Origin: a virus
Taxonomy: Duplodnaviria; Caudoviricetes
Direction: 5' to 3' (one strand)
DNA: 64,000 bases
IMG/VR virus record: IMGVR_UViG_3300017780_003104
Location: 96,001 to 160,000 of that record
Part shown: one piece after another, positions 1-64,000 of the stretch
How the letters are laid out: each line of letters begins with the position of its first letter
Position numbering within the stretch: position 1 is the stretch's first letter
Program-made: the position numbers and the translations under genes
The notes under the pieces: generated by a model
What the model was told of the DNA's origin: nothing
Databases searched by the model: none
The model's input: only the letters and a program-made list of their open reading frames with translations

Positions 1-1098
1 CTGGAAGGTAAGAATGGTTGGGTTAGCGACAAGATTTTATGGAATGAGGTTCCCGGTAGAACTCAATCATGGGCGGATAAAGTTAAAAGTGGATTAGCAT
101 CTGATGAAAAATGGAGGCAGGAATATGGTTGCGAATTTATTAATTCGGGGACATCATCCTTGAATGAGCATCTTTACAATGAATTAAAGAAGCATATTAA
201 ACCACCGATTGAAACATTGATGGATGGAAAATACCTCATATGGGAACATCCAAATCCAGAACGTATGTATGTTGTTGGTGTCGATGTGGCGGAAGGTGTA
301 GGTGGTGATTATTCCGTTATTAAAGTTCTTGATATCACAGATCTAAGGGAGATAATTGAAGTTGCCGAATATTATGACAATATGATATCCGTTTCTGAAT
401 TTTCTAATAAATTATATGAAATACTTCAACATTGGGGAAATCCTTTAGTTTGTATTGAACGTAATAATCAGGGAGGTCAAGTTGCAGATAGATTAGGTTT
501 AGATTTTGGATATCCAAAAATGGTAAATTGGGGTTCTAAACTTGCAGGTAGGAAAAACTTAGAATTGTTCGGAATGGTATCGAGTAGAAATACAAAGTAT
601 TACGCATGTTCCAATGCTCGCTATTATTATAGTGATAAACAATCGGTTATTTTTAGAAATGATCATTCCCTTGAGGAACTGTTTAAAGATTTCGTAAAAG
701 TTAATGATACGTGGCAAGCTATGTCAGGAAAGCATGATGATAGGACTATGGCAATGATATGGGCATTAATGGTTCTAGATAAAGATTTATGCGAGAGATG
801 GTTCACTATTGATGAATATGATGATTGTGGTAAACCATTAAGAATATCAACATTAGATTTCGGGATCAAATATTTCGAAAATCCAACATCTATATATACC
901 AATGAACAAGTTGATAAGATCGAACACTCCCGACTTGCACCAATGGTGTTTGGTTCATTCGGAGAAGCTGATAATGAGTTGGCACAATTACAAAATGATG
1001 GATGGTCATTACTTGGTGGGGGTAGCATGCCTTATCAAGATCCTAGTAGGACATTATCAGATGATCAATATGCTGCAATGGGTAGGATATTTAGTTAA
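1..1098 (+). CDS. gp17: Terminase large subunit, C-terminal (nuclease) part; gene begins before the window
   Basis: Frame is open from base 1 (WNEVPGRTQSW...WRQEYGCEF) into the track ORF; RNase H-like motifs YVVGVDVAEGVGGDYS, CIERNNQGG and HDDRTMA. Confidence 0.9.
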   Translation: MEGKNGWVSDKILWNEVPGRTQSWADKVKSGLASDEKWRQEYGCEFINSGTSSLNEHLYNELKKHIKPPIETLMDGKYLIWEHPNPERMYVVGVDVAEGVGGDYSVIKVLDITDLREIIEVAEYYDNMISVSEFSNKLYEILQHWGNPLVCIERNNQGGQVADRLGLDFGYPKMVNWGSKLAGRKNLELFGMVSSRNTKYYACSNARYYYSDKQSVIFRNDHSLEELFKDFVKVNDTWQAMSGKHDDRTMAMIWALMVLDKDLCERWFTIDEYDDCGKPLRISTLDFGIKYFENPTSIYTNEQVDKIEHSRLAPMVFGSFGEADNELAQLQNDGWSLLGGGSMPYQDPSRTLSDDQYAAMGRIFS

Positions 1099-1107
1099 AT
1101 ATAATAA

Positions 1108-1689
1108 ATGAACATCCAACAAAGCGTTTTAAACAAGGCCCGTCAGGACAAATTTATACTTGTGTTTGACTTACCTCCTATACTAAAGCCAATCGCCAAA
1201 AAATATGACAGGAATAATAGAACAATTATACCGGATAGTGTTCAATTTTCGGTGTTTGGAACTATTATACCAGAAGTAGCCGTAAAGGGTGTCGAGAATA
1301 GATATGCGGGTTCGACCTTATATATATCATCTTTTAGTAAGGATTCCCCACCACCAGTCAATATAAAGTTCAACGTTGACTCGATGTATAATAATTATTT
1401 CACTATATGGTCTTGGTTAAATTTATTACATGATCATAAAACTGGAATATATAATGAAAGAGGATTAATACCAGAAGATGCTAATTTTAATGATTATATG
1501 ACAGATTTATCAGTATATGGTCTTGATGAATTTGGTAAAAAGAGAATACACTTCAAATACATAAAAGCTTTCGTGACAAGTCTAGATGAAATAACTTATA
1601 ATCAAAAATCAGAGCAAGGTGAAGAGATCGAATCTGGTTTTACATTCCTTTATAGCCAGATGCACGTTGAAATTTTAAACGAAAATTGA
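1108..1689 (+). CDS. Tail tube terminator / tail completion protein (T4 gp3-like)
   Basis: Tube-fold pattern (FSVFGTIIP...VNIKFNVDSMYNNY..IWSWL...FTFLYS); lies just before the sheath gene. Confidence 0.6.
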   Translation: MNIQQSVLNKARQDKFILVFDLPPILKPIAKKYDRNNRTIIPDSVQFSVFGTIIPEVAVKGVENRYAGSTLYISSFSKDSPPPVNIKFNVDSMYNNYFTIWSWLNLLHDHKTGIYNERGLIPEDANFNDYMTDLSVYGLDEFGKKRIHFKYIKAFVTSLDEITYNQKSEQGEEIESGFTFLYSQMHVEILNEN

Positions 1690-1740
1690 ATTTGTTATTT
1701 ATCTTTTGGAAAGTTTATCAATTGAAAGATAAATAACATT

Positions 1741-4164
1741 ATGGCAACTCGCACAATTTTAAGCCCCGGTGTTGAAATATTTGAAAGAGATTTATCTCTA
1801 ATAGCCCCACAAAATGTGGGAACGAATGTATTCATTGCTGGGTATGCAGCACAAGGACCAACTGATGAAGTGATTAAAATCACTACAAGAGCAGATTTGG
1901 ATCAAATTTATGGACCTCCAACTAATAGTGCTGAGAGATACTTTTACCATGGAGTTCGTGAACTTTTAAATTCACCAGCAAATATCTATACTTCAAGACT
2001 TCCATATGGATCTGGAAGTGGTGCTGGATTTGGATCTGAATATTCAGCACTGGTATATCCAGTTCAACACGTTAATGAAACTACTGTTGATAGTCTCAGT
2101 CTTGCTTCTGCATCGTTATCAGCAACTGCAATAGCTAGCTTATCTTCATCTGTTACCTCAGATCTAAATCAACTTTCTGGAACATATGTGCTAGGTGATC
2201 CAGTTCATGTAACACTTAGCGAAACTCAATATCAACTAATCCAAGAAGGTTCTCTATTTACTTGGAGTGCCAGTGCATGTGAACGAAGTCAATTAACAAC
2301 ATTTGATAATCTTGGTAGAGCTGGATTAATTATCCTTAATAAATCCCAAACAACTATCAATAGTCAATTTGAAGGTTATTATATTGGTATTGCTGATAAC
2401 ACTAATATCAACCCAGCATCTAATTATACATCGATTATTGGGGCTAAGACCGTTAGCGTATCTGCTACATATACACCAAACTTTACTAATATTCCTCTTG
2501 GAACTTTCCAATTTAGCTTAACATCTACACCAAATGGTAATTCTGGGAGTATCTCCCAAATCATGGAAAATCTTACGGATTACAACATTGATGGAAGAGA
2601 AGATGATGATTTACTTAACATTGGTATATTCAAACTTCGTAAGAGTTTCTACGCAACAGACGCTTATAAATTAGATTATGTCGTAGATAGTGCTATTGTT
2701 GGATCTATTGATAGCTTCAGAACCCGACCAAATCAATTAGGTGGTCCATTTGTATCATTTTACTTAGAGAATGAAGATAGTAACAATAGAAATGTTGAAG
2801 TCTTGGTTAATCCATATATATCTAATAAGTTTGGATCTACTGCTGTTGGTGTTGATGGAATTCCTAACAAAAAGGTTCGTATATTAACCCATGATTTGGT
2901 TAATGGTGTCAATGCTTTATACACAAACAGTGTTAATAGTTTAACAGCGACCAATCTATATGGTGTTCTTAATCCTCAAGTAGATGTATTAGTATCTAGA
3001 GTTAGTTACGCTGACAATATCTATCCAGTTGGATCATACAGTTCTGGTCAAATTACATCTAAAGTATTAGGATCGATTCCTTCTAAAATTGAGAGAGCAT
3101 TAGAAGCCGTCAAGAATGATGAGATTTATGATATAGATGTTGTCGTTGAAGCTGGTCTTGGAACCATTCATGTCATGACCAATATTCTTGGAACGGAGAA
3201 TCAATCTCTTTCAACTACATACTATGACGATACCAAATTTAGTGATGACTTAAGTAATGCCTTGGATACTATTAGAACCTCAAATCCATTAGATGAAATT
3301 GGTACAGATATTAGAAGTAATTATAGTGTGATTTTTAATGTGTTTGAAAATTTTTGTAATCTTCCATCCAATACTGGTGGTCGTGGTGACTGTATGTTTA
3401 TAGCAGACCCAATTCGTCATATCATGGTAACTGGTAAGAGTAATAAAGTTCTGTCAGATAGATCGAAGAATTTCCAAACTCATATATATTGGGCGATGAG
3501 ACATCAGTTCGAAAATGAAAATACTTCATACGCCGCAACTTATGGTAACTGGGCATTGGTTTATGATGAATTCTTAGGTGATAAAGTGTGGGTTCCATTC
3601 TCTTCAGTTGCTGGTGCAGCTTTTGCTCGTAATGATGCAGCGGAATTCCCATGGTCTGCTCCTGCTGGATACACTAGAGGTCTTGTGAGTGGAACCGTAG
3701 TTGACATTGCAATCACACCTAATCAAAAGCAACGCGATGAACTCTACAAGAGTAACATCAACCCCGTTCTTTTCTCACCATCACAAGGTATGGCAATCTT
3801 TGGTCAAAAGACTATGAGTAGAAAGCCAAGTGCCTTTGATAGAATTAATGTTCGTAGATGTTTCTTAGCTCTAGAACGTCCAACTAAAAAGGCATCTATC
3901 TTCTTCGTATTCGAACCAAACACTGAATATACTAGAACGAGATTTGTCAATACTATTAAACCAATATTTGAATATGCTAAAAATAATCAAGGAGTTTACG
4001 ACTATCTAATTGTTTGTGATGAAAGAAACAACACACCACAAGTTATTGATAGTAATGAGATGAGAGCAGATATTTATATCAAACCAGTTAGAACTGCCGA
4101 GTTTATCTTAGTATCCTTCATTGCAACTCGCACTGATGCGAATTTTGAAGAGTTGATTGGGTGA
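1741..4164 (+). CDS. gp18: Contractile tail sheath protein
   Basis: N-terminal SPGVEIFERDLS; C-terminal PWSAPAGYTRG, QRDELYKSNINPV, FDRINVRRCF and IYIKPVRTAEFI. Confidence 0.95.
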   Translation: MATRTILSPGVEIFERDLSLIAPQNVGTNVFIAGYAAQGPTDEVIKITTRADLDQIYGPPTNSAERYFYHGVRELLNSPANIYTSRLPYGSGSGAGFGSEYSALVYPVQHVNETTVDSLSLASASLSATAIASLSSSVTSDLNQLSGTYVLGDPVHVTLSETQYQLIQEGSLFTWSASACERSQLTTFDNLGRAGLIILNKSQTTINSQFEGYYIGIADNTNINPASNYTSIIGAKTVSVSATYTPNFTNIPLGTFQFSLTSTPNGNSGSISQIMENLTDYNIDGREDDDLLNIGIFKLRKSFYATDAYKLDYVVDSAIVGSIDSFRTRPNQLGGPFVSFYLENEDSNNRNVEVLVNPYISNKFGSTAVGVDGIPNKKVRILTHDLVNGVNALYTNSVNSLTATNLYGVLNPQVDVLVSRVSYADNIYPVGSYSSGQITSKVLGSIPSKIERALEAVKNDEIYDIDVVVEAGLGTIHVMTNILGTENQSLSTTYYDDTKFSDDLSNALDTIRTSNPLDEIGTDIRSNYSVIFNVFENFCNLPSNTGGRGDCMFIADPIRHIMVTGKSNKVLSDRSKNFQTHIYWAMRHQFENENTSYAATYGNWALVYDEFLGDKVWVPFSSVAGAAFARNDAAEFPWSAPAGYTRGLVSGTVVDIAITPNQKQRDELYKSNINPVLFSPSQGMAIFGQKTMSRKPSAFDRINVRRCFLALERPTKKASIFFVFEPNTEYTRTRFVNTIKPIFEYAKNNQGVYDYLIVCDERNNTPQVIDSNEMRADIYIKPVRTAEFILVSFIATRTDANFEELIG

Positions 4165-4191
4165 TAAATATAACATATACTAAATAATAAT

Positions 4192-4758
4192 ATGCCAACA
4201 AACATTAATACATTCTATAATCTTGCATCTCAAAGACAATTTGCTAGAGATTTCTTCCTGAGAGTTCACCACATTGAACTTCCCGGTATTTCACTATTCG
4301 GTGATACGGATTTAGTTTTCGCTAAAACCGCATCAATACCCGGAAGAAATATCGAGAATAAGATAGTTAATTACTCTGGACAACAATTCAATCTTAATGG
4401 TAAGTCTAGTTATCCGGGATCAGAGGCTTATAGCATTGAATTCTTTCATACTCAAGATTTAGATCTTCGTAAAAAATTAGAATATGCATCGAGACTTACA
4501 TTCGATAATGAGACTACAACGGGTCAACTTTGTATGCCGGGACCAGAATCATATATAATCCTTGATGTATTATCAGTTCCTTGTGGTCAAGGTAATCAAG
4601 GGGGTGAGGGAATGCAAGTAATTCAGCAAATCAAACTTGTTGGTGTTTCTATTAGAGAAATCGGAGAAGTCGCATATCAAATTGCTGATGGAACTGGTGA
4701 AGTTCTATCTATTCCATGCACATTCTCATATCATTGGTATGAGAATTTTTCATACTAA
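4192..4758 (+). CDS. gp19: Tail tube protein
   Basis: Follows the sheath; KTASIPGRNI...VNYSGQQFNLNG and FSYHWYE ends are typical of T4-like tubes. Confidence 0.8.
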   Translation: MPTNINTFYNLASQRQFARDFFLRVHHIELPGISLFGDTDLVFAKTASIPGRNIENKIVNYSGQQFNLNGKSSYPGSEAYSIEFFHTQDLDLRKKLEYASRLTFDNETTTGQLCMPGPESYIILDVLSVPCGQGNQGGEGMQVIQQIKLVGVSIREIGEVAYQIADGTGEVLSIPCTFSYHWYENFSY

Positions 4759-4780
4759 TAGTTTAATAAATAAATCTTTT

Positions 4781-4810
4781 AAACCCAATTAATTCATTTT
4801 AATTGGGTTT
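4781..4810 (+). terminator. Hairpin, probable intrinsic terminator after the tail tube gene
   Basis: AAACCCAATTAA-TTCATT-TTAATTGGGTTT is a perfect 12-bp inverted repeat followed by a T-rich tract. Confidence 0.55.
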
Positions 4811-4835
4811 ATTTGTTGTATGGGTAAATAATTAA

Positions 4836-5435
4836 GTGAATCCTAATATTTACGAATTTTTCGCTGCGTTCTCTTATGATCCCAAATTCTATTTACACTT
4901 ACCAGTTCTTTGGACTGTTTCAATTGATGGAGTAACGGAGAGATCAATTAATAATGTTTTACTTGATGCTGGGGAACAATGGATGGCTAAGACAGATCCA
5001 TGGAAAATGTCTAGAAGTGGAAATATATTAGTAGCACAGGAAGTATCACTACCACAAGAATCATCAAATTTCTCAGCATTAGAATTTGGTAGCGGGATGG
5101 GTGGATACTTACCGGGATATGCATTAAATAATAGAACTAATTTTTTAGATAGATCATTTTCAATTAATTTCATTGAAACTGAATTAGACATAGAACATAA
5201 TTTCTTCAGACCATGGTTAATTGCTCTTGGTGTTAAAGGGTTGATAGAATATGGACCATCACTAAAATCTAGTATAGAGATTAAACAATATACCAATGAT
5301 GGAATATTGATACGAGGATTCCGATTTAATAAAGCATTTCCAACTGCAATTGAAGGTTATACCCTTAATTATGAAAATACTGACATTCCAATTAAATCGG
5401 TAACATTTGGTTGTCAGAATTATGAACAAATATGA
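4836..5435 (+). CDS. Tail-tube-family baseplate/tube initiator (gp54-like)
   Basis: Tube-like pattern (FSINFIET..F.RPW...IEIKQY...FPTAIEGYTLNY..VTF); synteny; GTG start 5 nt after TAAATA. Confidence 0.5.
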   Translation: MNPNIYEFFAAFSYDPKFYLHLPVLWTVSIDGVTERSINNVLLDAGEQWMAKTDPWKMSRSGNILVAQEVSLPQESSNFSALEFGSGMGGYLPGYALNNRTNFLDRSFSINFIETELDIEHNFFRPWLIALGVKGLIEYGPSLKSSIEIKQYTNDGILIRGFRFNKAFPTAIEGYTLNYENTDIPIKSVTFGCQNYEQI

Positions 5436-6220
5436 TATTATCAATTCCAAGCTTATCTGAAGAATGTAATATAAACGTATCGGAATTCACATTAGAGGAT
5501 TTCAGGAATATATCATTCCTGATCGAACAGAATAATGATAATGAATTATATAAGTTTCTAATATCTAAAATAGAGACTCCATGCAATGCATATGATAAAT
5601 TCTATGTTCTTTTTAAAATGAGAATATTATTAGTAAATGAAAATATATCATTTAATAATGGAAGAGCTAATATAAAAGTAAATTTAAAATCTTGGGATAA
5701 TACGATTTTAGATAACTATAAAGATATCAAAAAGGATATAATATTTGAGGATTTTATAGCAACAGTGAATTACCCAGAGCATATGATGTACGATAATTAT
5801 GATGATTGTGTAATGGGATGTATTGCAAAAATTTCATATAAAGGTAGAGACATTAAATTCTTCGGATTGGATAAAACTGAAAAGCTTTCAATTTTGGAGA
5901 GAATACCACCATCGTTATATATTTCAATTAAGGACTATATAACTGAACATCGCATGGATAGGTTAATTGTAATGGAGTCTAAATTAGATTTACCAGAAAT
6001 CGATATAAATATTTTCAATAATAATGCATACGAATTATTAAAAATATTATATAATTACTATAAGTATGACGATATATTAGAATTGATATTTATGCTAAGT
6101 CGAAAAATCAATGATATTGGGTATTTGAATAGTAGAAATCCAAGAGATTTGGACCTTTTAATACAAATATATTCAGAAGATGTTGAAAAAACCTCCCATG
6201 ATAGTAAATCATATATATGA
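5432..6220 (+). CDS. Probable baseplate hub assembly protein (gp26/gp51-like)
   Basis: Position in the baseplate block and acidic composition; weak family assignment. Confidence 0.35.
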   Translation: MILSIPSLSEECNINVSEFTLEDFRNISFLIEQNNDNELYKFLISKIETPCNAYDKFYVLFKMRILLVNENISFNNGRANIKVNLKSWDNTILDNYKDIKKDIIFEDFIATVNYPEHMMYDNYDDCVMGCIAKISYKGRDIKFFGLDKTEKLSILERIPPSLYISIKDYITEHRMDRLIVMESKLDLPEIDINIFNNNAYELLKILYNYYKYDDILELIFMLSRKINDIGYLNSRNPRDLDLLIQIYSEDVEKTSHDSKSYI

Positions 6221-6939
6221 GTAAGAATCAATTACAAGACTTTCTTGATATTTTAGATAAATGTGAAGATAAATCCTTGAAGGTTAATGTATCATCTAAA
6301 GATCACGTATTAGTTTCACCCCTTTCCTTCAAACAACAAAAAACCTTAATAACAACTGGATTGGATGGTATAACTGGTGTTATGGTATTTGTTAAAAATT
6401 TAAATGATATCATTTTAAACAATTCGGATGATGAAAATCTGAAAATCTACGATAGGATTCCAATTGCATTAGCATTGAGAAAAAAATTATCAGATAAAAA
6501 AATAGAAAAAGATGAGATTAAAATAGATGTTGATGATTTAATTAATCAATTTAAAAAATTTGATCTAGATGAAACTAGACAAATAGAATTAGATGGTTAT
6601 TCTGTGAATCTTAGGATACCCACACTAAAACAAGAAAATAAATCATTATCGATATGTATTGAAGATCTGAAAAAAATGGACTCTGATAATATTGGTAAAA
6701 ATGTGGCATTGATCCTCTCCTACGAGCTTCCAAAATTTATCGATAGTATCATGTTCGGTGATAATGTGATAAAATTTGATGACATTCCAAATTCAGAAAA
6801 AATTAAAATAATGGATAAGTTGCCAGCAAATGTGACCAATAATATCACAGAATTCATCTTAAAAGTTAGAGAATATGATGAATCTCTCTTAACATGGTCT
6901 GGAATAACGGTAGATATTGATTCATCCTTCTTCGAATAA
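6217..6939 (+). CDS. Baseplate hub assembly protein (gp26-like)
   Basis: SPLSFKQQKTL, DRIPIALALR, VNLRIP and IMDKLP segments resemble gp26-like chaperones; synteny. Confidence 0.45.
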   Translation: MSKNQLQDFLDILDKCEDKSLKVNVSSKDHVLVSPLSFKQQKTLITTGLDGITGVMVFVKNLNDIILNNSDDENLKIYDRIPIALALRKKLSDKKIEKDEIKIDVDDLINQFKKFDLDETRQIELDGYSVNLRIPTLKQENKSLSICIEDLKKMDSDNIGKNVALILSYELPKFIDSIMFGDNVIKFDDIPNSEKIKIMDKLPANVTNNITEFILKVREYDESLLTWSGITVDIDSSFFE

Positions 6940-6961
6940 AGAATAAAGATTAAATACTAAT

Positions 6962-8740
6962 GTGGAATTAGTAGAACAATTTTTAGGAATTTTAGATAAA
7001 CAAACCAAACTCGTAGATGAACTTGCATCTATGAAGTCTGGTGGTAATACATTAGTATCTAAAAACATAATAAAATCAGATAATTCAACATTTGATTCGG
7101 ATAGTTCACAACCATCAAAACTGAATTCAAAGGAGAGAGCTAGAACCGCAGAGGCATCGTCTATCTTTATATCTAAATTCTTCAGTGAAGAAAAGAAACA
7201 TAGAAAAGATACAGCGGAGAAGACATCAATCTCTAAACTGGTAAAACCTACCCTTCAAACAAAAAGTAAATCATTAACAGGAATATCCGACAAAAAGGGT
7301 GGTGGTGGATTAATGGAAGCATTGATGGGTATGTTGGGTCTTGGATCACTTAGCAAACTAATAAAACCCGGAGCATTAATAAAATCATTATTCAAGAAAG
7401 GTCTAGCTACAATATCTAGTAAATTGAAGGGTGTTATATCTTCCATTTGGGGTGGCACTAAGAACTTAACATCAAAAATGATTACTAGTCTAAAAGATGT
7501 AACATCAAAAGCTTTAGATGGAGTTAAAGGTGTTTTTGGTTCAATTAAAGATAAAGCACTTGGAATGTTTGAAAAAGTTGGGACTAAAATATCTGGTCTA
7601 TGGGGAACTATAACTAATTCAAGTGCATATAAAACATTTTCTGGATTGATTGACGATGCTGCTTCTGCAATATCTAAAGTATTTCAAGGAGTTAAGAATA
7701 AAGTTGGAACCTTTATTGAGTCGGGTTCTAAACTAGTCTCTAAATACACACCAGAACCTATAAAGGCTGGTGCAGCTAAAGCTGGATCAGCTTTGAAGAC
7801 TGCTGGTAAAGCTACGAGTAGTTGGTTGGGTAGAGCTAGTGGATTTATTAAATCAACTGCTGGTGAAGCTGCTGGTGGTGCTGTTAAATATGGTAAGGCT
7901 GCTGGTGGTGCTGTTAAGGGTTTCAGTAAGGGTGCGGTTGATTCAGCTAAAGGATTAGTTGCATCGACATTTCAAAGTGCCATTAAGAAATCTGGTGGGA
8001 TGATAGGAATGATGGGAAAACTTACAGCCAAAAGTGCTAGAGGTGTAGCTAAAGTTCCAATTATAGGTCCAGCTATCGAAGCTGCATTTACAGCATATGA
8101 TATAGCTGAAATGAAAAAGAAAGGATTATCTGATTCTGAATTACAACAATTAGCTGGTAAACGAGTTATAAGTGGTGTAACTGGTATGATAGGTATGGCT
8201 AGTGGCTCCCTATTAGCTGGAGCATTGGGGAGTATTGTTCCCGGTGCTGGGACTGCATTAGGTGTTATTCTAGGTGGTATGGCTGGTGATGTAGCTGGGA
8301 GATTTTTAGGTGGTTTAGTGACCGATTATATAATCCCTAAAAAGTATACCAAAACTATCGGAGCTTTTGTGACAGGCACTCCACCACCCAGAGATGAAAT
8401 GCAAGACTTTATTATCAAGAATGGTAAAGTTCATAAATTTAGTAGTAAAGATGATGTCATGGGCATGAAAACAGGTGGGGCGATTGATGACTTCCTGAAA
8501 GGTGGTAGTGGTAATAATCAAACTATGCAGAAGATTGTCCAAGCTAATAATATATCCAATCAATATTTGAGAGCTATTGCTCATAATACCGCTATGATGG
8601 TTAATAAATTATCAAATAACTCATCAGGTGGGCGTCCAATTATAGTATCATCGCCACAATCGAAACCAGCACCTACAAAACAAATGGTGACAATTCCAAA
8701 TAATAGATCTGGTTACAGTGACAGTGCTTATGCATTATAA
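6962..8740 (+). CDS. Probable tape-measure / baseplate hub protein (gp29-like)
   Basis: 592 aa (T4 gp29 is about 590 aa); Ala/Gly/Lys-rich helical repeats and a glycine-zipper hydrophobic segment (GALGSIVPGAGTALGVILGGMAG). Confidence 0.5.
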   Translation: MELVEQFLGILDKQTKLVDELASMKSGGNTLVSKNIIKSDNSTFDSDSSQPSKLNSKERARTAEASSIFISKFFSEEKKHRKDTAEKTSISKLVKPTLQTKSKSLTGISDKKGGGGLMEALMGMLGLGSLSKLIKPGALIKSLFKKGLATISSKLKGVISSIWGGTKNLTSKMITSLKDVTSKALDGVKGVFGSIKDKALGMFEKVGTKISGLWGTITNSSAYKTFSGLIDDAASAISKVFQGVKNKVGTFIESGSKLVSKYTPEPIKAGAAKAGSALKTAGKATSSWLGRASGFIKSTAGEAAGGAVKYGKAAGGAVKGFSKGAVDSAKGLVASTFQSAIKKSGGMIGMMGKLTAKSARGVAKVPIIGPAIEAAFTAYDIAEMKKKGLSDSELQQLAGKRVISGVTGMIGMASGSLLAGALGSIVPGAGTALGVILGGMAGDVAGRFLGGLVTDYIIPKKYTKTIGAFVTGTPPPRDEMQDFIIKNGKVHKFSSKDDVMGMKTGGAIDDFLKGGSGNNQTMQKIVQANNISNQYLRAIAHNTAMMVNKLSNNSSGGRPIIVSSPQSKPAPTKQMVTIPNNRSGYSDSAYAL

Positions 8741-8751
8741 TAAATAAATAT

Positions 8752-9627
8752 ATGGCAATATATGATGTAGTAAAGAATTATGACTGGACCAGTGCTCCGA
8801 GAGGATCATATTACAGAAGTAATGCTCCAAAAATTTGGTTGAAATCGCATAAATTGATTTCAAATCAAATCATGTCAGCTATTAATGGATATATTGCGAT
8901 TGGTGTGAATGTTAATAAATCAGCTGAAGAATTCTACGATCAATTATATGGAGAATCTACAGAAAGGGAAGATGATTTTCTATTCCCATATTTCAGTGAT
9001 GGTGTGAGAGGTTTTGGTAATACTTTTGGTGATACTTTTCAGAGTGCTTTAGGTGGCTCTGGTGGGACATTAGCCGATGTAAATCAAGGATTTACCAAAT
9101 TCGTGGGAGGGGGTGCGGATGCGTATAATGTCGGGAAAGCTTCGTTTAATGCAGCGGGGAGTGCGGGTAAAGCATTAGGATCTATGGATTGGGGGGATGC
9201 TAAAATGCATATGTCACAAGCTCGTAGTGAATATAATGCGGGTGGGAGTCCCGGATCATATATCGAAACTCCGATGTTTTATCAATATGAAAAGAATGAT
9301 TCTACTGTTGATGTTTCTATGATTTTAGTAAACACTCTCAATGAGGATGCATACTTAGATAATATGGATTTGGTTAATAAATTAACCATTATTAATAGAC
9401 CACTAAGAAAAACCAGTATATCAGTTGAACCCCCAAGAATATATACTTTAAGAGTTCAAGGACTTCGATATATTAAATGGGCATACTGTAGTAATTTTAA
9501 TGTTAGTATGTTGGGAATGAAACGAGAAATCGATGGTGTTATAGTACCGGAAGCATATCAAATAGATATGTCATTCCAATCTCTAACAATGGAACATGCA
9601 GGATTCATGGATAGAATAATTAGTTAA
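8752..9627 (+). CDS. Baseplate tail-tube cap-like protein (gp48-like)
   Basis: Follows the tape-measure candidate; EPPRIYTL...AYCSNFNVS...PEAYQIDMSFQSL pattern. Confidence 0.45.
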   Translation: MAIYDVVKNYDWTSAPRGSYYRSNAPKIWLKSHKLISNQIMSAINGYIAIGVNVNKSAEEFYDQLYGESTEREDDFLFPYFSDGVRGFGNTFGDTFQSALGGSGGTLADVNQGFTKFVGGGADAYNVGKASFNAAGSAGKALGSMDWGDAKMHMSQARSEYNAGGSPGSYIETPMFYQYEKNDSTVDVSMILVNTLNEDAYLDNMDLVNKLTIINRPLRKTSISVEPPRIYTLRVQGLRYIKWAYCSNFNVSMLGMKREIDGVIVPEAYQIDMSFQSLTMEHAGFMDRIIS

Positions 9628-9628
9628 T

Positions 9629-10027
9629 ATGATAGAGATTGGAACATACCAAAACGATATAACAGACTTGTCAATTTTAAGTATTGAGAATTATGAACGT
9701 ATATTCAAGATATTTAAATCATCAATTGATGATAGGGATTTTTATGTTTATAATATCTTGAAAACAATCGAATTCCCGTCTATAGATGAGAAGTATATAA
9801 ATTATCATACTGTAGATTCTAAAATATCATTAACAATATTGTCTTATAAATTATATGGTGATTTGAAAAGTTGGTGGATGCTTTATCTAATGAATAAAGA
9901 TGTATTTGAAGGTGCTCCATTTTACATTAATGGTGGTGTTAAAATAAAATATATCAAAGACGAAGTTAGAACTTTAATATACAATGATATAACTAACTCA
10001 ACCATATATGGAGGTAAACATTACTAA
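9629..10027 (+). CDS. Baseplate wedge subunit (gp53-like, LysM-like)
   Basis: YHTV..ISLTILSYKLYGDLKSWWMLYLMN motif. Confidence 0.65.
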   Translation: MIEIGTYQNDITDLSILSIENYERIFKIFKSSIDDRDFYVYNILKTIEFPSIDEKYINYHTVDSKISLTILSYKLYGDLKSWWMLYLMNKDVFEGAPFYINGGVKIKYIKDEVRTLIYNDITNSTIYGGKHY

Positions 10028-11337
10028 TGGCTAATGTTTTTAAAATAAATAATGTTGATTATGATTGTGAATTTAAACTGACTAATAAAGATAAGCAGGA
10101 AATAAAATTCACAAAATCAGCTATTCGTGGAATGACGATTGTTGATAATATATTTGAACCATTCATGTCAGGTTCGATATCTATTGCGAACCCTTATGAC
10201 TTTATCGAAAATGATTTATTCATACGAGGGGATGGGACTGATGAAATTCTCATTAAGTTTAAACCTAAAGAATCTAAAGGATTTGAGGATGAGGGATTTG
10301 AACAAACTTTTGTTATTGTAGATGATTCCGATATTGTAAATCCAGAAGTTCGATCAGAAAATGTTAAAGTTTTTGCATTAGTTGTGAAGGATGCAATCCC
10401 ATTTTCTGATAAAGTCCCATATAATAAAATATATACAGGTAAAGTTGGAGATATACTCAAAAAGATATTCCAAGAAGTTGGTGTGCCAACTGGAAGATGG
10501 GCATCTGGTGATTTTGAGGTAACATATATACCTCCAGCAACATTTAGATATATGGATGTTCTGAGATATCTATTAAGATTGTTTTATGCTAAATCGTCTG
10601 GTATTCACGTTAAAGGATTTATAGATTTTAATAAGAAAACTAAAGTATATGAATTTGATTTAATTTCTAATATATTTCAAAATAATAAAAAATTAACTAT
10701 GGAGGCTTTTATTGTTGGGGATATAACTTCGGATATAAGATTTAATAATCCAAACAACCCAATCAGTGGTCCTAAATTTGGAGAGTATATAGGTCAAGTT
10801 AAAAACTTAGGTTACTCAACCCCAATGTATTCATGGTCAACTGACTTTTTCTTAAATTCATTAGTTATGGGGTATGATCAGAAAATGGGTCAGATGAGAA
10901 TGGAAAAGATCAAATTTGAAGAATTTAAAAGTGCATGGAGTGGTGTATTCTCAGAACCATTTCAATCTATTGGTGGTGGTGGTAAAACATTTGCAATTGA
11001 GAGAAATAAAGATGTATTTAAAAGATTTAAATTCCCATATCCAGTAGAAGATGGAGTTGGAATGGTCGAATCCGAGATGGCTAATGCTCTAATATTCTAT
11101 AATTTACAATTATCATTTTCGAATATAGGTAATACCTCAAGAACTTCAAATAGATTTATCGATATAGTTTCACCTAGATCCGCAAAGGATAGGGAGAGGG
11201 AAAGTTTAAAGAGCGAAGAAAAGATATTAGGTCGTTGGTATGTTACGGAACTACACCACATCTTTAGTGGTGACTTATATACTAATAATATTTTAGCAAC
11301 TAAGACTTATATAGGTCCAACATCAACAGTGATATAA
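10027..11337 (+). CDS. Probable baseplate hub protein (gp27-like)
   Basis: IVDNIFEPFMSGSISI near the N-terminus and GRWYVTELHHIF at the C-terminus, typical of hub proteins. Confidence 0.45.
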   Translation: MANVFKINNVDYDCEFKLTNKDKQEIKFTKSAIRGMTIVDNIFEPFMSGSISIANPYDFIENDLFIRGDGTDEILIKFKPKESKGFEDEGFEQTFVIVDDSDIVNPEVRSENVKVFALVVKDAIPFSDKVPYNKIYTGKVGDILKKIFQEVGVPTGRWASGDFEVTYIPPATFRYMDVLRYLLRLFYAKSSGIHVKGFIDFNKKTKVYEFDLISNIFQNNKKLTMEAFIVGDITSDIRFNNPNNPISGPKFGEYIGQVKNLGYSTPMYSWSTDFFLNSLVMGYDQKMGQMRMEKIKFEEFKSAWSGVFSEPFQSIGGGGKTFAIERNKDVFKRFKFPYPVEDGVGMVESEMANALIFYNLQLSFSNIGNTSRTSNRFIDIVSPRSAKDRERESLKSEEKILGRWYVTELHHIFSGDLYTNNILATKTYIGPTSTVI

Positions 11338-11338
11338 G

Positions 11339-12235
11339 ATGAACAATAAAATAGAAACACTCAGAGCTACTTGGTTCACGAAAGATGAATCGCCTGAGAT
11401 ACAGGGATTTGATTTCAGCGAAGATGATAAGAAATTAGTAGAAGAGTTTAAAAAAATATATGAATTAGGCATACCCCAATTACAGAAATTTATATCTATA
11501 TTGGATCAATCGGACGATACATATAATATTCTATATTTTAAAAGTGTATTAAGAAATGGTCCATTCAAAGCACAAGTAGAACCATTGATAAAAGCTTCTA
11601 AAAAGCTTAAAGATTTAAGTGATAATATGGGTAATGTTGGAATACCAGTGTATAGTATGCAGAATGTAGTTGTATTCGAAGGGACAGAATGTGGTGAGTT
11701 GTCTAAGACAGTTAGTAGTAAATTACCTAAATTTATGGATGATGTATTCAAATCATCCATAAAAGTGGCTGAAGATGTATTTAGGGGTGGTGTGACCAGT
11801 TCAGCTTCTATAGATAATACATTACCAATAGAAGATAAGAGGAACCAAGCAAGATATGGAGCGGAACCATCTGGTGGATGGACCAGTGATCCAAATGCAA
11901 ATTACATGGTAAAGGATCGTTATTTCTATTTACAGATACAAAGTATCGAAAGCCAAATAAAGGGGAAAGTTGATGCATATATACAGGAGAGAACTAAGAT
12001 CCTTGAGGATATTAAAGATTATAATCCATTCGAGAAGGATAAGAATAAATCACTAGCAGCGACCCCAAAGAAAAATAAAATAACTGAAAAGGTTGATGGA
12101 GAAGAGATGGAATTAGATCTAATGGGTGATATTATGGTTACTAAAAAACAATTAAATAAAAAAGTTAAAATATCATCTAAAACATCCAATAAGCAAATTA
12201 ATCCAAATACAAATAAGGGACAATTGGATAGTTAA
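11339..12235 (+). CDS. Hypothetical protein in the structural module
   Basis: 298-aa ORF, 1 nt after the upstream stop; no motif recognised. Confidence 0.7.
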   Translation: MNNKIETLRATWFTKDESPEIQGFDFSEDDKKLVEEFKKIYELGIPQLQKFISILDQSDDTYNILYFKSVLRNGPFKAQVEPLIKASKKLKDLSDNMGNVGIPVYSMQNVVVFEGTECGELSKTVSSKLPKFMDDVFKSSIKVAEDVFRGGVTSSASIDNTLPIEDKRNQARYGAEPSGGWTSDPNANYMVKDRYFYLQIQSIESQIKGKVDAYIQERTKILEDIKDYNPFEKDKNKSLAATPKKNKITEKVDGEEMELDLMGDIMVTKKQLNKKVKISSKTSNKQINPNTNKGQLDS

Positions 12236-12236
12236 A

Positions 12237-12254
12237 TATATATATATATATATA
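12237..12254. repeat. (TA)9 microsatellite between the late-type TAAATA motif and the lysozyme start
   Basis: GTTAAA-TATATATATATATATATA-CG-ATG. Confidence 0.9.
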
Positions 12255-12256
12255 CG

Positions 12257-12934
12257 ATGAACGAAGAACTTTTAAATGAAAAGGTTAGAGATATGGTTAT
12301 GGCGTTATTGTCAATGGCTGCTACCGCATATGAGGTTAATTACATTTCCAATTATCTAGATAGTAGACCTGAACCAATTGAACAGAAAATAGAGGCATTG
12401 AAACAAGCAGATCAGGAGATAGATAATCCAGAATTTGATAATGCTGCAAGTAAAATTTTAAAATATTATGTTAATAAAGGTAAAAAGAAGTTACAGCCAA
12501 TTGTCATAGGGCAACCATCTATAAATAATACATTAATCAATTTTATAAAAAAATATGAACAATTTTCATCAAAACCATATTGGGATTATAAGCAGTATTC
12601 AATCGGGTATGGAACGAAGGCTAAACCTAATGATAGGGTTATATCAAAGGCTGATGCAGTTAATAGATTGAATTCCGAAGTTGCAAAGCATAGAAAAAAG
12701 ACTATCGAAGATGGGAAAAGATGGGGATATAAGTGGACACCGAAACAAATCGACGCATTGACTAGTTTTAGTTACAATGTTGGAAGTTTAAGTGGTTTAA
12801 CCGATAATGGCAGTAGACCTAATAATGTCATATCTAAGAAAATATTAGAGTATAATAAAGCAGATGGTAAGCCATTACCCGGTTTAACTAAGCGTAGAGT
12901 TGCAGAACGTAATATGTTTATAGCAAAAAATTAA
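12257..12934 (+). CDS. GH24 phage lysozyme with an N-terminal extension
   Basis: FIKKYEQF...YWD...SIGYG, QIDALTSFSYNVG and GLTKRRVAERNMF. Confidence 0.85.
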   Translation: MNEELLNEKVRDMVMALLSMAATAYEVNYISNYLDSRPEPIEQKIEALKQADQEIDNPEFDNAASKILKYYVNKGKKKLQPIVIGQPSINNTLINFIKKYEQFSSKPYWDYKQYSIGYGTKAKPNDRVISKADAVNRLNSEVAKHRKKTIEDGKRWGYKWTPKQIDALTSFSYNVGSLSGLTDNGSRPNNVISKKILEYNKADGKPLPGLTKRRVAERNMFIAKN

Positions 12935-13458
12935 ATATCGATTGCTGCTGGTTCCACTGGTTCCACTACCGTATCATTCTTATCGAACAGACGTTTAACG
13001 ACTTCTTCTCTACTTAAATAGAACCCAACACCAGTGCTGTTCGATTCATTAGTAGATTTAGCATCAATATCCATTTGTTTTATTTCTTTTTGACCTTTAA
13101 TCTTATCATCAGATAATTTAAGTTTGGAGAGAGAGTCGATAGCACCTGTAACAGCTTTGACCAATTCTGCCGTAGATTCAATAATTTTAGAATCACCCCC
13201 AGCCATTACATCTAATTTTAAACTTTCAATCATTTCAATAGATGATGATACAACAGACACGGCATTATCTATAATGAATTTTTCCAAATCTTCTTTTTGG
13301 AGATCTGGTCGTTCTTTTTCGATATTTTTTAGAGATTTTCCTTGATTTTTGATTTGGGATATAATTGAATCTACATCCCGATCAATTTCAGCATCTTCGT
13401 ATTCCATAGGGATATTTACTCTTGACATGTCCACTATATTAAATAAAGTAGATGTCAA
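12931..13458 (-). CDS. Probable terminase small subunit (gp16-like); an ATG at 13428 is an alternative start
   Basis: Helical core (IESTAELVKAVTGAIDSLSKL) and C-terminal FYLSREEVVKRL recall T4-like gp16. Confidence 0.45.
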   Translation of the reverse strand: MTSTLFNIVDMSRVNIPMEYEDAEIDRDVDSIISQIKNQGKSLKNIEKERPDLQKEDLEKFIIDNAVSVVSSSIEMIESLKLDVMAGGDSKIIESTAELVKAVTGAIDSLSKLKLSDDKIKGQKEIKQMDIDAKSTNESNSTGVGFYLSREEVVKRLFDKNDTVVEPVEPAAIDI

Positions 13459-13676
13459 ATGCTAAAGACCATGTGAAATATAAGATTTCCAGACAGAATG
13501 ACGGCACTTATGCAATCTTAAAAAAAAGTATAAATGGAAAAAACGTTGACATCCATTCAACTCATGATACATATGATGAAGCGAAGGATGAATTGACTGA
13601 TATTCATCACAAACCCAATCAGGTGGAGACAATGATATTCTTAAATGACCTGAAAGATTCAATAAAAAATATATGA
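13452..13676 (+). CDS. Hypothetical protein
   Basis: ATG 6 nt after TAAATA; ATGA overlap with the next gene. Confidence 0.6.
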   Translation: MSNAKDHVKYKISRQNDGTYAILKKSINGKNVDIHSTHDTYDEAKDELTDIHHKPNQVETMIFLNDLKDSIKNI

Positions 13677-14758
13677 ACGTAAAAGAGCAAGTAATACAGG
13701 CAAGACATAATGGTTATACATATAGTCAAATAACAGACCATTTTGGTATAGCTAAGTCAACAGCCCAAGGTTGGTATGGTAAGTATATAGAAGATCTAGG
13801 TGAAAATGTGACACAAGGATATTATGAACATAGTGCTCCCGTCGTTAATGCTTATGTCAACGACAATCTCCAAAGAGATAAGCCACAGCGATTTAAAAAA
13901 AGTGAAGATGAGGTTCTCGAATTTCTTTCCCAATTAGCACCTATTAAAGTTTCACCCCGTTATGAAAAAGAGTCAAAAATGACTTTAAATGATTATGCGG
14001 TTGTTGGATCTGATTTCCATTTTGGTTGTCATGATAATAAGGCTATTGATATCTTTCTAGAGACGATCTTTCAATTGAAACCAAAGACTATTATTCTCAA
14101 TGGCGATACCATGGATTTCCTAGCGATTTCAAAGTATCCCAAAGATATGAAGCATAATTGGTCCTTACAGACTGAACGTGTTGAATATCATGCATTCTTG
14201 GATGAATTGATTAATATTTCGGGCGGTGCTGAAATATTTGAAACTGTATCTAATCACTCCGGTCAAAGTATTGGTGGTAGATGGAGACGGTACTTAGCAG
14301 ATAGAATTGGCGAACTTGCATGTTTACCAGAAATCACTGAAACATTATCATACGAAAATGTGTTTATGGGCGATTACAAAAATAGAATTAAACATGTTGA
14401 TTACGTCGATTTGAATGGATTGATTGTTACACACGGGGAAACCGTTCGAAAAAATGGTGGAGCATCTGCCAGAGGAGAAATTGATAAGTGGCACACTTCT
14501 ATATTACATGGTCATACACACAGAATCGGGGCAACTTGCCAGAGAATTCCGACAATCGCTGGAAGAGAAGAAAAACAATTAATTGGAATTGAGGGTGGGT
14601 GTTTGTGTGATTTAAAGGCACTATATGGGTCTGCCATGAATTGGCAACAAGGATTCAATATTGTATCACTTGCAGAAGATACCTTCGGGGTAGAGCAAGT
14701 TTACATCAACAATGGGGTAGCGAATATTTCCACTCTTGGGGCAACTATTAAGTCTTGA
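13673..14758 (+). CDS. HTH-fused calcineurin-like metallophosphoesterase
   Basis: N-terminal HTH (YTYSQITDHFGIAKSTAQGW); SDFH, NGDTMD, SNH, THGE and HGHTH motifs. Confidence 0.8.
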   Translation: MNVKEQVIQARHNGYTYSQITDHFGIAKSTAQGWYGKYIEDLGENVTQGYYEHSAPVVNAYVNDNLQRDKPQRFKKSEDEVLEFLSQLAPIKVSPRYEKESKMTLNDYAVVGSDFHFGCHDNKAIDIFLETIFQLKPKTIILNGDTMDFLAISKYPKDMKHNWSLQTERVEYHAFLDELINISGGAEIFETVSNHSGQSIGGRWRRYLADRIGELACLPEITETLSYENVFMGDYKNRIKHVDYVDLNGLIVTHGETVRKNGGASARGEIDKWHTSILHGHTHRIGATCQRIPTIAGREEKQLIGIEGGCLCDLKALYGSAMNWQQGFNIVSLAEDTFGVEQVYINNGVANISTLGATIKS

Positions 14759-14782
14759 CATTAATTAAAACCGAATCATGAT
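14755..14782 (+). promoter_or_regulatory. Sigma70-like promoter whose spacer is the repeated phage motif
   Basis: TTGACA-ttaattaaaaccgaat(16 nt)-CATGAT-N6-ATG(14789); same layout at 27844-27871. Confidence 0.7.
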
Positions 14783-14788
14783 CGAGAC

Positions 14789-15298
14789 ATGGAATTTTTA
14801 ATATCTAATATAGGCGAGGAGTGGATGGATCTGGTTAATGAGTTTCCAGAATTCATTCTGGAACTGTCTCCATACACCAATGAGTGGTATTGTGAACATG
14901 TATTATATGCCAAGAATTTTAATCGTATTCCACCATCAAAGGAACTTATATGTAATCTTAGATACGGATTCGAATGTGGTATTGGATGGAAAAATATTAT
15001 TCGTGACTATTTCTTTCAAATTAGAAATCTATTGAATACCGCCAAAGAGAACGGAGACGAGATTCATTATAAGACATTTATTTTTAAAGAAAAATTTGGA
15101 GAACTTCGGGATCAGGGGGATTTCTATGGACCCGCTAGGATAGAATATTGGGACGATTACGTTAAATTGGATAAAATCTTATTATCGAAGTCTGTATCGG
15201 TATGTGAAGTTTGTGGGGATGATGGTGCATTAATGAGAAGAGGTGGTCGGTTAAAAACTGTATGCCCTCAACATGCAGTTGAGAATGATTATAAATAA
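14789..15298 (+). CDS. Conserved phage hypothetical protein with a C-terminal Zn-ribbon
   Basis: CGIGW, KEKFGELR and CEVCG...KTVC motifs. Confidence 0.65.
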   Translation: MEFLISNIGEEWMDLVNEFPEFILELSPYTNEWYCEHVLYAKNFNRIPPSKELICNLRYGFECGIGWKNIIRDYFFQIRNLLNTAKENGDEIHYKTFIFKEKFGELRDQGDFYGPARIEYWDDYVKLDKILLSKSVSVCEVCGDDGALMRRGGRLKTVCPQHAVENDYK

Positions 15299-15321
15299 TA
15301 TATTAAATATTAAATATATTA

Positions 15322-16215
15322 ATGATTCCATTTAATTTATTCTTAGAACGAAAACAAAGAAATCCTCTTAGGAAAGAGGAATTGGCTGCGTCTGGAAGCG
15401 AAGATATTATGTCACCGAAATTCTGGGAGACATATAGAACATATTATAGAAAATATCCAGTAGAATCTATGCCAGATCCTTCTGACCAAGTTATTAAGAG
15501 AAAATATGATGATTTATTTAAATCATCAGAAGCTTTAGCCGAAAAGTATTTGGATTCTGAGATAATGAAAATTATCAATAAACTCAAAAGACCAACCACT
15601 AAGGAATATAAAAAGGTATATGAGTATCAAGGAGTTCAAGTATTTGTAGATGAGGTAAATGTCGAAGATACTAATTATGCTCCGGGGTCATATAATTATA
15701 GAATGGTTAAACATAATGTATTAGTCATGTTGACATATGTTAGGGATATATTGCCAAATAGAAAACCTAGAATAGTTATAACTAGTTTAGCAAAAAACCC
15801 ACACACAAAAGATTCATATGATCCAAGCAATCCATCTGCTGGTATGGCATATAGTAAATTAATTTATATTGATGAGAACCATATGGATGATTCTGTATAT
15901 TATGTACATGAATATGCTCATTGGGTTGCTGATCTAATACCCGCACAAACACAAGAAATGCTAATTAAAGCATTTAAGAAATTTATCGATTTATATTATA
16001 AGAAACAAAATCTTAAAAAGTCTCAAGATAGACAAAAAGAATTAACGGATTCTCAGAGAATTAAGATTGCAGCAAAGTTAGGATTCCCCGAATACGGACT
16101 GACCAACCATGATGAATTCTTTGCAGTATTAATTGAAAATTGGAAACAATTACCTAATAATAAAATGACATATAAATTTAAATCTTTGGTTAAGAATGTA
16201 ATAACAAGGCTATAA
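15322..16215 (+). CDS. Zincin-like metallopeptidase, possibly a head-internal protein
   Basis: HEYAH (HExxH) plus downstream YGLTNHDEFFA; TAAATA-N5-ATG start. Confidence 0.6.
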   Translation: MIPFNLFLERKQRNPLRKEELAASGSEDIMSPKFWETYRTYYRKYPVESMPDPSDQVIKRKYDDLFKSSEALAEKYLDSEIMKIINKLKRPTTKEYKKVYEYQGVQVFVDEVNVEDTNYAPGSYNYRMVKHNVLVMLTYVRDILPNRKPRIVITSLAKNPHTKDSYDPSNPSAGMAYSKLIYIDENHMDDSVYYVHEYAHWVADLIPAQTQEMLIKAFKKFIDLYYKKQNLKKSQDRQKELTDSQRIKIAAKLGFPEYGLTNHDEFFAVLIENWKQLPNNKMTYKFKSLVKNVITRL

Positions 16216-16219
16216 TAGA

Positions 16220-16411
16220 ATGAAAGTAATACACGAAGGAGTAATTGGAAGTCATAGTTTCCAAATGGTAGATAATACAACGATTGAGGTTTGGAGTGAT
16301 TTTGATAACGATCAACCAGAATCTTACATATTTGTAAATGAGGGGGCTGTAAATGATGAAAAGTCATTTCATGCGGAAATTTCATATTGGTACATGAAAA
16401 ATGTGGGGTAA
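16220..16411 (+). CDS. Hypothetical protein
   Basis: Short ORF tightly packed in the operon. Confidence 0.55.
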   Translation: MKVIHEGVIGSHSFQMVDNTTIEVWSDFDNDQPESYIFVNEGAVNDEKSFHAEISYWYMKNVG

Positions 16412-16616
16412 ATCATCAACTGAATCTTGGTATATTGAGGAGAATGAAAAACTCCGAGAATATTTAAAATGGACACTTGAAATGTTGAAACATTTTCCCA
16501 TGGAAGCTTCTCATGAAGGTGGTTGCTCTCCACCAATGACTCCTTGCGATGGGGGATGTTCAGCCGCATACCATTTCCATAAAACTATTAATGAAATTGA
16601 GGATATGTTGAATTAA
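16401..16616 (+). CDS. Hypothetical protein with a Cys/His cluster
   Basis: HEGGC...CDGGC...YH; stop merges into the repeated motif. Confidence 0.55.
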   Translation: MWGKSSTESWYIEENEKLREYLKWTLEMLKHFPMEASHEGGCSPPMTPCDGGCSAAYHFHKTINEIEDMLN

Positions 16617-16640
16617 TTAAAACCGAAATATCGTAGGCCC

Positions 16641-17555
16641 ATGAACTTGGACCTAAAACAAACACCATTTATGAAGGTGTCGGATATTGTAATACCTGAC
16701 ACCTTCTATAATAGGCTTAAAACGGGCATAGATGCGCTTGATAACATATTTGGTATGGGATTACTTCCCGGATCAACAATCACGCTCAAGGCACTACCGG
16801 GAGTCGGAAAGAGTGTATTCTCTTTAACTCTATCTGAGATGCTTACCGATTGTGGTTATAAAGTTGGATATACTTCGGGCGAGGAGGATATTCGTCAACT
16901 TGCGTATAATTGTAAGAGACTTGGGATTGAAAATACTGAAATTAGCAATATCACTGATATTGACGAAATTTTAAGTATAATGCCAGATAAGGATTTCATG
17001 GTTATTGATTCATTTCAAACATTAACGACAACTAGAAAATTAAATTCTAGAGAAAGGATCAAATATTTCAATGACAATCTTGTAAGAGTCGCTAAGGAAC
17101 ACGAATGCACCATATTATTCGTCGTTCAAGAATTGGCCGATGGAACGATCAGAGGTGGCACTTCCCTATTATATGCGGTGGATGTCAATATGCAGATATT
17201 AAAAAACAAGGAAGATAAAAATTCTAGAATTTTTGATGTTTACAAGAATAGATTTGGTGCTACAATGCAACACGAAGCGAGATTCGGACCTTCAGGTTAT
17301 GAATTTGTGGGTGAATATAGCGAAACAGAAGATATGGAAGACGAAAAAACTAAGAAAGCCCCAGTAAAGGAGAGTCGAAAATCCGATATCCTTAGTATGG
17401 ATGAGCCACCATTAATTACCGTTAAACGTGTAATGGATGAATTAGATATCAAAGAACAAACTGCAAAATTGCTCCTATCTGAACTTGAGAATGATATGAA
17501 ACTTATCAAGTATGGTAGAGGGATGGATGCTATTTGGAAATTTTATAAACAATGA
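16641..17555 (+). CDS. RadA/Sms-like RecA-fold ATPase
   Basis: TGIDALDNIFG, Walker A ALPGVGKS, YTSGEE, VIDSFQ and KNRFG. Confidence 0.85.
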   Translation: MNLDLKQTPFMKVSDIVIPDTFYNRLKTGIDALDNIFGMGLLPGSTITLKALPGVGKSVFSLTLSEMLTDCGYKVGYTSGEEDIRQLAYNCKRLGIENTEISNITDIDEILSIMPDKDFMVIDSFQTLTTTRKLNSRERIKYFNDNLVRVAKEHECTILFVVQELADGTIRGGTSLLYAVDVNMQILKNKEDKNSRIFDVYKNRFGATMQHEARFGPSGYEFVGEYSETEDMEDEKTKKAPVKESRKSDILSMDEPPLITVKRVMDELDIKEQTAKLLLSELENDMKLIKYGRGMDAIWKFYKQ

Positions 17556-17773
17556 GTGATATAACACTACCAATAGAAATGGCTCAATTATCAGTTGAGG
17601 AAATTGGCTCAATTTTCTTAGTTATGGCTATGCCTAAGTTATCCGAGGAAACTAGAATCAGATTATCCAAGGATGAGGTTTTTACCAAAACACTAAAATC
17701 AATGATAGAGGAAGAAATTATAATCATCAATGAAGATGGTGGTGGTGTAGATATAGATTTAACTTGGTTATGA
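17552..17773 (+). CDS. Hypothetical protein
   Basis: ATGA overlap with the upstream gene. Confidence 0.55.
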   Translation: MSDITLPIEMAQLSVEEIGSIFLVMAMPKLSEETRIRLSKDEVFTKTLKSMIEEEIIIINEDGGGVDIDLTWL

Positions 17774-18309
17774 GCAATGAATGGCACGGCGGTAAGGGTA
17801 GTAAATCTAGAGTGTCTGATATGAAGTCATATTGGAATAGTTCACTTTGGGATAAAAGTAATACAGAAAAAAAAGATATGACAGAAATAAAAAGATTCTT
17901 ATTTTTAGATGATGTGAGAGATGTGCCACATGCATATCTATGGGATGATAATATATCGTTATTATCTAAATCTGGAATTCCTGCTTATAAATGGGATATC
18001 GTAAGATCTTACGATGAATTTGTAAGTTATATTGATTTAAAGGGAATACCAGATGTTGTTAGTTTTGATAATGATTTGTGGGATGTTTCACATGAACTTG
18101 CTACAAATCCTAGTAGTGAAGAACTCACAAAACAATTCTTGATGGAAGGTTGGGAAGACTTTTCAATTAAAACCGGAGCACACTGCGCGGAGTATTTGGT
18201 GGCTGCGTGTAAATTAAAAAATACTCCAATACCAACTTACTATGTCCATTCTGCGAATGGAACTGCAAGACCAATAATTAGAAAGATTTTAGAAAATGGG
18301 AAATTATAA
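17764..18309 (+). CDS. Cyclic-phosphate processing receiver-domain protein
   Basis: LFLDDVR, VRSYDEF, VSFDNDL, KTGAHCAEYL and VHSANG match this receiver-like family. Confidence 0.75.
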   Translation: MVMSNEWHGGKGSKSRVSDMKSYWNSSLWDKSNTEKKDMTEIKRFLFLDDVRDVPHAYLWDDNISLLSKSGIPAYKWDIVRSYDEFVSYIDLKGIPDVVSFDNDLWDVSHELATNPSSEELTKQFLMEGWEDFSIKTGAHCAEYLVAACKLKNTPIPTYYVHSANGTARPIIRKILENGKL

Positions 18310-19024
18310 ATTTAGATCAAATGAAATAATATTACTTGGGGATACTCATAGTACGAGTGTTGTTCGGGATATAATTGCAACAAGAATCCCAGATGGGAGC
18401 GATATCATTCATTTGGGTGATGTTGGTCTTGGATTTGGAGACTTGTCATATTCTATCGATAACGCACTATCATGGCTTGGTATTTTCAATAAGCTATGTA
18501 GTAAACTTAACATTAATCTATACCTAATTCGCGGTAATCATGATAATACATCATTGAAGATTTGGGACTCTAAGTGGTCTAATGTCTTTTTGATCCATAA
18601 CAATGCCTATGCAACTTTCCCGAATGGAAAGAAGGTATTGTTTCTTGGTGGTGGTATAAGTATTGATAGAATTATAAGAACTCTCGATAATGATTATTGG
18701 GTCGATGAAGCTACACATCCCATTGAGACTGTTGAAAAATGTGATATCATATTTTCTCATGATTGTCCAGAAATCTTCAATCACTCATCTCATACTATTC
18801 CAACTCATTGGAAGACATATAATGACAAAGATGTGACATTATATGATGATTGCGTTAATCAACGTAAAGTGATAGGTGATATAGTGAATAAATCGGAAGC
18901 GTCTACTATATTTTATGGACATTTCCATAACCGGATCAGACAACAAATAGACGGTGTATACGCTCGTTGTGTGGATATAAACGAATTGGAATTTTTTGAT
19001 GCTAACAAAACATACACGATATGA
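18296..19024 (+). CDS. Calcineurin-like metallophosphoesterase
   Basis: GDTH, GDVG, RGNHD, FSHDCP and YGHFH. Confidence 0.85.
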   Translation: MGNYKFRSNEIILLGDTHSTSVVRDIIATRIPDGSDIIHLGDVGLGFGDLSYSIDNALSWLGIFNKLCSKLNINLYLIRGNHDNTSLKIWDSKWSNVFLIHNNAYATFPNGKKVLFLGGGISIDRIIRTLDNDYWVDEATHPIETVEKCDIIFSHDCPEIFNHSSHTIPTHWKTYNDKDVTLYDDCVNQRKVIGDIVNKSEASTIFYGHFHNRIRQQIDGVYARCVDINELEFFDANKTYTI

Positions 19025-19593
19025 AAAAGAAATTATTTTTAGATTTTGATAATACATTGGCACACTCGCTATATGCTTCCAATAAAAAACATGCAGATGA
19101 TTTAATTTACGAGTATGGTGAGGTGTTTGAAGGTGAAAAATTCCATCTTAGGGGTGATGGGTGGATGACTACATTTAAAAGATCATGGACTGACGAACTT
19201 CTAAGATTCTCTAGAGAATTATACGGTGAGGATAATGTATATATTTTAACAACTGGAACAGTAGACTACATCGGATGGTGTAATGTTGTATTAAAATTGG
19301 AATTTGATCCTAATACGAATATTTTCGGTAGAGAGGATATAGTCAGACAAGATATTCATCCAAAATTCGTAGATACATTCAATGTATTAGTCGATGATCT
19401 GTTATACTATGATCATAGTATAGGTGATAGGTGTAAGGTAAATTTCCTAAACAAGATACCACCAGAACAATTCATTAACGTGGAGTATTTTAGTGTGCAT
19501 CAAACATCAACCCTAATAAGTGATAAGGATTATATCAAAGAACTCAAATGTAGAATTGTAGAAGCATTCGAATCAATTAAAACCGAAATATAA
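19021..19593 (+). CDS. HAD-superfamily phosphatase
   Basis: LFLDFDNTL (DxDxT), ILTTG and LVDD. Confidence 0.7.
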   Translation: MKKKLFLDFDNTLAHSLYASNKKHADDLIYEYGEVFEGEKFHLRGDGWMTTFKRSWTDELLRFSRELYGEDNVYILTTGTVDYIGWCNVVLKLEFDPNTNIFGREDIVRQDIHPKFVDTFNVLVDDLLYYDHSIGDRCKVNFLNKIPPEQFINVEYFSVHQTSTLISDKDYIKELKCRIVEAFESIKTEI

Positions 19594-19600
19594 TTGCGAC

Positions 19601-19789
19601 ATGATCAAAGAACTATTACGAGAAATTAAGGAAACTTGGGGATATGAGACTGAGGAGTTGAATGATATCCGAGAAAAAATGGAAGAAGTAGGACATTCAT
19701 ATTTTTGGATGGGTTATGGTGAACGAACAGAGGAAATGCGAGAAGCTTCTGTATTTACAGGATACGGAAAACCGGAAGACTTTGAATAA
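19601..19789 (+). CDS. Hypothetical protein
   Basis: ATG 6 nt after a repeated motif. Confidence 0.65.
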   Translation: MIKELLREIKETWGYETEELNDIREKMEEVGHSYFWMGYGERTEEMREASVFTGYGKPEDFE

Positions 19790-20019
19790 TGAGTGCTAAG
19801 AAAAAAACCAAAACTATGGTTAACGAGGATTTATATGAACAGGATGAAACCTTGATAGCTTTGAAAGAGAGATATTTCAAACTTCTACGACAAGAGAATT
19901 ATCCAAAGACTAAGCAACTAACAAACACATTAGATAAATTGGAAGTCGCTATAAATTCAAGAAAATTAGAAATTGTCACAAACAAGGGAAAGGAAACAAT
20001 ACCAGATGAAATTACCTGA
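19789..20019 (+). CDS. Hypothetical protein
   Basis: TAATG overlap with the upstream gene. Confidence 0.55.
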   Translation: MSAKKKTKTMVNEDLYEQDETLIALKERYFKLLRQENYPKTKQLTNTLDKLEVAINSRKLEIVTNKGKETIPDEIT

Positions 20020-20401
20020 ACTCACCGGAAGAATATATAAACCATTTGATATATACGGTTGGGTCATGTGTATTCTTGGATTATCACTACTCTGTAAATT
20101 TGGAGGGGTTGGTTGGTTATTCGGAACCGATAAAAATTGGTGGTTATTCGCCTTTACCTTCTTTATTTTTATGGAATTCGCACTCCGAGTCGCATTGGGG
20201 AGAATTTATAAATTTGTTTATTATGATACTATTTTAAATGACATGTATGAATTGGATATTTCCGGCGAGCAATTCTTCGTATGTGCGGCTGGTTTAGACG
20301 AACTGAATTTATATATGGAAACAATACATCCAACACTAGAATATAAGATTGTGAATGATACTTTAGTTGAATCATTCGTAAAAACAGAACAACACCAATG
20401 A
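20006..20401 (+). CDS. Hypothetical membrane protein
   Basis: Two hydrophobic segments; ATG at 20006 is in frame with track ORF 19973. Confidence 0.55.
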   Translation: MKLPELTGRIYKPFDIYGWVMCILGLSLLCKFGGVGWLFGTDKNWWLFAFTFFIFMEFALRVALGRIYKFVYYDTILNDMYELDISGEQFFVCAAGLDELNLYMETIHPTLEYKIVNDTLVESFVKTEQHQ

Positions 20402-20943
20402 AAAATTTTAAAGGAGATTTATTAGAATCTAATTGTGATATGCTTGTACATTGTGCCAATTTATATCATACGTTTGGATCGGGAATCGCTTATTTCATTA
20501 AGAGGAAATTCCCAGAGGCTTATCAAGCTGACCTAGAAACTGAAAACGGCTGTGAAAGTAGATTAGGGACATATTCCAAAGCGAGTATATCCAATAACAG
20601 AGTTCTCTATAATTTGTATGCTATGGTTGGTATTGGTAACTCAGGACATCCAATAGATAGAAATCTATCATATGACCATTTTTATAATGGTTTATATAAT
20701 GTTTGTGTCGATGCTATGCATAGTTATAAAGGTATCACACCACTTGTAGTGGGAGTCCCAAAATATATAGGATGTGCTAGGGCTGGTGGTAATTGGACTA
20801 TTGTTGAAACTATTCTAAATGAAATCGAAAGTGAATTTGAAGATAAAATTGAGATTCATGTATATGAACTAGAGGAACCGGAGGTGAACCCTAAAAGCAC
20901 CTTGCCACAAAATTTTAATCCAAATCTTGGTATTTTTTACTAA
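20398..20943 (+). CDS. Macrodomain protein (ADP-ribose binding/hydrolase)
   Basis: KGDLL, LVHCANLYHTFGSGIA and VPKYIGCARAGGNW. Confidence 0.85.
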   Translation: MKNFKGDLLESNCDMLVHCANLYHTFGSGIAYFIKRKFPEAYQADLETENGCESRLGTYSKASISNNRVLYNLYAMVGIGNSGHPIDRNLSYDHFYNGLYNVCVDAMHSYKGITPLVVGVPKYIGCARAGGNWTIVETILNEIESEFEDKIEIHVYELEEPEVNPKSTLPQNFNPNLGIFY

Positions 20944-20951
20944 GCCGAATT

Positions 20952-21221
20952 ATGAAAATTAACATAAGTCCGACTAGTGGTGATATAACTATATTTGCTG
21001 AATCTAGTGATTCCTTTAATAGTTTTGGTGGGGAGTATTGGGATGATATATCACATTATGCTGAATATGGCTTAGATTTAGGTGATATATCAATCAATAG
21101 CATATCACCTAAGCAATTTAAACAGTTGGCGATTTCTATGATCAATCATCTCATGATTAATGGTCATGATTTTTCAATTGGTGATGATGTAAATGGATCA
21201 TATATTAGATCCATTAATTAA
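20952..21221 (+). CDS. Hypothetical protein
   Basis: 89-aa ORF. Confidence 0.6.
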   Translation: MKINISPTSGDITIFAESSDSFNSFGGEYWDDISHYAEYGLDLGDISINSISPKQFKQLAISMINHLMINGHDFSIGDDVNGSYIRSIN

Positions 21222-21241
21222 AACCGAAGTATACTATACCC

Positions 21242-22345
21242 ATGAGATTACCCACACTTTATTCCCGAACAAATACCGGAGCAGTCCAAACATGGACAGT
21301 TGAAATCCAAGGCGACTCATATAGAACCATTCATGGTCAATTAGATGGTAAATTACAAATCACTGAGTGGACTGTTTGTATTGTCACTAATGAAGGTCGT
21401 GCTAATGAGAGAAATCCCGAGCAACAGAGTATATTCGAATCTACTGCGATGTTCACTAAAAAGAAAGATACTGGATACTTTGAAAGACTTGAAGATATCG
21501 ATACATCTTTTTATGTTGAACCCATGCTTGCTAAAAAGTGGGAAGATCGTAAAGACAAGGTAAAATTTCCTGTATATTGTCAACCAAAACTTGATGGTAT
21601 GCGAGCAGTTATCACTAGAAATGGTGCTAAGTCTCGTAATGGTAAACCTTGGGTGACTATTCCACACATTTTAGAAGCATTAGAACCTGTCTTTGACAAG
21701 TATCCAGACTTGGTATTGGATGGTGAACTATATAACCATGATTTGAAGTTTGACTTTAATAAGATTTCGTCTTTGATTAAGAAGACGAAACCAACGCCAC
21801 AGGATTTGGAAGAAAGTGCTAAACTTGTGCAATTCTGGTGGTATGATACAGCTAGTGATAAACACACATTTACTCAACGTGCTAGTTGGATTAATACTTT
21901 ACATGATCGTTATGAATTGGATGAGTGTATTCAAATGGTATGCACCCATAAAGTGAGAGATAATAGTGAACTTGATGCATGGTATGATACATATCTCGCA
22001 CATGGCTATGAAGGTCAAATGATTCGTCTTGATACACCTTATGAATTTAAGCGTTCTGCCAATCTTCTCAAGAGAAAAGAGTTTCAAGATGAAGAGTATA
22101 AGATTCTCGATATCGTGGAAGGTGTTGGTAATCGTGCGGGATTAGCTGGTGCTATGGTTTTTGAAAATGAACTAGGACACCAATTCAATTCCAATATTAA
22201 GGGGGATAGAAAATATCTAAAAGAATTGTTGGTATATGCAGATTCATATATTGGGAAATTGGCAACAGTTGTATTCTTTAATAAAACTCCCGATAGGCAA
22301 ATTCCACGTTTCCCATTCGTTCATAGTATCCGCGATTTTGAATAA
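21242..22345 (+). CDS. ATP-dependent DNA ligase
   Basis: EPMLA, QPKLDGMR, LDGELY, YEGQMIR, LLKRK and PRFP. Confidence 0.93.
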   Translation: MRLPTLYSRTNTGAVQTWTVEIQGDSYRTIHGQLDGKLQITEWTVCIVTNEGRANERNPEQQSIFESTAMFTKKKDTGYFERLEDIDTSFYVEPMLAKKWEDRKDKVKFPVYCQPKLDGMRAVITRNGAKSRNGKPWVTIPHILEALEPVFDKYPDLVLDGELYNHDLKFDFNKISSLIKKTKPTPQDLEESAKLVQFWWYDTASDKHTFTQRASWINTLHDRYELDECIQMVCTHKVRDNSELDAWYDTYLAHGYEGQMIRLDTPYEFKRSANLLKRKEFQDEEYKILDIVEGVGNRAGLAGAMVFENELGHQFNSNIKGDRKYLKELLVYADSYIGKLATVVFFNKTPDRQIPRFPFVHSIRDFE

Positions 22346-22381
22346 ATGTGGAAATCTTGGTATCTGAGACTAAATAGTTTC

Positions 22382-23104
22382 ATGGCCAAGAAAAAATATG
22401 ATCATATATTAATAGAAGACGTAATCAAAGAATATGTAGAAGACTTATACTCCACCATTCAACTAGCAGAGAAATATAATGTTAGTGAATGGTGGATAGC
22501 TGATAGGTTGAAAAAAGCTGGAGTAAAAATAAGAAACCGTGGAGGTGGAGTTCATATGGTGGATATATCTGGAGAACGATTCGGATATTATACAGTAATA
22601 AACAAATTAGAAAAGGAGAATAATAATAGAGGTGCAATATGGCAGGTAGTATGTGACTGTGGTAATGTTCGTGAGGTTCTTAGTTATCACCTAAGATCTG
22701 GAGAATCGAAATCATGTGGAGATTGTTTAGAACATCATAATTGGAAAGGTGTTGGTGAGATGAGTGGAAATGATTTCGCTAATATTCGAAGAGGCGCAGA
22801 GAAACGAAATATGATATTTGATATAAGTAAGGAATATGTATGGGACTTATATTTAAAACAAGATAAAAAATGCGCTTTAACTGGATTAGATATAAGATTT
22901 GTGAGAGGATATGAAAACCATAGGAAAGCAGCAAAAACAGCATCTCTAGATAGAATAAATTCAAAATTGGGATATGTCAAGGGTAATGTTCAATGGATTC
23001 ATAAAGTGGTGAATATTATGAAATGGCACTTGGATGAAGATTACTTTATAGAAATGTGTAGAAAAGTAGTAGAATATAACGAAAGTGAAATCTCTATTAA
23101 TTAA
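22382..23104 (+). CDS. HNH-type homing endonuclease (start moved from 22346 to the ATG 5 nt after TAAATA)
   Basis: CDCG...SKSCG; ASLDRINSKLGYVKGNVQWIHKVVNIMK. Confidence 0.8.
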   Translation: MAKKKYDHILIEDVIKEYVEDLYSTIQLAEKYNVSEWWIADRLKKAGVKIRNRGGGVHMVDISGERFGYYTVINKLEKENNNRGAIWQVVCDCGNVREVLSYHLRSGESKSCGDCLEHHNWKGVGEMSGNDFANIRRGAEKRNMIFDISKEYVWDLYLKQDKKCALTGLDIRFVRGYENHRKAAKTASLDRINSKLGYVKGNVQWIHKVVNIMKWHLDEDYFIEMCRKVVEYNESEISIN

Positions 23105-23124
23105 AACCGAAATACAATATCGAT

Positions 23125-23751
23125 ATGGTAGAATACCCATCAATACAGAATAGTTCAAAAGCCCCCCGTAAAGAATGTATAGCATTCGATAAACTTGATG
23201 GGTCTAATTTTAGAGCTAAATGGACTAAGAAACAAGGATTCTCTACGTTTGGAACTAGAACACAGTTGATAGATGAAACTACACCTTTTTGGTGTGATAT
23301 GGTTTATCGATTTAAGAATAATCTTAGCGAAACTTTAGAGAAGCTTATTCTTAAGGAATATCAAAATGAAAGAGAAGTGATAGTATTCGGTGAATATTTC
23401 GGGGAAAATAGTTTCGCTGGGAGGCACGAAGAAGAAGACCATAAAATTGTAGTATTCGATGTTTTAGTAGGACATAAGAATCGAAAATTTATTAAACCTA
23501 GAGATTTTGTAAAATTACTTTCAGATAAGATTGAGATACCTAGAATAGTTTATGAGGGTAATCTAAATGATGATCTTATTAAGAGAGTCAGATCAGATGA
23601 ATTTAATACCTTTGAGGGAGTTATCTGTAAAGGAACACAATCGGTAGGCAATGCTATGGGTGGTATATGGATGGCTAAGATTAAAACACAAAAATACCTA
23701 GATAGTCTTAAAACTAGATTTGGAGAAGATTGGGTGAAATACGCAGAATAA
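23125..23751 (+). CDS. RNA ligase family (Rnl2-like nucleotidyltransferase core)
   Basis: YPSI, KLDGSN, FGEYFG, FDV, EGVICK and AKIK. Confidence 0.75.
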   Translation: MVEYPSIQNSSKAPRKECIAFDKLDGSNFRAKWTKKQGFSTFGTRTQLIDETTPFWCDMVYRFKNNLSETLEKLILKEYQNEREVIVFGEYFGENSFAGRHEEEDHKIVVFDVLVGHKNRKFIKPRDFVKLLSDKIEIPRIVYEGNLNDDLIKRVRSDEFNTFEGVICKGTQSVGNAMGGIWMAKIKTQKYLDSLKTRFGEDWVKYAE

Positions 23752-23972
23752 AAAATATGAGAAAATTAGAAACGACTAAGATGGAGTGGATTTCTGTAGA
23801 AGATGGATTACCGCCAAATTATGAAAGAGGTGGTGGATTTAAATATTATCTAGTTAGACTTGATGAATATTATCCAAATTTTGATAGAGGAATTTTGATA
23901 GATGGTGAATGGTGTCCCGATTTCACTATGATCTTTAAAACTAAGGTTACTCATTGGTGTGATGTTCCATGA
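23730..23972 (+). CDS. DUF551-like hypothetical protein
   Basis: MEWISVEDGLP...VTHW. Confidence 0.55.
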   Translation: MGEIRRIKNMRKLETTKMEWISVEDGLPPNYERGGGFKYYLVRLDEYYPNFDRGILIDGEWCPDFTMIFKTKVTHWCDVP

Positions 23973-24151
23973 TGGAAACCGATCCATACAAACTCAAAAG
24001 AATCTACGCAAAACGCTTGATGAATGCCAAGGGTTATGTTATGTTTTGGGAGATTCATGTCAAAAAGCATCCAGATACATTTGCACTTAATATGCTGGAA
24101 GTGGCTAAAAAAATATTACTAAAAACAGAAAAGGAAATAGATAAACTATGA
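23969..24151 (+). CDS. Hypothetical protein
   Basis: ATGA overlaps on both sides. Confidence 0.55.
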   Translation: MMETDPYKLKRIYAKRLMNAKGYVMFWEIHVKKHPDTFALNMLEVAKKILLKTEKEIDKL

Positions 24152-24387
24152 TTATAAATTCAATATCAGGGGATGACAATATCAATAAAGTTTTAAACGC
24201 ATCTTTATATGCCACCTTAAAGACATTAACTGCCGAAAAATATATAACTCCCGAACAGTCGAAGGAATTTGGGGAAAATTACGTTGCGGTCTTTGTAAAG
24301 AAGGACGGAGGATTTGTTGAATGGATGAAAGCTAAATTTGGAAAAACTTCTGATATGGTTGTAGTGATGAAAACGTTTGTTGATTAA
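24148..24387 (+). CDS. Hypothetical protein
   Basis: ATGA overlap. Confidence 0.55.
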   Translation: MIINSISGDDNINKVLNASLYATLKTLTAEKYITPEQSKEFGENYVAVFVKKDGGFVEWMKAKFGKTSDMVVVMKTFVD

Positions 24388-24407
24388 AACCGAAATATAA
24401 TCGCACC

Positions 24408-24626
24408 ATGAAAAGAAGTTTTTGGTTCCATTATAATAAGCCTGAATCCCGTAAAGTGGGAAAGCCTCAGATTACCGTTCACTATATGGGTGCTTGTCAC
24501 ATAGTTGACAATTTAAAATGTAATGTTCCAATAGCTGGAAAGCTTAGAAAGACACAACCCTTTTGGGTTATAGCTGGGAAAACATCTTCCATCGAATTTG
24601 AAGATGGATTAGCAACTATTAATTAA
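24408..24626 (+). CDS. Conserved phage hypothetical protein
   Basis: FWFHYNKP...ITVHY..C pattern; motif-headed. Confidence 0.65.
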   Translation: MKRSFWFHYNKPESRKVGKPQITVHYMGACHIVDNLKCNVPIAGKLRKTQPFWVIAGKTSSIEFEDGLATIN

Positions 24627-24646
24627 AACCGAAATATAATCACACT

Positions 24647-26029
24647 ATGAAATTGAAAATCACAGAAGGAGCAGATCCAAATTATTTGGCAACTGTTGTA
24701 AAAGTTCCCACTATTAAGGAACATCCAAATGCTGATAAATTGGAAATTGTCGATGTTTTTGGTAATTCTATTATTATTGGTAAGGGTTCTTACACTGAAG
24801 GTGAACTCGTTGTTTACTTTCCAATCGAGAGTGCCATTTCTCTTAAGTTTTTGTCTTGGGCAAACCTAAGAGATAGTGCCGAAATGAATGCAGATGGTAA
24901 GACTAAGGGTTTCTTTGGAAAACATGGCCGAGTCAAGGCTATTAGTCTTAGAAGCATTCCATCACAAGGCTTTCTATTTAAAGTATCTGAACTAGTAAAA
25001 TATTATGAAATTGATGAAAACACGTTTAATCTTGGGGATACTTTTGATACTGTCGGTGATGATATCTTGGTTAAGAAATATATTAAAGGAACCGACAGAG
25101 GACAAGGTGAACAAAACGTAAAGAAGACCCGTGTTCCGAAATGGTTAGATAAGACCATTGGAGTTATGCCAAGACCTATTCGTAGAAATGCTTATATTTT
25201 TATTAATTCTTGGTATAATCGAAATAGCGAAGGTATTAAATCTCAAATCGTAGATGGAGAATTTAGATTCCACTACAAGACAGAACAACTTGGCCGAAAT
25301 ATTTTCATATTGAAGCCTGAAGATTCTATAACTATATCTAGTAAGATGCATGGAACTTCTGCAATCTTATCTAATATCGTTTGTAAGAAACCATTCAATC
25401 CAATTAGAAGTATTGGAAATAAATTTGGTGCGAAGATTCCATCGACTGAATATAAATTTGTGTATAGTTCAAGGTCTGTATTGAAAAATCGTCGTGATGG
25501 AAAATTTACAGACGATGTTTGGGGTATTATTGCGTCTGAATTAAAGGATGAAATTCCAGAAGGTTATACTGTATATGGCGAAATTGTGGGGTATACTCCC
25601 GGTGGTGCTATGGTTCAGAAGAATTACGATTATGGTATAACTAGGGGTAAGTGTGAATTTTTTGTATATCGAATCACATATAATCTATCCGATGGAAAGG
25701 TTAAGGAATTGGAATGGTATGAAATCGAAGAATTTTGTTATGAGCATGGTATGAGGAATGTTAAGGTTTATTACAATGGTTTGGCAAGTGATCTATTTGA
25801 TATTCCACTTGATAATGATTGGCATGAAACCTTTTTATCTAAACTCAAAGATAATCACCTTGATAATGTTTGTGAACAATGCACCACAGGTTCTATTAAT
25901 GAGGGTATTGTTCTTAGAATTGAAAGTAGTGAAAAGAAAACTGCATTAAAATTTAAAAGTCCTAAGTTCTTGATTCAAGAGTCGGCAGCAAGAGATAATA
26001 ACGAGGAAGACATGGAGGACGATAGTTAA
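24647..26029 (+). CDS. RNA ligase with an N-terminal OB-like domain (DRB0094/Rnl5-like)
   Basis: HPNADKLE, SQG, KMHGTS, YGEIVG, EGIVLR and KFKSPKF. Confidence 0.8.
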   Translation: MKLKITEGADPNYLATVVKVPTIKEHPNADKLEIVDVFGNSIIIGKGSYTEGELVVYFPIESAISLKFLSWANLRDSAEMNADGKTKGFFGKHGRVKAISLRSIPSQGFLFKVSELVKYYEIDENTFNLGDTFDTVGDDILVKKYIKGTDRGQGEQNVKKTRVPKWLDKTIGVMPRPIRRNAYIFINSWYNRNSEGIKSQIVDGEFRFHYKTEQLGRNIFILKPEDSITISSKMHGTSAILSNIVCKKPFNPIRSIGNKFGAKIPSTEYKFVYSSRSVLKNRRDGKFTDDVWGIIASELKDEIPEGYTVYGEIVGYTPGGAMVQKNYDYGITRGKCEFFVYRITYNLSDGKVKELEWYEIEEFCYEHGMRNVKVYYNGLASDLFDIPLDNDWHETFLSKLKDNHLDNVCEQCTTGSINEGIVLRIESSEKKTALKFKSPKFLIQESAARDNNEEDMEDDS

Positions 26030-26133
26030 AATTATGATAGAACAAATTATTAGAGGATTATTTGGATGTATAGGTGCAACAATTACATTGTATTGCTTAT
26101 GTACAGTATATACAAAACATATAAAGAAAGAGG

Positions 26134-26724
26134 ATGATGAAATCTGAAGATTACGGATATATAGTGAAGAATAACTTGTGCCTTTTTCAAAAAGGTCCAC
26201 TATCTCAATGGTGGGGCGGTTTTAAAGGACAGGATTCATCTTTTAAGGTTGATATAAATGAATTATATAGTTATTATACTGGTGACAATAGTGGATTACT
26301 AAGTAATATCTCAAGGGAATATAAACACTTATATTTTAATTGTTGTGAGCAATGGATGATGGCATGTAAGGCTATTTTATTTGATGATGTTGATACCTTT
26401 AAATTGATAATGGATGAAAAATCACCATCTAAACAGAAAAATTTAGGCAGAGTCGTATCAAACTATGATCAAGAAGTTTGGGAGATTTATAAATACAGTA
26501 TTGTTCTCCGAGGTAATGAACATAAATTTGAACAAAATCCAGAATTGAAAGAATTCTTAATGAGTTTCAATTATTTTACTATATTTGCCGAAGCTGCGCC
26601 ATGGGATAAAGTTTGGGGAATTGGTCTAGGTCCAGAAGACCCCAAATCATTAGATATTAATACATGGCAAGGTGAGAATCTTTTAGGTAAAGTATTAATG
26701 GATGTGAGACGTAGTATTGATTAA
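26134..26724 (+). CDS. NADAR-family protein
   Basis: LSQWW, CCEQWMMACKA..FDD, KNLGR, KFEQN, EAAPWDKVWGIG and GENLLGKVLM. Confidence 0.92.
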   Translation: MMKSEDYGYIVKNNLCLFQKGPLSQWWGGFKGQDSSFKVDINELYSYYTGDNSGLLSNISREYKHLYFNCCEQWMMACKAILFDDVDTFKLIMDEKSPSKQKNLGRVVSNYDQEVWEIYKYSIVLRGNEHKFEQNPELKEFLMSFNYFTIFAEAAPWDKVWGIGLGPEDPKSLDINTWQGENLLGKVLMDVRRSID

Positions 26725-26744
26725 AACCGAATTATAATAACGAT

Positions 26745-27434
26745 ATGAGTGAAGTATATCAAATAATTACAGACGAAGCAGCCCTTCGAGAATATATCGA
26801 ATGGTTGCCTGATTGTAAAGAAAACGAGCAGTTTTATTTGACACTGTTTTCCCGAAAGAAGTATTGTCCAGAGATGCCTTGGATCAAAAGTGACAAAGGA
26901 CAACTTGCTAGAAAGACTAGTTCTAAAGATTATCTTTATGATAAGATCGCTCAAATGGAGTGTAAGGTTGGTGCTTATAGAATGGAGGGCAATCCCGTTC
27001 CACAAAAAGCACTGGCTTGTTATGTATCAGTGAATCCGAGAGACTTGTGGAGAGCTACGCTTCGTAGTATCGGTAAGTTGGCTACGGTGCTGGAATGTGG
27101 TGGTAGGAACTCCAATCCCCATCAAGAAGTAATGTCTGAAATTCAGAAGAACACGGGTACACGTAAGTATATCGGATTTGATATCGATGATAAAGACGAA
27201 ACACTAATTCGGAATTGTATCGATACCGCTAGTGGTATGTGTGATGTGGTAGAAACCCGTGGTGGTTATCATCTATTTGTCCATAAGGATAAAGTTGATA
27301 AGATCAAGGGTAAGAACACTTGGTATCAGGAGTTGTCTAAACATTCTGATGTTCAAGGTGATATCATGTCACCTCCTTGTGGAACATACCAAGGTGGGCA
27401 TACGGTCAGGTTTAAATATAGGTGTAAAGACTAA
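26745..27434 (+). CDS. Archaeo-eukaryotic primase (AEP/PrimPol) superfamily protein
   Basis: IGFDID (DxD), ETRGGYH and a downstream D, the AEP catalytic motif order. Confidence 0.55.
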   Translation: MSEVYQIITDEAALREYIEWLPDCKENEQFYLTLFSRKKYCPEMPWIKSDKGQLARKTSSKDYLYDKIAQMECKVGAYRMEGNPVPQKALACYVSVNPRDLWRATLRSIGKLATVLECGGRNSNPHQEVMSEIQKNTGTRKYIGFDIDDKDETLIRNCIDTASGMCDVVETRGGYHLFVHKDKVDKIKGKNTWYQELSKHSDVQGDIMSPPCGTYQGGHTVRFKYRCKD

Positions 27435-27438
27435 AGTT

Positions 27439-27837
27439 ATGACCATTAAAGAACATTTAGAAAAAATCAAGAGTTTGTCCGAAGAAATAGACACTCTCAA
27501 AGATAAAATAGATTCCCATGTAGTAGATGTGGCCTATAGATTCTCTAGAGTGAATCCAAACGAGCATAATAGACCATCATCCAAGGAAAATTTTGGAGAT
27601 TGGTATATTGGGGAAAATACGGTTATATGTAATTGGATTAATTTTTGGTCTTATGGTGGGTATGATGAAGGGACTGTTAGTGTTCCGATTGATTATATCT
27701 ATGATAATGAGAGATTCGAAGAGTTTATACACCAGTGCGAAATCACTAAAAAAACTCAAAAATTACTATCAGAAAGACATGTGTTACAACAGAAAAGGTT
27801 GTTTTTTGATCAATTGAAAAGGGAGTTGGGTCAATAA
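27439..27837 (+). CDS. Hypothetical protein
   Basis: ATG at 27439 is in frame with track ORF 27259. Confidence 0.6.
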   Translation: MTIKEHLEKIKSLSEEIDTLKDKIDSHVVDVAYRFSRVNPNEHNRPSSKENFGDWYIGENTVICNWINFWSYGGYDEGTVSVPIDYIYDNERFEEFIHQCEITKKTQKLLSERHVLQQKRLFFDQLKRELGQ

Positions 27838-27884
27838 TCTAGCTTGACATTAATTAAAACCAAATTACAATACGAGTCATCCTT

Positions 27885-28226
27885 ATGAAAATATATGATA
27901 TTGAAGCTTATATGGCCCCACCTATCGATAAGTGGTCAAAACTTATAGGGTTTCAATATATGAGAAAATCATATGCTGAAGGTGCATGGGCTATGCTTAA
28001 ATCGCATTATAACCAAAGGACTGAACATCGTCTATTATGTGATGGTGTGGCTGTTGAACAGGTTGGTAAACAAACAGTAAAGGTTAATTCTGTGGTTGTT
28101 GATATCAAAGTTTGTGAAAATTGCTTTCAAAAAGTTAATATAGATGATAATACTGGACACGGTATGTATTGCGACTATGTATATGGGCGAAGAGGGTGGC
28201 GACAATTAGGGGCATACGACGGTTAA
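27885..28226 (+). CDS. Hypothetical protein
   Basis: Downstream of a TTGACA plus motif promoter. Confidence 0.6.
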   Translation: MKIYDIEAYMAPPIDKWSKLIGFQYMRKSYAEGAWAMLKSHYNQRTEHRLLCDGVAVEQVGKQTVKVNSVVVDIKVCENCFQKVNIDDNTGHGMYCDYVYGRRGWRQLGAYDG

Positions 28227-28231
28227 TTTAT

Positions 28232-28672
28232 ATGAACACAAAACAGGTAATAGTAATTCGAAAAGACCTCAATATGAGGAAGGGTAAGATGTGTGCTCAA
28301 GCTAGTCACGCATCTATGTCATTTTTAACAAAAGATGGATACCCTAAACATGACGTTGAATATGGTTCTGGGCATGAAAATGATTTTCATGCATTCTACT
28401 TCGCCAATTATTCTCTTCAAATAGAAAAACATTTTTATGAAATTGATCATTGGATTAAAAACTCCTTCCGTAAAATCTGCGTCTATGTAAATTCTGAAGA
28501 GGAATTAGATGCCCTTCACCAAAAGGCTCTTGACAAAGGACTCATATCACATATGATTATTGATAATGGAGTGACTGAATTCAATGGAGTTGCAACAAAG
28601 ACTTGTCTAGCAATCGGTCCCCATGAAGACTCCAAGTTTATTGGTTTGACTGACCATCTTCCTCTTCTTTAG
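28232..28672 (+). CDS. pth2: Peptidyl-tRNA hydrolase 2 (Pth2)
   Basis: KQVIVIRKDLNMRKGKMCAQASHA, RKICVYV, IIDNG.TEF..TCLAIGP. Confidence 0.93.
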   Translation: MNTKQVIVIRKDLNMRKGKMCAQASHASMSFLTKDGYPKHDVEYGSGHENDFHAFYFANYSLQIEKHFYEIDHWIKNSFRKICVYVNSEEELDALHQKALDKGLISHMIIDNGVTEFNGVATKTCLAIGPHEDSKFIGLTDHLPLL

Positions 28673-29342
28673 GTTTCCAACCTTTATGAGATTTATGTCT
28701 ATCGGGTTTGGTGAAGAGTCTATGTATTATTCGGGCATTTAAATGATATTTGCGTGCAAATTCACACATATTTTCTCCGACGATAATATCTCCAAAATCC
28801 TTATGGGTCAAAACTCTTGTTTTTCTATTAAATTCAGATTCTGGGTATGATATATTGGCCGAGCACCACCCCTTCATCTGTTTCTTTTTCCCTTTAAGTA
28901 TCTTAGACATGGAAGATCGATCAACTCCGATATAATTAGAAGCCTCTGTCATCGAAGCAAAACTTATAATCTCACCAGTCTGAATATTTTTAATAGCACA
29001 GGGAATTTTTAATAATTCTGAACATCTATATTCATTTCCGAGGGTCATGTTGAAATTGGGTTTAATATTTGCGTTATATCTTTTAATATAAACTTCTTCT
29101 TTCAAAGCAATTTCATTATCTGTCAAATATGATAATTCCTCTATTATAGTGTAAATAAAATCAGACTTCCCATATTTATTGTAATGATTTTGTAGATATG
29201 GATTTTTATGTTTGTTGGTTTTAAGATAATATCTATGATTGCTCCATCTAATTTTTATATTTGTGGAATATCCGATATAAATTCTTCCCGTCGATACACT
29301 TTTAATATGATAAATTCCTCGAATTTGGGGTCCAATAGCCAT
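28638..29342 (-). mobile_element. Free-standing GIY-YIG homing endonuclease
   Basis: GIYHI...YIGYS..IKIRWSNH; ATG at 29342 lies 5 nt after TAAATA on the - strand. Confidence 0.88.
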
Positions 29343-29374
29343 ACATTTATTTAGTCTTGACACTCATTAAAACC

Positions 29375-29428
29375 ATGATAAAATATGAAAAATTTGAAGA
29401 AGTCACAGATCACTTACCACTATTATGA
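29375..29428 (+). pseudogene. Displaced original 3' end of pth2
   Basis: Encodes (M)IKYEKFEEVTDHLPLL*, versus the current pth2 end SKFIGLTDHLPLL*; its TGA overlaps the ATG of the next gene. Confidence 0.8.
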
Positions 29429-29877
29429 GTATGTTCGACAAATATAAATTTCTACATGGATTACCATTAGAAGGTCAAAAAATAATCTTTAAAAGATGTC
29501 CTATGAGTTGGTTTACCAATGTAGTAGAGGATTCTAAAAGATTGGTAATTGATCAGGAATACACGGTCAGGAAAACCCAATTAAACTCTTCATCTACGTA
29601 TGTTTGGTTAGAGGAGTTTCCAAATATTTTTGATCCTAATGATCTTAATGATGGAAGGGATCAACCATTTTTTTGTATGAGTAGTTTTGAGTGGATTAAG
29701 CCCGAACCTAAATTAGAGGATTTAATAGGATTTAATGTTAGAGACTTAGCAACCATTAATAATATTTTTGGATGGGGTGTTGAACTAGATGGTAAAGTTT
29801 GGTTATGTGGTGATCCCATGTTAATAATTGAATATGGAATTCATAACACTGTTGTAACAGCTAAATTTAAAGAATAA
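29425..29877 (+). CDS. Hypothetical protein
   Basis: 150-aa ORF. Confidence 0.65.
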   Translation: MSMFDKYKFLHGLPLEGQKIIFKRCPMSWFTNVVEDSKRLVIDQEYTVRKTQLNSSSTYVWLEEFPNIFDPNDLNDGRDQPFFCMSSFEWIKPEPKLEDLIGFNVRDLATINNIFGWGVELDGKVWLCGDPMLIIEYGIHNTVVTAKFKE

Positions 29878-29881
29878 TAAT

Positions 29882-30076
29882 ATGAATATGATTAGTGAAA
29901 TGTGTGAAAATAGTAAACCAACACCGGAACAAATTTCGGAATATAAAAATGAGAGTGATCATGATAAGAGGATTGAATTAGCTTATGAATATCAAATCTC
30001 TAAAGCGGATTTGTGTTCGGAAGATTACATTGAAATCTTAGATGATATGTATAAAGCTTTAAATGAAACATTATAA
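29882..30076 (+). CDS. Hypothetical protein
   Basis: 64-aa ORF. Confidence 0.55.
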   Translation: MNMISEMCENSKPTPEQISEYKNESDHDKRIELAYEYQISKADLCSEDYIEILDDMYKALNETL

Positions 30077-30763
30077 ATCTAAATCCCTTTTTATTTCCAT
30101 GATTAATGATTGTATGTTGTCGATATTGATCCTATTACCTTTGGATATATTCTCTTTAGCCCACATGGGTTGTAGGTTTTTATAGTAAAAACATATTTTT
30201 TGATGATCATCTTTGGTGAAATCAAAAAAACTACAAGGGATAATGTGATCTATATGCCAACCATCATGACCATAATTATCCCATGACATTCCCATAGTAA
30301 ATTTAGACTCTAAATTTATTTTCAATTCTTCAAATGAGATACCAGTCATATTAAGAGTGGATTCCTTTTTACTTCTTCCCTTTAATGCAGATCTCATCCT
30401 ATCTCTCATATTTTTAGCGATTTTGTTGGTAGGATTTTTTAGCCAGTTATTTCTTTGTATTCTTGCTTTAATCTTATAATCTTCGGATGAAGATCTTTTC
30501 CTTTTTTCGATTAAAAATTTTTCTCTATATTCAGGATCAGTTGACATTCTTAGTTTAAAATATGCATTAGTTTTTTTAATTTCTTCTACGGTCTTTTTCT
30601 TTATTTTTTCTGGATGATTTGATCTATATTTCTTAATACTAAGTTGATTACAGGATTTACAATAACTCCTGATACCACTTTTTCCTAATTTTTGTTTGCT
30701 AAAATTATCCAACGTTTTCTCTATCTCACATTGACTACATCGCTTGACATTTACTTCACACAT
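30071..30763 (-). mobile_element. Free-standing HNH homing endonuclease
   Basis: CSQC...CKSC; WHIDHIIP...NLQPMWAKENISKGN; TAAATA-atagc-ATG. Confidence 0.85.
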
Positions 30764-30813
30764 GCTATTATTTAATATATTCGGTTCGAAAACCGAAGGA
30801 AATACTCAAAATT

Positions 30814-31479
30814 ATGAACTTATTTATTATTCGTCACGGTGAGTCTGTTGGAAACAAGTCACCATCGGTTTATTTTGAAAAACTTGATTGTCAAATTGAG
30901 TTGACTGAAAAAGGAGAAGAAGATGCGGGAAGCGCATACAATTCTATATTAAGTATTTGTGATCAACTTTGGTTAGATAAATATCAAGACAATCCAATTT
31001 TACGAGAACCGATACATTTTAATATGTATTATAGTCCATATGTTAGATCACAGCAGACTGCTAATATCATTTGTAATAAGATTAGCACAACTCCGGGATA
31101 TACGGTAAATCAATATATAGAAAGTCCATTATGCAGAGAACGCGAATGGGGCGGTCTTAGAGATATTGTGAATATGGGTAAGAAAACGGAAGACCATTTT
31201 AATTTCTTCTATAGACCTACCAATGGAGAATCATTTGCTGATTGCTTTCAAAGAGTTGCGATATTTCACCAATGGCTATCGAGCAATACCAAATATGAAA
31301 ATAATATTATAGTAGCTCATGGGGAATTTAATAAATTATATTTGATGTATTTGCTTGGGTGGGATGTTGAAGAGTTTAATAAATGGAAGACCCCCAGAAA
31401 TGGCGAAGTGTATTTGATACGAGATGGGGTTCTGAGTAGTATAACACCGTTGACCCATAAATATATAAATGGAAAATAA
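30814..31479 (+). CDS. Histidine phosphatase (phosphoglycerate mutase family)
   Basis: IIRHGES, SPYVRSQQT, EREWG, GESF and VAHG. Confidence 0.9.
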   Translation: MNLFIIRHGESVGNKSPSVYFEKLDCQIELTEKGEEDAGSAYNSILSICDQLWLDKYQDNPILREPIHFNMYYSPYVRSQQTANIICNKISTTPGYTVNQYIESPLCREREWGGLRDIVNMGKKTEDHFNFFYRPTNGESFADCFQRVAIFHQWLSSNTKYENNIIVAHGEFNKLYLMYLLGWDVEEFNKWKTPRNGEVYLIRDGVLSSITPLTHKYINGK

Positions 31480-32008
31480 AAGATATTATGCTGGGATCGG
31501 GTCTAGATCGGCCCCAACAAATATTCAAAAGGTTATGACCGAATTAGCCAGTGAACTATGTGATATGGGATACTGGCTAAGATCTGGAAATGCCGATGGA
31601 AGTGATCAAGCTTTTGCTAAAGGTGTTTACGATAAAAAAGCTCAGATATGGCTACCGTGGAAAGATTTCAATTTTACATTTCAATTAGCTCATCCTAAAC
31701 ATACATATAAAGTTATTAGAGATGATGATTCGGACGCATTTAAATCGATAGAGAAGTTTCATCCCAAACCATCGAGATTAGGTGGTTTTGGTATTAAGCT
31801 TATGGCTAGAAATTATAGACAAATGATTGGAGAAAACGAACCCGATTCACAATTTGTTATATGTTGGACTACTGATGGAAATATGGTCGGTGGAACGGGA
31901 CAAGCATGGAGAATTGCTTTACATTCCAAAATTCCAGTGTATAATCTTCACGATATGTCGAAGGATCAAGTGATCAAAGAGATTCAAAAATTAAACTTAT
32001 TAAATTAA
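31469..32008 (+). CDS. SLOG-superfamily (DprA/Smf-like) protein
   Basis: YAGIGSR, LRSGNADGSD, ARN and ICWT..G...GGTGQA. Confidence 0.7.
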   Translation: MENKRYYAGIGSRSAPTNIQKVMTELASELCDMGYWLRSGNADGSDQAFAKGVYDKKAQIWLPWKDFNFTFQLAHPKHTYKVIRDDDSDAFKSIEKFHPKPSRLGGFGIKLMARNYRQMIGENEPDSQFVICWTTDGNMVGGTGQAWRIALHSKIPVYNLHDMSKDQVIKEIQKLNLLN

Positions 32009-32015
32009 TATAATT

Positions 32016-32333
32016 ATGGGAGCATGTAGAGAAAGTAGTAGAATGGAAAGAGCATTAGATAAATTCTTATCTCAGGTAAGAAATACAGATAAAGTTCTTT
32101 GGAGTTACGGCGGTAAAAATATCGAAAAGGAGGAATATCCAATTATTTCTTTTTCTTGGGTTGATGAAGAGATTGAAGATTCACATAGATTGTGGATGGA
32201 CTTCATGAATGAGAGATTGAATGAGAAGAAAAGGGTCATCAAACTTAATAACATTAAACATCCAGTCAAAGATGCCATCCCTAAGAAAGAGAGTATAGGT
32301 GAGGCTATGTTCCCCATTCTTTATAAAAATTAA
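32016..32333 (+). CDS. Hypothetical protein
   Basis: 105-aa ORF. Confidence 0.6.
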   Translation: MGACRESSRMERALDKFLSQVRNTDKVLWSYGGKNIEKEEYPIISFSWVDEEIEDSHRLWMDFMNERLNEKKRVIKLNNIKHPVKDAIPKKESIGEAMFPILYKN

Positions 32334-32357
32334 TTAAAACCGAAATATAATTTCCCC

Positions 32358-32795
32358 ATGTTACAAGCTATGGGGAAAATTTCTGTGGAACCGAACCGTG
32401 GACGTATTGTTCTCGATGTGTCTCCCGATTTTGTTAAGCTTTATAAATACTTTATCGAGAAGCACTATTGGATTCGTATGGGTTCGCCTCTACATGGAAG
32501 TCATATTACTATTTTCTCGCAAAAGCATCACGCTAAAGTAAATTGGGGAAAAGCTGTGTGGTATGATAAAAAGATAATTGAATTTACATATGATCCTTAT
32601 ATAATCGAAGGTGGTTATCGTAAAGGATTTCTGATGTATTACCTCAAAGTTTTTTCCGCTGAAATTGATCAGATGAAAAAGAAATTGGGTATTGTTGATG
32701 GAGAAGCCTATAGGGGGCTGCATTTGACTATATCTAACGGGAAGAACAATTCAGTCTTTCCTGATTGGCCTAAAATGATCGAAATTAAGAAATGA
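32358..32795 (+). CDS. 2H phosphoesterase (Acb1/gp57B-like or RNA 2',3'-cyclic phosphodiesterase)
   Basis: Two HxT motifs: SHITI and LHLTI. Confidence 0.7.
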   Translation: MLQAMGKISVEPNRGRIVLDVSPDFVKLYKYFIEKHYWIRMGSPLHGSHITIFSQKHHAKVNWGKAVWYDKKIIEFTYDPYIIEGGYRKGFLMYYLKVFSAEIDQMKKKLGIVDGEAYRGLHLTISNGKNNSVFPDWPKMIEIKK

Positions 32796-33070
32796 AACCA
32801 TACGGTAAAAAACCTAAGAAGTCTAAACTCGGAATTCATAGTTCTGATGCATGTGGATGTGAAGTCTGTAATACTCATGGATGGAAAGTATCCAAATCTA
32901 GAGAACGTCAAGATATCACCGAAGAGATTCAAACTCTTTATATGAAAGGTGGTGGATGCTGGGTCGGATACTACAAACCTCTGGGTATATCTGTTATAGG
33001 AGAAACAGAGGGGATTGTTATGGATGGAGTTCAAGAGGCATACGATTCATACTTAACAAAAGATAGTTAA
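32792..33070 (+). CDS. Hypothetical protein
   Basis: ATGA overlap; HxxxxCxCxxC cluster. Confidence 0.55.
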   Translation: MKPYGKKPKKSKLGIHSSDACGCEVCNTHGWKVSKSRERQDITEEIQTLYMKGGGCWVGYYKPLGISVIGETEGIVMDGVQEAYDSYLTKDS

Positions 33071-33071
33071 T

Positions 33072-33389
33072 ATGAAAGCCATTATAACAAAAATTACAAC
33101 CGTTGAGTTCGATCTTGATGTAGAACGCAAACTTGTTAAAGAGTGTTTCAAAAAGAAAAAGGAGAAGCTTTATAGGGATGCTCTTTTAAACGTTATCGAT
33201 GTTTTTGAAAAGGATGGGTATTCCAAAGCTTACGATGCTTACGATGATCTACCTTATAATGAAATCGATGAATATCCGTTACAAGAATCCATGGGGTTCT
33301 GGTGGTATCAAATTAGTGGGTGGAACTTTCAATATAAAGAAAATGTGTCCCATACACTGAAAACCGAAATAATTAAAACCGAAATATAA
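33072..33389 (+). CDS. Hypothetical protein
   Basis: TAA-T-ATG junction. Confidence 0.6.
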   Translation: MKAIITKITTVEFDLDVERKLVKECFKKKKEKLYRDALLNVIDVFEKDGYSKAYDAYDDLPYNEIDEYPLQESMGFWWYQISGWNFQYKENVSHTLKTEIIKTEI

Positions 33390-33396
33390 TCACATT

Positions 33397-33798
33397 ATGA
33401 AACGAAGAAATTGCATAATTCTAAGGGGCTGCTCGGGCGCAGGTAAGACTACTTTCTGTAATCTCATGCCCAATGCCTTAGTATGTTGTGCTGATGATTA
33501 TTTCACTGATAAGGATGGTAATTATAATTGGTATTCACAAGGTTTGGGCGAAGCACATGCTTATTGTTGGAATCAATTTGTAGATGCTTTGGGAACCGAT
33601 AAAGATATCATCATTGCTAATGTTAATGCTAAAGCTGCGGATTGGAACAAGTATGTCGATCAGGCTAAGAATCTTGGATTTATTGTAACCTTCGTTGTGC
33701 TTGAAAACAGGCATGGTGGTAAGGATGTACATAATGTACCTGAAGTTACTCTAGAGAGACAAGAGAAAACCATTAGAGAGAACCTTAAATTGAGATAA
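33397..33798 (+). CDS. P-loop kinase (AAA_33 / polynucleotide-kinase-like)
   Basis: ILRGCSGAGKTT, CADDYF, AHAYC and HNVP. Confidence 0.8.
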   Translation: MKRRNCIILRGCSGAGKTTFCNLMPNALVCCADDYFTDKDGNYNWYSQGLGEAHAYCWNQFVDALGTDKDIIIANVNAKAADWNKYVDQAKNLGFIVTFVVLENRHGGKDVHNVPEVTLERQEKTIRENLKLR

Positions 33799-33799
33799 T

Positions 33800-34033
33800 A
33801 TGCCAGCAAAAAAGAAAGCAGCGAAAAAAGTCGAAAAGACTCCTGTTAGAATTAAAAAAGGATCTTTAGAATGTTCATATGTCCCAGTTTCATATGTGGT
33901 TGAAAGACTTATAAAAGATTGGAAATTTACACTTGAGGATCTTGAAAAAACTTCAATTGATTTTGATTACAGTGGGTGTTATTATGAAAGTGATACGCCG
34001 AGTATATCTGTAGAGTGGGATGATATTTTATGA
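33800..34033 (+). CDS. Hypothetical protein
   Basis: TAA-T-ATG junction. Confidence 0.55.
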   Translation: MPAKKKAAKKVEKTPVRIKKGSLECSYVPVSYVVERLIKDWKFTLEDLEKTSIDFDYSGCYYESDTPSISVEWDDIL

Positions 34034-34089
34034 AAATTGAAAATATAGATAGGTTGATTAATTAATTAAAACCGAAGTATAATAACCAC

Positions 34090-35181
34090 ATGAAGTTACC
34101 CGATCCAGAACAATTCAAATTCAAAGACTGTGTTATAGCAGGAGATGAATGTTGGTTGATTAATCCCGTCGATATGTCTACTAAGTGGGATGATGATAAT
34201 GCACGATTTTGTTCATGTATTGTTCGTAAGTCCGATAACTTTGTAGTATCGCAGGGATTTGGTAAGTTTACTAATTTCGGGGAACGTCCTGATTTTCAAC
34301 CATGGGATAACTCATGGAAGATTGAAGCAAGAATGAAATTAGATGGTTCTTTGCTTATCATATCCAAGTATAAGGGTGAACTTATCTGTAGAACCCGTGG
34401 AACTATTGATGCTCGTCAAATGGCTAATGGATATGAAATAGATTTTCTTCTTAAGAAGTATAATTTATTTTTTGAAACAGTAAAGAGGGGACCAGAAGAT
34501 CATCATATTTCTTATCTATTTGAATGGACCACACCAAATAATATTATCGTGTTGAGGGAACATAACGAACCGACCCTAACTTTAGTTGGGGCTGTAGTGA
34601 ACAACTATTATTACGAGTATGCGACCCAATCTTATTTGGATGACTTGGCTAGGGTGTATGGGCTTAATCGTCCACAAAAGTATGAATACAACTCTATCGA
34701 AGAATGTATTCTTGATGTTGCTGCTTGGAGAGGTAAAGAAGGTGTAGTGTTATATTCACCCGATGGTCAAACTCTTAAGAAGATCAAGGCTGACGAATAC
34801 TGTGAGCTTCACAAACTCGCAACTGGTATCAAAGGTATCAAGCAAGTTCTTGATGTGTTTATGGCATCACCTAAGTTTGTTGAACCTGATGATTTTTATA
34901 AGTATATCGAGACTACTCTTGATTTTGAGATAGCTGAAAAGTGTAAGGATTTTATCTATGATATATGTCTAGCGTATGGGAAGTATGTGGTTAAATCCAA
35001 TATAATCAAATCCGAGATTACCGACTATATCAAACCTCTGGATACTCGTAAAGAACAGGCTATAGCAATAACTACCAAGTTTAAGGGTTGGCAAACGTCT
35101 TTGGCGTTTTGTTTACTTGATGATAAGATCGTTGAAGATAAACTTATGCGTACAGCGTTAGACCAACTATTAGAACTATGA
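34090..35181 (+). CDS. T4 Rnl1-like RNA ligase
   Basis: FGKFTNFGE, KLDGSL, FEW, EGVV and KKIKADEY. Confidence 0.8.
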   Translation: MKLPDPEQFKFKDCVIAGDECWLINPVDMSTKWDDDNARFCSCIVRKSDNFVVSQGFGKFTNFGERPDFQPWDNSWKIEARMKLDGSLLIISKYKGELICRTRGTIDARQMANGYEIDFLLKKYNLFFETVKRGPEDHHISYLFEWTTPNNIIVLREHNEPTLTLVGAVVNNYYYEYATQSYLDDLARVYGLNRPQKYEYNSIEECILDVAAWRGKEGVVLYSPDGQTLKKIKADEYCELHKLATGIKGIKQVLDVFMASPKFVEPDDFYKYIETTLDFEIAEKCKDFIYDICLAYGKYVVKSNIIKSEITDYIKPLDTRKEQAIAITTKFKGWQTSLAFCLLDDKIVEDKLMRTALDQLLEL

Positions 35182-35753
35182 TTGATTATTCACAAGACTT
35201 AAAAAACAAGTGTAAACGGTGGCATATATCGGAATATACCGATCCCGTATTGACAGATCCAAAATTTGAATATTGGTCTGGTTCTGGTAGTTCTATACAC
35301 CATCATTATGGTGATGGTGGGCTACTTAAACACACTCATGAAGTCTTTACTTACTGTGAAGTGATATCACAACAACATAATTCGACTTGTCATGGAGATA
35401 AAAGACTTAATCATAAGGAATTATTAATTAGTGCTATTTGGCATGATTATGGTAAGATTTGGGATTATCAAAAAGACGATAATGGTGTTTGGGGAAAGCA
35501 TAATAACCATGCTCGACAAATTCATCACATTTCAAGATCCGCGATCCAATTTCAGACTTGGTATTACTCAAGACTGACCACACCAATCCACGATATAGTT
35601 GCAGATAATATTACTCATAATATTCTAGCACATCATGGTATGAGAGAATGGGGGAGTCCTGTTGCTCCTGCTACGAGAGAAGCATGGGTGTTGCATCTTG
35701 CTGATAACCTATCTGCAAGACTTGACGATTTAGATAAACACGATAGATTTTAA
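35178..35753 (+). CDS. HD-domain phosphohydrolase (YhaM-like)
   Basis: HHHY..GGLLKHT, HDYGK, HI, HHG and ADNLSA. Confidence 0.85.
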   Translation: MIDYSQDLKNKCKRWHISEYTDPVLTDPKFEYWSGSGSSIHHHYGDGGLLKHTHEVFTYCEVISQQHNSTCHGDKRLNHKELLISAIWHDYGKIWDYQKDDNGVWGKHNNHARQIHHISRSAIQFQTWYYSRLTTPIHDIVADNITHNILAHHGMREWGSPVAPATREAWVLHLADNLSARLDDLDKHDRF

Positions 35754-35781
35754 TTAATTAAAACCGAAATACAATAACGGC

Positions 35782-36243
35782 ATGAACAAAATGAAACTAG
35801 TATTGGGTGATTGGTCAAAAGATGGACATAATCAACATGAAACGATTATGGTTGAAACCAATAAAACGGTAGAAGAAATTCAACAAGGGTATAAAGACTC
35901 TTGTAAATTAACTACGGTGTCGTTTAATCATAATGAGGATTACACAGGAGTTGGGAGACACTATAGTATTTCCGATGATTACGAAATAGCTACTAATTAT
36001 GAGGAACGTCAAATTCCAGATAAAGCGAAAGAAATTTTGGAAAAATATAATGGATTTGATGAGATTTATGAGTTCTATAGTGAAGAAGCCAGTGAAGATA
36101 ATTTTACAAAACTTTGGTTCTGGTTTGTGAGTCTTTCAATTCCAGATTTGGTTTGGAATAAAATTGAAGATGATGCTCCAGTCATTAATGGGTTTTGGAA
36201 TAAGAACTTAAATGTTCAATTTGGATATGGTTTGTATTGGTAA
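35782..36243 (+). CDS. Hypothetical protein
   Basis: Motif-headed; GDWSKDGH...GYGL. Confidence 0.65.
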   Translation: MNKMKLVLGDWSKDGHNQHETIMVETNKTVEEIQQGYKDSCKLTTVSFNHNEDYTGVGRHYSISDDYEIATNYEERQIPDKAKEILEKYNGFDEIYEFYSEEASEDNFTKLWFWFVSLSIPDLVWNKIEDDAPVINGFWNKNLNVQFGYGLYW

Positions 36244-36267
36244 TTAAAACCGAACTATAATAGCGGC

Positions 36268-37500
36268 ATGGCAACTGAAAAAGTAAGACTAGTATTTTCT
36301 GACTTGGGATGTAATAGTTACAAGTATTGGGATGGTGAGCTACACGATGATGGTCGAGTAATATCAACTTTTGGCGTTGTTGGTGCAAAGAACCCACAAT
36401 CAAAGGATTTTGGTATTGTTGGTAGATCGTTCTTTGATAAGAAGATTCGTGAGAAGGAACGTAAGGGATATGAACGCGCTAAAGTACTAATGGAAGGTGC
36501 CACTACAGTAGTCAACAAATCATCCCTTGCTGATATCGCATTAAGTCAAATTAAACTGTCTGATACCAGTCTTAAAACTCTTGTTAAACGACTGGCTGAT
36601 AGCAATGTCCATAAGATCACTAATTCGACCAGTATTAGTTTTGATAATGGAATGTTCCAAACCCCATTGGGTATTGTTACCAAAGAGGGGATATCCGATG
36701 CTAGACTGTTACTGGATTTCTTCTTCAAAAATATTAAGAAGAATGGTCAAGATGATTTCAATGAAAAGATTGATTCATATCTTCGAATTATCCCAAGACC
36801 TAAAGGTAATGGATTACACTATGAAGACATTTTTCCGACATTGGAATCCGTCCAAAAAGAATCAGATGTTTTGGATGCTCTTGATAATAGTGTTGAACTT
36901 GCCATGAAACCAAAGGACGATGGAACGTCGAAGGTGGAAAGTGTGTTTAACCTTAATATGGCTATCGTGGAAGATGATAAGATTATCAAAGCGATTAAAG
37001 ATTGGTATACTAGGACCAATAAGGCAATGCATAATTACACATCGATCAAAATTGCTAATATTTACGGTGTCGATATCGTAGATTACAATAAGAATTTTAA
37101 ACAAGATGATAAAAACATCATTGAAGTTTGGCATGGTAGTGGTCAATCAAATATTCTTAGTATCTTGAAGTCTGGATTGTTCTGTAGCCCACCTAGTACT
37201 GCCGCTATTGCTGGTAAGATGTTTGGTAATGGTGTATACGGTTCCAAAACATCATCTAAAAGTTTAGGATATAGTCTTGGTAGATGGGGTCAGGGAAAAG
37301 GTGAAAGTGGTTGGCTTTTTGTTTGCGACTTCGCTATGGGAAATCCGTATTACCCGAATACCAGAGGTGGCTTAAACAAGATTCCTGATGGATATCATAG
37401 TTGTTGGGCATTACCTGAAAAAACAGGCTTGCTAAATGATGAACTCATCGTATACTCCGAAAAGCAGATCAAAATTAAATTTCTCGTAGAACTAAAATAA
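36268..37500 (+). CDS. WGR-domain PARP-like ADP-ribosyltransferase
   Basis: N-terminal WGR-like domain, helical regulatory region, catalytic H-Y-E triad (WHGS, FGNGVY, NDELIVY). Confidence 0.88.
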   Translation: MATEKVRLVFSDLGCNSYKYWDGELHDDGRVISTFGVVGAKNPQSKDFGIVGRSFFDKKIREKERKGYERAKVLMEGATTVVNKSSLADIALSQIKLSDTSLKTLVKRLADSNVHKITNSTSISFDNGMFQTPLGIVTKEGISDARLLLDFFFKNIKKNGQDDFNEKIDSYLRIIPRPKGNGLHYEDIFPTLESVQKESDVLDALDNSVELAMKPKDDGTSKVESVFNLNMAIVEDDKIIKAIKDWYTRTNKAMHNYTSIKIANIYGVDIVDYNKNFKQDDKNIIEVWHGSGQSNILSILKSGLFCSPPSTAAIAGKMFGNGVYGSKTSSKSLGYSLGRWGQGKGESGWLFVCDFAMGNPYYPNTRGGLNKIPDGYHSCWALPEKTGLLNDELIVYSEKQIKIKFLVELK

Positions 37501-37504
37501 AATT

Positions 37505-38044
37505 ATGAAACAAATAAACGCAATTACAGCAATCCTATTAGCACTTAAGAATATTAGAAACGTGCAATTTTCGATATATAATATCACCCTCGAAATTCGT
37601 GATCAGATGTATCTCGGAACCTACCAAATAGATTACACCAATTTCATTTCCCATGCGGAAGTCAAGAAGAATTTTGAGGAATTGGAATTGATGGGTCTTT
37701 TAGATGATTACACAGTAAGTCATAATGTTGATGGTTATAGACTGTATCAATTGAAACAAGAAATGGTAAACATTCCAGATGCTTCTGTGCCAACTCCAAT
37801 ACAATCCGCATTGGTTAGAGTTCAAGCAATTAGTCGTGCTAGTGTTATCCCAATGGATATTCAGAAGAAAATTTATACATACCTTAAAGGTAATGGATCG
37901 GTTTCCATGAAGCAGATTCAATCTCGCCTCAAGAATCAACCTTATACATGTAAGGATATTAAAAACTTTTTGGCCCAATTACAATTGATTGATCCTAATA
38001 CTACATCACTACCTGATAGCCAAGCTAAAACAATTAAAATCTAA
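37505..38044 (+). CDS. Hypothetical protein
   Basis: 179-aa ORF. Confidence 0.65.
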   Translation: MKQINAITAILLALKNIRNVQFSIYNITLEIRDQMYLGTYQIDYTNFISHAEVKKNFEELELMGLLDDYTVSHNVDGYRLYQLKQEMVNIPDASVPTPIQSALVRVQAISRASVIPMDIQKKIYTYLKGNGSVSMKQIQSRLKNQPYTCKDIKNFLAQLQLIDPNTTSLPDSQAKTIKI

Positions 38045-38230
38045 TATTATGAGAAACCTTAAAAAAAGATGGAGTGATCTCATATGGTATGAAAAGTTAG
38101 CAGCGACTCCCGGTGTTATTATCGTTGGATGTTCAGTAGTTGCAATATCACCAGTCTTGCTTTTTATGTATTGTATAATTATTACATTTGAATTACTGGA
38201 TTTTAGATGATTGTATGAGAGGATAATAAT

Positions 38231-38677
38231 ATGATTACGAAAATTAATGATGAATTGAAACAGGCAATGCGCGACAAGAACACGACTAAGTTGAATGTTC
38301 TTCGCGCATTGAAAACAGCTATTATGAATGCTTCTCTACAGAAGGGTAACGTAAATGAACCGTTATCGGAAGTTGAGGTTATTGGTATTATTAGGAAACA
38401 ACTATCACAACGACAAGATTCTATAGCTCAATTTGTTACTGCACAACGTAATGATTTAATTGCTACAGAAGAAGCAGAAGTAGAAGTCCTCAAAGAGTTT
38501 ATACCAGAGGATTTGTCGGATTTACAGTTAGAAACATACATCATCAATACAATTTCTGAGTTAGGTGCTACTAGTAAAAAGGATATGGGGAACGTTATCA
38601 AACGGGTTGCTCATATTGTTAATGGTCGTGCTGATAATAAGAAAATATCTAAAATGGTGGGTGAGAAATTACAATGA
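38231..38677 (+). CDS. GatB/YqeY-domain protein
   Basis: LKQAMRDKN...LRALKT, RQDSIAQF..AQR.DL and KDMGNVIK. Confidence 0.9.
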   Translation: MITKINDELKQAMRDKNTTKLNVLRALKTAIMNASLQKGNVNEPLSEVEVIGIIRKQLSQRQDSIAQFVTAQRNDLIATEEAEVEVLKEFIPEDLSDLQLETYIINTISELGATSKKDMGNVIKRVAHIVNGRADNKKISKMVGEKLQ

Positions 38678-38967
38678 AATATATCCTCTTTCTTAATAAA
38701 GCATGGGGGGTTGATTTCATGTTAATCCGAAGACTTGAACGTGAAAAAATTGAGTATGATTATGTATCCTTATCTGATGAAGGACATGTGGACACCGAGT
38801 TGTATACTAAGTATGGGATAAGATCTACACCTTGTCTTTTGATTCTTGACAACGATGAGGTGAGTGATAAACTCAGTTCAACAGACGAAATCGTAGAATA
38901 TTTAAAAAATGTACAAAATACTAAAATTCCCGTGGGAACAGAGGACCAAACACTTCTGGGCAAGTGA
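38674..38967 (+). CDS. Thioredoxin/glutaredoxin-fold protein lacking CxxC
   Basis: YDYVSL...KYGIRSTPCLLI; KAWG sits where CxxC is expected. Confidence 0.55.
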   Translation: MKYILFLNKAWGVDFMLIRRLEREKIEYDYVSLSDEGHVDTELYTKYGIRSTPCLLILDNDEVSDKLSSTDEIVEYLKNVQNTKIPVGTEDQTLLGK

Positions 38968-39568
38968 TTGGCATAACTTCCATGACCCTAAAACTTGGAC
39001 TTCCCCTATTTGGGAAATGCGGGGATATAGCAATGCTGAAGAGGCATTAGAACAAACTCTCAGGACAACCAATGAAAAGGTTGGTGTGGATGATACCTTG
39101 TGGTATCTTGGTGATGGATTTCTTAATGCCACAGATGATCAATGCATTAATTGGTTGAGTAGAGTGAATTGCCAAAATATTTACTATTTGTTTGGTAATC
39201 ACGAATCCAATATGTATAGGATCTATAAGGAACAGGTCGCGGAACAATATGGGATTGGTGATGCTGAGATTTATCCCTTGAAGTATAAGAATGTCACATT
39301 CTTAGGAAATCATCAAGAAATTCAAATTGGTAAACAGATGATTACCATGAATCATTTCCCTTTAAGAATTTGGCACAAGGATAACCGTAGTGCTTGGATG
39401 CTTAGTGGGCATTCCCACTTACAAGATAAAGGTCGTAGACCAGATGCACCTTTTCAAAAAGGTCTTGATTGTGGTTGTGATTATAAAGTGGTGTGGAGTT
39501 TTTTGGAAATTGAAGATGTAATGTCAACCAAATCGATTCAAATTTTAGACCATAATAGGACTAGTTAA
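38909..39568 (+). CDS. Calcineurin-like metallophosphoesterase (RNA-repair-associated type)
   Basis: ASDWH..H, YLGD, FGNHE, NHFP and GHSH. Confidence 0.85.
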   Translation: MYKILKFPWEQRTKHFWASDWHNFHDPKTWTSPIWEMRGYSNAEEALEQTLRTTNEKVGVDDTLWYLGDGFLNATDDQCINWLSRVNCQNIYYLFGNHESNMYRIYKEQVAEQYGIGDAEIYPLKYKNVTFLGNHQEIQIGKQMITMNHFPLRIWHKDNRSAWMLSGHSHLQDKGRRPDAPFQKGLDCGCDYKVVWSFLEIEDVMSTKSIQILDHNRTS

Positions 39569-39570
39569 AT

Positions 39571-39792
39571 ATGACAGATGATGAATATGAAATGCGAATG
39601 GGTAAAGTCCGTAACAAGATGACGCAATTAAGAGAGGTTGAGAATTCTATGGAATCGACATTTCCAGATATTGACATTTCAAAAGAGTGGCGTAAACTGG
39701 CTTTAGAAGTAGAGGACATGATAAATGAAATCGAAGTGGATGATTTTCTCGTAAATGGTGCGGGAAATACTAGTATAGATATAATAGAATAA
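39571..39792 (+). CDS. Hypothetical coiled-coil protein
   Basis: 73-aa ORF. Confidence 0.55.
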   Translation: MTDDEYEMRMGKVRNKMTQLREVENSMESTFPDIDISKEWRKLALEVEDMINEIEVDDFLVNGAGNTSIDIIE

Positions 39793-39801
39793 CAGAATAA
39801 T

Positions 39802-40032
39802 ATGAACGTAAATAAGCAAAAAAACAAACAGTGGATGAGAAATCGTGATCAATTGAAAAACCCAAAGGTATTCAATGTAACTATGGTTCGTAATCCAGAT
39901 GGAACATTCCACATGATTGGTGGGCAGAGTAAGGTTCTTGTTCGCAAGAATCAACACTCTAGCGAATGGGTAAACGTTGATACACGCGATCTTACTTGTG
40001 AGATGCGTAATAGTCGAATCTCTTCTTTCTAA
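39802..40032 (+). CDS. Hypothetical basic protein directly upstream of an ncRNA cluster
   Basis: 76-aa ORF. Confidence 0.6.
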   Translation: MNVNKQKNKQWMRNRDQLKNPKVFNVTMVRNPDGTFHMIGGQSKVLVRKNQHSSEWVNVDTRDLTCEMRNSRISSF

Positions 40033-40043
40033 GAAGAGATTAT

Positions 40044-40108
40044 AGAACCGAAGCAATAACACTGATAAAGTTAAGGTGCTTTTTCACCATTCGATATGGT
40101 GCGGTTCT
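40044..40108 (+). ncRNA. D-armless tRNA-like RNA with an Ile(GAU)-type anticodon loop
   Basis: Acceptor AGAACCG/CGGTTCT; T-arm CACCA-TTCGATA-TGGTG; AAGCA/TGCTT plus TAAC/GTTA stems leading to a CTGATAA loop. Confidence 0.6.
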
Positions 40109-40112
40109 CTAT

Positions 40113-40250
40113 TGTGGTGGGGAAGCAGTTCCCCCTAGTAGGTAATGAGACTTAGCTCTTAATGGTGAAGACCGATAATAATAACGTTTAAACATCGGGA
40201 TAAACTACAGACGCATCTATTAAGAGTTTCTTGCGGATAAGTCTACCACA
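40113..40250 (+). ncRNA. Multi-stem structured RNA, unknown class
   Basis: TGTGGT/ACCACA, GGGGAA/TTCCCC, AGACTTA/TAAGTCT, AGCTCTTAAT/ATTAAGAGTT and CCGAT/ATCGG. Confidence 0.6.
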
Positions 40251-40255
40251 TTAAT

Positions 40256-40394
40256 TTTAAGGAAGTCCAAATAGGTAGCGGTTACACTCAAGCGCGATGA
40301 GTGTGAGAGAAAAGAATGACAATACTCTTAGTATTATATCAACTTTCGAAACGGTGAAAATCGTAAATTGCGGGTTCAAGTCCCGCTCCTTAAA
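40256..40394 (+). ncRNA. Enlarged tRNA-like RNA
   Basis: Terminal TTTAAGGA/TCCTTAAA; T-arm GCGGG-TTCAAGT-CCCGC; 9-bp TTACACTCA/TGAGTGTGA hairpin with a 7-nt loop. Confidence 0.65.
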
Positions 40395-40398
40395 TCTT

Positions 40399-40606
40399 TG
40401 AAGTGTCGATGTTGAAGGAAACATATCGAAGTTTGTAAGATAGTTATGGAAAGGCGCATGGCCGAACCACTAAGAAAGTTGAGAAATCTTAACTAGGTTG
40501 GTAGCCTAGACTTACCATGTAGCCCATACGGAGTAATTGTCTAAACCTAATCTCGCCAGAGAAAAGTTACGGACTCCATAGTTGGTATCAAGCCCAACAC
40601 ACTTCA
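40399..40606 (+). ncRNA. Enlarged tRNA-like RNA with a multi-helix insert
   Basis: Acceptor GAAGTGT/ACACTTC; D-like ATGTT/AACAT; T-like GTTGG-TATCAAGC-CCAAC; internal TATGG/CCATA, CATGG/CCATG, CTAGG/CCTAG and GGAGT/ACTCC. Confidence 0.6.
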
Positions 40607-40634
40607 TAATTTTTAATTAAAACCGAACTATAAT

Positions 40635-41066
40635 TTGGTTATGAAACGAGACGAGTTACAAAAAATTCTAAGAGCATATATGGAAGAACATGGTGCTATG
40701 GAATTTCTATGGACTGTTGATGATGAACTTCTACGTCCAACTATTCATAAGAATAGACATGAAATGATTTGTTCGACTGGAGATTTTAGAGGTAACTTTG
40801 ATTATGATCGTGGGTTCTTGGTAGTTTCCATTTCAGTATATTGGGAAAGGGATGAATTATATTCCGTTAATATGCCTATTTTCAATATCGATGATGGTAT
40901 TTGGAGAGCTGTTTCTAAGAATTTTGACACTAAAGAAGAGGCTCAAGAATTAGCAGATAAAGTGGCTTCAGGTTTTGTTAAAAACTTTGGAACTAAGCTT
41001 CCAACCGAAGATGAACTAAATGAATTTCTTCGTCCCTTTGGTATGTATGGTCATTCAGAAGGTTAA
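40635..41066 (+). CDS. Hypothetical protein
   Basis: Motif-headed; the ATG at 40641 is the likely start. Confidence 0.65.
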   Translation: MVMKRDELQKILRAYMEEHGAMEFLWTVDDELLRPTIHKNRHEMICSTGDFRGNFDYDRGFLVVSISVYWERDELYSVNMPIFNIDDGIWRAVSKNFDTKEEAQELADKVASGFVKNFGTKLPTEDELNEFLRPFGMYGHSEG

Positions 41067-41090
41067 TTAAAACCGAAGTATAGTAGTGAT

Positions 41091-41324
41091 ATGAAAATCA
41101 TCACCACACGCCTTAGAGTCATGCGATACAATTATCGAAATGATTGGAAAGCTGTTCAAATTCTACTCAAATATTATTATATTTTTGGCTTTAAATTTTT
41201 CGAAGTAGAATTAGATAGGGAAGATGTTCCAAGGCATGTGGTTCTTGCCAATGCATGTTTTGGCGATACGAGTGGATGGACTTCAAAATTTATGCCCTTT
41301 GAAAAAGGAGGATGGAAAGACTAA
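41091..41324 (+). CDS. Hypothetical protein
   Basis: Motif-headed. Confidence 0.6.
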   Translation: MKIITTRLRVMRYNYRNDWKAVQILLKYYYIFGFKFFEVELDREDVPRHVVLANACFGDTSGWTSKFMPFEKGGWKD

Positions 41325-41325
41325 A

Positions 41326-41961
41326 ATGCAAACTCGTTATAAATACAACAGAACAAAACATCTTCCATGGTCCCCCGGTGCAACTTCAGATGATAAGATT
41401 CTTAAGGACACTTCTTGCTTTAATGGTAAGACGGTAATCATTACTGAGAAGATGGATGGTGAAAATTCCACTCTTTATAGTGATTATTATCATGCACGTT
41501 CATTAGATGGTAGGGATCATCCTTCACGTTCATGGATTAAACAGTTTCATGCATCTATTAAGAATGACATTCCAGAAGGATGGCGTATATGTGGTGAAAA
41601 CCTTTATGCAAAACATTCCATTGGATATGATAAGCTAAAATCATATTTCTATTGTTTCAGTATTTGGGATGATACTAACTATTGTTTATCTTGGAAAGAC
41701 ACTGTAGAGTTTTGTCAGTTGTTAGGTATTGAACATGTTAAGGTTTTTAAGACTTTGAAGTGGGACGAATTAACAGTAAAGAATTTCTTAATTGATTCTG
41801 AAAAAGAGGAAGGTTATGCTGTTCGTAATGTTGGTGGATTTCTATATGAAGACTTTGGAAGTAACGTAGCGAAATGGGTAAGACCAAATCACGTAACCAC
41901 TTCGACCCATTGGCTACATTCGGAAGTGATACCAAACAAGTTAATTAAAACCGAAGTATAA
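41326..41961 (+). CDS. RNA ligase family protein
   Basis: KYNRTKHLPWSPG, TEKMDGEN, CGEN, EGYAVR and AKWVR; ATG at 41326 is in frame with track ORF 41224. Confidence 0.8.
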   Translation: MQTRYKYNRTKHLPWSPGATSDDKILKDTSCFNGKTVIITEKMDGENSTLYSDYYHARSLDGRDHPSRSWIKQFHASIKNDIPEGWRICGENLYAKHSIGYDKLKSYFYCFSIWDDTNYCLSWKDTVEFCQLLGIEHVKVFKTLKWDELTVKNFLIDSEKEEGYAVRNVGGFLYEDFGSNVAKWVRPNHVTTSTHWLHSEVIPNKLIKTEV

Positions 41962-41968
41962 TCACTAT

Positions 41969-42556
41969 ATGAACATTTTTGTATTAGACGAACATCCCCA
42001 ACAAGCTGCACAATGGCATTGTGATAAGCATGTAGTTAAAATGATTCTTGAGTCTGCACAATTAATGTGTTCAGTGTATCATCTTAATGATATTGAAGCA
42101 CCATATAAGCTAACTCATAAGAATCATCCTTGTGCTATTTGGGCTAGAGAGTCTTTAGGTAATTTTAAATGGTTGTTGAGACATTCCAAGGCATTGACCG
42201 AAGAATATTATGAGCGTTATAATAAAATTCACAAAAGTGAAACTGTCATTAGATGGTGTGAAGAAAATATCAATAAGTTAAAATTTCCTAGAGAACACAT
42301 GACACCTTTTGCTCTGGCTATGCCTGACGAATATAAACGTGCTACACCAGTTCAATCATATAGAGAATACTACAAAGAAGGTAAAAAACATTTACATAGT
42401 TGGAAACGCAATCATCCACATTGGATTGACAAGTATATGGATAAGGAAACATCTGAAATGCTTTGGAGTGCAGATCCCAATTGTGAACATGTTTATGACC
42501 CTTATAATTATTCGGGTATAAAATGTAAAAAATGTAATGGGTGGTATTGTTTATGA
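41969..42556 (+). CDS. Pyrimidine-dimer DNA glycosylase / endonuclease V-like protein
   Basis: MNIFVLD..P, CDKHVVKMILESAQ, THKNHPCAIWAR and YREYY. Confidence 0.75.
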   Translation: MNIFVLDEHPQQAAQWHCDKHVVKMILESAQLMCSVYHLNDIEAPYKLTHKNHPCAIWARESLGNFKWLLRHSKALTEEYYERYNKIHKSETVIRWCEENINKLKFPREHMTPFALAMPDEYKRATPVQSYREYYKEGKKHLHSWKRNHPHWIDKYMDKETSEMLWSADPNCEHVYDPYNYSGIKCKKCNGWYCL

Positions 42557-42957
42557 ATCTTTTAAAGAAAATGAATCCAGAATATTTGCCAGAAAATGAT
42601 ATCTATATGTTTAGGTATGATGTGGATACATACTACAATCACAACACTAGTTTAGGATGTAGGGTATTTATAATTTCTTCAAAAACACCTAAAGGAGTTT
42701 GGGTGGTTCCTGATTGGACTAATTTACATAATGAAGAAGATGTTAAAAGATATCGTAAATTTGTTCGCAATGATGGTGTAAAAAGATTCGCATACGAAAC
42801 TAGAGAACTTGCAAGACATTCATTCTTATGTAGGAAAAGACGACATATTGAGATTCTAAAATCACAACTAAAGAAAGCAGAAGATGGGTATGTTCTTGCT
42901 GGTGGGACATTACCTATAGCAACTAGATATAGAACTTGGTTCAACGAATACGATTAA
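42553..42957 (+). CDS. Hypothetical protein
   Basis: KTPKGVW...KRFAYET..A..SF..RK pattern common in phage proteins. Confidence 0.6.
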   Translation: MNLLKKMNPEYLPENDIYMFRYDVDTYYNHNTSLGCRVFIISSKTPKGVWVVPDWTNLHNEEDVKRYRKFVRNDGVKRFAYETRELARHSFLCRKRRHIEILKSQLKKAEDGYVLAGGTLPIATRYRTWFNEYD

Positions 42958-42982
42958 TTAAAACCCGAACTACAATACAGAC

Positions 42983-43327
42983 ATGAAACTTGAATTTAAA
43001 TCAACTAAGGACATTTTACCAAAGGATCGTGAATTTATTCTCTGTATTAAGACAGATAGAAGTCTTTATTATGAGGACTCCCCACTTCCAGAATTTTATG
43101 AATGTGAGTGGTCTTGGTCTGATGGTGAAGGTGGACAACTATGCCATTCTGATGAATATTCTTTAGAAAATCCTCCAGAAGACTATCCATATCTTTTAAT
43201 TTTAAATGGTGAGGGATTTGTCATCTGGACGAATGAAATCAATAAATGGAATCCAGATATTCAACATTTATGGTGGGTTTTTCAGGAAGAGTTTAACACC
43301 ATTTGGAGAAACGCCAAACACGTTTAA
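42983..43327 (+). CDS. Hypothetical protein
   Basis: Motif-headed. Confidence 0.6.
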   Translation: MKLEFKSTKDILPKDREFILCIKTDRSLYYEDSPLPEFYECEWSWSDGEGGQLCHSDEYSLENPPEDYPYLLILNGEGFVIWTNEINKWNPDIQHLWWVFQEEFNTIWRNAKHV

Positions 43328-43354
43328 TTAAAACCGAACTACAATTAGACCACG

Positions 43355-45292
43355 ATGAAAACGGGAATCCTCACAACAAAGACCATCGCATCCGACGATA
43401 TCAAAGATAACAAGAGTATAATGGGTATGTCTGCTAAGGGCATGGAGATGGCACAATATTTTCTTCGGGATAAGATTTATTCTGATAAGGTTTTAGCTGT
43501 CGTTCGTGAATACATTTGTAATGCACAAGATGAACATATAAAGTATAATATCGACAAGAATGTTGATGTTAAATTGACCAAAGTTGATTCCAAATGGGTA
43601 TGGTCCGTTCGTGATTATGCTATGGGACTGAATGAATATGATATCCGAAATGTATTCGGTATGTATTTTGAGTCCACTAAGTCAAACGAAAATGATTCTG
43701 TTGGTGGATTTGGAATTGGGGGAAAGGCCGGATTCTCCTATACGGATACATTCTATGTCAATTCCCATTACAATGGAACTAAGAGTTGCTACGTATGCAC
43801 ACTTGGATCTGGAACTAAGGGTATTCCAGTTGGGGAGATTTATAAAATCTCTGAGGAACCTACTACCGAACAAGGTATTGAAATCAGTTTGGATGTTGAT
43901 AAGGATGTTAGTCAGTTCTCAAGGAAAACTCATAATTTGGTTGAATTCTATCTACCAAATGCCAACATACTATTCGAAAACGAATACTATTCTAAGGTAT
44001 ATGCACCTCTACAACCAGATACCGTAAAAACTGTTGGGGATTATGTCTTCAATACCTATACTTCACACCCATATGAGATATATAGTAATGATAAGTTCTT
44101 GATCCGAATGGGGGGTGTCATATATCCATATAAGTCATCATCAGTGAGAGTTGGATCATATGCAAAATGTATTATAGTTGATGTTCCAATTGGAATGCTC
44201 AGTATTCCTATCTCAAGAGAAAGTATTGAAAACACTCCACTCAATGAAAAAGTGTTTGTTGATATCAATAAGTGCTTAGATCTTATAAATGAAGAAGAAG
44301 GGTCCACAATCACTGTTCCAAAATTTGGTGCTGTATGCACGGGAAACGAAGAGTTTAATAAGACCTGTACAGGAGAATGGTTCATTCATCAGTATAGAAC
44401 TCGTTTTGAACTGACGAATACTTGGCAACGTCATATTGGACGTATTGGTAGTGGAGATGATTGTGATCATACATATGGGAAGGTATCGAAAGGTCCGGTT
44501 CATATCGTGTATCTGGTCCCAGATATTAAAAATATTAAGAATTGGCTGAAACGTATTCACCAAACATGTAAGAAAATTCAAGGTGTAGATTTCATTGGGT
44601 TTTCTTACATGAAGATTACAGACTATAATAAAATGATTGCTAGTATCCCTGCGGGAGATACCACTATCGACTTATCTGATTGTGTATTTGTTGATGTTAA
44701 AACTCTTAAACTTCCAAAGCTTGATAAAGGTAAAGTTGATGATACGACCTATTTGGTATATGACCAACATGGATATAAGACATATCACACTGCTGAGTCA
44801 CTCGATGCTATCGTAAGGAAACAACATTTCAATGATGAAGATCTTGAAGATGATTGGTATAACGATTGTAATGGTATGGATAAAGTTAGACTCAGAACCA
44901 TTGGCCGAGTATCCGATTATGGAACTAGGTCAAGTTTTTTCACTGTGAATAGTGTGAAGATGGTCGATTCTCTTGTAGAGCTTGGTTGGTTGACACCTAC
45001 TAGTCCTGAATATGTTTCAATCAAGGCTAAATTTGACGATGAGTATCGTATTAAACGAGAGATTGCTTGTGCGAGTAATTTGTTAAATACTATTTATTTT
45101 GGCACTAATGTCAAGGATAAGGTTAGGAAATACATTGAGAAGAGTCCACATAAGATCACTAGATTTGAAAGGGTCAAAGCTGCCATTCTTGGTGAGAATT
45201 CTGCCCGTGGTCGTATTTTGAAGTCTCTTCAATCCTATGATCGAGCTATTACACGAACAGATCTTCGCAAAATCCTAATGATGAAAGACTAA
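43355..45292 (+). CDS. rIIA: rIIA-like protein (GHKL ATPase N-terminus)
   Basis: IYSDKVLAVVREYICNA.D, RDYAMGL, STK..ND.VGGFGIGGKAGFSY; upstream of rIIB. Confidence 0.9.
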   Translation: MKTGILTTKTIASDDIKDNKSIMGMSAKGMEMAQYFLRDKIYSDKVLAVVREYICNAQDEHIKYNIDKNVDVKLTKVDSKWVWSVRDYAMGLNEYDIRNVFGMYFESTKSNENDSVGGFGIGGKAGFSYTDTFYVNSHYNGTKSCYVCTLGSGTKGIPVGEIYKISEEPTTEQGIEISLDVDKDVSQFSRKTHNLVEFYLPNANILFENEYYSKVYAPLQPDTVKTVGDYVFNTYTSHPYEIYSNDKFLIRMGGVIYPYKSSSVRVGSYAKCIIVDVPIGMLSIPISRESIENTPLNEKVFVDINKCLDLINEEEGSTITVPKFGAVCTGNEEFNKTCTGEWFIHQYRTRFELTNTWQRHIGRIGSGDDCDHTYGKVSKGPVHIVYLVPDIKNIKNWLKRIHQTCKKIQGVDFIGFSYMKITDYNKMIASIPAGDTTIDLSDCVFVDVKTLKLPKLDKGKVDDTTYLVYDQHGYKTYHTAESLDAIVRKQHFNDEDLEDDWYNDCNGMDKVRLRTIGRVSDYGTRSSFFTVNSVKMVDSLVELGWLTPTSPEYVSIKAKFDDEYRIKREIACASNLLNTIYFGTNVKDKVRKYIEKSPHKITRFERVKAAILGENSARGRILKSLQSYDRAITRTDLRKILMMKD

Positions 45293-45293
45293 T

Positions 45294-45542
45294 ATGAAAG
45301 ACACAAAATTCGCTATAAGACATAAAGAGTCTAAGAAATGGGTTAAGATATGGTTTGGTATTGGATTGGAAGGATATGTTCATTTGATGAATGAATTTCA
45401 CTCCGATGTTCTCTATTCCTCTAAGAATCTTATCGAAGAAGACTTATCATATGCCCATTGGGGCGATGGTCGTAAAGGATTTGTTGATCCTAAAGAATTT
45501 GAAATCATGACTATTGAGATAACCTACAAGCTGCCTGATTAA
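45294..45542 (+). CDS. Hypothetical protein
   Basis: TAA-T-ATG junction. Confidence 0.55.
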   Translation: MKDTKFAIRHKESKKWVKIWFGIGLEGYVHLMNEFHSDVLYSSKNLIEEDLSYAHWGDGRKGFVDPKEFEIMTIEITYKLPD

Positions 45543-45615
45543 TTAAAACCGAATTATAATGACCCTGTTGACAAATTGAAAGAATAGATTAAACTAATAA
45601 ACAGAAAATAAAAAT

Positions 45616-45639
45616 ATGACATACCTGACTAAAAGTTGA
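45616..45639 (+). pseudogene. Stranded original 5' end of rIIB (MTYLTKS*)
   Basis: ATG ACA TAC CTG ACT AA versus the current rIIB start GTG ACG TAT TTA ACT AA. Confidence 0.75.
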
Positions 45640-45661
45640 AGCGTTTGGACTAAATAATAGA

Positions 45662-46279
45662 ATGGGAATACATTCTAAATATCCGAATAACGCTGGAATA
45701 TACAAATTAACATGCACCAACAATAATAAAATATATATCGGAAAATCTCTCAGTTTAAATCGAAGACTTAATGTATATAAAAACTATAAAGTTCATTGTA
45801 GAGCTACTGGATATTTAAAAAATACCATATTAAAATATGGTTGGGATTCATTCAAAGTTGAGATTTTAGAAAATTTTGATATTCAAAACAAAGAACTAGA
45901 TAATCAATATCTATTAGATCGAGAATCATACTATATTGAGTTATACGATTCCACCAATCCCGATATAGGGTTTAACGTGTGTAAGTATTCTTTTGATGCC
46001 ACAGGGAGAACAATGCCAGAAGATTTCAAAATAAAAACCGGATTGAGAATGCGTGGAAATACTATAAATAAAGGACGAGTAATGTCCGAGGAACATAAAG
46101 AAAAACTTAGACAATCCAATCTTGGGAAACCAACTTCAGAAGAGACTAAAGAAAAAATTAGAAAGGGTAATATTGGAAGAATCCATAGACCCGAATCTAT
46201 AGAAAAAATGAGAAAAGCGAAGACCCTTATGTGGGAAGAAAAAAGAAAACAAAAAGAAAATAAACAAATAGAAAACTAA
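45662..46279 (+). mobile_element. Free-standing GIY-YIG homing endonuclease with NUMOD3 repeats
   Basis: AGIYKL...KIYIGKS, RESYYI and GFN; SEEHKEKLR, SEETKEKIR and PESIEKMR. Confidence 0.9.
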
Positions 46280-46284
46280 ACATC

Positions 46285-47286
46285 GTGACGTATTTAACTA
46301 ATGCAAGTGCCATCATCCTTTTCCTATCTAATGGAGAAAAGGCCCGAGTCGAAAAGACTGATAAAAATTATGCGAAGATTCTTAAGACCTTTGAATTGCC
46401 AAAGGATGAACAAGAGTCTGCGGTTCGTGAAGTTCTTAACCCTGTTACAGTCATTAAGGCTGATATTCGTGGTAAGGATGGATTTGAAGTGGTTGGAGAA
46501 ACCGTATTTTATAAAGGTGAAGAACTTCCTGCCGCATTGGTGACAAAGGTTCTCTCCATCATCAAGGATGGTCTTCCTCTTGAACACTTTGAAAAGTTCT
46601 GGGAACGTCTTGAAAAGAATCCGAGTGCCGCATCAGTTAATCAACTGATTGACTTCCTTTCATATAAGGAATTACCGATTACCGAGGATGGTCACTTTAT
46701 CGCTTATCGTGGTGTTAATTCCGATTATTACTCCGTGCATGGAAACCTTAAGACAAAGGTTCTACAAGGCAAGGTGGACAGTCAAGGACGTATCCTTAAT
46801 GAGATTGGAGCAACTATTGAAGTTCTTCGTCGTGAAGTTGATGATAATCGTGATGTTGGCTGTTCATTTGGTCTTCATGTTGGTTCTCTTAATTACGCTA
46901 CTAGTTGGGGACCGAAGGTTATTGTCGTTAAAATCGATCCTGCTGATGTTGTGTCAGTTCCAAAGGATTCGTCTTGTCAAAAGTGTCGTGTTTCCAAGTA
47001 TGAAATCCTCTATGATTTCGTAGGTGAAATCACTTCGTCTGTAGTGACGGAAGATGGCGAAGATGATCTTGTCACTAATGACGAAAACGAACGCCAAGAG
47101 TTCATTACTAAGGTTTGCGCGTATCTTGAAAAGAAAACCGATGATGGATATTCTGAGGTTACTGTTCGTCAGATTCAAAATAGTTTCTCACCAATTTGGC
47201 CTAGTAAGGAATCCGTTCTAGATGCACTACAAGACTTGTGGTATGAATGGGATGAAGAAACCTTCGTTGTGAGTTTGGAAGATTAA
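46285..47286 (+). CDS. rIIB: rIIB-like protein
   Basis: KFWERLEKNPS, LPITEDGHFIAYRGV, CSFGLHVG, VKIDPADVVSVP and KCRVSKY. Confidence 0.9.
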   Translation: MTYLTNASAIILFLSNGEKARVEKTDKNYAKILKTFELPKDEQESAVREVLNPVTVIKADIRGKDGFEVVGETVFYKGEELPAALVTKVLSIIKDGLPLEHFEKFWERLEKNPSAASVNQLIDFLSYKELPITEDGHFIAYRGVNSDYYSVHGNLKTKVLQGKVDSQGRILNEIGATIEVLRREVDDNRDVGCSFGLHVGSLNYATSWGPKVIVVKIDPADVVSVPKDSSCQKCRVSKYEILYDFVGEITSSVVTEDGEDDLVTNDENERQEFITKVCAYLEKKTDDGYSEVTVRQIQNSFSPIWPSKESVLDALQDLWYEWDEETFVVSLED

Positions 47287-47307
47287 TAGATGTTGTTGTG
47301 GTTGGTC

Positions 47308-47341
47308 AGAACGGGTAGTGTGAAATATCGCTACCCGTTCT
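47308..47341 (+). terminator. Hairpin after rIIB, probable terminator
   Basis: AGAACGGGTAGTG-TGAAATAT-CGCTACCCGTTCT. Confidence 0.65.
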
Positions 47342-47354
47342 TCATTAGAAAAAT

Positions 47355-47732
47355 ATGAACGAAATATTATTAACTATACTAATTCTTCTTTTGTGGTATA
47401 ATGTATTACAAATATGTACAGGAGCATTTGATTACGGGGTATCACAGTTTCGGGAAGTATCAACTCTTCTAACAATAATTATATTTGGGTTTGGGTTGAT
47501 CTTCTCTATTGTTTTACCAACAGGGTATGATAAAATCACAATGTATCCTGCCACTAACACAAGAGTTGGTGATCAACTGATAATTCAAGCCGAGAACGTC
47601 CCAACACAAATATCATCTGATATTTCATTGATTAATAAACCAGTTCAAATCAAAAAAATATCAGAAAATAATGCGTGGGGTGGTTGTTTGCAGGTCAAAT
47701 ACGAAATAGAAATAATTAAAACCGAACTATAA
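47355..47732 (+). CDS. Hypothetical membrane protein
   Basis: Two hydrophobic N-terminal segments. Confidence 0.65.
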   Translation: MNEILLTILILLLWYNVLQICTGAFDYGVSQFREVSTLLTIIIFGFGLIFSIVLPTGYDKITMYPATNTRVGDQLIIQAENVPTQISSDISLINKPVQIKKISENNAWGGCLQVKYEIEIIKTEL

Positions 47733-47739
47733 TACGAAC

Positions 47740-48657
47740 ATGCGACAACATATCCTCTGGAAAACTACCACTGAATATCCTTACATTCTAAACTTAGATT
47801 TAGGGTTCACACCTTATAAAAAAGGGTTGGATCTCTTATATAAGAAATTTGAATTTAAGGGTGGTGAACCACATTTTCAAATTACCACCCCTTGTGAGTA
47901 TGCTGCACAATCTCATCTTATCATCACACAACGATATAACACGGTCGGTGATCTATTTGATATCATTCTTGCTAACGATGCTGCTCGACGTATGGGCTTT
48001 AGGAACATTAAGTTGATCCTACCATACTTCCCTGCTGCTCGTCAAGATCGAGTATGTAATGAAGGCGAACCTTTGACAATTAAGGTCTTTACTGATATGA
48101 TTAATGGTTGCGGGTTTGATGAAGTAGTTATCCTATGCCCGCATAGTGAAGTGACACCCGCATTGATTAATAATGTTACAGTTCTTGATGAGCATGAATA
48201 TATAGAGAAGGCACTGGAAACTTATAACCATGATCAGATCAATATCGTATGTCCTGATGCTGGTGCTGGTAAGCGTGTGGGTAAAATTGTAGAATTTCTA
48301 TCGAACGGTCCAAAGAAATTCAAGACAGTAAACCTTATTCGCTGTGAAAAGGTTCGTGACGTTAAGGATGGAAGTCTTAAGGGTTTCTTTGTTCAAGCAG
48401 ATGACCTTGGTGGTTGGCCCACTCTCATTTGTGATGATATTGTATCTCTTGGTGGAACCTTCATTGGGCTTGGAGAAGTTCTTAAGACTAAGAATTGTGG
48501 TAAGCTTATGTTGTTTACTGCTCACGCTGATTGTATCGAGGGTCTTGATAAGATGGCGAATTACTTTGACCATTTCTATACAACAAATTCTAAGCGTAAT
48601 TGGGGAGAACTATCCTTGTCTCCCAATAAGGTGACTTGTTTTGATATTAACTTATGA
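47740..48657 (+). CDS. Ribose-phosphate pyrophosphokinase-like protein (Adps candidate)
   Basis: FKGGEPH, LPYFPAARQDR, HSEV, VCPDAGAGKR and ICDDIVSLGGTF. Confidence 0.9.
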   Translation: MRQHILWKTTTEYPYILNLDLGFTPYKKGLDLLYKKFEFKGGEPHFQITTPCEYAAQSHLIITQRYNTVGDLFDIILANDAARRMGFRNIKLILPYFPAARQDRVCNEGEPLTIKVFTDMINGCGFDEVVILCPHSEVTPALINNVTVLDEHEYIEKALETYNHDQINIVCPDAGAGKRVGKIVEFLSNGPKKFKTVNLIRCEKVRDVKDGSLKGFFVQADDLGGWPTLICDDIVSLGGTFIGLGEVLKTKNCGKLMLFTAHADCIEGLDKMANYFDHFYTTNSKRNWGELSLSPNKVTCFDINL

Positions 48658-48660
48658 AAA

Positions 48661-49437
48661 TCAAACCGCATCTATTCTATCCCACTTCCTATTCATATAG
48701 GGAATATTAGAATTAGTGATTAGTGATTTTAAAATTCTAGAATCCTTTTTCGGAACAGTCAAAATAACCCAACTATCTTTAGTAATTCTTATAGTTGAAT
48801 TTATATCGTAAAATGTTTTGAGATTGTGGGATATTGCTTTAAGATTATCTGTCCAATTTGGGTGTATTTTAATCTTAATATTTTGATTAGTCTTATCCAC
48901 ATACCCATCCCCATCTATTAATCCAGTTATGAAATATTTCAACTTATCAGGTGTTAAAAATTCAATTATGTTAAATGGATTATATGTCTTTTTCGGAACG
49001 ATAGAAAACCTTTCAATCAATCTTCCCAAAGTATAATAATCATTTATAGCAATTCTACTCATTGTATAACCATCAACATTCCAACCATTTTCTCTATACA
49101 CATCAACAATATCACAATTTGTTAATTTTGAAAATCTTTCTAGATGTTGTTTATCGTGAATACTAATCGATAATATCAACTGTTTTTGGGTTATACAACC
49201 ATCTGCGGTAATGAATCCCCACCAATAACAATTCTCATCAATATCTAGGTTTTCCAACCATGTTATATCTTTTTTACTTTTGGTAACTTTTTTATGCAAC
49301 TTATACGTTTTAGCCTTCCATCTAATTTGATCATTAGTTTTATCCTTTAGATGTGTCACTAAATCGTGAGTTTTCATAAACTCATAATTTTCAATAAGAA
49401 ACTGTTCTTGTTCTCGACTCCATTTTCTTTCCTTCAT
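48661..49437 (-). mobile_element. Free-standing LAGLIDADG homing endonuclease
   Basis: Two motifs, YWWGFITADG and FITGLIDGDG; TAAATA-atagt-ATG. Confidence 0.88.
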
Positions 49438-49492
49438 ACTATTATTTAGTAAAGAGGTTTCTTTTTACGAGGAATAAATTAAAATAAATTAT

Positions 49493-50998
49493 ATGATTAC
49501 AAATCCCTTAACACAAACAGATGCTTATAAATTATCTCATCACGGGTTTATGGACCCATTGACGGAATATATTTACGCTAACCAAACACCAAGAGGTAGT
49601 AGTTACCTACCAGTTCTGAAACAATTTTATGATGATAAGTCCGTGATCTTCGGGTTACAACATTTCATCATTGATTTCCTAATTAATGATTATAACACTG
49701 GATTCTTCAATCTCCCAAAGGAGACTGTGATCAAGAAATTCAAACGTAGGTGTGATGCATATCTAGGAAAGGATAATGTTGATATGACTCGTTTTGAAGA
49801 ATTACATGATCTTGGATATCTTCCAATTCGTATCAAGGCACTACCAGAGGGTAGCAGAGTTAATGTTAAAGTTCCATATTTTACCATTACTAATACTCAC
49901 CCTAAATTTGCTTGGCTTACTAATTATCTTGAAACTATTATTTCCTGTGAAACTTGGAAACCGATTACCAATGCCACTATCGCATTTGAATTCCGTAAGA
50001 TGTTTAATAAGTTTGCTATGGAAACAGTTGGAAATACCGATGGTGTCTGTTTTCAAGGACATGGATTTGAATTTCGTGGTATGAGTGGGAGACACGATTC
50101 TGCTATTAATGGTGCGGCATTCCTTTTAAGCTTTATGGGAACAGATACTATTCCTGCTATTGATTTACTTGAAGATTATTATAATGCTGATGCCGATAAA
50201 GAACTTATTGCTGCTTCTGTTCCAGCATCCGAACATAGCGTAAGTAGTCTTGGAACTGCATTAACAGGGGAGTTGGATTTCTTTAGAGATGCCATCACAA
50301 AACATTATCCAACTGGTATCGTTAGTCTTGTTAGTGACACCTACGACTACTTTAAAGTCATCACTGAGTATGCAACAATTCTTAAAGATGATATCTTAAA
50401 TCGTCAACCCAATGAACTTGGATTAGCTAAAGTTGTATTTAGACCTGATAGTGGAAATCCGGTCAATATTATTTGTGGTGATCCTAATGCTCCTATTGGT
50501 AGTAATGAATACAAAGGCTCCGTTGAGTGTTTATGGGAAATCTTTGGAGGGACTGTATCTGAACAAGGTTATAAGACATTAAACCAAAGGGTGGGATTAA
50601 TCTATGGAGATTCTATCACTCAACAAAGAGCGTATGATATTTTAACTCGTCTCAAAGAAAAAGGATTTGCATCTAATAATATTGTATTCGGGGTTGGGTC
50701 TTATACTTTAAATCTATTAACGCGTGATTGTTTGGGTATGGCTATTAAGGCTACTTGGGCGCAAGTTGATGGTGTGGGTTACGATATTTATAAAGATCCT
50801 ATCACTGATGATGGTCTTAAAAAGTCTGCCAAAGGTCGTCTTAGGGTTGATCTAATTGATGGTGAATATGTTTTGAAAGATCAATGCACGGAAGAAGAAG
50901 AATCTGGAGGAGAACTCAAGACAGTTTTTCTTGATGGTAAATTGATTGTTGATCAAACACTTACTGAGATTCGTGCAAGAGTCGCAACACAATTCTAA
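49493..50998 (+). CDS. Nicotinamide phosphoribosyltransferase-like protein (Namat/Nampt)
   Basis: TDAYKLSH, HGFEFRG, ASEHSV, SLVSDTYD, FRPDSGNP, YGDSIT and KKSAKG. Confidence 0.93.
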   Translation: MITNPLTQTDAYKLSHHGFMDPLTEYIYANQTPRGSSYLPVLKQFYDDKSVIFGLQHFIIDFLINDYNTGFFNLPKETVIKKFKRRCDAYLGKDNVDMTRFEELHDLGYLPIRIKALPEGSRVNVKVPYFTITNTHPKFAWLTNYLETIISCETWKPITNATIAFEFRKMFNKFAMETVGNTDGVCFQGHGFEFRGMSGRHDSAINGAAFLLSFMGTDTIPAIDLLEDYYNADADKELIAASVPASEHSVSSLGTALTGELDFFRDAITKHYPTGIVSLVSDTYDYFKVITEYATILKDDILNRQPNELGLAKVVFRPDSGNPVNIICGDPNAPIGSNEYKGSVECLWEIFGGTVSEQGYKTLNQRVGLIYGDSITQQRAYDILTRLKEKGFASNNIVFGVGSYTLNLLTRDCLGMAIKATWAQVDGVGYDIYKDPITDDGLKKSAKGRLRVDLIDGEYVLKDQCTEEEESGGELKTVFLDGKLIVDQTLTEIRARVATQF

Positions 50999-50999
50999 T

Positions 51000-51470
51000 A
51001 TGAAACATATAGTAATTAAAGCACCAGAAAGAAAGCACATTCACCAAGATATACTTAGCGTATTTTTAGCTGGTTCTATCGAAATGGGAACCGCTGAAAA
51101 CTGGCAAGATAAAGTTATTGATGGGCTTTCTATTCATCATCGTATAGCGTTCTTAAATCCTCGTAGGGATGATTGGGATAGCACATGGACACAAGACCTC
51201 AATAATCCACAATTTTATGATCAAGTGACTTGGGAGCTTAACATGTTGAATAAGGCGGATATTATAGTGATGTATTTCGATCCAAACACTAAGTCTCCTA
51301 TCAGTCTTCTTGAACTTGGATTGTATGCAGGTAGTGGAAAACTTATTGTGTGTTGTCCTGATGGATTCTGGAGAAAGGGTAACGTTGATATCGTATGTCA
51401 ACGTTTCAACATTCCAGTATTCACCAATATTGAAACTCTTTTAATGGAAGTGAAGAATCAAATTAATTAA
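51000..51470 (+). CDS. Nucleoside 2-deoxyribosyltransferase-like protein
   Basis: VFLAGSIEMG...WQ, NPRRDDW, QVTWEL, SPISLLELG and GNVDIVC; ATG at 51000. Confidence 0.85.
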   Translation: MKHIVIKAPERKHIHQDILSVFLAGSIEMGTAENWQDKVIDGLSIHHRIAFLNPRRDDWDSTWTQDLNNPQFYDQVTWELNMLNKADIIVMYFDPNTKSPISLLELGLYAGSGKLIVCCPDGFWRKGNVDIVCQRFNIPVFTNIETLLMEVKNQIN

Positions 51471-51490
51471 AACCGAAGTATAATAAACAT

Positions 51491-51829
51491 ATGAAACAAG
51501 TAATGCTAAAAGAATATATTCGCAATCCAGAAACCCAACAACCCCGTGGTATTGCGCTCGCAATTCGTAAAGATGATGAAGTCCTTTATGGTTTCTCTCT
51601 TTTGAATACTAAGATGGATCGTTTTGATAAGACTGTCGGATTCAACATTGCACTTAACCGTGCTTTGTCTGATTCTTACACTCTTCCTGATACTCCTGAT
51701 CGTGAAGCTATGGTTCTAGGGGCTTTCAATCGTTTGGAACAACGCGCATTGAAATACTTTAAGGATATTGATCCTGCTAAGGTTAAGCTTTGCCCATCCA
51801 ATATCGAAAGTCCTTATCTTGAAAATTAA
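51491..51829 (+). CDS. Hypothetical protein
   Basis: Motif-headed. Confidence 0.65.
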   Translation: MKQVMLKEYIRNPETQQPRGIALAIRKDDEVLYGFSLLNTKMDRFDKTVGFNIALNRALSDSYTLPDTPDREAMVLGAFNRLEQRALKYFKDIDPAKVKLCPSNIESPYLEN

Positions 51830-51830
51830 T

Positions 51831-52079
51831 ATGAAATATCTAATTATACTGGTAATCGGAATCGTTTCACTATCATGCACTGATGCTGAACGTTCAAAGA
51901 TTGGTGGATATGGTGATAAGTTTAAGGTAGAAATGTATTCCGGTGGTCAAAAGGTTCGTGAATGGACTTCCAGTGGAAAAGTATTATCAGAAAATGGTTC
52001 TGATGGTTACTATTTTAATGATAATGAAACCGGAAAACTCATTGAAGTTAGTGGTGATGTAGTTATCACTAAACTGTAA
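51831..52079 (+). CDS. Small lipoprotein
   Basis: MK-hydrophobic-VSLS|C lipobox; ATG at 51831. Confidence 0.7.
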   Translation: MKYLIILVIGIVSLSCTDAERSKIGGYGDKFKVEMYSGGQKVREWTSSGKVLSENGSDGYYFNDNETGKLIEVSGDVVITKL

Positions 52080-52105
52080 ACAAAACATCTTTTACATTAT
52101 AAATA

Positions 52106-52420
52106 TCCGGTGTTCGAATCATCGGTCTTGGAAGGCCCGCCTACCTAACAGGGCTGATAGCTTAATGGAAACTAAAAGCGTTATAATGTGAAAACTCAGT
52201 GGATAGGTTGTAACATCCCACTTTTTAAGTAGAAAACAGAAGTGTAAGCTGTAAATGATTCCACAAATATTCTAGATGATAAGTTGTGGATGTGTTCTCA
52301 CCTATTGGCTCATAACTGATAGAACTAGTGGGGTTGGAGTAACGACCAACTACTTAATCTTGTATAGAGAGTAAGAATCTTTTTCATGCGGAGTTTTCGG
52401 TCCCGTTCTTATAACCGATA
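52106..52420 (+). ncRNA. About 310-nt structured RNA upstream of thg1
   Basis: Follows TATAAATA (52098-52105); T-loop hairpin CCGGTG-TTCGAAT-CATCGG; GTTATAA/TTATAAC, TTAAGTAG/CTACTTAA, TCCACAA/TTGTGGA and GTTGG/CCAAC. Confidence 0.6.
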
Positions 52421-52432
52421 CATTTTAATATT

Positions 52433-53230
52433 ATGAATAACAAAGACGGACTAGGAGACAGAATAAAAAATTACGAAAGTATTTCAGAGCATTACTTTCT
52501 ACCAAAGACTCCGATTATTATTCGCGTTGATGGTAAAAGTTTTCATACGTGGACTAAAGGTTGTCAAAGACCTTTCGATCAAACGCTGATCACTTGTATG
52601 TTTGAGTCTGCTAAAGAAGTAGCTAAACAAATGCAAGGTTGTAAAGCTTTGTATGCTCAATCGGATGAAGTAACATTTGTTCTTACTGATGATACTACTC
52701 TTGATTCACAACAATGGTTTGGCGGTAGACAGAACAAGATTGAAAGTGTTACTGCTGCAATGATGACAGCATACTTTAATAAGAATTGGTTACATTCTGT
52801 TCCTAGACATATGGTTGATTATGATTTTCACGTAGATTACACCCCCGCTATCTTTGATGCCCGTGCTTTTCAATGTCCTAAAGATGATGTTGCTAATGTC
52901 TTTCTATGGAGAGTAAAGGATTGGGAACGTAATAGTCTCAATATGTATTGTGAACAGTTCTTCTCTCATAAGGAACTGCAAGGTCAAGGTCGTGCTGATA
53001 GACATGAAATGCTTCATAAGATTGGACATAATTGGGCTACTGAATGCACCGATCAACAAAAGAATGGTTCGTGGTATTCTCCGGGAAAACCTGATAAGTT
53101 CAACCTCACTAATTACTATGATATCGATGATTATATCTTTCGTGACGGTATTGCTTATGTAATGTCAAAGAAGATGCAATCAGAGGATTTAAGTTGGATG
53201 AGTAAAATGATTGTAAAGAGAATGGGTTAA
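52433..53230 (+). CDS. thg1: tRNA-His guanylyltransferase / Thg1-like 3'-5' polymerase
   Basis: RIKNYE, IIRVDGKSFH, YAQSDEV, FDAR and WRVKD.ERNS. Confidence 0.92.
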   Translation: MNNKDGLGDRIKNYESISEHYFLPKTPIIIRVDGKSFHTWTKGCQRPFDQTLITCMFESAKEVAKQMQGCKALYAQSDEVTFVLTDDTTLDSQQWFGGRQNKIESVTAAMMTAYFNKNWLHSVPRHMVDYDFHVDYTPAIFDARAFQCPKDDVANVFLWRVKDWERNSLNMYCEQFFSHKELQGQGRADRHEMLHKIGHNWATECTDQQKNGSWYSPGKPDKFNLTNYYDIDDYIFRDGIAYVMSKKMQSEDLSWMSKMIVKRMG

Positions 53231-53259
53231 TGAATCATTAATCAAAATATAATAGCGAT

Positions 53260-53547
53260 ATGATGACAATAAAATTGGATACAAGTATTTTAGATAAATT
53301 TCTCGAATACTTCGAAAACGATAATAAGTTCATCGAATGTAACTTCAATTTTCAAATCTCTGGGAAAGATGATGGTGAGGATTTCATGTTGAATGATTCC
53401 GCGTCATTTATTAAAGATAGTAATGGGAACCTTCAGGTTTCTTATAATGGGCAACTATACAACCTACAGTTTTGGCTTGATGGTTGGGATTATGACGATG
53501 CTAATATTGACGCTATCTATATCACAACTATAACTAAAAGATATTAA
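53260..53547 (+). CDS. Hypothetical acidic protein
   Basis: 95-aa ORF. Confidence 0.6.
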   Translation: MMTIKLDTSILDKFLEYFENDNKFIECNFNFQISGKDDGEDFMLNDSASFIKDSNGNLQVSYNGQLYNLQFWLDGWDYDDANIDAIYITTITKRY

Positions 53548-53571
53548 TTAAAATCAAAATACCATACTGGT

Positions 53572-53772
53572 ATGGAACACGACGAATTTATCAGTCAGTT
53601 GAAAGAAAAGTTCTACAATAAGAATACTTGGCTTAAACCATCATATGCTTTACAAGATGCAGTTCTCGATACAATCAAATCATTTCTTCTGAAAAAGAAT
53701 CTCGTTATTATATCTAGATCTGATCTTTCTAAATTGGAAAATAAGGCAGCTAATATTCCTGAAAATTATTGA
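53572..53772 (+). CDS. Hypothetical protein
   Basis: Motif-variant-headed. Confidence 0.55.
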   Translation: MEHDEFISQLKEKFYNKNTWLKPSYALQDAVLDTIKSFLLKKNLVIISRSDLSKLENKAANIPENY

Positions 53773-53773
53773 T

Positions 53774-53950
53774 ATGAAAGTAACTGTTAAAAACTGTATC
53801 AAACGTCTCGAAAAAGAGAAAGACCTTCTCGCTAAGAGACGAGATTCTATTAGAGAATATCTTGATGAACTTCAAGAACTTGATGATAATTGTAATAGTG
53901 CAATTGAAGATATTGAATGTGCTATTGATAAACTAAGTGAACTTGTATGA
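53774..53950 (+). CDS. Small coiled-coil protein (below the track cutoff)
   Basis: MKVTVKNCIKRLEKEKDLL...IDKLSELV*, 58 aa; ATGA overlap with the next gene. Confidence 0.6.
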   Translation: MKVTVKNCIKRLEKEKDLLAKRRDSIREYLDELQELDDNCNSAIEDIECAIDKLSELV

Positions 53951-54603
53951 AAATTACTAAGAAAAAGGTAACTACTGTTACTGAGACTATTACCTATAAC
54001 ATTCATCCGAATGTTAGAATTATGGATGTTATTGTTAATGGTAAAGCTAGTCCAAGACAAATATTTAAGCATGGTAAGATCGTTAAAGATGGTGATTATA
54101 CGGTTGATTTTTGGCCTATCTATGATCCTGATTTAACATATCTTGAAGAAACTAATCCATTTTGGCGTCACAATAAAACAAAAGATTCTAAATGGTTTGA
54201 AGGTAATCCTCTTCCAGATGATGTGAATGATATTGATGTATCCAAGATCGTCTTTACAAGTGGTTATGATCATTCCTTTTGGACTGTAGACTTGGAACCA
54301 ATTCCTGTAGTGTTTTATGGAGACTATATTGATGCTGGTATTCGGTCGGGTAGGTTTGACCTTAAAAAATTACACAAACATCTTTCAAAACATAAACAAG
54401 TCAAAACCATTTCGGAAATAGAAATGATCCCATGGTATAATAATGATGGTTCAGAGACATATTTCACTATAACAGTATTACCAACAGTTAAACAGTTAAA
54501 GGAATTGAAAAAAAATAAACAACGAAGAGGAGAGTTTTTCTACAAACCTTGGAATGAAACTGATTACTTGGGAGTGAAGAAGTTCTACATCGGAAAAGAT
54601 TAA
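53947..54603 (+). CDS. Hypothetical protein
   Basis: 218-aa ORF. Confidence 0.65.
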   Translation: MKITKKKVTTVTETITYNIHPNVRIMDVIVNGKASPRQIFKHGKIVKDGDYTVDFWPIYDPDLTYLEETNPFWRHNKTKDSKWFEGNPLPDDVNDIDVSKIVFTSGYDHSFWTVDLEPIPVVFYGDYIDAGIRSGRFDLKKLHKHLSKHKQVKTISEIEMIPWYNNDGSETYFTITVLPTVKQLKELKKNKQRRGEFFYKPWNETDYLGVKKFYIGKD

Positions 54604-54673
54604 TTAAAACCGAAATATAATTGCGACATCGAAAGTCGCTTGACAAATCAAAAAACTAAACTAAGATAAACAC

Positions 54674-56329
54674 ATGTTTGAGAATAAAAGAAACGCAGAA
54701 GTCGTGACTGTTAAATCAGTTACTCGTAAGGAAGTTAACGCATTCCTAAACAATGCTAAAGCAGAATCATCCAAGACTCGTTCTGGTAACGGGGCATTGA
54801 AATTCAGTTCAAGTGGTGATTCGTTTACCGATCAGTTTACTAAGGCTGGTAAGTATAAGGAACCTCGTAAGTTCTCTCAAATCGCACAAGATTGTGAAAT
54901 GTTGTGGGGTGAAGACCCTCTCAAGTGTGTGAAGTTCGCATTGTTTCTTCGTACTATTCCTCGCGTAGTTAATCTTCCTGATGGAAGTAAGACTGAACTT
55001 CCTCAAAAGGGAACCGAGTTGAAGCATGAAGCAATTATGCGTATGCTTTGGTTGAGTGATAAGTCTCCTCAAGCATTCTGGAATAACATTCTATTGTTTG
55101 TTTCTCTTGGATCTTGGCACGATGTTTTCACTATGCTTCAATATGATCTTAGCTACAACGGTTGGAATAATCGTAAGCTTGATTGGGATAAGTTTGGTGA
55201 GTTGATTCTTGCTGGTCTTAACAATAAGAACACCTGTGATCTTATTAAGAAGTATCTTCCTCAAATCAAGTCTCGTAGTCAAGCTACGACTATTGATGCT
55301 CAATCCAACAATGCTATTGCTAAGTGGATTTGCTCTCTAGTCTTTGGTAACAAGGAAAGCGCATCTTCATACAAGGCTTATCGTAAGATCAAGACTAGTG
55401 GAACCGCGCATGATTGGCAAAAGCTTATCTCCCAAAAGAGAATGAGTGAATTGGATTTCAATAAAATTCATGGTCGTGCTCTATCAATTCTTGTTAAGAG
55501 TAAGTTCTTAAAGAACCAAGGACTTAGCGATAAGTATGCATCTTGGATTACTGCACCTACCACCAAGGAAGTTAAGTATACTGGATTCGTCCATGAACTC
55601 TTCGAAGGTAACTGGAAGAACGATAAGAACAACGAAGCAACTATCAATAAGCAATTCGATACTCTTGTTCAAAAGGCAAGAACTAATGAAGTTACTGATT
55701 TGATTGTCGTTCGTGATACTTCTGGATCGATGTCTTCAATTTGTCCCGGCACTAAGTCTTCATGTCTTGATGTTGGAAAGGCAATCGCTCTATACTTTAG
55801 TGAATTCCTTCAAGGAACCTTTGCGGGTCATTGGATTGAATTCAACTCTGATGCTAAACTTCAAAAATGGGTTGGTCAAACTCCCGTTGATAAGTGGAAG
55901 AATGATAAGTCAAGCTTTTATGGTGGAACTAACTTTCAAAGTGTTGTTAATCTTCTCGCTAAGATGAAGAAAGAGGGAACACCTGAAAGTGATTTCCCTA
56001 GCGGTATCCTTTGCATTTCCGATGCAGAATTCAATCCTACTTCATTAGGTAAAACTAATGTTGAGACTGCGTTGACTACTCTTCGTAATGCTGGATTCTC
56101 CAAGGCTTATGTTGATAACTTTGTGATTATTCTTTGGAACCTTCAAAATAGTTATTATGGTAAAGGGTCTGGTGAAAAGTTTGAGACTGGTAAAGAAGTA
56201 AACAACGTTTACTATCTGGGTGGGTATAGTGCCTCCGCAGTTAGTTTCCTTTCAGCTAAGATCAAGACAACCTATGATCTAATCAACGAGTGTCTTAATC
56301 AGGAAGTTTTGAATATGGTTGAGATTTAA
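54674..56329 (+). CDS. Ro60/TROVE-like (DUF2828-type) RNA-binding protein with a C-terminal vWA domain
   Basis: Helical N-terminus (KFALFLR, GSWHD, KYLP) and vWA MIDAS elements VVRDTSGSM, GGTNF and ISDAEF; TTGACA-16-TAAGAT-N6-ATG upstream. Confidence 0.72.
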   Translation: MFENKRNAEVVTVKSVTRKEVNAFLNNAKAESSKTRSGNGALKFSSSGDSFTDQFTKAGKYKEPRKFSQIAQDCEMLWGEDPLKCVKFALFLRTIPRVVNLPDGSKTELPQKGTELKHEAIMRMLWLSDKSPQAFWNNILLFVSLGSWHDVFTMLQYDLSYNGWNNRKLDWDKFGELILAGLNNKNTCDLIKKYLPQIKSRSQATTIDAQSNNAIAKWICSLVFGNKESASSYKAYRKIKTSGTAHDWQKLISQKRMSELDFNKIHGRALSILVKSKFLKNQGLSDKYASWITAPTTKEVKYTGFVHELFEGNWKNDKNNEATINKQFDTLVQKARTNEVTDLIVVRDTSGSMSSICPGTKSSCLDVGKAIALYFSEFLQGTFAGHWIEFNSDAKLQKWVGQTPVDKWKNDKSSFYGGTNFQSVVNLLAKMKKEGTPESDFPSGILCISDAEFNPTSLGKTNVETALTTLRNAGFSKAYVDNFVIILWNLQNSYYGKGSGEKFETGKEVNNVYYLGGYSASAVSFLSAKIKTTYDLINECLNQEVLNMVEI

Positions 56330-56918
56330 ATATCTTAAACTTTCTATCTAAAAAGAGAGTGGAGTCTTTGTAAATAAAGTTTCCGATGCGACCAACTTTA
56401 TCTAGAATCAATAGACAAGCCGACTGATTTGGAAAAATTTACAATGACAATAATAACAGCAAAATTAGAAGAGGTTGACAAATCTAAATTTCATGATTAA
56501 ATAAAGATCCGATGAGGTTTCGGTAGCTTCCTATGGCGAACAAATAAAACTACCAATAAGATTGCTTCAGCAAATATATTTTTATTTAAGGAAAAACAAA
56601 AGCAATCTGATAAGAGGACAAACTACAAATACAAAAAATCAAACGTCCTCTGATAAGAATAAGTAACAGCAAAAACAATAAAAAATAAAAGCAAATATGC
56701 TAAACGATGAAAGTCGTCCGGGTATCCTCACCATATTAGAGGTTGTAATATGGAGCTTAGAAGGGAGTCAATCTTAACTTATTCTGATAAAGTCATAAAC
56801 TGCAAATAAAAATACTATTATGCAAAATAGCCTGTCGGTGGGTCCGAGGTAACTAAAACGGTTCGATTCCGTATCTATGACTTGCATAAAATCTCTTCAG
56901 CAAATAACGGAACGTAAA

Positions 56919-56996
56919 ACTCCCATACGTGTGGTTCAAATCCCGCTGCTCACACTTTATTAAAAAGTGGGTATAGCCAAGTGGTAAGGCAGGAGT
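56919..56996 (+). ncRNA. Circularly permuted tRNA-like domain (unit 5)
   Basis: 3' half ACTCC-CATAC-T arm-TGCTCAC precedes 5' half GTGGGTA-TAGCCAAGTGGTAAGGC-A-GGAGT. Confidence 0.8.
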
Positions 56997-57048
56997 CCAA
57001 AAACAATGAGATTTAATAGAAATACTCCAGCAAATAACGCAACAAGGA

Positions 57049-57127
57049 ACCGTGTGTCGAACGTTCGATTCGTTCTCTCCCACCATATAAGTAAAATGGG
57101 AGGTAGCTCAGTTGGTAGAGCAACGGT
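57049..57127 (+). ncRNA. Circularly permuted tRNA-like domain (unit 6)
   Basis: ACCGT-GTGTC-GAACG TTCGATT CGTTC-TCTCCCA-CCA precedes TGGGAGG-TAGCTCAGTTGGTAGAGC-A-ACGGT. Confidence 0.88.
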
Positions 57128-57462
57128 AAGCAAAAAACATAGTATTTCGATAGGATTATATTCAGCAAATATACTACTCAACTGTTAATTGAAAAAAGTA
57201 AAAGTAATCCGATAAGAATTTCAGCAGCATAATATCGTAACTATAACGACTCTAAGGTAGCTTAGGTTTGGGAAACCAATACGGCGATGGTAGATAGGTA
57301 AACTAAGTTCTTTATAGAATATGTAAACCCTACGGGACGAACGATTGAATATTTATATATTCTTTAATGTGTCAGTGAAAGATGAAATTCTGATAAAATT
57401 AGCAACAGCAAACCAAACAAAAATTTGACTTTTAATCAAACAATAAAATGCTAATTTGATAC

Positions 57463-57741
57463 ATGGAAATATTTTATATCATAACACTATCATTCATATT
57501 GAATGTATTATGGTCAATGATGGGTAGAGCTAGAAATAGAAACAACCTCATTTATCATGGTGTATTAGTATTTCTATCAAATCTATTATGGATTCTTTTT
57601 ATGAAAAAGTTAATGACTTCCGATACGGAATCTTTAATATATGGAAGTATTGGTGGGACTATTGGTGCCATTTGTGGACAACCATTATCAATGTTTATTG
57701 AACGTGTGTTGAATGCTAAGAGTGATGATCACATAGAATAA
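57463..57741 (+). CDS. Small membrane protein
   Basis: Three hydrophobic segments; starts 2 nt after the RNA array. Confidence 0.65.
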   Translation: MEIFYIITLSFILNVLWSMMGRARNRNNLIYHGVLVFLSNLLWILFMKKLMTSDTESLIYGSIGGTIGAICGQPLSMFIERVLNAKSDDHIE

Positions 57742-57742
57742 T

Positions 57743-58042
57743 ATGGAAGACTACTGGACAAAAAATAATCTAATCAAACCCGCATCAAGGATCGTATGTG
57801 CTGCTAATAGGCATAAAGAATCTGGTAGGATTGTCTGTGGTGCTCGTCATTGGGATAATGTAATGCGTTCACAAAAACTTGAATCAGAAACCTTTAATAA
57901 TTGGGATCAAGGATTCATCAATCAATTTGGTGAATGGTTGAATAGAGAAGAAGCGTGGGTAATTGCCGAAGAGCAGGGACAGATTAGAAATCTTTGTTAC
58001 GACAAACAGACGGGTTACTTATTCAGCGAAAATTTATACTAA
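57743..58042 (+). CDS. Conserved phage hypothetical protein
   Basis: RIVCAANR..RIVCGARHWD, QGFINQ and LFSENLY. Confidence 0.7.
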   Translation: MEDYWTKNNLIKPASRIVCAANRHKESGRIVCGARHWDNVMRSQKLESETFNNWDQGFINQFGEWLNREEAWVIAEEQGQIRNLCYDKQTGYLFSENLY

Positions 58043-58043
58043 G

Positions 58044-58355
58044 ATGGAAGAATATTATGTATTTATAACACCCGACAATGTAATATGGGGGGTGGGACTT
58101 TCTAAGAAAGAAACAGTAGAGGATGCTCTTAAAAATATTAATGATTATCCCGATTGGGATTCTAAGCCAAAGAGTGGTAAGATTGTGAGAGCTACATATG
58201 AACTAGCATGGGAAATCTGGGATAATGGATTCAATGAAGATGTGTGGGACTTAGAGAAGAATGGTGAAATGTGGTTAGCTATATTAAAGGATAATAATCC
58301 AGATGATCATTATACTCAACTTACTATAAAGGAAACAAAACTAAAATACAATTAA
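58044..58355 (+). CDS. Hypothetical protein
   Basis: ATG at 58044 is in frame with track ORF 57963. Confidence 0.6.
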   Translation: MEEYYVFITPDNVIWGVGLSKKETVEDALKNINDYPDWDSKPKSGKIVRATYELAWEIWDNGFNEDVWDLEKNGEMWLAILKDNNPDDHYTQLTIKETKLKYN

Positions 58356-58379
58356 TTAAAACCGAACTATAATAACAAT

Positions 58380-58844
58380 ATGAAGAACATGAACATCGCA
58401 ACCGCATTGAAAGAGAAAAATCGAATCACGGGACGCATTAGTGTATTGCAAGCACAAGTCTATAAGTTTAATACCTATACTAAAGGAGTTGATCAAGACT
58501 TCAATTCGAATGATCTTTTAGTAAAACTACAAGAAGAGTGGGCATTCCTAATTGATCTTAAGACTAAGATCACAAAGGCCAATGTTGGTATTACTGACAA
58601 GTTGGTGCGACTCACAGAATCCAAGGCTGAACTTTCCTTCTGGAATAGCTTTAGGAATACTGGATCAAGTGAGACTAAGAGTAATGAACGCAAGTATATT
58701 GACGGTGAGTGGGCATATGTTGAGGTTGCAACCGTCAATACCATCAATAGTAAAACCGTTCAAGAGAACGTTGATCGTGTTCAAAAGCAAATTGAAGATC
58801 TCCAAGATGAGATTGACAATTATAACGGGACCACAAAGATTTAA
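58380..58844 (+). CDS. DIP1984/DUF6847-like coiled-coil protein
   Basis: MNIATALKEK, LIDLKTKITKAN and IEDLQDEIDNYN. Confidence 0.7.
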   Translation: MKNMNIATALKEKNRITGRISVLQAQVYKFNTYTKGVDQDFNSNDLLVKLQEEWAFLIDLKTKITKANVGITDKLVRLTESKAELSFWNSFRNTGSSETKSNERKYIDGEWAYVEVATVNTINSKTVQENVDRVQKQIEDLQDEIDNYNGTTKI

Positions 58845-58850
58845 ACAATT

Positions 58851-59138
58851 TGGATAGTCCGATCTGTAGTAAGTGAAAGAGGGCGCGACCCCCTCAATTG
58901 GGGCTTAGTCAGTCGTAGGATGACAACCTACCTATCCATAATAATTTCCGGGAGTAAGTAAGGACATTCAACATTTAGTGATTTCACTAAAACACCGAAC
59001 TTTGATAATGTTACTGATAATATTTCCTATTTTCGAATAGGAATAAAACTTAAGGTTTAAAACTTAGTAGTTTAAAATTCAAACATTAAAGTTTAAAATT
59101 TAGTTATGTTGAATAGAAGCTATTGAAACCGGAATCCA
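58851..59138 (+). ncRNA. Two-domain structured RNA with a heptamer repeat tract
   Basis: TGGATAG/CTATCCA enclosing GAGGG/CCCTC and GTAGG/CCTAC; TTCCGG/CCGGAA enclosing ATTCAACAT/ATGTTGAAT, TTTAGTG/CACTAAA, TTCCTATT-TTCG-AATAGGAA and eight AAAnnTT-like units (59045-59101). Confidence 0.65.
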
Positions 59139-59172
59139 TTTTTTATAATAAACTTAAAATACTGATAAATTT

Positions 59173-59682
59173 ATGAAAACTACAACTTTTAATTGGGATG
59201 ATGATACTATTGATTCCCGTGATATTATTGAACGACATGAGGAACTACAAGAAGAATTCGATTCTCTTGTAGAAGCCTTGGAAGAGGCAGAATCAGACTT
59301 CAGATTTGTGAATGATAGTGATGAATCATCACTATATGAATATCAAGATGCTGAGAATACCATTAGCTTGGCTCAAGATGCTATTGAAGATTTCAATCTA
59401 TCAGATAATAGGGAGGAACTCGATTTATTGAATAAAGTGATCGCTCAAGGTGAGGATTCTCCTGATTGGCATCATGGCGAAACTCTTATTCATGAATCGT
59501 ACTTCACAGAATACATTAAGAATTTGATCGTTGATTGTTATGATTTCCCATCCGAATTAACTGATGGGAAATGGCCGTTTAACCACCTAAATTTCGACTT
59601 TGAAGGAGCGGCAGAAGAAGCTAAAGTGGATTATTCTACTATTGAAGCTGGTGGAGAAACTTATTATATTAGAAGCGTTTGA
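59173..59682 (+). CDS. Highly acidic protein, ArdA-like DNA-mimic candidate
   Basis: Very D/E-rich; C-terminal YFTEY...WP...DFEGAAEE..DY...TYYIR. Confidence 0.4.
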   Translation: MKTTTFNWDDDTIDSRDIIERHEELQEEFDSLVEALEEAESDFRFVNDSDESSLYEYQDAENTISLAQDAIEDFNLSDNREELDLLNKVIAQGEDSPDWHHGETLIHESYFTEYIKNLIVDCYDFPSELTDGKWPFNHLNFDFEGAAEEAKVDYSTIEAGGETYYIRSV

Positions 59683-59757
59683 CTAGGTAGAAAACATTCC
59701 GAAGAGATTAAACAAAAAATGAGAGAAGCTAGACAAAGAATTTCTAATGATGATTAA
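59683..59757 (+). pseudogene. Orphan NUMOD3 fragment of a lost homing endonuclease
   Basis: Translates to LGRKHSEEIKQKMREARQRISNDD* with no start. Confidence 0.7.
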
Positions 59758-60058
59758 TTATAAGACATTAACAGTTCAAGAACTAAAAAAGGATTACTCT
59801 GAAAGACATGGATTTATTTTCCAAGGTCCAAATAGATCATCTGATAAAGCTATTGAACATCTTTGTAATACATTGATTCAACATAATATCACTAAGGAAT
59901 ATCCAGAATTTGTTGTTAGATTGGATGATCTTAATTTAGTCTTTGTATATCAAGACGATTTCGATGCTCCTCCATTTTTCCATAAGGCTGATATTGCAAC
60001 TCAAATGGGTATCTGTAAAATAGAATCCTTATCAATCTTCTTAAAAAAACAACCCTAA
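59747..60058 (+). CDS. Hypothetical protein
   Basis: 103-aa ORF. Confidence 0.6.
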   Translation: MMINYKTLTVQELKKDYSERHGFIFQGPNRSSDKAIEHLCNTLIQHNITKEYPEFVVRLDDLNLVFVYQDDFDAPPFFHKADIATQMGICKIESLSIFLKKQP

Positions 60059-60064
60059 AATAAT

Positions 60065-60295
60065 ATGTATGAACTAATTAATCCCATGACTTATGGGCAA
60101 GCGGCAGATGTCCTCAATAGATGTGATGAAGATGATATTCCAATCTATATTGTATTGACAGACTTGAATAAAAACATTACCAAATTTCCAATTGATAACT
60201 TCCAAATGTTTAAGGAAGTTACTGGACATGACATTAATGAGATGTTTCCCTTTAGCTTTTCCAAAGATGATGATGCCGTATATATCGGTAATTAA
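60065..60295 (+). CDS. Hypothetical protein
   Basis: 76-aa ORF. Confidence 0.55.
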   Translation: MYELINPMTYGQAADVLNRCDEDDIPIYIVLTDLNKNITKFPIDNFQMFKEVTGHDINEMFPFSFSKDDDAVYIGN

Positions 60296-60315
60296 AACCG
60301 AAATACACTTTGGGT

Positions 60316-61020
60316 ATGACAAGACAAAGACTTCTCACAGCGTATAATCCGAAGATTGCTAAGAATGAAAAGTATGGATGGAAGTCATTTGGCTTACATC
60401 TTGCACCTCACAAACTTGGTGGTAAGAACATCTGTTGTAATGCTAGTGCTGGTTGTATCAAGGCTTGCTTGAATACAGCGGGACAAGGTGTATATAATAG
60501 GGTTCAACAATCTCGCATTAAGAAGACTGAGTTCTTCCATTCAAACCGTGAAGAGTTCCTCCGCAATCTTTATAGGGAAATCAATGCCAAAGTAAATACT
60601 GCGGCTAAGACTAATGAGAAAGTTAGCTTTCGTCTTAACCTTACTTCCGATGTTGCATGGGAAACTGTTAAGCTTGATGGTAAGAACTTCATGGAACATT
60701 TCCCAACAGTTCAATGGTATGATTACACTCCTAATCTAAAGAGAGTTCTTAACTTTCTTACTGGTAAGTTTCCAAAGAACTATCACCTCACGTTCTCTCG
60801 TAAAGAAGATAACCAATCTGATGTAGAGATCGCTATGGGTTGCGGTGCAAACGTGGCAGTAGTCTTTGATGAGAAACTTCCTAAGACTTGGATGGGTAAG
60901 AAAGTCATTGATGCTACTAAGCATGACCTTCGCTTTCTTGATAAGAAAAATACCATTGCTGGTCTTATCGCTCTTGGTAAAGCCCGTAGAGATACCAGTG
61001 GATTCGTAGTGAAAGCATAA
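60316..61020 (+). CDS. GP88-family protein
   Basis: LAP..., CCNASAGCIKACLNTAG, RLNLTSD, YDYT, YHLTFS, NVAVVF, DLRFLD and GKAR. Confidence 0.75.
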   Translation: MTRQRLLTAYNPKIAKNEKYGWKSFGLHLAPHKLGGKNICCNASAGCIKACLNTAGQGVYNRVQQSRIKKTEFFHSNREEFLRNLYREINAKVNTAAKTNEKVSFRLNLTSDVAWETVKLDGKNFMEHFPTVQWYDYTPNLKRVLNFLTGKFPKNYHLTFSRKEDNQSDVEIAMGCGANVAVVFDEKLPKTWMGKKVIDATKHDLRFLDKKNTIAGLIALGKARRDTSGFVVKA

Positions 61021-61021
61021 T

Positions 61022-61225
61022 ATGATAACTAGTATATTTGAAACAATACATCCTTGGCTAATGACAGATCATTGTCTTAGGGAAATGGATGGAGAAGAAC
61101 ACCAATGTTGTAATGATCACACTGGTTGTATATGGAATGATGGTCATAACACTTGTATGTTTGATATCCCGTCTATTAAACGATATGACTCTCCCCTTCT
61201 AAAGATTAAAACCAAAATACAATAG
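61022..61225 (+). CDS. Small Cys-rich hypothetical protein
   Basis: TAA-T-ATG junction. Confidence 0.5.
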   Translation: MITSIFETIHPWLMTDHCLREMDGEEHQCCNDHTGCIWNDGHNTCMFDIPSIKRYDSPLLKIKTKIQ

Positions 61226-61229
61226 CAAC

Positions 61230-61475
61230 ATGATTAAGAAAGAAAAGAGTGGCATTAAAAAGCTGATCCACAACACCAAATGTCTTTTGATTAAAGACTA
61301 TGAGGCAAAGTTGGAATCCTCTCGGCTTACTAGGAAGATGATCTTAGAATCTACTCGCGGATCTATTAACCATTTCTATAACATGGATGGTGTTCAGATT
61401 CGTGGATACTATAAGCGTTCTACTCGTTTTAATAATGTTCTTCCTACCCATCCTCTACTTGTAAGATACAAATAA
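61230..61475 (+). CDS. Hypothetical protein
   Basis: Motif-headed. Confidence 0.55.
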   Translation: MIKKEKSGIKKLIHNTKCLLIKDYEAKLESSRLTRKMILESTRGSINHFYNMDGVQIRGYYKRSTRFNNVLPTHPLLVRYK

Positions 61476-61476
61476 T

Positions 61477-61719
61477 ATGAAACGTGGTCTTACTCTACTG
61501 GAAGTTGTAATTGGATGTGTAATCACATTAATTATTGCAACTCTCATGTTTTCTATAGTATCTAATATATTATCTAGCGAGCATCCTGACACTGATTTTG
61601 ATTATACCTATATCAATCCACAACTCGAAACCGCAAAGCAACAAAGGAAAATGGTGGAAGAACTCAAACGTCAAAATGATTTGATGGAAGAACGTATGCA
61701 CCGATTGGAACAGAAGTAA
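61477..61719 (+). CDS. Small prepilin-like protein (class III signal peptide)
   Basis: MKRG|LTLLEVVIGCVITLIIATLMF: basic leader, G at -1, E at +5, hydrophobic helix. Confidence 0.7.
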   Translation: MKRGLTLLEVVIGCVITLIIATLMFSIVSNILSSEHPDTDFDYTYINPQLETAKQQRKMVEELKRQNDLMEERMHRLEQK

Positions 61720-61720
61720 T

Positions 61721-61903
61721 ATGAAATACACTAAAGAACAAATCTCTAGCTATGTCTTGGGTTGGCTTAGTGCTGGTAATGAGACTCATGATTTCAATGA
61801 TGTCTTTGCTGCTATCAAGAATGCGGCTTTAATGGTAGATGATGCCCAAGATGGTATTGAGTCTTATGTTGAGAGGTTCCAATTGTATAATCAAAGGGAC
61901 TAA
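61721..61903 (+). CDS. Hypothetical protein
   Basis: TAA-T-ATG junction. Confidence 0.55.
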   Translation: MKYTKEQISSYVLGWLSAGNETHDFNDVFAAIKNAALMVDDAQDGIESYVERFQLYNQRD

Positions 61904-61927
61904 TTAAAACCGAAATATAATAAAGCC

Positions 61928-62326
61928 ATGTTGGAATCCAAAGATAAAAGATTAACTCGAAATATTAACCTTGCCAATAAAGAAGTTGAACTGTTTGTTG
62001 GATACTGTGACATACTTCTTAAGAAGAAGTTGAACCATACATCTTTGGGTGTTACAGATGCTGATGGTAACAAATTTTGGGATGTAAACTTCGATGGTGT
62101 TGGAATTATAGCCAATGAAGACTTTAATGAGTTTGAAGTTGGGCATGAAGTTTATTATCCCGGTAATTACTATGAACCAGAGTCTTCAGACTATGCGGAA
62201 GATGGTAAGTATTCGACATTAAGAGAAGCACTATGGGCAGTTCTTACTATCTGGTTGAAGTATGATTATAATAACTTTTTAGAATCACAATGGGCGGAAG
62301 AATGTGCAGGAGAATTAGAAGAATAA
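61928..62326 (+). CDS. Hypothetical acidic protein
   Basis: Motif-headed. Confidence 0.65.
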   Translation: MLESKDKRLTRNINLANKEVELFVGYCDILLKKKLNHTSLGVTDADGNKFWDVNFDGVGIIANEDFNEFEVGHEVYYPGNYYEPESSDYAEDGKYSTLREALWAVLTIWLKYDYNNFLESQWAEECAGELEE

Positions 62327-62333
62327 TAATTAT

Positions 62334-62699
62334 ATGGGATACTATACACTAATAACAATTGTCGTTTGTCATTTCGTTTTTGACTTTTTCTTGCAAACAT
62401 CAGAGATGGCTAAAAATAAAAGCTCATCTAATGAGGCTTTATCTAGTCATGTTATGGTTTATTCCGCTGGACTTTCCTTAATGGTAATGTTAAATTTTCC
62501 ATTGATTCATGAATGGGGATTCTTATTCATTATCATTAATGCTATTGCACACTTTGTCACTGATTGGGTAACAAGTAGGGCATCATCCGCTCTATATAAA
62601 GAAGAACGTTATCATGAATTCTTTACAGTAATTGGAGTGGATCAAATGGTTCACTATATCACACTATTCGGAACTTTCATCTGGTTAACAAACATATGA
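62334..62699 (+). CDS. DUF3307 membrane protein
   Basis: HFVFDFFLQT..MAKNK, HV.VY, HFVTDW and GVDQMVH. Confidence 0.8.
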   Translation: MGYYTLITIVVCHFVFDFFLQTSEMAKNKSSSNEALSSHVMVYSAGLSLMVMLNFPLIHEWGFLFIIINAIAHFVTDWVTSRASSALYKEERYHEFFTVIGVDQMVHYITLFGTFIWLTNI

Positions 62700-62890
62700 T
62701 ATTTAATATCACCAAAACTGTTAAATGTAGGATTTGTGGAAAGAAGGGTAAGACCACTTCTAAGGCATCAGTGGTAAGATCTCAGCTAAATAATAACATT
62801 ATTACAATGTGGCAACATGATGGTAGTAAAGCTGGATGGGAATGTAATGATGGGTTTGGTTGTAAGAAGTTAATTAAAACCAAACTATAA
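62696..62890 (+). CDS. Small Zn-ribbon hypothetical protein
   Basis: CRICG ... CNDGFGC. Confidence 0.5.
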   Translation: MIFNITKTVKCRICGKKGKTTSKASVVRSQLNNNIITMWQHDGSKAGWECNDGFGCKKLIKTKL

Positions 62891-62897
62891 TCTGGGT

Positions 62898-63221
62898 ATG
62901 GCTGCTACTTATACAATCATTACAGAATTTGAAATGGATACTTTATTCAAGTCTGAGAAGAATTGGAATAAAGTAATTGAAGGTGGTGAATATGTTTACA
63001 CCTTTGTTCCTAAGAAGAATCCAGATACACTTGTTAAAGTGTTTTCATCTGTAACTCCTAATGGAGTATCAAGGAAATGTGGTGGTGATGCAATTAGGAT
63101 TTGTGCTATCAATACAAAGACTAATAAAGGTATCCTTAAAACTGGTCGTGTTAATAGAACTGCTGGTTGGGATGACCGTGTAAAGAATAAGGTGTTGGAA
63201 ACAATTAACAAGATTTGGTAA
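62898..63221 (+). CDS. Hypothetical protein
   Basis: Motif-headed; SRKCGGDAIR...RVNRTAGW. Confidence 0.65.
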   Translation: MAATYTIITEFEMDTLFKSEKNWNKVIEGGEYVYTFVPKKNPDTLVKVFSSVTPNGVSRKCGGDAIRICAINTKTNKGILKTGRVNRTAGWDDRVKNKVLETINKIW

Positions 63222-63222
63222 T

Positions 63223-63441
63223 ATGAAAAAGAGATACATTCGGTTCTGGCATGGGTTTAGCCCTAATGATAAATTAGTTCAAAAGATTGCCACCTTTTGC
63301 CATCTGGAATTACATGACGGTAAGGAGTTTTATGCATATGATGGATCATTAGATGATTTCGAAAAGCTATATAATAGTAAGTTCATCGTCTTTGATGATT
63401 ACATTGCAGTAACTCAACGCAATACATTTGGACAACGTTAA
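63223..63441 (+). CDS. Hypothetical protein
   Basis: TAA-T-ATG junction. Confidence 0.55.
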   Translation: MKKRYIRFWHGFSPNDKLVQKIATFCHLELHDGKEFYAYDGSLDDFEKLYNSKFIVFDDYIAVTQRNTFGQR

Positions 63442-63523
63442 AGTCCTAATTAAAATCGAAATATAATTACGAAATGATTACTCCATATCTAGTAATGTAA
63501 CATTTCTATTATAAATAACTTTT

Positions 63524-63549
63524 GGGTCTTTCGTTCAACGGATAGGACT
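63524..63549 (+). pseudogene. Truncated tRNA 5' fragment (acceptor 5' strand plus D-arm only)
   Basis: GGGTCTT-TC-GTTC-AACGGAT-AGGAC-T then AT-rich sequence; follows TATAAATA at 63510-63517. Confidence 0.45.
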
Positions 63550-63562
63550 TTATTATATTAAT

Positions 63563-63637
63563 GGCATCGTAGCTCAATGGAAGAGCAACACCCTTCTAAG
63601 GTGTGGGTTGAAAGTTCGAGTCTTTCCGGTGTCACCA
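63563..63637 (+). tRNA. tRNA-Arg(UCU) with encoded CCA
   Basis: GGCATCG/CGGTGTC acceptor, GCTC/GAGC D-arm, ACACC-CTTCTAA-GGTGT anticodon arm, GAAAG-TTCGAGT-CTTTC T-arm, ACCA. Confidence 0.95.
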
Positions 63638-63642
63638 TCTAT

Positions 63643-63798
63643 ATGAAACTGGAAACACTTATACTTCAAACATTAGCTAAAGTTCGTGACCATGAGCTTA
63701 ATGTAATGGAAGCATTTGATATTCTTAGTAAAAGACTCAGTGATGAGTTTGATGAAATACATGATAAGTGGTTAGAAGAAATAGAAAACTTTGATTAA
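63643..63798 (+). CDS. Small hypothetical protein
   Basis: ATG at 63643, downstream of the tRNA. Confidence 0.5.
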   Translation: MKLETLILQTLAKVRDHELNVMEAFDILSKRLSDEFDEIHDKWLEEIENFD

Positions 63799-63802
63799 TA
63801 TT

Positions 63803-63988
63803 ATGGCATTAGGTAAACCAGAACAAATAGAACATGCTTGGGATAGAACTAAGCGTGGTGGTGAAAAACGTAAATCTGCTTATCGTAAAGCTAATAAGAA
63901 AAATAATATTCGTGGAGAAAGACGTAGAGCTAATGCTGATCTAGAATATCATCCTGAGTATCGAAAATATGAAGGATGGGAGTATTAA
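63803..63988 (+). CDS. Small basic hypothetical protein
   Basis: Lys/Arg-rich; ATG at 63803. Confidence 0.55.
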   Translation: MALGKPEQIEHAWDRTKRGGEKRKSAYRKANKKNNIRGERRRANADLEYHPEYRKYEGWEY

Positions 63989-64000
63989 TTAAAACCGAAA

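Follow-up and report, generated by a model that had tools for sequence, protein, structure and literature searches.

A phage RNA array beside a Ro60-like gene includes a very likely mimic of the tRNA-Lys(UUU) anticodon arm

The window (the whole stretch of 64,000 nucleotides that was analysed) comes from a jumbo phage, whose IMG/VR record is 211,724 bp long and carries direct terminal repeats. The sequencing runs (DNA) that contain the stretch are mostly freshwater metagenomes. The locus consists of a gene for a Ro60-fold protein followed by a non-coding array, of which the last unit (unit 9) is the subject of this analysis. The features are as follows.

54640-54667, + strand: candidate sigma-70-like promoter TTGACA-16-TAAGAT upstream of the Ro60-like gene (consensus scan, 10/12 matches)
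54674-56329, + strand: gene for the Ro60-fold protein, 551 aa (Pfam DUF7788 vWA domain; DUF2828 family; PHROG 850)
56330-57462, + strand: non-coding array of abutting handle-and-cargo RNA units, filling the 1.13-kb gap between two + strand ORFs
57153-57210, + strand: sister unit with an Asn-type loop, TCAA-CTGTTAA-TTGA at 57178-57192, and a flanking 3-bp helix ACT/AGT
57396-57404, + strand: closing stem of unit 9, 5' strand AAATTAGCA, pairing with 57449-57457; a compensatory change is found in two relatives (L092/L093)
57406-57412, + strand: handle motif CAGCAAA of unit 9; CAGCAA is invariant across the 27 aligned units
57413-57448, + strand: cargo of unit 9, 36 nt, enclosing the hairpin
57424-57440, + strand: anticodon-arm-like hairpin TTTGA-CTTTTAA-TCAAA, supported by family enrichment, stem covariation and invariant loop positions
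57449-57457, + strand: closing stem of unit 9, 3' strand TGCTAATTT, pairing with 57396-57404
57458-57461, + strand: GATA trailer at the end of the array; the following ORF begins at 57463

The 551-aa protein falls in PHROG 850, which is annotated as 'RNA-binding protein', and DUF2828 is also found on some of its homologues. Its AlphaFold model (pLDDT 77.5) was compared with the PDB, and the best 13 matches were all Ro60/TROVE proteins aligned over the full length. These were Thermus phage phiLo Ro60, Xenopus and human Ro60 and Deinococcus Rsr (E 4e-8 to 4e-4, TM 0.40-0.51), with the phiLo protein giving the best matches. In contrast, no Ro60 match by sequence was obtained among solved structures with either the protein or a 24-sequence profile as the query. 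Thus, the designation 'Ro60-like' is supported by the fold and not by the sequence. The scan found no terminator-like site between this gene and the array.

The array units follow a common grammar: GATA, a closing stem of 7-10 bp, 0-3 nt, CAGCAAA, the cargo, the other strand of the closing stem, and GATA(AG). All units are co-oriented with the Ro60-like gene, and the same grammar was observed in the arrays of relatives. CAGCAAA occurs in 7 copies inside 1 kb, against 36 genome-wide on both strands, and no second such array was found elsewhere in the 211.7-kb genome. The other cargos of the array are tRNA bodies composed of T arm, acceptor and D arm, without the anticodon arm. A partial Rfam YrlA match (33 bits at 57051-57125) is the only YrlA match in the array. 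One metatranscriptome run contained exact contigs for 56184-56406 and 56807-57069 and none over unit 9; some DNA may be present in that library, and such contigs cannot reveal transcript ends.

Several other observations were made in the array and its genome. A 156-nt cargo (57229-57384, in the unit with CAGCAGC at 57222), conserved in two relatives (L015 and L092), includes GTAACTATAACGACTCTAAGGTAGC at 57232-57261. The sole BLAST match of this segment in 5426 E. coli genomes was in a 23S rRNA gene (87% over 30 nt), and with E = 7 it is a hint only. Metagenome contigs of related strains drop or swap whole units precisely at their borders (56646-56802, 56876, 57122-57236); for example, one loose contig end past 56876 runs on into a different handle unit. 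These breaks and joins at unit borders indicate that units are gained and lost rapidly, as whole modules.

Among the 22 tRNAs of the phage genome are Lys(UUU), Thr(UGU) and Asn(GUU). A tRNA with a CUA anticodon (amber suppressor-type), labeled tRNA-Pyl by ARAGORN, lies outside the window on the minus strand (G000:C1:196159-196232). The non-coding region 52080-52432, upstream of a Thg1-like gene (52433-53230), has a T-arm-like hairpin (CCGGTG-TTCGAAT-CATCGG, ~52108-52126) and an anticodon-arm-like hairpin (ATTGG-CTCATAA-CTGAT, 52304-52320). Neither tRNA finder reported a tRNA in this region.

Unit 9 is 62 nt long and consists of the 9-bp closing stem, CAGCAAA, a cargo tipped by the hairpin, and the GATA trailer. 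The initial annotation had described a 5-bp stem with a canonical 7-nt loop at 57424-57440, and the sequence reads exactly so. The stem is formed by 57424-57428/57436-57440, and the loop (57429-57435) is C32 U33 U34 U35 U36 A37 A38. The same annotation took the hairpin to be the cargo of unit 9, which is supported by the repeated scaffold and by the Ro60 fold of the neighbouring protein. Its further claim, that the hairpin is the sole structure inside unit 9, was borne out in part: the hairpin is the only helix of the cargo, but a competing pairing exists. Single-sequence RNAfold favours this alternative AAAA/UUUU pairing over the hairpin, which is thermodynamically weak or marginal (z-score of the unit, -1.19). 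RNAalifold alone did not call the inner hairpin. Thus, the fold of unit 9 rests on comparative evidence and not on thermodynamics.

Relatives of the locus were collected through the protein. In total, 1711 homologues of the Ro60-like protein were obtained, including those of Felixounavirus, Listeria P100-like and Campylobacter phages. From these, 75 viral loci were fetched, and handle-and-cargo units lie beside the gene in nearly all of them. No match was found by blastn with the gene plus array against the phage collection. The cultured Leptolyngbya phage Lbo-JY46, whose protein is 43% identical, has five units directly 3' of the gene and carries two Lys-type units.

A covariance model (R1) was built from 27 units. 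It gave 221 matches with E <= 0.01 (687 kb, both strands), all on the gene strand, and the best 150 of the 221 come from 68 sources. Unit 9, itself in the seed, scored 63.3 bits, and its orthologue in L092, outside the seed, scored 61.2 bits. The sister unit at 57153-57210 scored 60.1 bits, though it is also in the seed alignment. All seven modelled pairs of the closing stem covary across the family, in which arrays reach about ten units. Unit 9 shares the build of these handle RNAs: a covarying stem of 7-9 bp, 0-3 nt, CAGCAA, a trailer started by G, and the orientation of the gene. Relatives whose protein is 95% identical (L092/L093) retain unit 9: the hairpin is the same, and a C-G pair of the closing stem has become U-A by compensatory change. 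The unit is absent or replaced at 85-87% identity, which argues for rapid turnover of units.

In eight relatives (L018, L019, L030, L033, L034, L041, L042 and L050), a handle copy lies around the start of the Ro60-like gene itself, at about 3499-3565 of these loci. It consists of aAGATGTTtgaCAGCAAA, about 45 nt, and then AACATCTG (AGATGTT...CAGCAA...AACATCTG), and the 5' strand of its closing stem includes the start codon. Model R1 matched six of these eight loci (E 2e-4 to 4e-3). The gene in the window (ATGTTTGAGAAT...) is without such a handle. From the sequences, this arrangement suggests an autoregulatory binding site of the Ro60-like protein. A handle that encloses the start codon of the gene gives indirect support to the handle being the docking site of this protein.

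The loci of relatives hold further RNA elements. In Escherichia phage fjerdesal, a Felixounavirus (L091, MN850605.1), four unannotated CAGCAA-handle units (5216-5282, 5383-5437, 5771-5839 and 5859-5984) lie among annotated tRNA genes, downstream of a 'vWFA protein'. Their stems are of the form AGACC.../...GGTCT, and one of them has a permuted tRNA-like cargo; no Lys-type anticodon-arm unit was found in this phage. A handle unit in L033 (6499-6610) contains a tRNA-like body in normal order without the acceptor stem (Rfam tRNA 52.6 bits, model positions 6-65), and its anticodon arm is CCCAA-TTGATAA-TTGGG (GAU, Ile-type). A full-length tmRNA gene (72 bits) lies directly 3' of the handle array in L047 (6422-6781), and L021 has a Hatchet ribozyme (75 bits) at 890-1040, upstream of its Ro60-like gene.

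To score loops against chance, we took short cargos (<=48 nt) of related phages, 148 distinct sequences at 76 loci, folded each singly and compared them with dinucleotide shuffles. Loops of 7 nt were observed 46 times, against 7.6 +/- 2.6 in the shuffles. CU...AA loops of 7 nt were observed 21 times, against 0.09 (maximum 2 in 200 shuffles), and CU..UAA loops 17 times, against 0.01. The shuffle expectation is thus about 6e-4 CU...AA loops per cargo. The initial annotation had proposed to check whether homologous arrays also carry canonical anticodon loops; in these 148 cargos, YU-NNN-RA loops are strongly enriched over AT-rich chance, an outcome that favours the annotation.

The stem was analyzed in two ways. 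Among 29 sequences chosen by the loop motif alone, stem positions 1-4 are paired in 23-27 of the 29 by AU, UA, GC, CG and GU types, and positions 6-8 are unpaired. In the 27-unit alignment, whose seed units were required to pair at four positions so that the information lies in the variety of pair types alone, two-sided changes occur in all five pairs of the inner helix, 92% of the cells are paired as compared with 24-38% when the partner is slid, and the covariation score is 0.76 as compared with 0.20 in shuffles. Besides CAGCAA, the invariant columns of these 27 units are confined to the 7-nt loop.

In 40 distinct hairpins, U33, U36 and A37 are invariant, C32 is present in 34 and A38 in 33. 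The triplets are UUU (20), UGU (6), CUU (5), GUU (3), CGU (2) and four singletons, so that Lys, Thr or Asn triplets account for 36 of the 40. A is nearly missing from positions 34 and 35 despite the A-rich cargo. As judged from these sequences, the combination of invariant 33, 36 and 37 with variable 34 and 35 is the signature of an anticodon loop. An anticodon-arm unit is present in 44 of 80 sources, including Lbo-JY46, and a Lys-type one in 32 of the 44. In 34 of 50 units, the arm is enclosed by a second covarying 3-bp helix (AAC/GUU, AGC/GCU, AUC/GAU and others). The spacers between helix and arm measure 1-2 nt (5') and 3-5 nt (3'), lengths that we take to match those of position 26 and the variable loop of tRNA. 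Unit 9 is without this second helix, which most class members possess.

A second class of short units has UGG loops (AUUGGUA, UUUUGGU, AUUGG), found in 19 cargos against 1.5 +/- 1.2 in shuffles. Such units were observed in the window (56557-56610) and, among many other loci, at L019:5657-5720, L035:6166-6227 and L044:3136-3198. These loops look like tRNA D-loops, for example AGUGGUA of the phage's own tRNA-Lys.

The unit 9 hairpin was then compared with real tRNAs. It has the form of an anticodon arm: a 5-bp stem, a 7-nt loop, U33, a purine at 37 and the anticodon UUU. The arm of E. coli lysT (GTTGA-CTTTTAA-TCAAT) is identical to it at 15 of 17 bases, and that of the phage's own tRNA-Lys(UUU), encoded outside the window (AGTGA-CTTTTAA-TCACT), at 13 of 17. 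The stems vary across the class; therefore, the loop and the geometry are conserved and not the stem of one tRNA. No tRNA cloverleaf was detected at unit 9 by ARAGORN or by Rfam RF00005, even at E <= 10, and the only tRNA that the two found in the window is tRNA-Arg(tct) at 63563. A BLAST search of unit 9 against E. coli genomes gave no match, the query being too short.

Unit 9 was also compared with Y RNAs. Its gene neighbour has a Ro60 fold and its 5' and 3' ends are paired, as in Y RNAs. No Rfam family matched at unit 9, and YrlA (RF02553) gave no match there at its gathering threshold of 69 bits. The Ro60-binding motif GNCGAA(N)G is absent from the unit, and the conserved motif there is CAGCAAA. 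Another Rfam family, Dictyostelium Class I RNA (RF01414), gave 30.2 bits (E = 0.0026) at 56560-56609, below its gathering score of 41.5. The handle unit at 56560-56609 and this RNA share a short terminal stem followed by UACAGCAA / a (U)ACAGCAA motif. The family did not match at unit 9, and none of 18 related loci reached its gathering score; the assignment was therefore dropped, and the likeness is probably convergence. DUF2828/DUF7788 proteins occur in eukaryotes too.

The recurrence of the module in dozens of related phages argues for a selected tRNA mimic. We conclude that the tip of unit 9 is very likely a selected mimic of an anticodon arm, carried on a handle of the Ro60-partner type.

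As for its function, unit 9 would be one partner ('handle') RNA in an array that serves the Ro60-shaped protein. The 9-bp closing stem and CAGCAAA would form the constant docking part, to which the Ro60-like protein may bind. Within the particle, the arm would be exposed to some host factor that recognises Lys anticodon loops or, with the sister units, those of Thr and Asn. Most likely, this host factor would be a nuclease that cuts anticodon arms as part of an anti-phage system; the unit RNA might inhibit it competitively or serve as a decoy, so that the real tRNA-Lys is spared. By analogy, we favour a nuclease decoy as the leading mechanism for unit 9, and we put it forward tentatively.

A decoy against Lys, Thr and Asn anticodon nucleases is plausible because AriB of the PARIS system cuts exactly those tRNAs. 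Its substrates are, in order, Lys UUU > Thr UGU > Asn GUU > Thr CGU, and its site is U36AAUC|A41 (PMC12409363). The triplets of the unit class are the same set in roughly the same order, and unit 9 contains U36-A-A-U-C-A41, the AriB site reported in that study. However, the cleavage context U39-C40-A41 is kept in just 4 of 53 class members, which argues against the AriB studied in E. coli as the conserved target. AriB also has to contact the D-loop, and an isolated arm has none. The proposal of a decoy specific for AriB is thus weakened on both counts. PrrC, another candidate, is specific for the UUU anticodon, and this specificity leaves the CUU, UGU and GUU sister units unexplained. On sequence grounds, conserved C32, U33, U36, A37 and A38 with variable 34 and 35 would fit nucleases, the t6A machinery and synthetases, and neither PrrC nor AriB is singled out.

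A broader version of the decoy reading, which we consider doubtful as a whole, is that several phage lineages encode a modular decoy particle made of the Ro60-shaped protein and handle RNAs. Each RNA would display one piece of the translation machinery, namely a tRNA body, a Lys, Thr or Asn anticodon arm, a D-loop-like hairpin or a 23S H69-like segment. Together they might soak up or blind the host tRNA and rRNA nucleases of abortive infection, and unit 9 would be the tRNA-Lys(UUU) arm decoy of the particle.

Other explanations of unit 9 were weighed against the nuclease decoy. According to the first, unit 9 is a partner RNA like YrlB or Yrn2, its small U-rich loop tethers the Ro60-like particle to another partner, for instance an exoribonuclease such as PNPase, and the likeness to an anticodon is incidental. 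Bacterial Y RNAs do include hairpins with small pyrimidine-rich loops (PMC4201824), so that the tRNA likeness could be partial convergence. Furthermore, the Ro60 of Thermus phage phiLo assembles together with Yrl RNAs and host PNPase (PMC12135203), and other short units here have different conserved loops, such as the UGG type (19 against 1.5 in shuffles). However, 40 of 40 hairpins have a loop of exactly 7 nt whose second base is U and whose sixth is A, and the variation is restricted to 34 and 35. In addition, the spacers flanking the helix match the spacing of the tRNA core, and the neighbouring cargos are unmistakably derived from tRNA. We regard this explanation as rather unlikely.

The second explanation accepts the arm as a real mimic but makes its target an enzyme of tRNA maturation or charging and not a nuclease. 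Unit 9 would be a substrate, sponge or recruiter for the t6A37 machinery, U34/Q34 modifiers, LysRS, ThrRS or AsnRS, by which translation would be re-tuned or the particle marked as tRNA-like. Positions 33, 36 and 37 do not vary, 32 and 38 hardly do, and 34 and 35 are free, a pattern that fits a reader of the ANN-decoding framework better than a reader of a single anticodon. The conserved positions are also the determinants usually quoted for t6A37 formation. A precedent is the E. coli thrS operator, which copies the tRNA-Thr anticodon arm and binds ThrRS. YrlA Y RNAs, for their part, are known substrates of tRNA modification enzymes (PMC4201824). Against such a target, the Ile, Met, Ser and Arg anticodons share U36-A37 yet are nearly absent from a class in which 36 of 40 hairpins are of the Lys, Thr or Asn type. 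Moreover, the gain for the phage from titrating essential modification enzymes is not obvious. We consider this explanation unlikely.

Finally, it is highly improbable that the hairpin arose by chance in AT-rich sequence, or terminates transcription of the array, and has no specific role: although unit 9 is the last unit before the next ORF and its stem is AU-rich and weak, the shuffle expectation is only about 6e-4 per cargo, and the unit is conserved in relatives, often at array-internal positions. A chance hairpin was rejected by the shuffles, the stem pairing and the covariation, and an intrinsic terminator by the single G-C pair of the stem, the following CAATAAAA without a U-run, and its absence from the terminator scan.

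The two parts of our interpretation therefore carry different weight. Since the loop framework fits modification enzymes and synthetases equally well, and Y RNAs with pyrimidine-rich loops are known, we hold the mimicry of an anticodon arm to be very likely and the nuclease decoy to be the leading but tentative mechanism.

The anticodon arms of tRNA-Lys, tRNA-Thr and tRNA-Asn are prime targets of bacterial anti-phage nucleases, including AriB of PARIS. The known answers of phages to anticodon nucleases are whole replacement tRNAs and RNA repair enzymes. If our interpretation is correct, a stand-alone anticodon arm on a Ro60-partner handle is a third kind of phage answer. The large uncharacterised DUF2828/DUF7788 family would then have a concrete function, and Y-RNA biology would come to include the mimicry of single tRNA arms in addition to that of the tRNA body. 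Ro60 with tRNA-mimicking Y RNAs is already known. We found no description of this protein branch, the CAGCAA handle, the many-unit arrays or the conserved stand-alone anticodon-arm module in Rfam or the searchable literature. DUF2828 has incidental mentions only in the literature, and no earlier description of phage anticodon-stem-loop decoys was found there.

Among known systems, the E. coli thrS operator is, like the hairpin of unit 9, an isolated copy of an anticodon arm. In contrast to unit 9, it is a cis-acting mRNA leader for autoregulation and not a trans RNA on a Ro60-like particle.

The T5 phage variants of tRNA-Lys, tRNA-Thr and tRNA-Asn that neutralise PARIS AriB (PMC11464382, PMC12409363) show the same anticodon set and are likewise a phage-encoded RNA answer. 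The T5 RNAs are complete functional tRNAs, which replace the cleaved ones and escape through changes in the stem, whereas unit 9 is an unchargeable 17-nt arm on a handle.

Escherichia phage Bas63 gp130, a Ro60-like protein, is reported to counter the Ppl defence (PhageMaP preprint, PMC11482910). Judging from the homologues in E. coli Felixounavirus and not from gp130 itself, it probably belongs to the same family as the protein in the window. In Bas63 (Felixounavirus), gp130 lies directly upstream of a tRNA cluster, and the related phage fjerdesal has CAGCAA-handle units among its tRNA genes. Handle RNAs were not described by the authors of the Bas63 work (PMC11482910).

Also close are the bacterial and phage Y RNAs (YrlA, YrlB, Yrn1/2; RF02553). 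In both cases, small RNAs lie by a gene for a Ro60-fold protein, their ends are paired in a closing stem, and several RNAs are present per locus; the Y RNAs of M. smegmatis are processed from one precursor (Chen et al. 2014, PMC4201824). The differences are that the protein here is of the DUF2828/DUF7788 type with no sequence match to solved Ro60, and that the handle is CAGCAAA, whereas Y RNAs have GNCGAA(N)G (PMC4201824). In comparison with YrlA, the isolated anticodon arm of unit 9 is the sole tRNA part that YrlA lacks. The Ro60 of Thermus phage phiLo with Yrl1/Yrl2 (PMC12135203; PDB 9KOP, 9L5Y) is likewise a phage Ro60 with adjacent partner RNAs, and it forms a ring. The phiLo RNAs differ in having a CGAA-motif bulge, in being only two and upstream of the gene, and in that no anticodon-arm mimic has been described for them. 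The authors of that work propose that host RNA enzymes are hijacked for escape from defence (PMC12135203). By analogy, the handle of unit 9 next to a Ro60-fold protein would copy the logic of Ro60/Y RNA particles (PMC4201824, PMC12135203).

Follow-up and report, generated by a model that had tools for sequence, protein, structure and literature searches.

Beside a gene for a predicted Ro60-fold protein, a freshwater jumbo phage that recurs in freshwater metagenomes encodes a tandem array of small RNA units, one of which (unit 7) carries an isolated hairpin with the anticodon loop of tRNA-Asn(GUU). We propose that unit 7 is a Y-RNA-like module of this array whose Asn-type arm baits defence nucleases that read U36-A37-A38 in anticodon loops, a reading about which our confidence is evenly balanced. 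The scaffold of the unit would bind the Ro60-like ring of the adjacent protein, a contact that is assumed here, and would show the arm outwards as bait. The resulting ribonucleoprotein (RNP) could then titrate or hold the nuclease, sparing tRNAs needed by the phage, and unit 9, which has a Lys-type loop, would work likewise.

Unit 7 and the array that contains it

The window, by which we mean the whole 64,000-nt stretch of DNA analysed, belongs to a virus record of 211.7 kb with terminal repeats and 22 tRNA genes, including complete tRNA-Lys, tRNA-Thr and tRNA-Asn genes outside the array. The array (Table 1) is made of abutting units, each with a closing helix of 7-9 bp that starts with AGA or GGA and ends with UCU or UCC, and each with CAGCAAAUA as a motif shortly downstream, by a few bases, of the 5' strand of this helix. 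A GAUA linker joins every unit to the next throughout the arrays, and the interiors differ between units. No credible open reading frame was found between 56330 and 57460, and unit 7 begins 824 nt downstream of the Ro60-like gene on the same strand. The promoter-like element ahead of the array also occurs 3' of the Ro60-like gene in the related loci L107-L113. A sigma-70 and terminator scan of the window listed neither this conserved element nor a terminator; the element was missed because the scan demands T as the last base of the second hexamer.

Table 1. Features of unit 7, its array and the adjacent gene (window coordinates)
Feature	Position	Strand	Remark
551-aa Ro60-fold gene (TROVE-like HEAT ring + vWA), presumed array partner	54674..56329	+	predicted fold
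Promoter-like TTGACA, 17 nt, TAAATA, ahead of array	56474..56502	+	read from sequence
Array of abutting small-RNA units, one scaffold grammar	56510..57460	+	repeat parsing
Unit 7, whole (closing helix, core motif, arm, linker)	57153..57214	+	best window match of covariance model R1
Closing helix, 5' strand GGATTAT	57153..57159	+	pairs with 57204-57210
Scaffold core motif CAGCAAATA	57163..57171	+	in nearly all units, all loci
Outer helix, 5' strand TACT	57172..57175	+	pairs with AGTA 57197-57200
Anticodon-stem-like helix, 5' strand TCAA	57178..57181	+	pairs with 57189-57192
7-nt loop CTGTTAA (C32 U33 G34 U35 U36 A37 A38)	57182..57188	+	equals phage tRNA-Asn(GUU) loop
Anticodon-stem-like helix, 3' strand TTGA	57189..57192	+	U39 completes U36-A-A-U39
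Outer helix, 3' strand AGTA	57197..57200	+	pairs with TACT 57172-57175
Closing helix, 3' strand GTAATCC	57204..57210	+	pairs with 57153-57159
GATA linker to unit 8	57211..57214	+	unit 8 closing helix begins 57215

Unit 7 scores 74.6 bits against model R1 (E 1.4e-12), a high value by construction, since unit 7 is a seed of that model; the C, G, C, A and A columns of its core motif are invariant in alignment A3. In the arm, an outer helix of 4 bp leads to an internal loop that is asymmetric (1-2 nt 5', 3-5 nt 3'); above it stand a stem of 4-5 bp, whose fifth position is the mismatch C57177/A57193, and the exact tRNA-Asn(GUU) anticodon loop. All seven loop positions are identical to those of the phage's own tRNA-Asn(GTT), the gene for which ARAGORN places elsewhere in the 211.7-kb genome, and the 30-40 and 31-39 pairs are also held in common. 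What unit 7 imitates is the anticodon-arm hairpin only; the T arm, acceptor-like stem and D arm of the YrlA-type tRNA-like domain are absent. No complete cloverleaf was found in unit 7 (the single tRNA that ARAGORN reports in the window lies at 63563), and the Rfam tRNA model had no match within the array. A search of 55800-58000 with all Rfam families at E <= 10 returned nothing on unit 7 (57153-57214), and at gathering scores no family matched any small unit in 12 sources.

Units 5 and 6 of the same array carry a tRNA-like body, and the sole match of the Rfam YrlA model lies in unit 6. It is sub-threshold (33 bits, with the gathering score at 69; E 9e-5), covers model positions 23-85 only and falls on the permuted T-arm, acceptor and D-arm body. 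A relative of the phage in run X5 lacks exactly unit 6 (57015-57148) and keeps units 7-9, from which we conclude that units are gained and lost whole. In locus L110 the ortholog of unit 7 is the last unit and is followed directly on its 3' side by an intrinsic terminator. Among public runs only one metatranscriptome contained this phage (X19), with contigs over 56184-56406 and 56807-57069 only, for which DNA carry-over is possible; neither contig covers unit 7, which is no proof of absence.

The adjacent protein is predicted to share the Ro60 fold

By sequence the 551-aa protein reveals little of its kinship. Pfam finds DUF7788 only (residues 344-525, in the C-terminal part) and no TROVE domain, and a profile of the family, run against the sequences in the PDB, gave no match, for which reason the likeness to Ro60 could be recognized only through a fold search. 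An AlphaFold2 model built with 30 homologs reached a pLDDT of 87, and the top 11 Foldseek matches in the PDB were all Ro60/TROVE structures aligned over their full length (E 8e-8 to 1e-4, TM about 0.5), namely Xenopus and human Ro60, Deinococcus Rsr and the Ro60 of Thermus phage phiLo.

RNA ligase, Thg1-like and NAD-salvage genes lie in the neighbourhood of the array. Because of the predicted Ro60 fold, the YrlA match of unit 6 and these nearby genes, the locus is best described as a Ro60-type RNP locus with many partner RNAs. We class unit 7 and the other units as putative Y-RNA-like partner RNAs of the adjacent protein. Their terminal helix covaries; the conserved CAGCAAAUA and GAUA elements differ from the Ro60-binding motif of Y RNAs, the unit junction YCYGAUAAG recalls the UCCGAU of Y RNAs only loosely, and the YrlA model of Rfam does not match the unit scaffold.

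The Asn-type loop is retained in orthologs and recurs on other stems

For comparison we assembled about 190 loci encoding relatives of the 551-aa protein and recognized orthologs of unit 7 by their position, flanks and closing helix (Table 2). An earlier note on this DNA had described a TCAA/TTGA stem around CTGTTAA at 57178-57192, flanked by a TACT/AGTA pairing, had read it as a look-alike of the tRNA-Asn anticodon arm, and had named conservation of the loop in homologs as one test. Coordinates and description proved exact, and the look-alike is borne out both by the complete loop match to the phage tRNA-Asn and by the orthologs: CTGTTAA stands in the window and in L108, L110/L111 and L113, the GTT triplet is kept in L007, and only L008 has changed it (to GAT).

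Table 2. Orthologs of unit 7
Locus	Protein identity to window	Loop	Stem
L108	83%	CTGTTAA	TTCAA/TTGAA
L110/L111	79%	CTGTTAA	TCAA/TTGA
L113	68%	CTGTTAA	TTCA/TGAA (one A-U pair removed on both sides)
L007	85%	TTGTTAT	TTCA/TGAA
L008	76%	TTGATAA	TCA/TGA, A·A closing mismatch

In the window and in relatives with proteins 68-83% identical, the unchanged loop goes with four different closing helices. Among eight GUU-type units all seven pairs of the closing helix show compensatory change (100% paired), and two of the four arm pairs change on both sides. The TACT/AGTA outer helix is kept in L108, L110, L113 and L008, appears as TAC/GTA in L189, and is swapped for TGC/GCA or GC/GC in L168 and L130. Beyond the orthologs, CTGTTAA sits on CAAT/ATTG in L130, on AAAC/GTTT in L135 and on CAGA/TCTG in L189, occurs with a closing mismatch in L030 and L177, and has AUGUUAA variants in L108, L168, L172 and L113. 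Altogether at least seven different stems bear the loop, in phages with Ro60-like proteins of only 50-64% identity; this is the range in which the proteins of L130, L168, L116, L030 and L056 stand to that of the window and to one another, and for those of L135, L172, L177 and L189 the identity to the query is 52-55%. Larger tRNA-like units of L113 and L116 include a GUU-type arm in its natural place, where a variable region and a T arm follow it.

Since the loop recurs on different stems across distant relatives, we regard the hairpin with CTGTTAA as a recurrent selected module; it is these comparisons above all that show the Asn loop to be no chance feature, and both hairpin and loop are maintained by selection. 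Exact Asn identity is not strictly held, because L008 has GAU and L007 has U32 and U38. As for the hosts of these phages, the 12 loci from genome collections all lie on metagenome-assembled genome (MAG) contigs that resemble binned phage DNA, and no host assignment was obtained from them.

Chance matches and folding of the arm

A 7-mer drawn at random from the array composition coincides with one or another of the phage's 21 distinct anticodon loops with P = 0.0023, and two of the three small-unit loops in the window do so, that of unit 7 (Asn) and that of unit 9, which equals the loop of tRNA-Lys(TTT); at this P value two matches in three loops are improbable. Such a probability per hairpin is not negligible over many hairpins, and it is one ground for a reading without tRNA mimicry, in which the loop would be constrained otherwise, for example by pairing of the loop CUG with the core CAG, or would be a chance AU-rich structural loop. 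Predicted minimum free energy (MFE) folds lend it something as well: in L113 and others they pair the core motif with the loop. Finally, the 11-mer that unit 7 has in common with tRNA-Asn is no longer than chance allows (a run of at least 11 appears in 81 of 300 shuffles), and we do not claim that unit 7 was copied from the phage tRNA-Asn gene. We nevertheless consider this reading improbable, given that the same 7 nt are carried by so many stems in such divergent lineages, that anticodon-like loops are eight-fold more frequent than in shuffles (see below), that the GUU-type arms of L113 and L116 are naturally placed within tRNA-like units, and that Lys- and Thr-type loops are unable to pair with CAG.

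Predicted stability gives the arm little help. The unit 7 arm is AU-rich and thermodynamically marginal: for its 29 nt in isolation RNAfold predicts no structure (MFE 0), shuffled sequences fold as well as the whole unit does (z = -0.04), and in several unit-7 orthologs the MFE fold adopts a different pairing. Given this weak predicted stability the arm would need protein or tertiary contacts to form. A kissing or antisense interaction between the loop CUGUUA and a UAACAG sequence beside core motifs was also considered and dropped, the complementary sequence being present in the window and L108 and absent in L110 and L113.

A family census finds few loop identities

The parser showed a strong strand preference across the loci, with 375 small units on the + strand as against 12 on the - strand. 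With a covariance model seeded by the eight GUU-type units we obtained 229 matches at a cut-off of E <= 0.01, all 229 of them on the + strand and 0 on the - strand. Within the family the closing helix is paired in 100% and the arm in 92.5% of cases (115 distinct sequences), figures that lean towards structure because the 115-sequence alignment is fitted to the model.

We counted a 7-nt loop as anticodon-like when it read N-U-NNN-R-N and was closed by a stem of 4 bp or more. By this definition 108 of 310 unique small units possess one, as against 13.5 in shuffles, an eight-fold excess, and the excess is concentrated in few central triplets (Table 3). The ranking of triplets across the approximately 190 loci is UUU >> GUU, UGU > CUU, CGU; UUU, UGU, GUU and CGU together account for 42 of 89 anticodon-like loops, compared with about 5% in shuffles. 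The model-based census returns the same order (UUU 27, GUU 12, UGU 8, CUU 7), although its seeds bias it towards GUU. The consensus of the loop is C32 U33 N N U36 A37 A38, and U39 is also present in 26 of the 56 loops with U36, that of unit 7 included.

Table 3. Central triplets of anticodon-like loops
Triplet	Observed	Shuffle expectation
TTT	26	0.33
GTT	8	0.12
TGT	6	0.12
GCA	6	0.10
CTT	4	0.17
CGT	2	0.10
GTC	0	0.09
GTG	0	0.06

In terms of tRNA identity, the loops of related phages are of Lys (UUU/CUU), Asn (GUU) and Thr (UGU/CGU) type, with a few of Arg (UCU), Tyr (GUA) and GCA type. The earlier note had suspected a library of targets, and the census agrees with it in that several specificities are mounted on a common scaffold across related phages. 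The note had also tied the Asn loop to colicin E5-type ribotoxins and to queuosine insertion by Tgt, and this link is not supported. The tRNAs for Asn, Asp, His and Tyr are substrates of colicin E5, and U33-G34-U35 is the minimal identity element of bacterial Tgt, so a decoy specific for QUN anticodons could titrate such toxins or serve as a substrate or sink for Tgt. The loop of unit 7 does contain U33-G34-U35, and a Tyr loop, CTGTAAA, is found in two units (L031 and L070). These two are the only GUA loops, however, while Asp (GTC) and His (GTG) loops are absent among the 310 units, the commonest loops (UUU, CUU) are without G34, no TGT-family gene is found in the phage, and the L008 ortholog has kept its unit despite a change of U35 that would destroy both recognitions. 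A QUN-specific decoy is accordingly very improbable in our estimation, even more so than a loop without any tRNA mimicry.

A possible bait for anticodon nucleases

The likeliest clients of the arm would be host enzymes that read anticodon loops with U36-A37-A38. [quoted passage not shown] Unit 7 carries this target motif, a GUU loop reading U-A-A-U at positions 36-39. The spectrum of loops in the arrays matches the AriB targets, which makes AriB-type defence tRNases the leading client candidates. Phage T5 evades PARIS by means of tRNAs for Lys, Thr and Asn that it encodes itself, and it has been suggested that some viral tRNAs might inhibit AriB (PMC12409363). Extending this thought to the family as a whole, the Ro60-like ring with interchangeable RNA baits might constitute a matched decoy set (Lys UUU, Asn GUU, Thr UGU/CGU) against Toprim-type nucleases of the anticodon arm, an idea we put forward tentatively.

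Two observations bear on how far such a role can reach. AriB needs contacts outside the anticodon loop, and a tRNA-Lys of T5 stayed uncut even after the cleavage site of E. coli had been introduced into it (PMC12409363); for this reason an isolated arm may escape recognition by AriB. The arrays also hold modules with no place among AriB targets, namely GCA, UCU and GUA loops, D-loop-like modules, bodies of T arm and acceptor, and a 23S-like piece, so that an anti-PARIS role cannot explain the whole array. For unit 7 itself, we regard a decoy mechanism as plausible.

The main rival to the bait is the logic of Y RNAs as tethers. Here the Asn-type arm would bring to the Ro60-like ring a tRNA-binding enzyme from which the phage benefits. 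Candidates for it are a class IIb aminoacyl-tRNA synthetase, the machinery for t6A37, an RNA ligase or a repair enzyme of Thg1-like type, and an exonuclease; the RNP would then specialise in the surveillance or repair of ANN-decoding tRNAs. The U36-A37-A38 that the array loops have in common is a hallmark of ANN-decoding tRNAs, and ANN-decoding tRNAs with this sequence carry t6A37; genes for an RNA ligase and a Thg1-like enzyme are also close by. Known Y RNAs do tether, as in the Ro60-Y RNA-PNPase assemblies of Deinococcus and of Thermus phage phiLo (PMC4201824, PMC12135203), and YrlA is a substrate of tRNA-modifying enzymes (PMC4201824). On the other hand, neither RtcB nor a TGT-family gene is found in the phage genome, and tethering leaves the dominance of UUU, GUU and UGU over other ANN anticodons unexplained. 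We judge the tether possible but doubtful.

Returning to the bait, its appeal lies in what it would make of the variable part of these RNAs. The purpose of the variable modules of Y RNAs is largely open, and here the variable module is an anticodon arm with a readable identity. The loop identities across the approximately 190 loci are few and specific, and they agree with what a well-studied nuclease active against phages cuts. Through this agreement the vague idea of a tRNA mimic close to Ro60 becomes one that an experiment can address directly. The agreement also suggests that, besides spare tRNAs and repair enzymes, phages may have a third answer to tRNA-cutting immunity in the form of RNA baits on a protein ring. 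If this is true, the array would be a modular RNA-based anti-defence sponge whose specificity evolves by swapping a 7-nt loop.

Comparison with known systems

A close formal parallel to the arm of unit 7 is the operator in the E. coli thrS mRNA, an anticodon-arm mimic that is bound by ThrRS. In both cases an isolated hairpin displays an anticodon-like 7-nt loop, read as tRNA by a tRNA-binding protein in the operator and possibly so in unit 7; the operator differs in being a cis-regulatory element of an mRNA leader with a single specificity and without any Ro60 or array context.

Y RNAs that imitate the body of a tRNA are known, and YrlA comprises a T arm, D arm and acceptor stem without an anticodon arm (PMC4201824). 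The array resembles YrlA and other Y RNAs (RF02553; PMC4201824) in that several small structured RNAs lie beside a Ro60-fold gene and are modular, with a presumed protein-binding stem and a tRNA-imitating module, and in the weak match of unit 6 to the YrlA tRNA-like domain. It differs in that unit 7 imitates the anticodon arm alone, with a canonical 7-nt loop, on a scaffold that the YrlA model does not match; in that the adjacent protein is no Pfam TROVE member by sequence; and in that the window units come in arrays of about nine or more. A unit that imitates the anticodon arm only is not described in PMC4201824 or elsewhere in the literature searched, and in the literature on DUF2828 and on anticodon-stem-loop decoys we found no description of such arrays.

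Among phages, phiLo (PMC12135203; PDB 9KOP, 9L5Y) likewise combines a Ro60-fold protein, one of the best structural matches, with partner RNAs of phage origin. Its Ro60 and Yrl RNAs have been proposed to act against host defence, with Yrl1 and Yrl2 tethering PNPase (PMC12135203). The two Yrl RNAs were found via a CGAA motif; no anticodon-loop mimic or array grammar is reported for phiLo (PMC12135203). With T5, whose tRNA-Lys, tRNA-Thr and tRNA-Asn variants neutralise PARIS, the arrays have the specificities Lys UUU, Thr UGU and Asn GUU in common, and unit 7 the U36AAU39 sequence (PMC11464382, PMC12409363). The T5 molecules, in contrast, are complete functional tRNAs that replace cleaved host tRNAs, while unit 7 offers just the arm, mounted on a non-tRNA scaffold, and is unable to decode.

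Distant homologues of the window protein (about 23% identity) occur in Felixounavirus directly upstream of tRNA genes. Bas63 gp130, which has the same position, is probably this homologue. It is Ro60-like by structure and experimentally counters the Ppl defence (preprint 10.1101/2024.10.10.617714), which we count in favour of the bait reading; its likeness to the window protein comes from the structural description in the preprint, and Ppl has no known tRNA target. In Felixounavirus, ordinary tRNA genes follow the Ro60-like gene and not a CAGCAAA-type array, as in phage nataliec, and coliphages were for this reason rejected as a direct model for the RNA part. The Leptolyngbya phage Lbo-JY46 (PP438436.1) has a protein of 43% identity and the same array grammar with Lys-type arms, and this cultured relative, along with distant protein homologs in hundreds of cultured phages, brings the system within experimental reach.

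Turnover and possible decay of array units

The content of the small-RNA array is turned over unit by unit, judging from a related phage in run X5 (a 21.5-kb contig, about 90-95% identical) from which exactly unit 6 (window 57015-57148) is absent, and which carries 105 other nucleotides in place of window 56330-56546. Unit 3 shares its closing helix with a unit of L007 (one of the ~190 loci encoding relatives of the Ro60-like protein), where the arm TCAA-ACGTTAA-TTGA is found; in the window, the unit 3 core is degenerate (CTACAAATA) and this hairpin is missing. The loss has the appearance of a deletion between two AAAC-GT repeats and, if this reading holds, unit 3 would be a GUU-type unit (i.e. 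one bearing a tRNA-Asn(GUU)-type arm) in decay.

Resemblance of other units to tRNA parts

Many loci also contain a second frequent class of small unit, whose apical loops (AUUGGUA, UUUUGGU and AUUGGAA, among others) resemble tRNA D loops (A-R-Y-Y-G-G-U-A). Further units combine an anticodon arm, a long variable arm and a T arm, and in this resemble the 3' two-thirds of a class II tRNA; Ser anticodon loops (GCU, UGA) occur in several of them. In L113 we found a permuted tRNA-like unit (about 5025-5160) containing an AUGUUAA anticodon arm.

Positions of tRNA-like units, unit 3 and genes upstream of the array
Feature	Source	Position	Remark
Unit 3	Window	56606-56658	Closing helix AGAGGAC/GTCCTCT, identical to that of L007 unit 4976-5038
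Second-class loop units (examples)	L011	5159-5224
	L026	5668-5731
	L128	4633
	Window	56559-56614
Anticodon, long variable and T arm units	L120	4965
	L177	4657
	L116	3237
	L019	5767
	Window	56789-56887	Unit 4
Genes upstream of Ro60-like gene	Window	41224-41961; 45662-46279; 47740-48657; 48661-49437 (-); 49493-50998; 52433-53230

The consensus across all unit junctions, C-U-G-A-U-A-A-G (e.g. window 57211-57218), is identical to the anticodon loop with its flanks in the tRNA-Ile(GAU) that the phage itself encodes (CTGATAA) and loosely recalls the UCCGAU motif in the 5' strand of Y RNAs, likenesses that may be coincidental. Outside the window, tRNA sites lie at 195989-196079 and 196159-196232 of the phage contig. 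The phage tRNA-Asn(GTT) measures 91 nt, its variable region being unusually long, and ARAGORN also called a tRNA with the anticodon CTA (amber suppressor type), despite which the window ORFs read well under code 11.

Similarity to Dictyostelium Class I RNA

Rfam matches to Dictyostelium Class I RNA (RF01414) were obtained for small units at window 56560-56609 (30.2 bits) and L187 4234-4291 (39.3 bits), both below the gathering score of 41.5, which was reached in none of the 12 sources searched with Rfam. Class I RNAs and the small array units have a common grammar: a terminal stem, then a motif with ACAGCAA at its end. Eukaryotes also have annotated DUF2828-type proteins, and Class I RNAs might be connected to the Ro60-like/DUF2828-type family.

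Genomic surroundings

The region upstream of the array encodes an RNA ligase, a Thg1-like enzyme and PRPP-synthase-like and NAPRTase/NAMPT-like proteins (NAD salvage), together with one GIY-YIG and one LAGLIDADG gene of the homing-endonuclease type, and has the look of a neighbourhood for RNA repair and counter-defence. L013, a contig of a related phage, carries a hatchet ribozyme (RF02678; 390-540; 75 bits, exceeding the Rfam gathering score) upstream of its Ro60-like gene.

Follow-up and report, generated by a model that had tools for sequence, protein, structure and literature searches.

Bacterial and phage Y RNAs, including YrlA (RF02553), are encoded next to Ro60 genes, often in tandem, and have their ends paired (Chen et al., 2014, PMC4201824). 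The module carried by YrlA copies a stable RNA of the translation apparatus, tRNA, with its invariant bases kept, and is handled by tRNA enzymes (PMC4201824). This source also describes an action of bacterial Ro60 in 23S rRNA maturation and in rRNA decay. The discovery that bacterial Y RNAs mimic tRNA raised the question of what their variable modules are for. The RNA considered here has a module that resembles another conserved piece of the translation apparatus, helix 69 (H69) of 23S rRNA. In E. coli, three uridines of the H69 loop are converted by RluD.

The stretch of DNA that was analysed (the window, 64,000 nucleotides) belongs to the complete 211.7-kb genome of a freshwater jumbo phage with terminal repeats. 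It encodes a 551-aa protein made of a helical TROVE-like ring part and of a C-terminal vWA domain with a DxSGS MIDAS motif. The only Pfam name obtained for this protein is DUF7788 (5e-10), Pfam TROVE matching neither it nor anything else in the phage, and PHROG 850, 'RNA-binding protein', matches it at 3e-30. When its AF2 model (pLDDT 81, pTM 0.81) was compared to the PDB with Foldseek, the top 13 matches were all Ro60/TROVE proteins aligned over the full length (E 2.5e-7 to 1.8e-3), including a Thermus phage Ro60 and the Ro proteins of Xenopus, human and Deinococcus. As judged from this model, the protein has the Ro60/TROVE fold. A Thg1-type gene is located 1.4 kb upstream of the Ro60-like gene. 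On the 3′ side, an array of small RNA units begins 0.15 kb after the 551-aa gene, a genomic linkage expected of Y RNAs. The Ro60-fold protein thus has an RNA array next to it, an arrangement known for Y RNAs (PMC4201824).

The array occupies a gap (56330-57462) devoid of any credible ORF, between the 551-aa gene and a gene for a small membrane protein. Its units obey a common grammar, in which a closing stem of the unit's own sequence is followed by a CAGCAAAUA-type motif, a variable cargo, the other strand of the closing stem and a CUGAUAAG-type trailer. In a unit neighbouring the one discussed below, positions 57051-57125 give a sub-threshold match to YrlA (33 bits, E 4.7e-5), the cargo consisting of a T arm, a loop-closed acceptor stem and a D arm in permuted order. 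A promoter-like element precedes the array (Table 1); it is missed by a consensus promoter scan, its second hexamer ending in A.

Other units of the array have features of their own. By direct reading, units 7 and 9 contain hairpins with the loops CUGUUAA (Asn GUU, 57178-57192) and CUUUUAA (Lys UUU, 57424-57440). The arm at 57424-57440 is equal to the anticodon arm of E. coli tRNA-Lys over 15 bases, and the Asn-type unit is also found in two related phage loci (L051 and L064). The two simplest units, 56560-56609 and 57154-57211, give sub-threshold matches to Dictyostelium Class I RNA (30.2 and 16.4 bits), which come through the closing stem and the CAGCAA motif. A closely related strain, present in two river/lake runs, lacks exactly 57015-57148, with 57014 joined to 57149; the missing piece is one permuted tRNA look-alike unit, so that whole units are gained or lost cleanly. 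In one freshwater-sediment metatranscriptome, contigs cover 56330-56406 and 56807-57069 and not unit 8, which speaks neither for nor against expression of the latter. The contig identical to 56807-57069 (263 nt, units 4-6) is a contig only and not a proof of transcription; the metatranscriptome comes from the same sample as one DNA holder of the array.

Table 1. Features of the Ro60-like locus and of unit 8 (positions in the window)
Feature	Position	Strand	Basis
551-aa Ro60-fold protein gene	54674..56329	+	Pfam, PHROG, AF2 model, Foldseek
Promoter-like TTGACA-N17-TAAATA	56475..56503	+	Read directly; same place in L002, L051, L064
Tandem array of stem-closed units	56506..57462	+	Sequence reading; grammar common to L002, L003, L051, L059, L064
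Unit 8, closing stem P1 (57215-57223/57383-57391) around a structured cargo of ~160 nt	57215..57391	+	MFE and consensus folds
5′ handle motif GCAGCAUAAUA, variant of CAGCAAAUA	57224..57234	+	Alignment of units and homologs
Copy of 23S rRNA 1908-1934	57235..57261	+	23/27, sole rRNA-like 27-mer, nhmmer E 3.6e-5
P2 hairpin CUAAG-GUAG-CUUAG, overlapping the 3′ part of the rRNA copy	57252..57265	+	Consensus fold
P3 hairpin with GAAA tetraloop	57268..57279	+	Covaries: UA, CG, AU at two pairs
Conserved core with UACGGCGAU, the long hairpin P4 (57290-57333) and, after it, GGGACGAACG	57280..57343	+	Invariant blocks, covarying P4
P5: conserved GACG/UGUC helix with a variable covarying hairpin (57347-57362) inside	57336..57373	+	Consensus fold
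3′ trailer CUGAUAAAA, common to the other units	57390..57398	+	Sequence reading

Unit 8 is about 175-180 nt long. Its consensus fold, drawn from five homologs, has 46 pairs, 21 of which show compensatory changes, and this covariation establishes unit 8 as a real structured RNA. The helices are separated by invariant single-stranded blocks, and P4 is shortened in the most distant homolog (L064). Covariation cannot test P2, all positions of which are conserved. The initial annotation of this DNA had given a unit length close to the 177-180 nt measured here. Two of the hairpins it had read, TTGG-GAAA-CCAA (57268-57279) and GAATAT/ATATTC (57348-57362), are real and covary. Its CC-TACG-GG tetraloop does not stand, since CUAC pairs with GUAG at 57290-57293 in the consensus fold and L002 has no CC. 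Within the invariant core, CGGCGAUGGUAG at 57283-57294 is identical at 11 of 12 positions to one side of loop E of E. coli 5S rRNA (67-79). Misfolded 5S rRNA is a classic ligand of Ro60. About 20 of 500 shuffles (about 4%) do as well as this 12-mer, so that the likeness is not significant after multiple testing.

The copy of 23S rRNA opens the cargo, immediately 3′ of the handle. The 27-mer at 57235-57261 is present as first described, and the 23 identities out of 27 that had been claimed with E. coli 23S rRNA are confirmed with K-12 rrlH (1908-1934, plus strand of the window). The identities fall in two blocks, 13 bases from C1909 to G1921, which comprise the top of the stem and the whole loop, and 10 bases from C1925 to C1934; the three bases in between (1922-1924) differ from 23S. 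In an ungapped scan of every 27-mer of the window, on both strands, against E. coli 16S, 23S and 5S rRNAs, this is the only site with at least 21 of 27 identities, the background reaching at most 20 (36 cases). When related loci (65 kb) were scanned in this way, the background reached 22 once. By extrapolation of this background, 23/27 is expected by chance about 0.1 times per window. When the rrn operon was searched with a profile built from the unit-8 family, a single match was returned, 23S 1908-1934 (E = 3.6e-5). These figures bear on the concern, raised at the outset, that the match might not be significant given the size and composition of the window. Taken for the window alone, the 23/27 match is suggestive, and its location inside a 1.1-kb non-coding array strengthens the case.

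The likeness is confined to these 27 bases. Local alignments of the rest of unit 8 with 23S rRNA are no better than those of shuffled sequences, and neither the lower H69 stem nor H68, the 3′ part of H70 or H71 is present in unit 8. The continuation into H68, the 3′ strand of H70 and H71 that a fragment of an rRNA gene or pseudogene would display is thus not observed, and no rRNA gene was found in the 211.7-kb phage. With Rfam, unit 8 gave no match at E≤10, either to the LSU models or to any other family. A further match, of the L051 homolog to 23S 1607-1642, is equalled in 7 of 200 shuffles and is not significant after multiple testing. The description as an 'H69-70 mimic' therefore holds for the upper H69 stem, the loop and the ten following bases (1909-1934), and has to be dropped for the 3′ part of H70 and for H71.

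The copied letters can form an H69-like hairpin (stem 57235-57238/57246-57249, loop 57239-57245) followed by CUCUAAGGUAGC. In the window this hairpin has four pairs (U-A, C-G, G-C, U-A) around the seven-base loop AACUAUA. Direct reading bears out both the intact loop and the compensated pair reported earlier, 1908-1922 being U-A in the window vs C-G in 23S, with a U.G intermediate in L051. The number of pairs is four in the window, five in L051 and three in L008, as compared to six in H69, with an identical loop. The predicted pair probability of the hairpin is 0.54 in the window, 0.85 in L051 and 0.37 in L008. The hairpin is not the favoured fold in L070, L068 and L008 (probability 0.02-0.4), values being lower in the GC-rich bacterial copies described below. 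An alternative pairing of the loop with downstream bases, ACUAU/AUAGU, seen in the fold of L070, has no support from covariation.

A covariance model (R1), built on three copies of unit 8, finds five distinct homologs: the window (209 bits), L008 (= L050; 211), L051 (166), L002 (= L009; 162) and the distant L064 (64). In L008, the copy has the same 26 bases and 23/27 identities to 23S. In L051, identity rises to 25/27, CGG being restored on the 3′ side to give a five-pair stem. A near-identical strain from two river/lake runs has kept the 27-mer. The 13-base loop block is invariant in the window, L008 and L051, though these differ elsewhere. In L002 the H69 loop has been lost through a two-base insertion and other changes, and in L064 only UCCUAAGGUAG is kept of the copy, together with an A-rich loop closed by U-A, C-G and A-U (direct reading). 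Family conservation, which the initial annotation had brought up, is thus found in part: the copy is kept in L008 and L051 and has decayed in L002 and L064. The loss of the loop in the latter two indicates that exact H69 identity is not needed for persistence of the unit. The presence of different subsets of 23S letters in different members fits descent from, or selection towards, rRNA, with some relaxation.

Most arrays of close relatives are without unit 8, including those of phages whose Ro60-like protein is 87-88% identical. The same holds for Leptolyngbya phage Lbo-JY46, which encodes the nearest cultured relative of the 551-aa protein. No DNA match to unit 8 was found among GenBank phages. 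When IMG/VR was scanned for three anchor motifs that do not belong to the H69 part, the matches were mostly due to chance and were rejected by the covariance model; a metagenome motif scan added L051, its other matches being coding DNA. In another relative (L062), whose Ro60-like protein is 79% identical, an insertion separates the Ro60-like gene from an array that is shortened; it holds a 261-aa ORF with faint LAGLIDADG matches (3529-4314, minus strand) and three small ORFs, and comes directly after sequence shared with the window around 56390.

The copy also occurs on unrelated bacterial DNA. One genome per prokaryotic species (596 Gb) was scanned with a 26-mer having two degenerate positions, so as to cover the variants of the window and of L051; by our own arithmetic, about 0.001 match is expected by chance. 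Twelve matches are true 23S genes, mostly from Patescibacteria, and three are non-rRNA loci. The Patescibacteria 23S genes (L067, L069, L071, L073-L078, L080, L081) read CGGUUCUAAGG at 1920-1930, with U1924 and with A at 1906. The 26-mer of L051 is identical to this natural variant of Patescibacteria 23S rRNA, from which no conclusion on the host is drawn.

The first of the non-rRNA loci (L068) belongs to an Anaerolineae MAG (G001:C20) and lies on a chromosomal contig of 565 kb. Its Ro60 gene (TROVE 7e-36, vWA_Ro60 3e-70) is split in two overlapping frames (3682-4725 and 4608-5300) and is directly followed, at 5530-5990, by three tandem stem-closed Y RNAs: a YrlA-type tRNA look-alike, a short T-arm-like RNA and the carrier of the H69 copy. 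In this third RNA, the copy comes directly after the upper stem and is identical to 23S 1909-1936 at 26 of 28 positions. The stems look canonical, with scores of 28 bits for RF01656 and 16.5 bits for Y_RNA, both below the Rfam threshold. Since vWA_Ro60 is found in only 1 of 101 Anaerolineae genomes, the locus looks like an acquired cassette. A cyanobacterial MAG (L072) has the same 28-mer as L068, its array also containing two tRNA look-alikes of permuted order. The 481-aa protein encoded downstream of that array has no Pfam match, and the top hits of its model are all Ro60 (E 8e-9 to 6e-7). In a second cyanobacterium (L097), whose protein is 81% identical to that of L072, the unit is present with 27/28 identities to 23S. 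Between the two, the adjacent GNRA hairpin has been changed by compensatory substitutions and the H69 copy is fixed. In a deltaproteobacterial MAG (L070), the copy is preceded by a promoter-like site; the contig is short and has no visible Ro60. Altogether, the four non-rRNA bacterial loci have 26-27 of 28 identities.

The likeness begins at C1909 in each of the eight intact copies; its end is at C1934 in the phage ones and at A1936 in the bacterial ones. At 1923-1924, most of them read C-U where 23S has U-C. The bacterial copies go unrecognised by model R1, and homology is therefore claimed for the module only, not for whole units. The recurrence on unrelated DNA sets aside chance and random rRNA debris as explanations. 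The presence of an identically bounded copy in three or more other, unrelated lineages argues that its letters are under selection to resemble the ribosome. The H69 copy is a module that Ro60-partner RNAs have acquired on repeated occasions or have exchanged with one another. Such rRNA-derived cargo, whose existence in homologous arrays had been raised by the initial annotation, thus occurs in L008 and L051 as well as in the unrelated L068, L072 and L097. The module is sporadic: a TTAYCG+H69 pattern is found in 1 of 401 Chloroflexota genomes, no H69 copy was detected in seven phage loci with a Ro60 related to that of L068, and none within 2.5 kb in three further cyanobacterial loci.

In cyanobacteria, the Ro60-fold gene (L094, L095, L096, L097) is located among extra copies of translation-related genes. 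The genes of these loci encode L7/L12-like and EF-Ts-like proteins, S21, an RRM protein, a Tpt1-type RNA 2′-phosphotransferase and DUF6847. The latter domain is also encoded at 58380-58844 of the window, 1 kb downstream of the array. This gene set, together with DUF6847, may form a conserved cassette.

Considering these observations, the reading that we favour, with a probability of about 0.6, is that unit 8 would be a Ro60-partner ('Y-like') RNA presenting the tip of H69, most likely as a bait or competitor for a host enzyme. Transcription would start from the promoter-like element upstream of the array, and the polycistronic transcript would be cut into units, unit 8 among them. The Ro60-like ring would then hold unit 8 through its stem and handle, leaving the H69 tip to be presented in trans to a sequence-specific reader of this part of the 50S subunit. 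Such a reader would have to be sequence-specific because phages poor in GC and bacteria rich in GC have kept the letters and not just the fold. Candidate readers of H69 are the loop modifiers RluD and RlmH, recycling or splitting factors, the 30S decoding centre and nucleases. Among the H69 readers looked for in the 211.7 kb of the phage itself, no RluD-type synthase, RtcB or LAGLIDADG_1 (PF00961) protein was found. The bait would be aimed at a host enzyme acting on translation RNAs, by attacking or marking them, for instance an H69-directed nuclease or the enzymes that modify H69. To our knowledge, no H69-directed anti-phage nuclease is known in bacteria. An H69-cleaving RNase, Ribocin, is documented for eukaryotic ribosomes (PMC13189344). 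Since the array shows tRNA bodies and look-alikes of the Lys and Asn anticodon loops, near a tRNA repair gene of the Thg1 type, a role as bait or competitor is placed first and a role as adaptor second.

In the adaptor model, the H69 module would bring the Ro60 particle together with a ribosome-associated factor, or with the 30S subunit, and the particle would then work on ribosomes or rRNA, in quality control or turnover. Y RNAs are known to act as tethers, linking Ro60 to PNPase, and the involvement of bacterial Ro60 in 23S maturation and rRNA decay, as described by Chen et al. (PMC4201824), goes in the same direction. The module is moreover found in loci that are chromosomal and not phage-borne (L068, L072, L097), in which a decoy directed at host defence would be less sensible, and the L7/L12-, EF-Ts- and S21-like genes of the cyanobacterial loci would suit such a role. 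However, an isolated four-pair hairpin would be a weak handle for a contact at the scale of a subunit. We consider this model the most serious of the alternatives, and an unlikely one. It may also be imagined that the copy is a relic, that is, a piece of 23S rDNA captured for instance by patch repair on the microhomology CCUAAGGUAG, which would have taken a structural role of its own with no H69 reader. The sequence CUAAGGUAG is indeed conserved in all five members of the phage family and is able to fold into a hairpin by itself, P2; L002 and L064 show a decayed loop part, and the identity of the L051 26-mer with a Patescibacteria 23S variant is what would be expected of a copied piece. Yet the same boundaries (C1909 to C1934/A1936) are found in at least four unrelated lineages, with a Ro60-type protein wherever the context is known, and repeated neutral capture of exactly this piece, only beside Ro60-type genes, is unlikely. 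The fixity of the copy next to a covarying hairpin in L072 vs L097, and the invariance of the 13-base loop block in the window, L008 and L051, also argue against a neutral remnant, which we regard as rather improbable.

Two further explanations invoke the DNA level and chance. The copied span nearly coincides with the I-CeuI site, so that it could be the target or the remnant of a LAGLIDADG homing endonuclease of this type, as the initial annotation had evoked; the faint-LAGLIDADG ORF between the Ro60-like gene and the array of L062 might be seen in the same light. This idea fails because no endonuclease was found linked to the copy (no LAGLIDADG_1 gene in the phage, nor beside L068, L070 or L072), because the three central bases of the site are those that differ from 23S, and because the flanks show RNA covariation. 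The insertion in L062 is located about 0.9 kb from the expected position of unit 8, in a locus whose array does not contain that unit. A feature acting at the DNA level is thus highly improbable. As for a fortuitous resemblance inside an unrelated structured RNA, it might be entertained for the window alone, where 23/27 is only about ten-fold beyond expectation and Rfam LSU models give no score; it is contradicted by the 25/27 identities of L051 and by the 26-27/28 identities of four non-rRNA bacterial loci, met in an independent scan for which about 0.001 match was expected, and its likelihood is close to negligible.

Coming back to the presentation of H69 as a bait or competitor, its consequences can be outlined. 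Our comparisons point to Ro60-partner RNAs that imitate rRNA instead of tRNA, a kind that we have not found described; full-text literature searches returned no paper linking Y RNA or Ro60 with helix 69 or with an rRNA-like module. The existence, in several Ro60 lineages, of a second kind of module that copies another conserved piece of the translation apparatus suggests that mimicry is the point of these modules, and that it did not simply arise from an ancestry in tRNA. For large phages, the same finding suggests that the RNA look-alikes they carry are not of tRNAs alone but also of ribosomal sites. Because H69 has a short list of known readers, at least one of them a nuclease, it offers a sharp experimental handle. 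More tentatively, Ro60-type proteins with their tandem RNAs could form a modular display of translation hot spots, serving, in phages and bacteria, as baits or sentinels against enzymes by which translation RNAs are attacked. The hot spots so displayed would possibly be the tRNA body, the Lys and Asn anticodon loops and the H69 tip, at one per RNA. If this wider view were true, the H69 unit would reveal a new class of H69-directed nucleases or modifiers in the conflict between phages and their hosts.

Compared to H69 itself (E. coli 1906-1924, with the strand 1925-1936), unit 8 copies bases 1909-1934 including the full loop. The top four pairs of the helix are kept, one of them by a double change, and the two lowest are missing; the bases that follow the hairpin can fold in unit 8 into a hairpin of their own, P2. 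Two ribotoxin types attack the same corner of the large-subunit rRNA, MazF-mt6/mt3 at the UUCCU of H70 and Ribocin at eukaryotic H69 (PMC13189344), which makes this corner a target in biological conflicts. The link to MazF that had been proposed fails because the UUCCU site (1939-1943) lies outside the copy, which ends at 1934, and is absent from unit 8, and Ribocin acts on eukaryotic ribosomes. With Dictyostelium Class I RNAs (RF01414), the array has in common a CAGCAA-type motif placed after a short closing stem, and two of its simpler units give sub-threshold matches. Unit 8 gives no match, and the likeness, between different organisms, is one of architecture only.

The closest comparison remains that with YrlA and the other bacterial and phage Y RNAs. 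The partner protein of the phage belongs to the DUF2828/DUF7788 branch, missed by Pfam TROVE. The phage handle CAGCAAAUA/CUGAUAAG differs from the canonical Ro60-binding helix: the closing stem of unit 8 covaries, and the conserved letters stand beside the stem and not in a GGUCCGA/UUGACC-type helix. Positions 57212-57395 gave no match to YrlA at E≤10, and unit 8 is not a member of that family. As in the Y RNAs described by Chen et al. (2014), unit 8 is encoded next to a Ro60-type gene, in tandem with other units, and has paired ends. The neighbouring units of the array are permuted tRNA look-alikes of the YrlA type, and the rRNA copy is carried on the same scaffold, beside a Ro60-fold protein, much as the initial annotation had supposed for its decoys. 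In both cases, the module copies a stable RNA of translation with its invariant bases kept; it copies tRNA in YrlA and H69 of 23S rRNA in unit 8.

Follow-up and report, generated by a model that had tools for sequence, protein, structure and literature searches.

The locus studied here raises the question of what a small gene of the DUF6847/DIP1984 family and the repeat-bearing non-coding stretch behind it have to do with each other, and whether the two make up one system. The window, i.e. the whole stretch of DNA that was analysed, is 64,000 nt long and covers positions 96001-160000 of an IMG/VR phage record, which has direct terminal repeats and a total length of 211.7 kb. A sequence-only reading of it had proposed that a coiled-coil protein gene is followed by a two-domain RNA whose phased heptamers would each hold one subunit of an oligomeric protein, in the manner of TRAP or CsrA, or that protein and RNA form a toxin-antitoxin-like pair, and it had seen in them a second ribonucleoprotein (RNP) system close to a Ro60 array. 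This interpretation is partly supported by the comparisons reported below, according to which protein and RNA probably make up a hitherto undescribed particle with a connection to RNA damage.

The DUF6847 gene and the fold of its product

The ORF that precedes the non-coding stretch matches the Pfam family DUF6847 (PF20935) marginally, at E 4.5e-6 and 27.1 bits against a gathering cut-off of 27, over residues 15-152 of 154, and it matches NCBIfam DIP1984_fam (NF038048) end to end, along profile positions 2-147 of 149, with a score of 38.3 bits that lies below the NCBIfam cut-off of 70. The AF2 model, obtained with an alignment of 36 homologues, has a mean pLDDT of 92.3 and comprises three long helices (residues 6-30, 43-89, and 124-151) and a beta-hairpin (98-119). 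When this model is compared with the PDB by Foldseek, the top matches are 3kdq_C and 3kdq_A (TM 0.68, E 6e-4); 3KDQ, an uncharacterised protein of Corynebacterium diphtheriae that the profile search also picks up weakly, is the sole significant fold match, the next ones having a TM below 0.35. The description as a DIP1984-like coiled-coil gene is correct, because the model has 3KDQ as its only significant PDB neighbour. The window protein thus has the fold and the length of the DIP1984/DUF6847 family (PF20935, NF038048, 3KDQ) and end-to-end profile matches to it, but is divergent within it, standing at the threshold of Pfam and under that of NCBIfam.

The family, of obscure function and often mislabelled 'septicolysin', has been represented by a crystal structure (3KDQ) since 2009. 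The searchable literature holds nothing on DUF6847 and nothing that ties the DIP1984 family to RNA or to rtc operons, and for 'DIP1984 family protein' it yields one incidental mention, on an Acinetobacter plasmid (PMC10889530). Seventy-three homologues of the window protein were collected, and the invariant alignment columns define the motifs LKEKNR, K61, ANxGI, ExK, and QDxxDxxN. Since some bacterial genomes clearly have divergent homologues that escape the PF20935 model, an alignment of our own (A3) was used instead. Two properties of the protein count against RNA binding, namely its near-neutral charge (pI 6.4) and a fold that, by Foldseek, is not among the known RNA-binding folds.

Anatomy of the downstream RNA

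Between the DUF6847 gene and the next ORF lies a gap of 328 nt (58845-59172) that wholly contains no ORF of at least 40 aa; one 101-aa frame within the gene extends 13 nt into it. No tRNA is called between the gene and the next ORF, domain 1 included, and the covariance models of Rfam 15 give no match at E<=1, either for 58845-59172 or for 10 diverse loci. The stop codon ends at 58844 and the first stem, TGGATAG, begins at 58851, which bears out the claim that the RNA starts six nt past the stop. Domains 1 and 2 together span ~284 nt, and their elements are listed in Table 1.

Table 1. The DUF6847 gene and the elements of the downstream RNA, in positions of the window
Feature	Position	Strand	Remarks
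DUF6847 / DIP1984-fold protein gene	58380..58844	+	154 aa; Pfam + NCBIfam, AF2, Foldseek, homologues
Domain 1, accessory stem-loop module	58851..58938	+	outside the conserved unit
Core RNA (domain 2), putative partner of the protein	58946..59134	+	~189 nt; CM match 58942-59139
P1 helix	58946-58951/59129-59134	+	outermost of three nested long-range helices
P2 helix	58957-58960/59121-59124	+	nested, closes core RNA
P3 helix	58966-58974/59106-59114	+	nested, closes core RNA
P4 variable hairpin	58975..58990	+	inverted repeat I17
GAU hexamer tract	59004..59021	+	GATAAT GTTACT GATAAT; invariant columns, family HMM consensus
P7 hairpin TTCCTATT / AATAGGAA, UUCG loop	59024..59043	+	inverted repeat I19
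Heptad tract	59044..59103	+	nine units of ~7 nt (one of 8); repeat searches, column entropies

Of the two domains proposed at first, domain 2 stands as the conserved core, whereas domain 1 turns out to be an optional module that is absent from most clades. Specifically, domain 1 consists of a 7-bp closing stem (TGGATAG/CTATCCA), whose 3' strand is directly continuous with a hairpin of 5 bp and a 7-nt loop (GTAGG-ATGACAA-CCTAC), in an acceptor/T-arm-like layout that resembles a tRNA minihelix. The hairpin, with its loop AUGACAA, occurs once in the phage genome and is identical in the loci L120, L131, and L132 only; the module has no counterpart in L136, L129, L054, and all other clades and is, therefore, a clade-limited add-on. 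Within domain 2, P4 is kept as a hairpin with a different sequence in every relative, and other stems occupy the same place in L129, L131, L136, and L054. The stem of P7 covaries, being different in L129, L131, L136, L054, L133, and L134, under a loop that reads UUCG or UUAG. The GAU hexamers follow a family consensus of two to three GAUAAY units, and equivalent GAY repeats are present in all clades.

The eight heptamers at 59045-59101 read exactly as they had been written down initially. According to the column entropies, the heptad unit is composed of a fixed U-Y-A-A/G and three less constrained bases, with YAA fixed and the spacers variable. Eight U-Y-A-R tetramers start at 59050, 59057, 59064, 59072, 59079, 59086, 59093, and 59100 (the last one ending at 59103) and are spaced by 7, 7, 8, 7, 7, 7, and 7 nt; TRF assigns periods of 7 and 14 to the tract, and a repeat search finds inside it two 24-nt half-repeats 36 nt apart, which form its longest direct repeat. 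When the tract is shuffled, the chain of phased units is never longer than four (0/2000), as opposed to the eight U-Y-A-R units observed, and chains of at least six units occur in only 6 of the 2548 328-nt segments scanned along both strands of the 64 kb, these six being assumed to cover this tract. A strict count of Y-A-A chains is too crude for the purpose because many units read YAG or YAC.

The arrangement recalls TRAP, an 11-mer of beta-sandwich fold that recognises (G/U)AG triplets, separated by 2-3-nt spacers, in the leader under its regulation. The likeness lies in short fixed motifs that recur at regular spacing in single-stranded RNA, as would be expected if each subunit of an oligomer had its own site. 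The resemblance ends there, since the DUF6847 fold is unlike that of TRAP, the units recur every 7 nt, and the RNA, closed and structured, lies 3' of the gene. Neither a TRAP nor a CsrA fold is present in the DUF6847 protein.

Covariation and the folded strand

Taken singly, the window copy folds weakly better than its shuffles (z -1.65 on the + strand and -2.75 on the - strand), and the duplex energy of its closing stem (z -1.2) is not significant, whereas that of 36 of the 64 loci is. Because the single-sequence energy is weak, the structure rests on covariation. In three close relatives, the proteins of which are 59-65% identical, domain 2 has a column identity of 77%, and a compensatory change among close relatives converts TTCCGG/CCGGAA into TTCTGG/CCAGAA; in the more distant L054, P1 becomes GTCGGG/CCCGAC and P3 becomes CTTCAAT/ATTGAAG. 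A covariance model (R1), for which ten members served as the seed, recovers thirteen members over their full length. In the R1 alignment of these 13 relatives, 89.9% of the cells pair compared with 64.7% after shuffling, 16 of the 18 base pairs change on both sides, and none of 500 shuffles is as high on every measure; in slid controls, in which the partners are moved by 1-3 columns, pairing amounts to 24-49%. These counts derive from an alignment fitted to the model, and alignments made with MAFFT only had already given the same compensations. In the helices, G-U/U-G pairs outnumber A-C/C-A pairs by 21 to 5, and the folded strand is therefore the + strand, i.e. that of the gene. Judged by these comparisons, the downstream element is a conserved, structured, and strand-specific RNA.

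The same observations bear on the idea that the tract works as a DNA element, be it a set of iterons, an origin, or promoter repeats. An AT-rich tract of direct repeats with two weak promoter-like matches inside would suit such a role, but the compensatory changes in long-range helices and the favouring of G-U on one strand speak for RNA, the promoter-like matches are no commoner than in shuffles, and the architecture is kept in GC-rich genomes, all of which makes a DNA element extremely unlikely.

Linkage of gene and RNA across phages

The protein profile of the 36 homologues retrieves 69 viral loci, 54 of which are distinct. Iterated nhmmer searches, limited to 480 nt past each stop and with the coding 3' end kept out, detect a homologous RNA element 3' of the gene in 46 of these 54 loci; most of the eight loci left have the same layout on visual inspection (loci named in this respect: L144, L149, L150, L157, L158, L173, L190, and L193), and L148 has a tRNA-like sequence in place of the element. 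Counting phages and bacteria together, gene and RNA occur as a pair at about a hundred loci, with the RNA always on the strand of the gene and within 0-230 nt of the DUF6847 stop. The regions downstream of DUF6847 genes had been named at the outset as the place to look for a conserved structure and phased heptamers, and the homologues do carry the RNA and its repeats there, in phages down to 29% identity and in bacteria too. In other phage clades, R1 matches over its full length at sites that invariably lie immediately 3' of the gene and on the same strand; the window copy has a score of 167 bits, and neither the window nor the complete 211.7-kb genome contains a second match.

Pattern scans that start from the RNA, run on IMG/VR and the JGI metagenomes, return seven distinct loci only, and every one of them with enough upstream sequence contains a DUF6847 gene. 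A strict two-anchor DNA pattern recovers the three close relatives only, a looser three-anchor pattern yields 48 stretches, 45 of them by chance, and the contribution of the metagenome scan is confined to L120, L073, and L081. With blastn, positions 57400-60300 give no match against 50,697 deposited phages. Since the RNA accompanies the homologous genes and does not turn up elsewhere in the genomes searched, the locus is best read as a dedicated protein-RNA pair.

The anatomy common to these RNAs begins with a closing stem of clade-specific sequence. Next come variable hairpins (one to three) and GAY units, two to five in number and spaced by 6 nt or sometimes 3 nt, after which there is often a UUCG hairpin and then a series of six to nine heptads, in which Y-A-A is fixed. 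The 3' strands of the stems complete the RNA, which in several clades is followed by a clear intrinsic terminator. The consensus of the family HMM reads GAUAAY three times and then NNUCAAA units, and the autocorrelation of its A-content peaks at lag 7 (0.42-0.56) and lag 14. The phasing of the heptads is maintained in AT-rich phages as well as in GC-rich bacteria, with units that read UCAAA, UUAAA, or CGCAA.

Alternatively, the element could be a cis-acting 3' UTR of the DUF6847 mRNA, employed for its stabilisation, processing, or autoregulation, or, in bacteria, an attenuator ahead of rtcA/rtcB. Its constant strand and its closeness to the stop, often with a terminator next, are what a 3' UTR would show, and its bacterial location between the DUF6847 gene and rtcA/rtcB (see below) would suit an attenuator. 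However, a multi-helix RNA of ~190 nt with conserved single-stranded repeats, maintained from AT-rich phages to GC-rich Verrucomicrobia, far exceeds what a stabiliser would need, and a regulatory role is at odds with the phage loci, in which the genes next to the pair are clade-specific and uninformative and no downstream gene is shared. A purely cis-acting element is thus an unlikely explanation.

The pair in bacterial rtc operons

In species-representative bacterial genomes, the protein profile identifies 57 loci, mostly in Verrucomicrobiota (Opitutae, Akkermansia), Lentisphaerae/Victivallales, and Kiritimatiellia, with a few in Armatimonadota and Bacteroidota. According to Pfam, 32 of the 57 have RtcR divergently upstream and/or RtcA/RtcB directly downstream on the same strand. 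An independent sample of 201 genomes, drawn evenly from the phylum, contains eight with a DUF6847 gene, at nine loci; RtcR and/or RtcB lie alongside in eight of these, and the ninth is at a contig end. A strict sigma-54 box (TGGCAC-N5-TTGC) is present in 10 loci, 73-235 nt upstream of the DUF6847 start, and the RNA occupies the gap between DUF6847 and rtcA/rtcB. The resulting order in PVC bacteria is rtcR (divergent, sigma-54) / DUF6847 - RNA - rtcA/rtcB, to be compared with rtcR / rsr - yrlB - yrlA - rtcB - rtcA in Salmonella (PMC7790460; PMC4201824). The location of the pair in bacterial rtc operons is the new point that emerges from this analysis.

The RNA of the bacterial loci is homologous to that of the phages. 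Specifically, nhmmer ties 14 bacterial loci to the phage RNA model at E<1e-3, and R1 matches the bacterial loci L204, L222, L223, and L257. A second covariance model (R2), seeded with 14 Opitutae sequences, has 2, 2, and 1 matches in three whole bacterial genomes of 4-6 Mb, one of them outside the seed, and each match begins ~20 nt past a DUF6847 gene. In the GC-rich Opitutae, the RNA has 50 predicted pairs, 17 of them with compensatory changes, and it keeps the CGAUACCGAC tract and heptads that read UUAAC, UCAAC, or UCAAA, much of the tract being invariant across genera.

Type III antitoxin RNAs such as ToxI consist of tandem ~36-nt repeats and precede the gene of an endoribonuclease toxin. 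A type III-like pair, with the protein as toxin and the RNA as antitoxin, was the second option raised from the sequence, and it would be in line with a repeat-bearing RNA that adjoins a small protein gene and with the presence of DIP1984-family genes on small plasmids (PMC10889530). The proposal did not survive closer inspection and is very improbable: the protein has no nuclease fold, as the fold search gives 3KDQ only, and PADLOC has no match for the gene or its neighbours; moreover, the RNA lies downstream of the gene and not upstream, its units are of 7 nt with a longest direct repeat of 24 nt in two copies, and the pair resides inside repair operons controlled by RtcR.

In the phages, the pair is seldom found with the repair genes. 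RtcB is encoded in 1 of 25 phage records with the pair and a Ro60-like gene in only 5 of 47, so the pair travels alone in phages; in the window phage, the Ro60-like gene is a separate ORF (54674-56329), and neither RtcB nor RtcA is found. Because phages with the pair rarely encode RtcB or Ro60, the link to RNA repair rests on the bacterial relatives. The nearness of the pair to the Ro60 array is common to the closest relatives only, and the pair does not depend on Ro60. As for the suggestion of a second RNP near the Ro60 array, it remains a reasonable reading of what the pair may be.

Comparison with known protein-RNA systems

The closest published analogues share with the pair the logic only, Ro60-Y RNA in slot and architecture and VIPR in the combination of a tandem-unit RNA with a polymerising protein. 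Ro60 (Rsr)-YrlA/YrlB is likewise a protein gene followed by its own structured RNA with paired ends (PMC7790460, PMC4201824; RF02553). It fills the same slot between divergent rtcR/sigma-54 and rtcA/rtcB, which the DUF6847 pair occupies in the bacterial relatives (32/57 and 8/9 loci) and not in the window phage, and both systems are also carried by phages. Conversely, Ro60 is a TROVE ring with vWA, whereas the DUF6847 protein has the three-helix and beta-hairpin fold of DIP1984, and the DUF6847 RNA, which is devoid of a tRNA-like core and does not match YrlA of Rfam, bears phased 6-/7-nt repeats that Y RNAs lack.

VIPR resembles the pair in that a small, mostly phage-encoded protein gene lies beside a tandem-unit RNA, which contains ~9-16 short units with fixed and less fixed positions; in VIPR, the protomers polymerise along the repeats (bioRxiv 10.64898/2026.04.26.720920, 10.64898/2026.04.26.720927). 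The DUF6847 RNA could be a guide of this kind, with protomers polymerised on U-Y-A-A and the three variable bases reading a nucleic-acid target non-contiguously; its anatomy matches that of a vrRNA (fixed motif and looser bases, eight to nine units, phage-encoded), as do its structured remainder and the adjoining protein gene. However, Vipr is a RAMP/RRM protein with a 5-nt GGY/NN unit, hypervariable NN, and several vrRNAs per locus, whereas the DUF6847 protein has no RAMP/RRM fold and is coupled to a 7-nt UYAA/N3 unit that is not hypervariable, with one RNA per gene and a bacterial context of RNA repair. Between the window and L120, whose proteins are 93% identical, the RNA has 9 differences, none of which falls in the 66-nt tract, and the invariance across Opitutae genera mentioned above points the same way. 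This lack of hypervariability in the tract argues against a guide that evolves fast, as in VIPR, and we consider a VIPR-like guide quite unlikely.

A third comparison concerns the intergenic cluster #156,623, listed as unassigned in a preprint of 2026, in which fixed tetramers and variable 3-mers alternate with a period of 7 and which has no co-localised protein (bioRxiv 10.64898/2026.10.21.760802). Its description sets it apart from the DUF6847 RNA, since the array of the cluster is followed by its reverse-complement copy ('beads on a string'), whereas the DUF6847 tract runs one way and always comes after DUF6847. The gene-RNA pair is described by no Rfam 15 family and by no searchable paper.

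A model of the particle and its role

The explanation that we prefer, and to which we give somewhat better than even chances, is that the DUF6847 protein and the 3' RNA are two halves of one RNP, in which the heptads are the protein sites and whose role concerns RNA damage. The RNA would be transcribed together with the DUF6847 gene or right after it, from the same strand, and the three nested helices would join its ends and frame an open region; this region would display the short GAU-hexamer tract, the hairpin, and the U-Y-A-A(N3) heptads, eight to nine in phase, which most likely serve as a row of sites for several copies of the protein. The comparisons establish the RNA family with its structure and strand, its exclusive association with the gene, and the rtc context; binding of the RNA by the protein, a stoichiometry of one protomer per heptamer, and the function of the particle are what we infer. 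In bacteria of the PVC group, the pair forms the first cistron block of rtc operons controlled by RtcR and sigma-54, and a role in the response to RNA damage is probable because the pair holds the place of Ro60 (Rsr)/Y RNA in these operons. Large phages carry the pair alone and would presumably use it to handle or exploit RNA cleavage during infection.

The rtc operon context, together with the ability of RtcR to sense cleaved RNA ends (PMC7790460), would also agree with a decoy or sentinel, the A-rich units of which would be cut by toxins or defence RNases and spare cellular or phage RNAs, while the protein guards or presents the RNA; in a variant of this idea, the cut would yield cyclic-phosphate ends that feed RtcR/RtcB. 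The fixed unit, however, reads UUAA, UCAA, or CGCAA depending on the clade, at an unchanged spacing, and this combination is more readily reconciled with a protein reader that co-evolves than with an external target that is fixed, such as the site of one nuclease, so that a decoy or sentinel appears rather improbable. An elaboration of the preferred RNP reading, drawn by analogy and decidedly improbable in itself, is that the protomers, one per U-Y-A-A, would present the N3 bases as a non-contiguous reader, in the way of VIPR but with an unrelated, non-RAMP protein, and that the complex would recognise a conserved nucleic acid, e.g. broken tRNA or rRNA ends, and pass it to RtcB; if this is true, bacteria would possess an RNA-guided form of RNA repair that large phages have borrowed.

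If the pair is an RNP, evolution would have filled the slot of Ro60/Y RNA in RNA-repair operons under RtcR control a second time, with an unrelated RNP; large phages would have spread this RNP widely, and a widespread protein family of obscure function would gain a testable partner and context. With the pair comes an RNA family that is not yet catalogued and is unusual in the design of its phased repeats; the pair may also bear on what the repair by RtcB/RtcA acts on and how it is targeted. Experiments are feasible in culturable or well-sampled hosts, namely Geminisphaera colitermitum TAV2, Akkermansia, and perhaps Deinococcus radiodurans.

Lastly, two other ideas about the heptads were rejected. 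Mimicry of anticodon loops is discarded because U33 and R37 are not retained in the GC-rich clades, and a self-paired 'beads-on-a-string' tract would be possible only with the palindrome UUAA and not in the UCAA and CGCAA clades.

Flanking genes and the Domain 1 module

The three small ORFs that flank the pair formed by the DUF6847 gene and its repeat RNA are retained to different extents in the phage relatives: synteny with the pair is kept for all three in L054, only for both downstream ones in L129 and L131, and only for the last in L136.

Features of the window beside the DUF6847-RNA pair
Feature	Position	Strand	Remarks
Small ORF upstream of the pair	58044-58355		103 aa
Domain 1	58851-58938	+	7-bp closing stem and 5-bp hairpin with 7-nt loop
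Small ORF downstream of the pair	59173-59682		phrog_25535
Small ORF downstream of the pair	59747-60058		103 aa
tRNA-Arg(TCT) gene	63563-63637	+	ARAGORN and Rfam, 67 bits

Domain 1, the accessory module between the DUF6847 stop codon and the core RNA, resembles a tRNA minihelix in layout: it has a closing stem of 7 bp and a 5-bp hairpin whose loop is 7 nt long, and this hairpin, GTAGG-ATGACAA-CCTAC, runs straight on into the 3' strand of the closing stem. The hairpin occurs once in the phage genome and has the same sequence in the relatives L120, L131 and L132, the second of which carries two modules of the Domain 1 type; it was not found in the other relatives.

Phage loci with a different layout after the DUF6847 gene

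Some clade-B phages (L181, L176, L137 and L172) carry an additional small ORF that separates the RNA from the DUF6847 gene. This insertion, about 1-190 nt past the DUF6847 stop, encodes ~62 aa and has a zinc-ribbon-like arrangement of two CxxC pairs; the RNA is consequently displaced ~230 nt downstream. Separately, L148 is the sole phage locus in which a tRNA-like sequence, with the T-arm GTTCGATTC, replaces the repeat RNA downstream of the DUF6847 gene.

Bacterial operon variants

In the bacterial loci L199 (3247-5348) and L201, the order is rtcR, DUF6847-RNA and then, in the place of rtcA, genes for an AAA+/STAND-like ATPase and for a protein of 303 aa that matches nothing in Pfam. In Geminisphaera colitermitum TAV2 (L249; 140-840, 1621-2328), DUF6847-RNA-rtcB is immediately preceded by five tRNA genes together with a gene of the sigma-70 family, and the RtcB encoded there, of 510 aa, bears an N-terminal extension of ~190 aa. 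The entire cassette is present in two copies in this genome and likewise in Nibricoccus (L239, L241). Among the control genomes, that of Deinococcus radiodurans, which serves as the bacterial model for Ro60/Y RNA, has a Pfam DUF6847 match that exceeds the cut-off.
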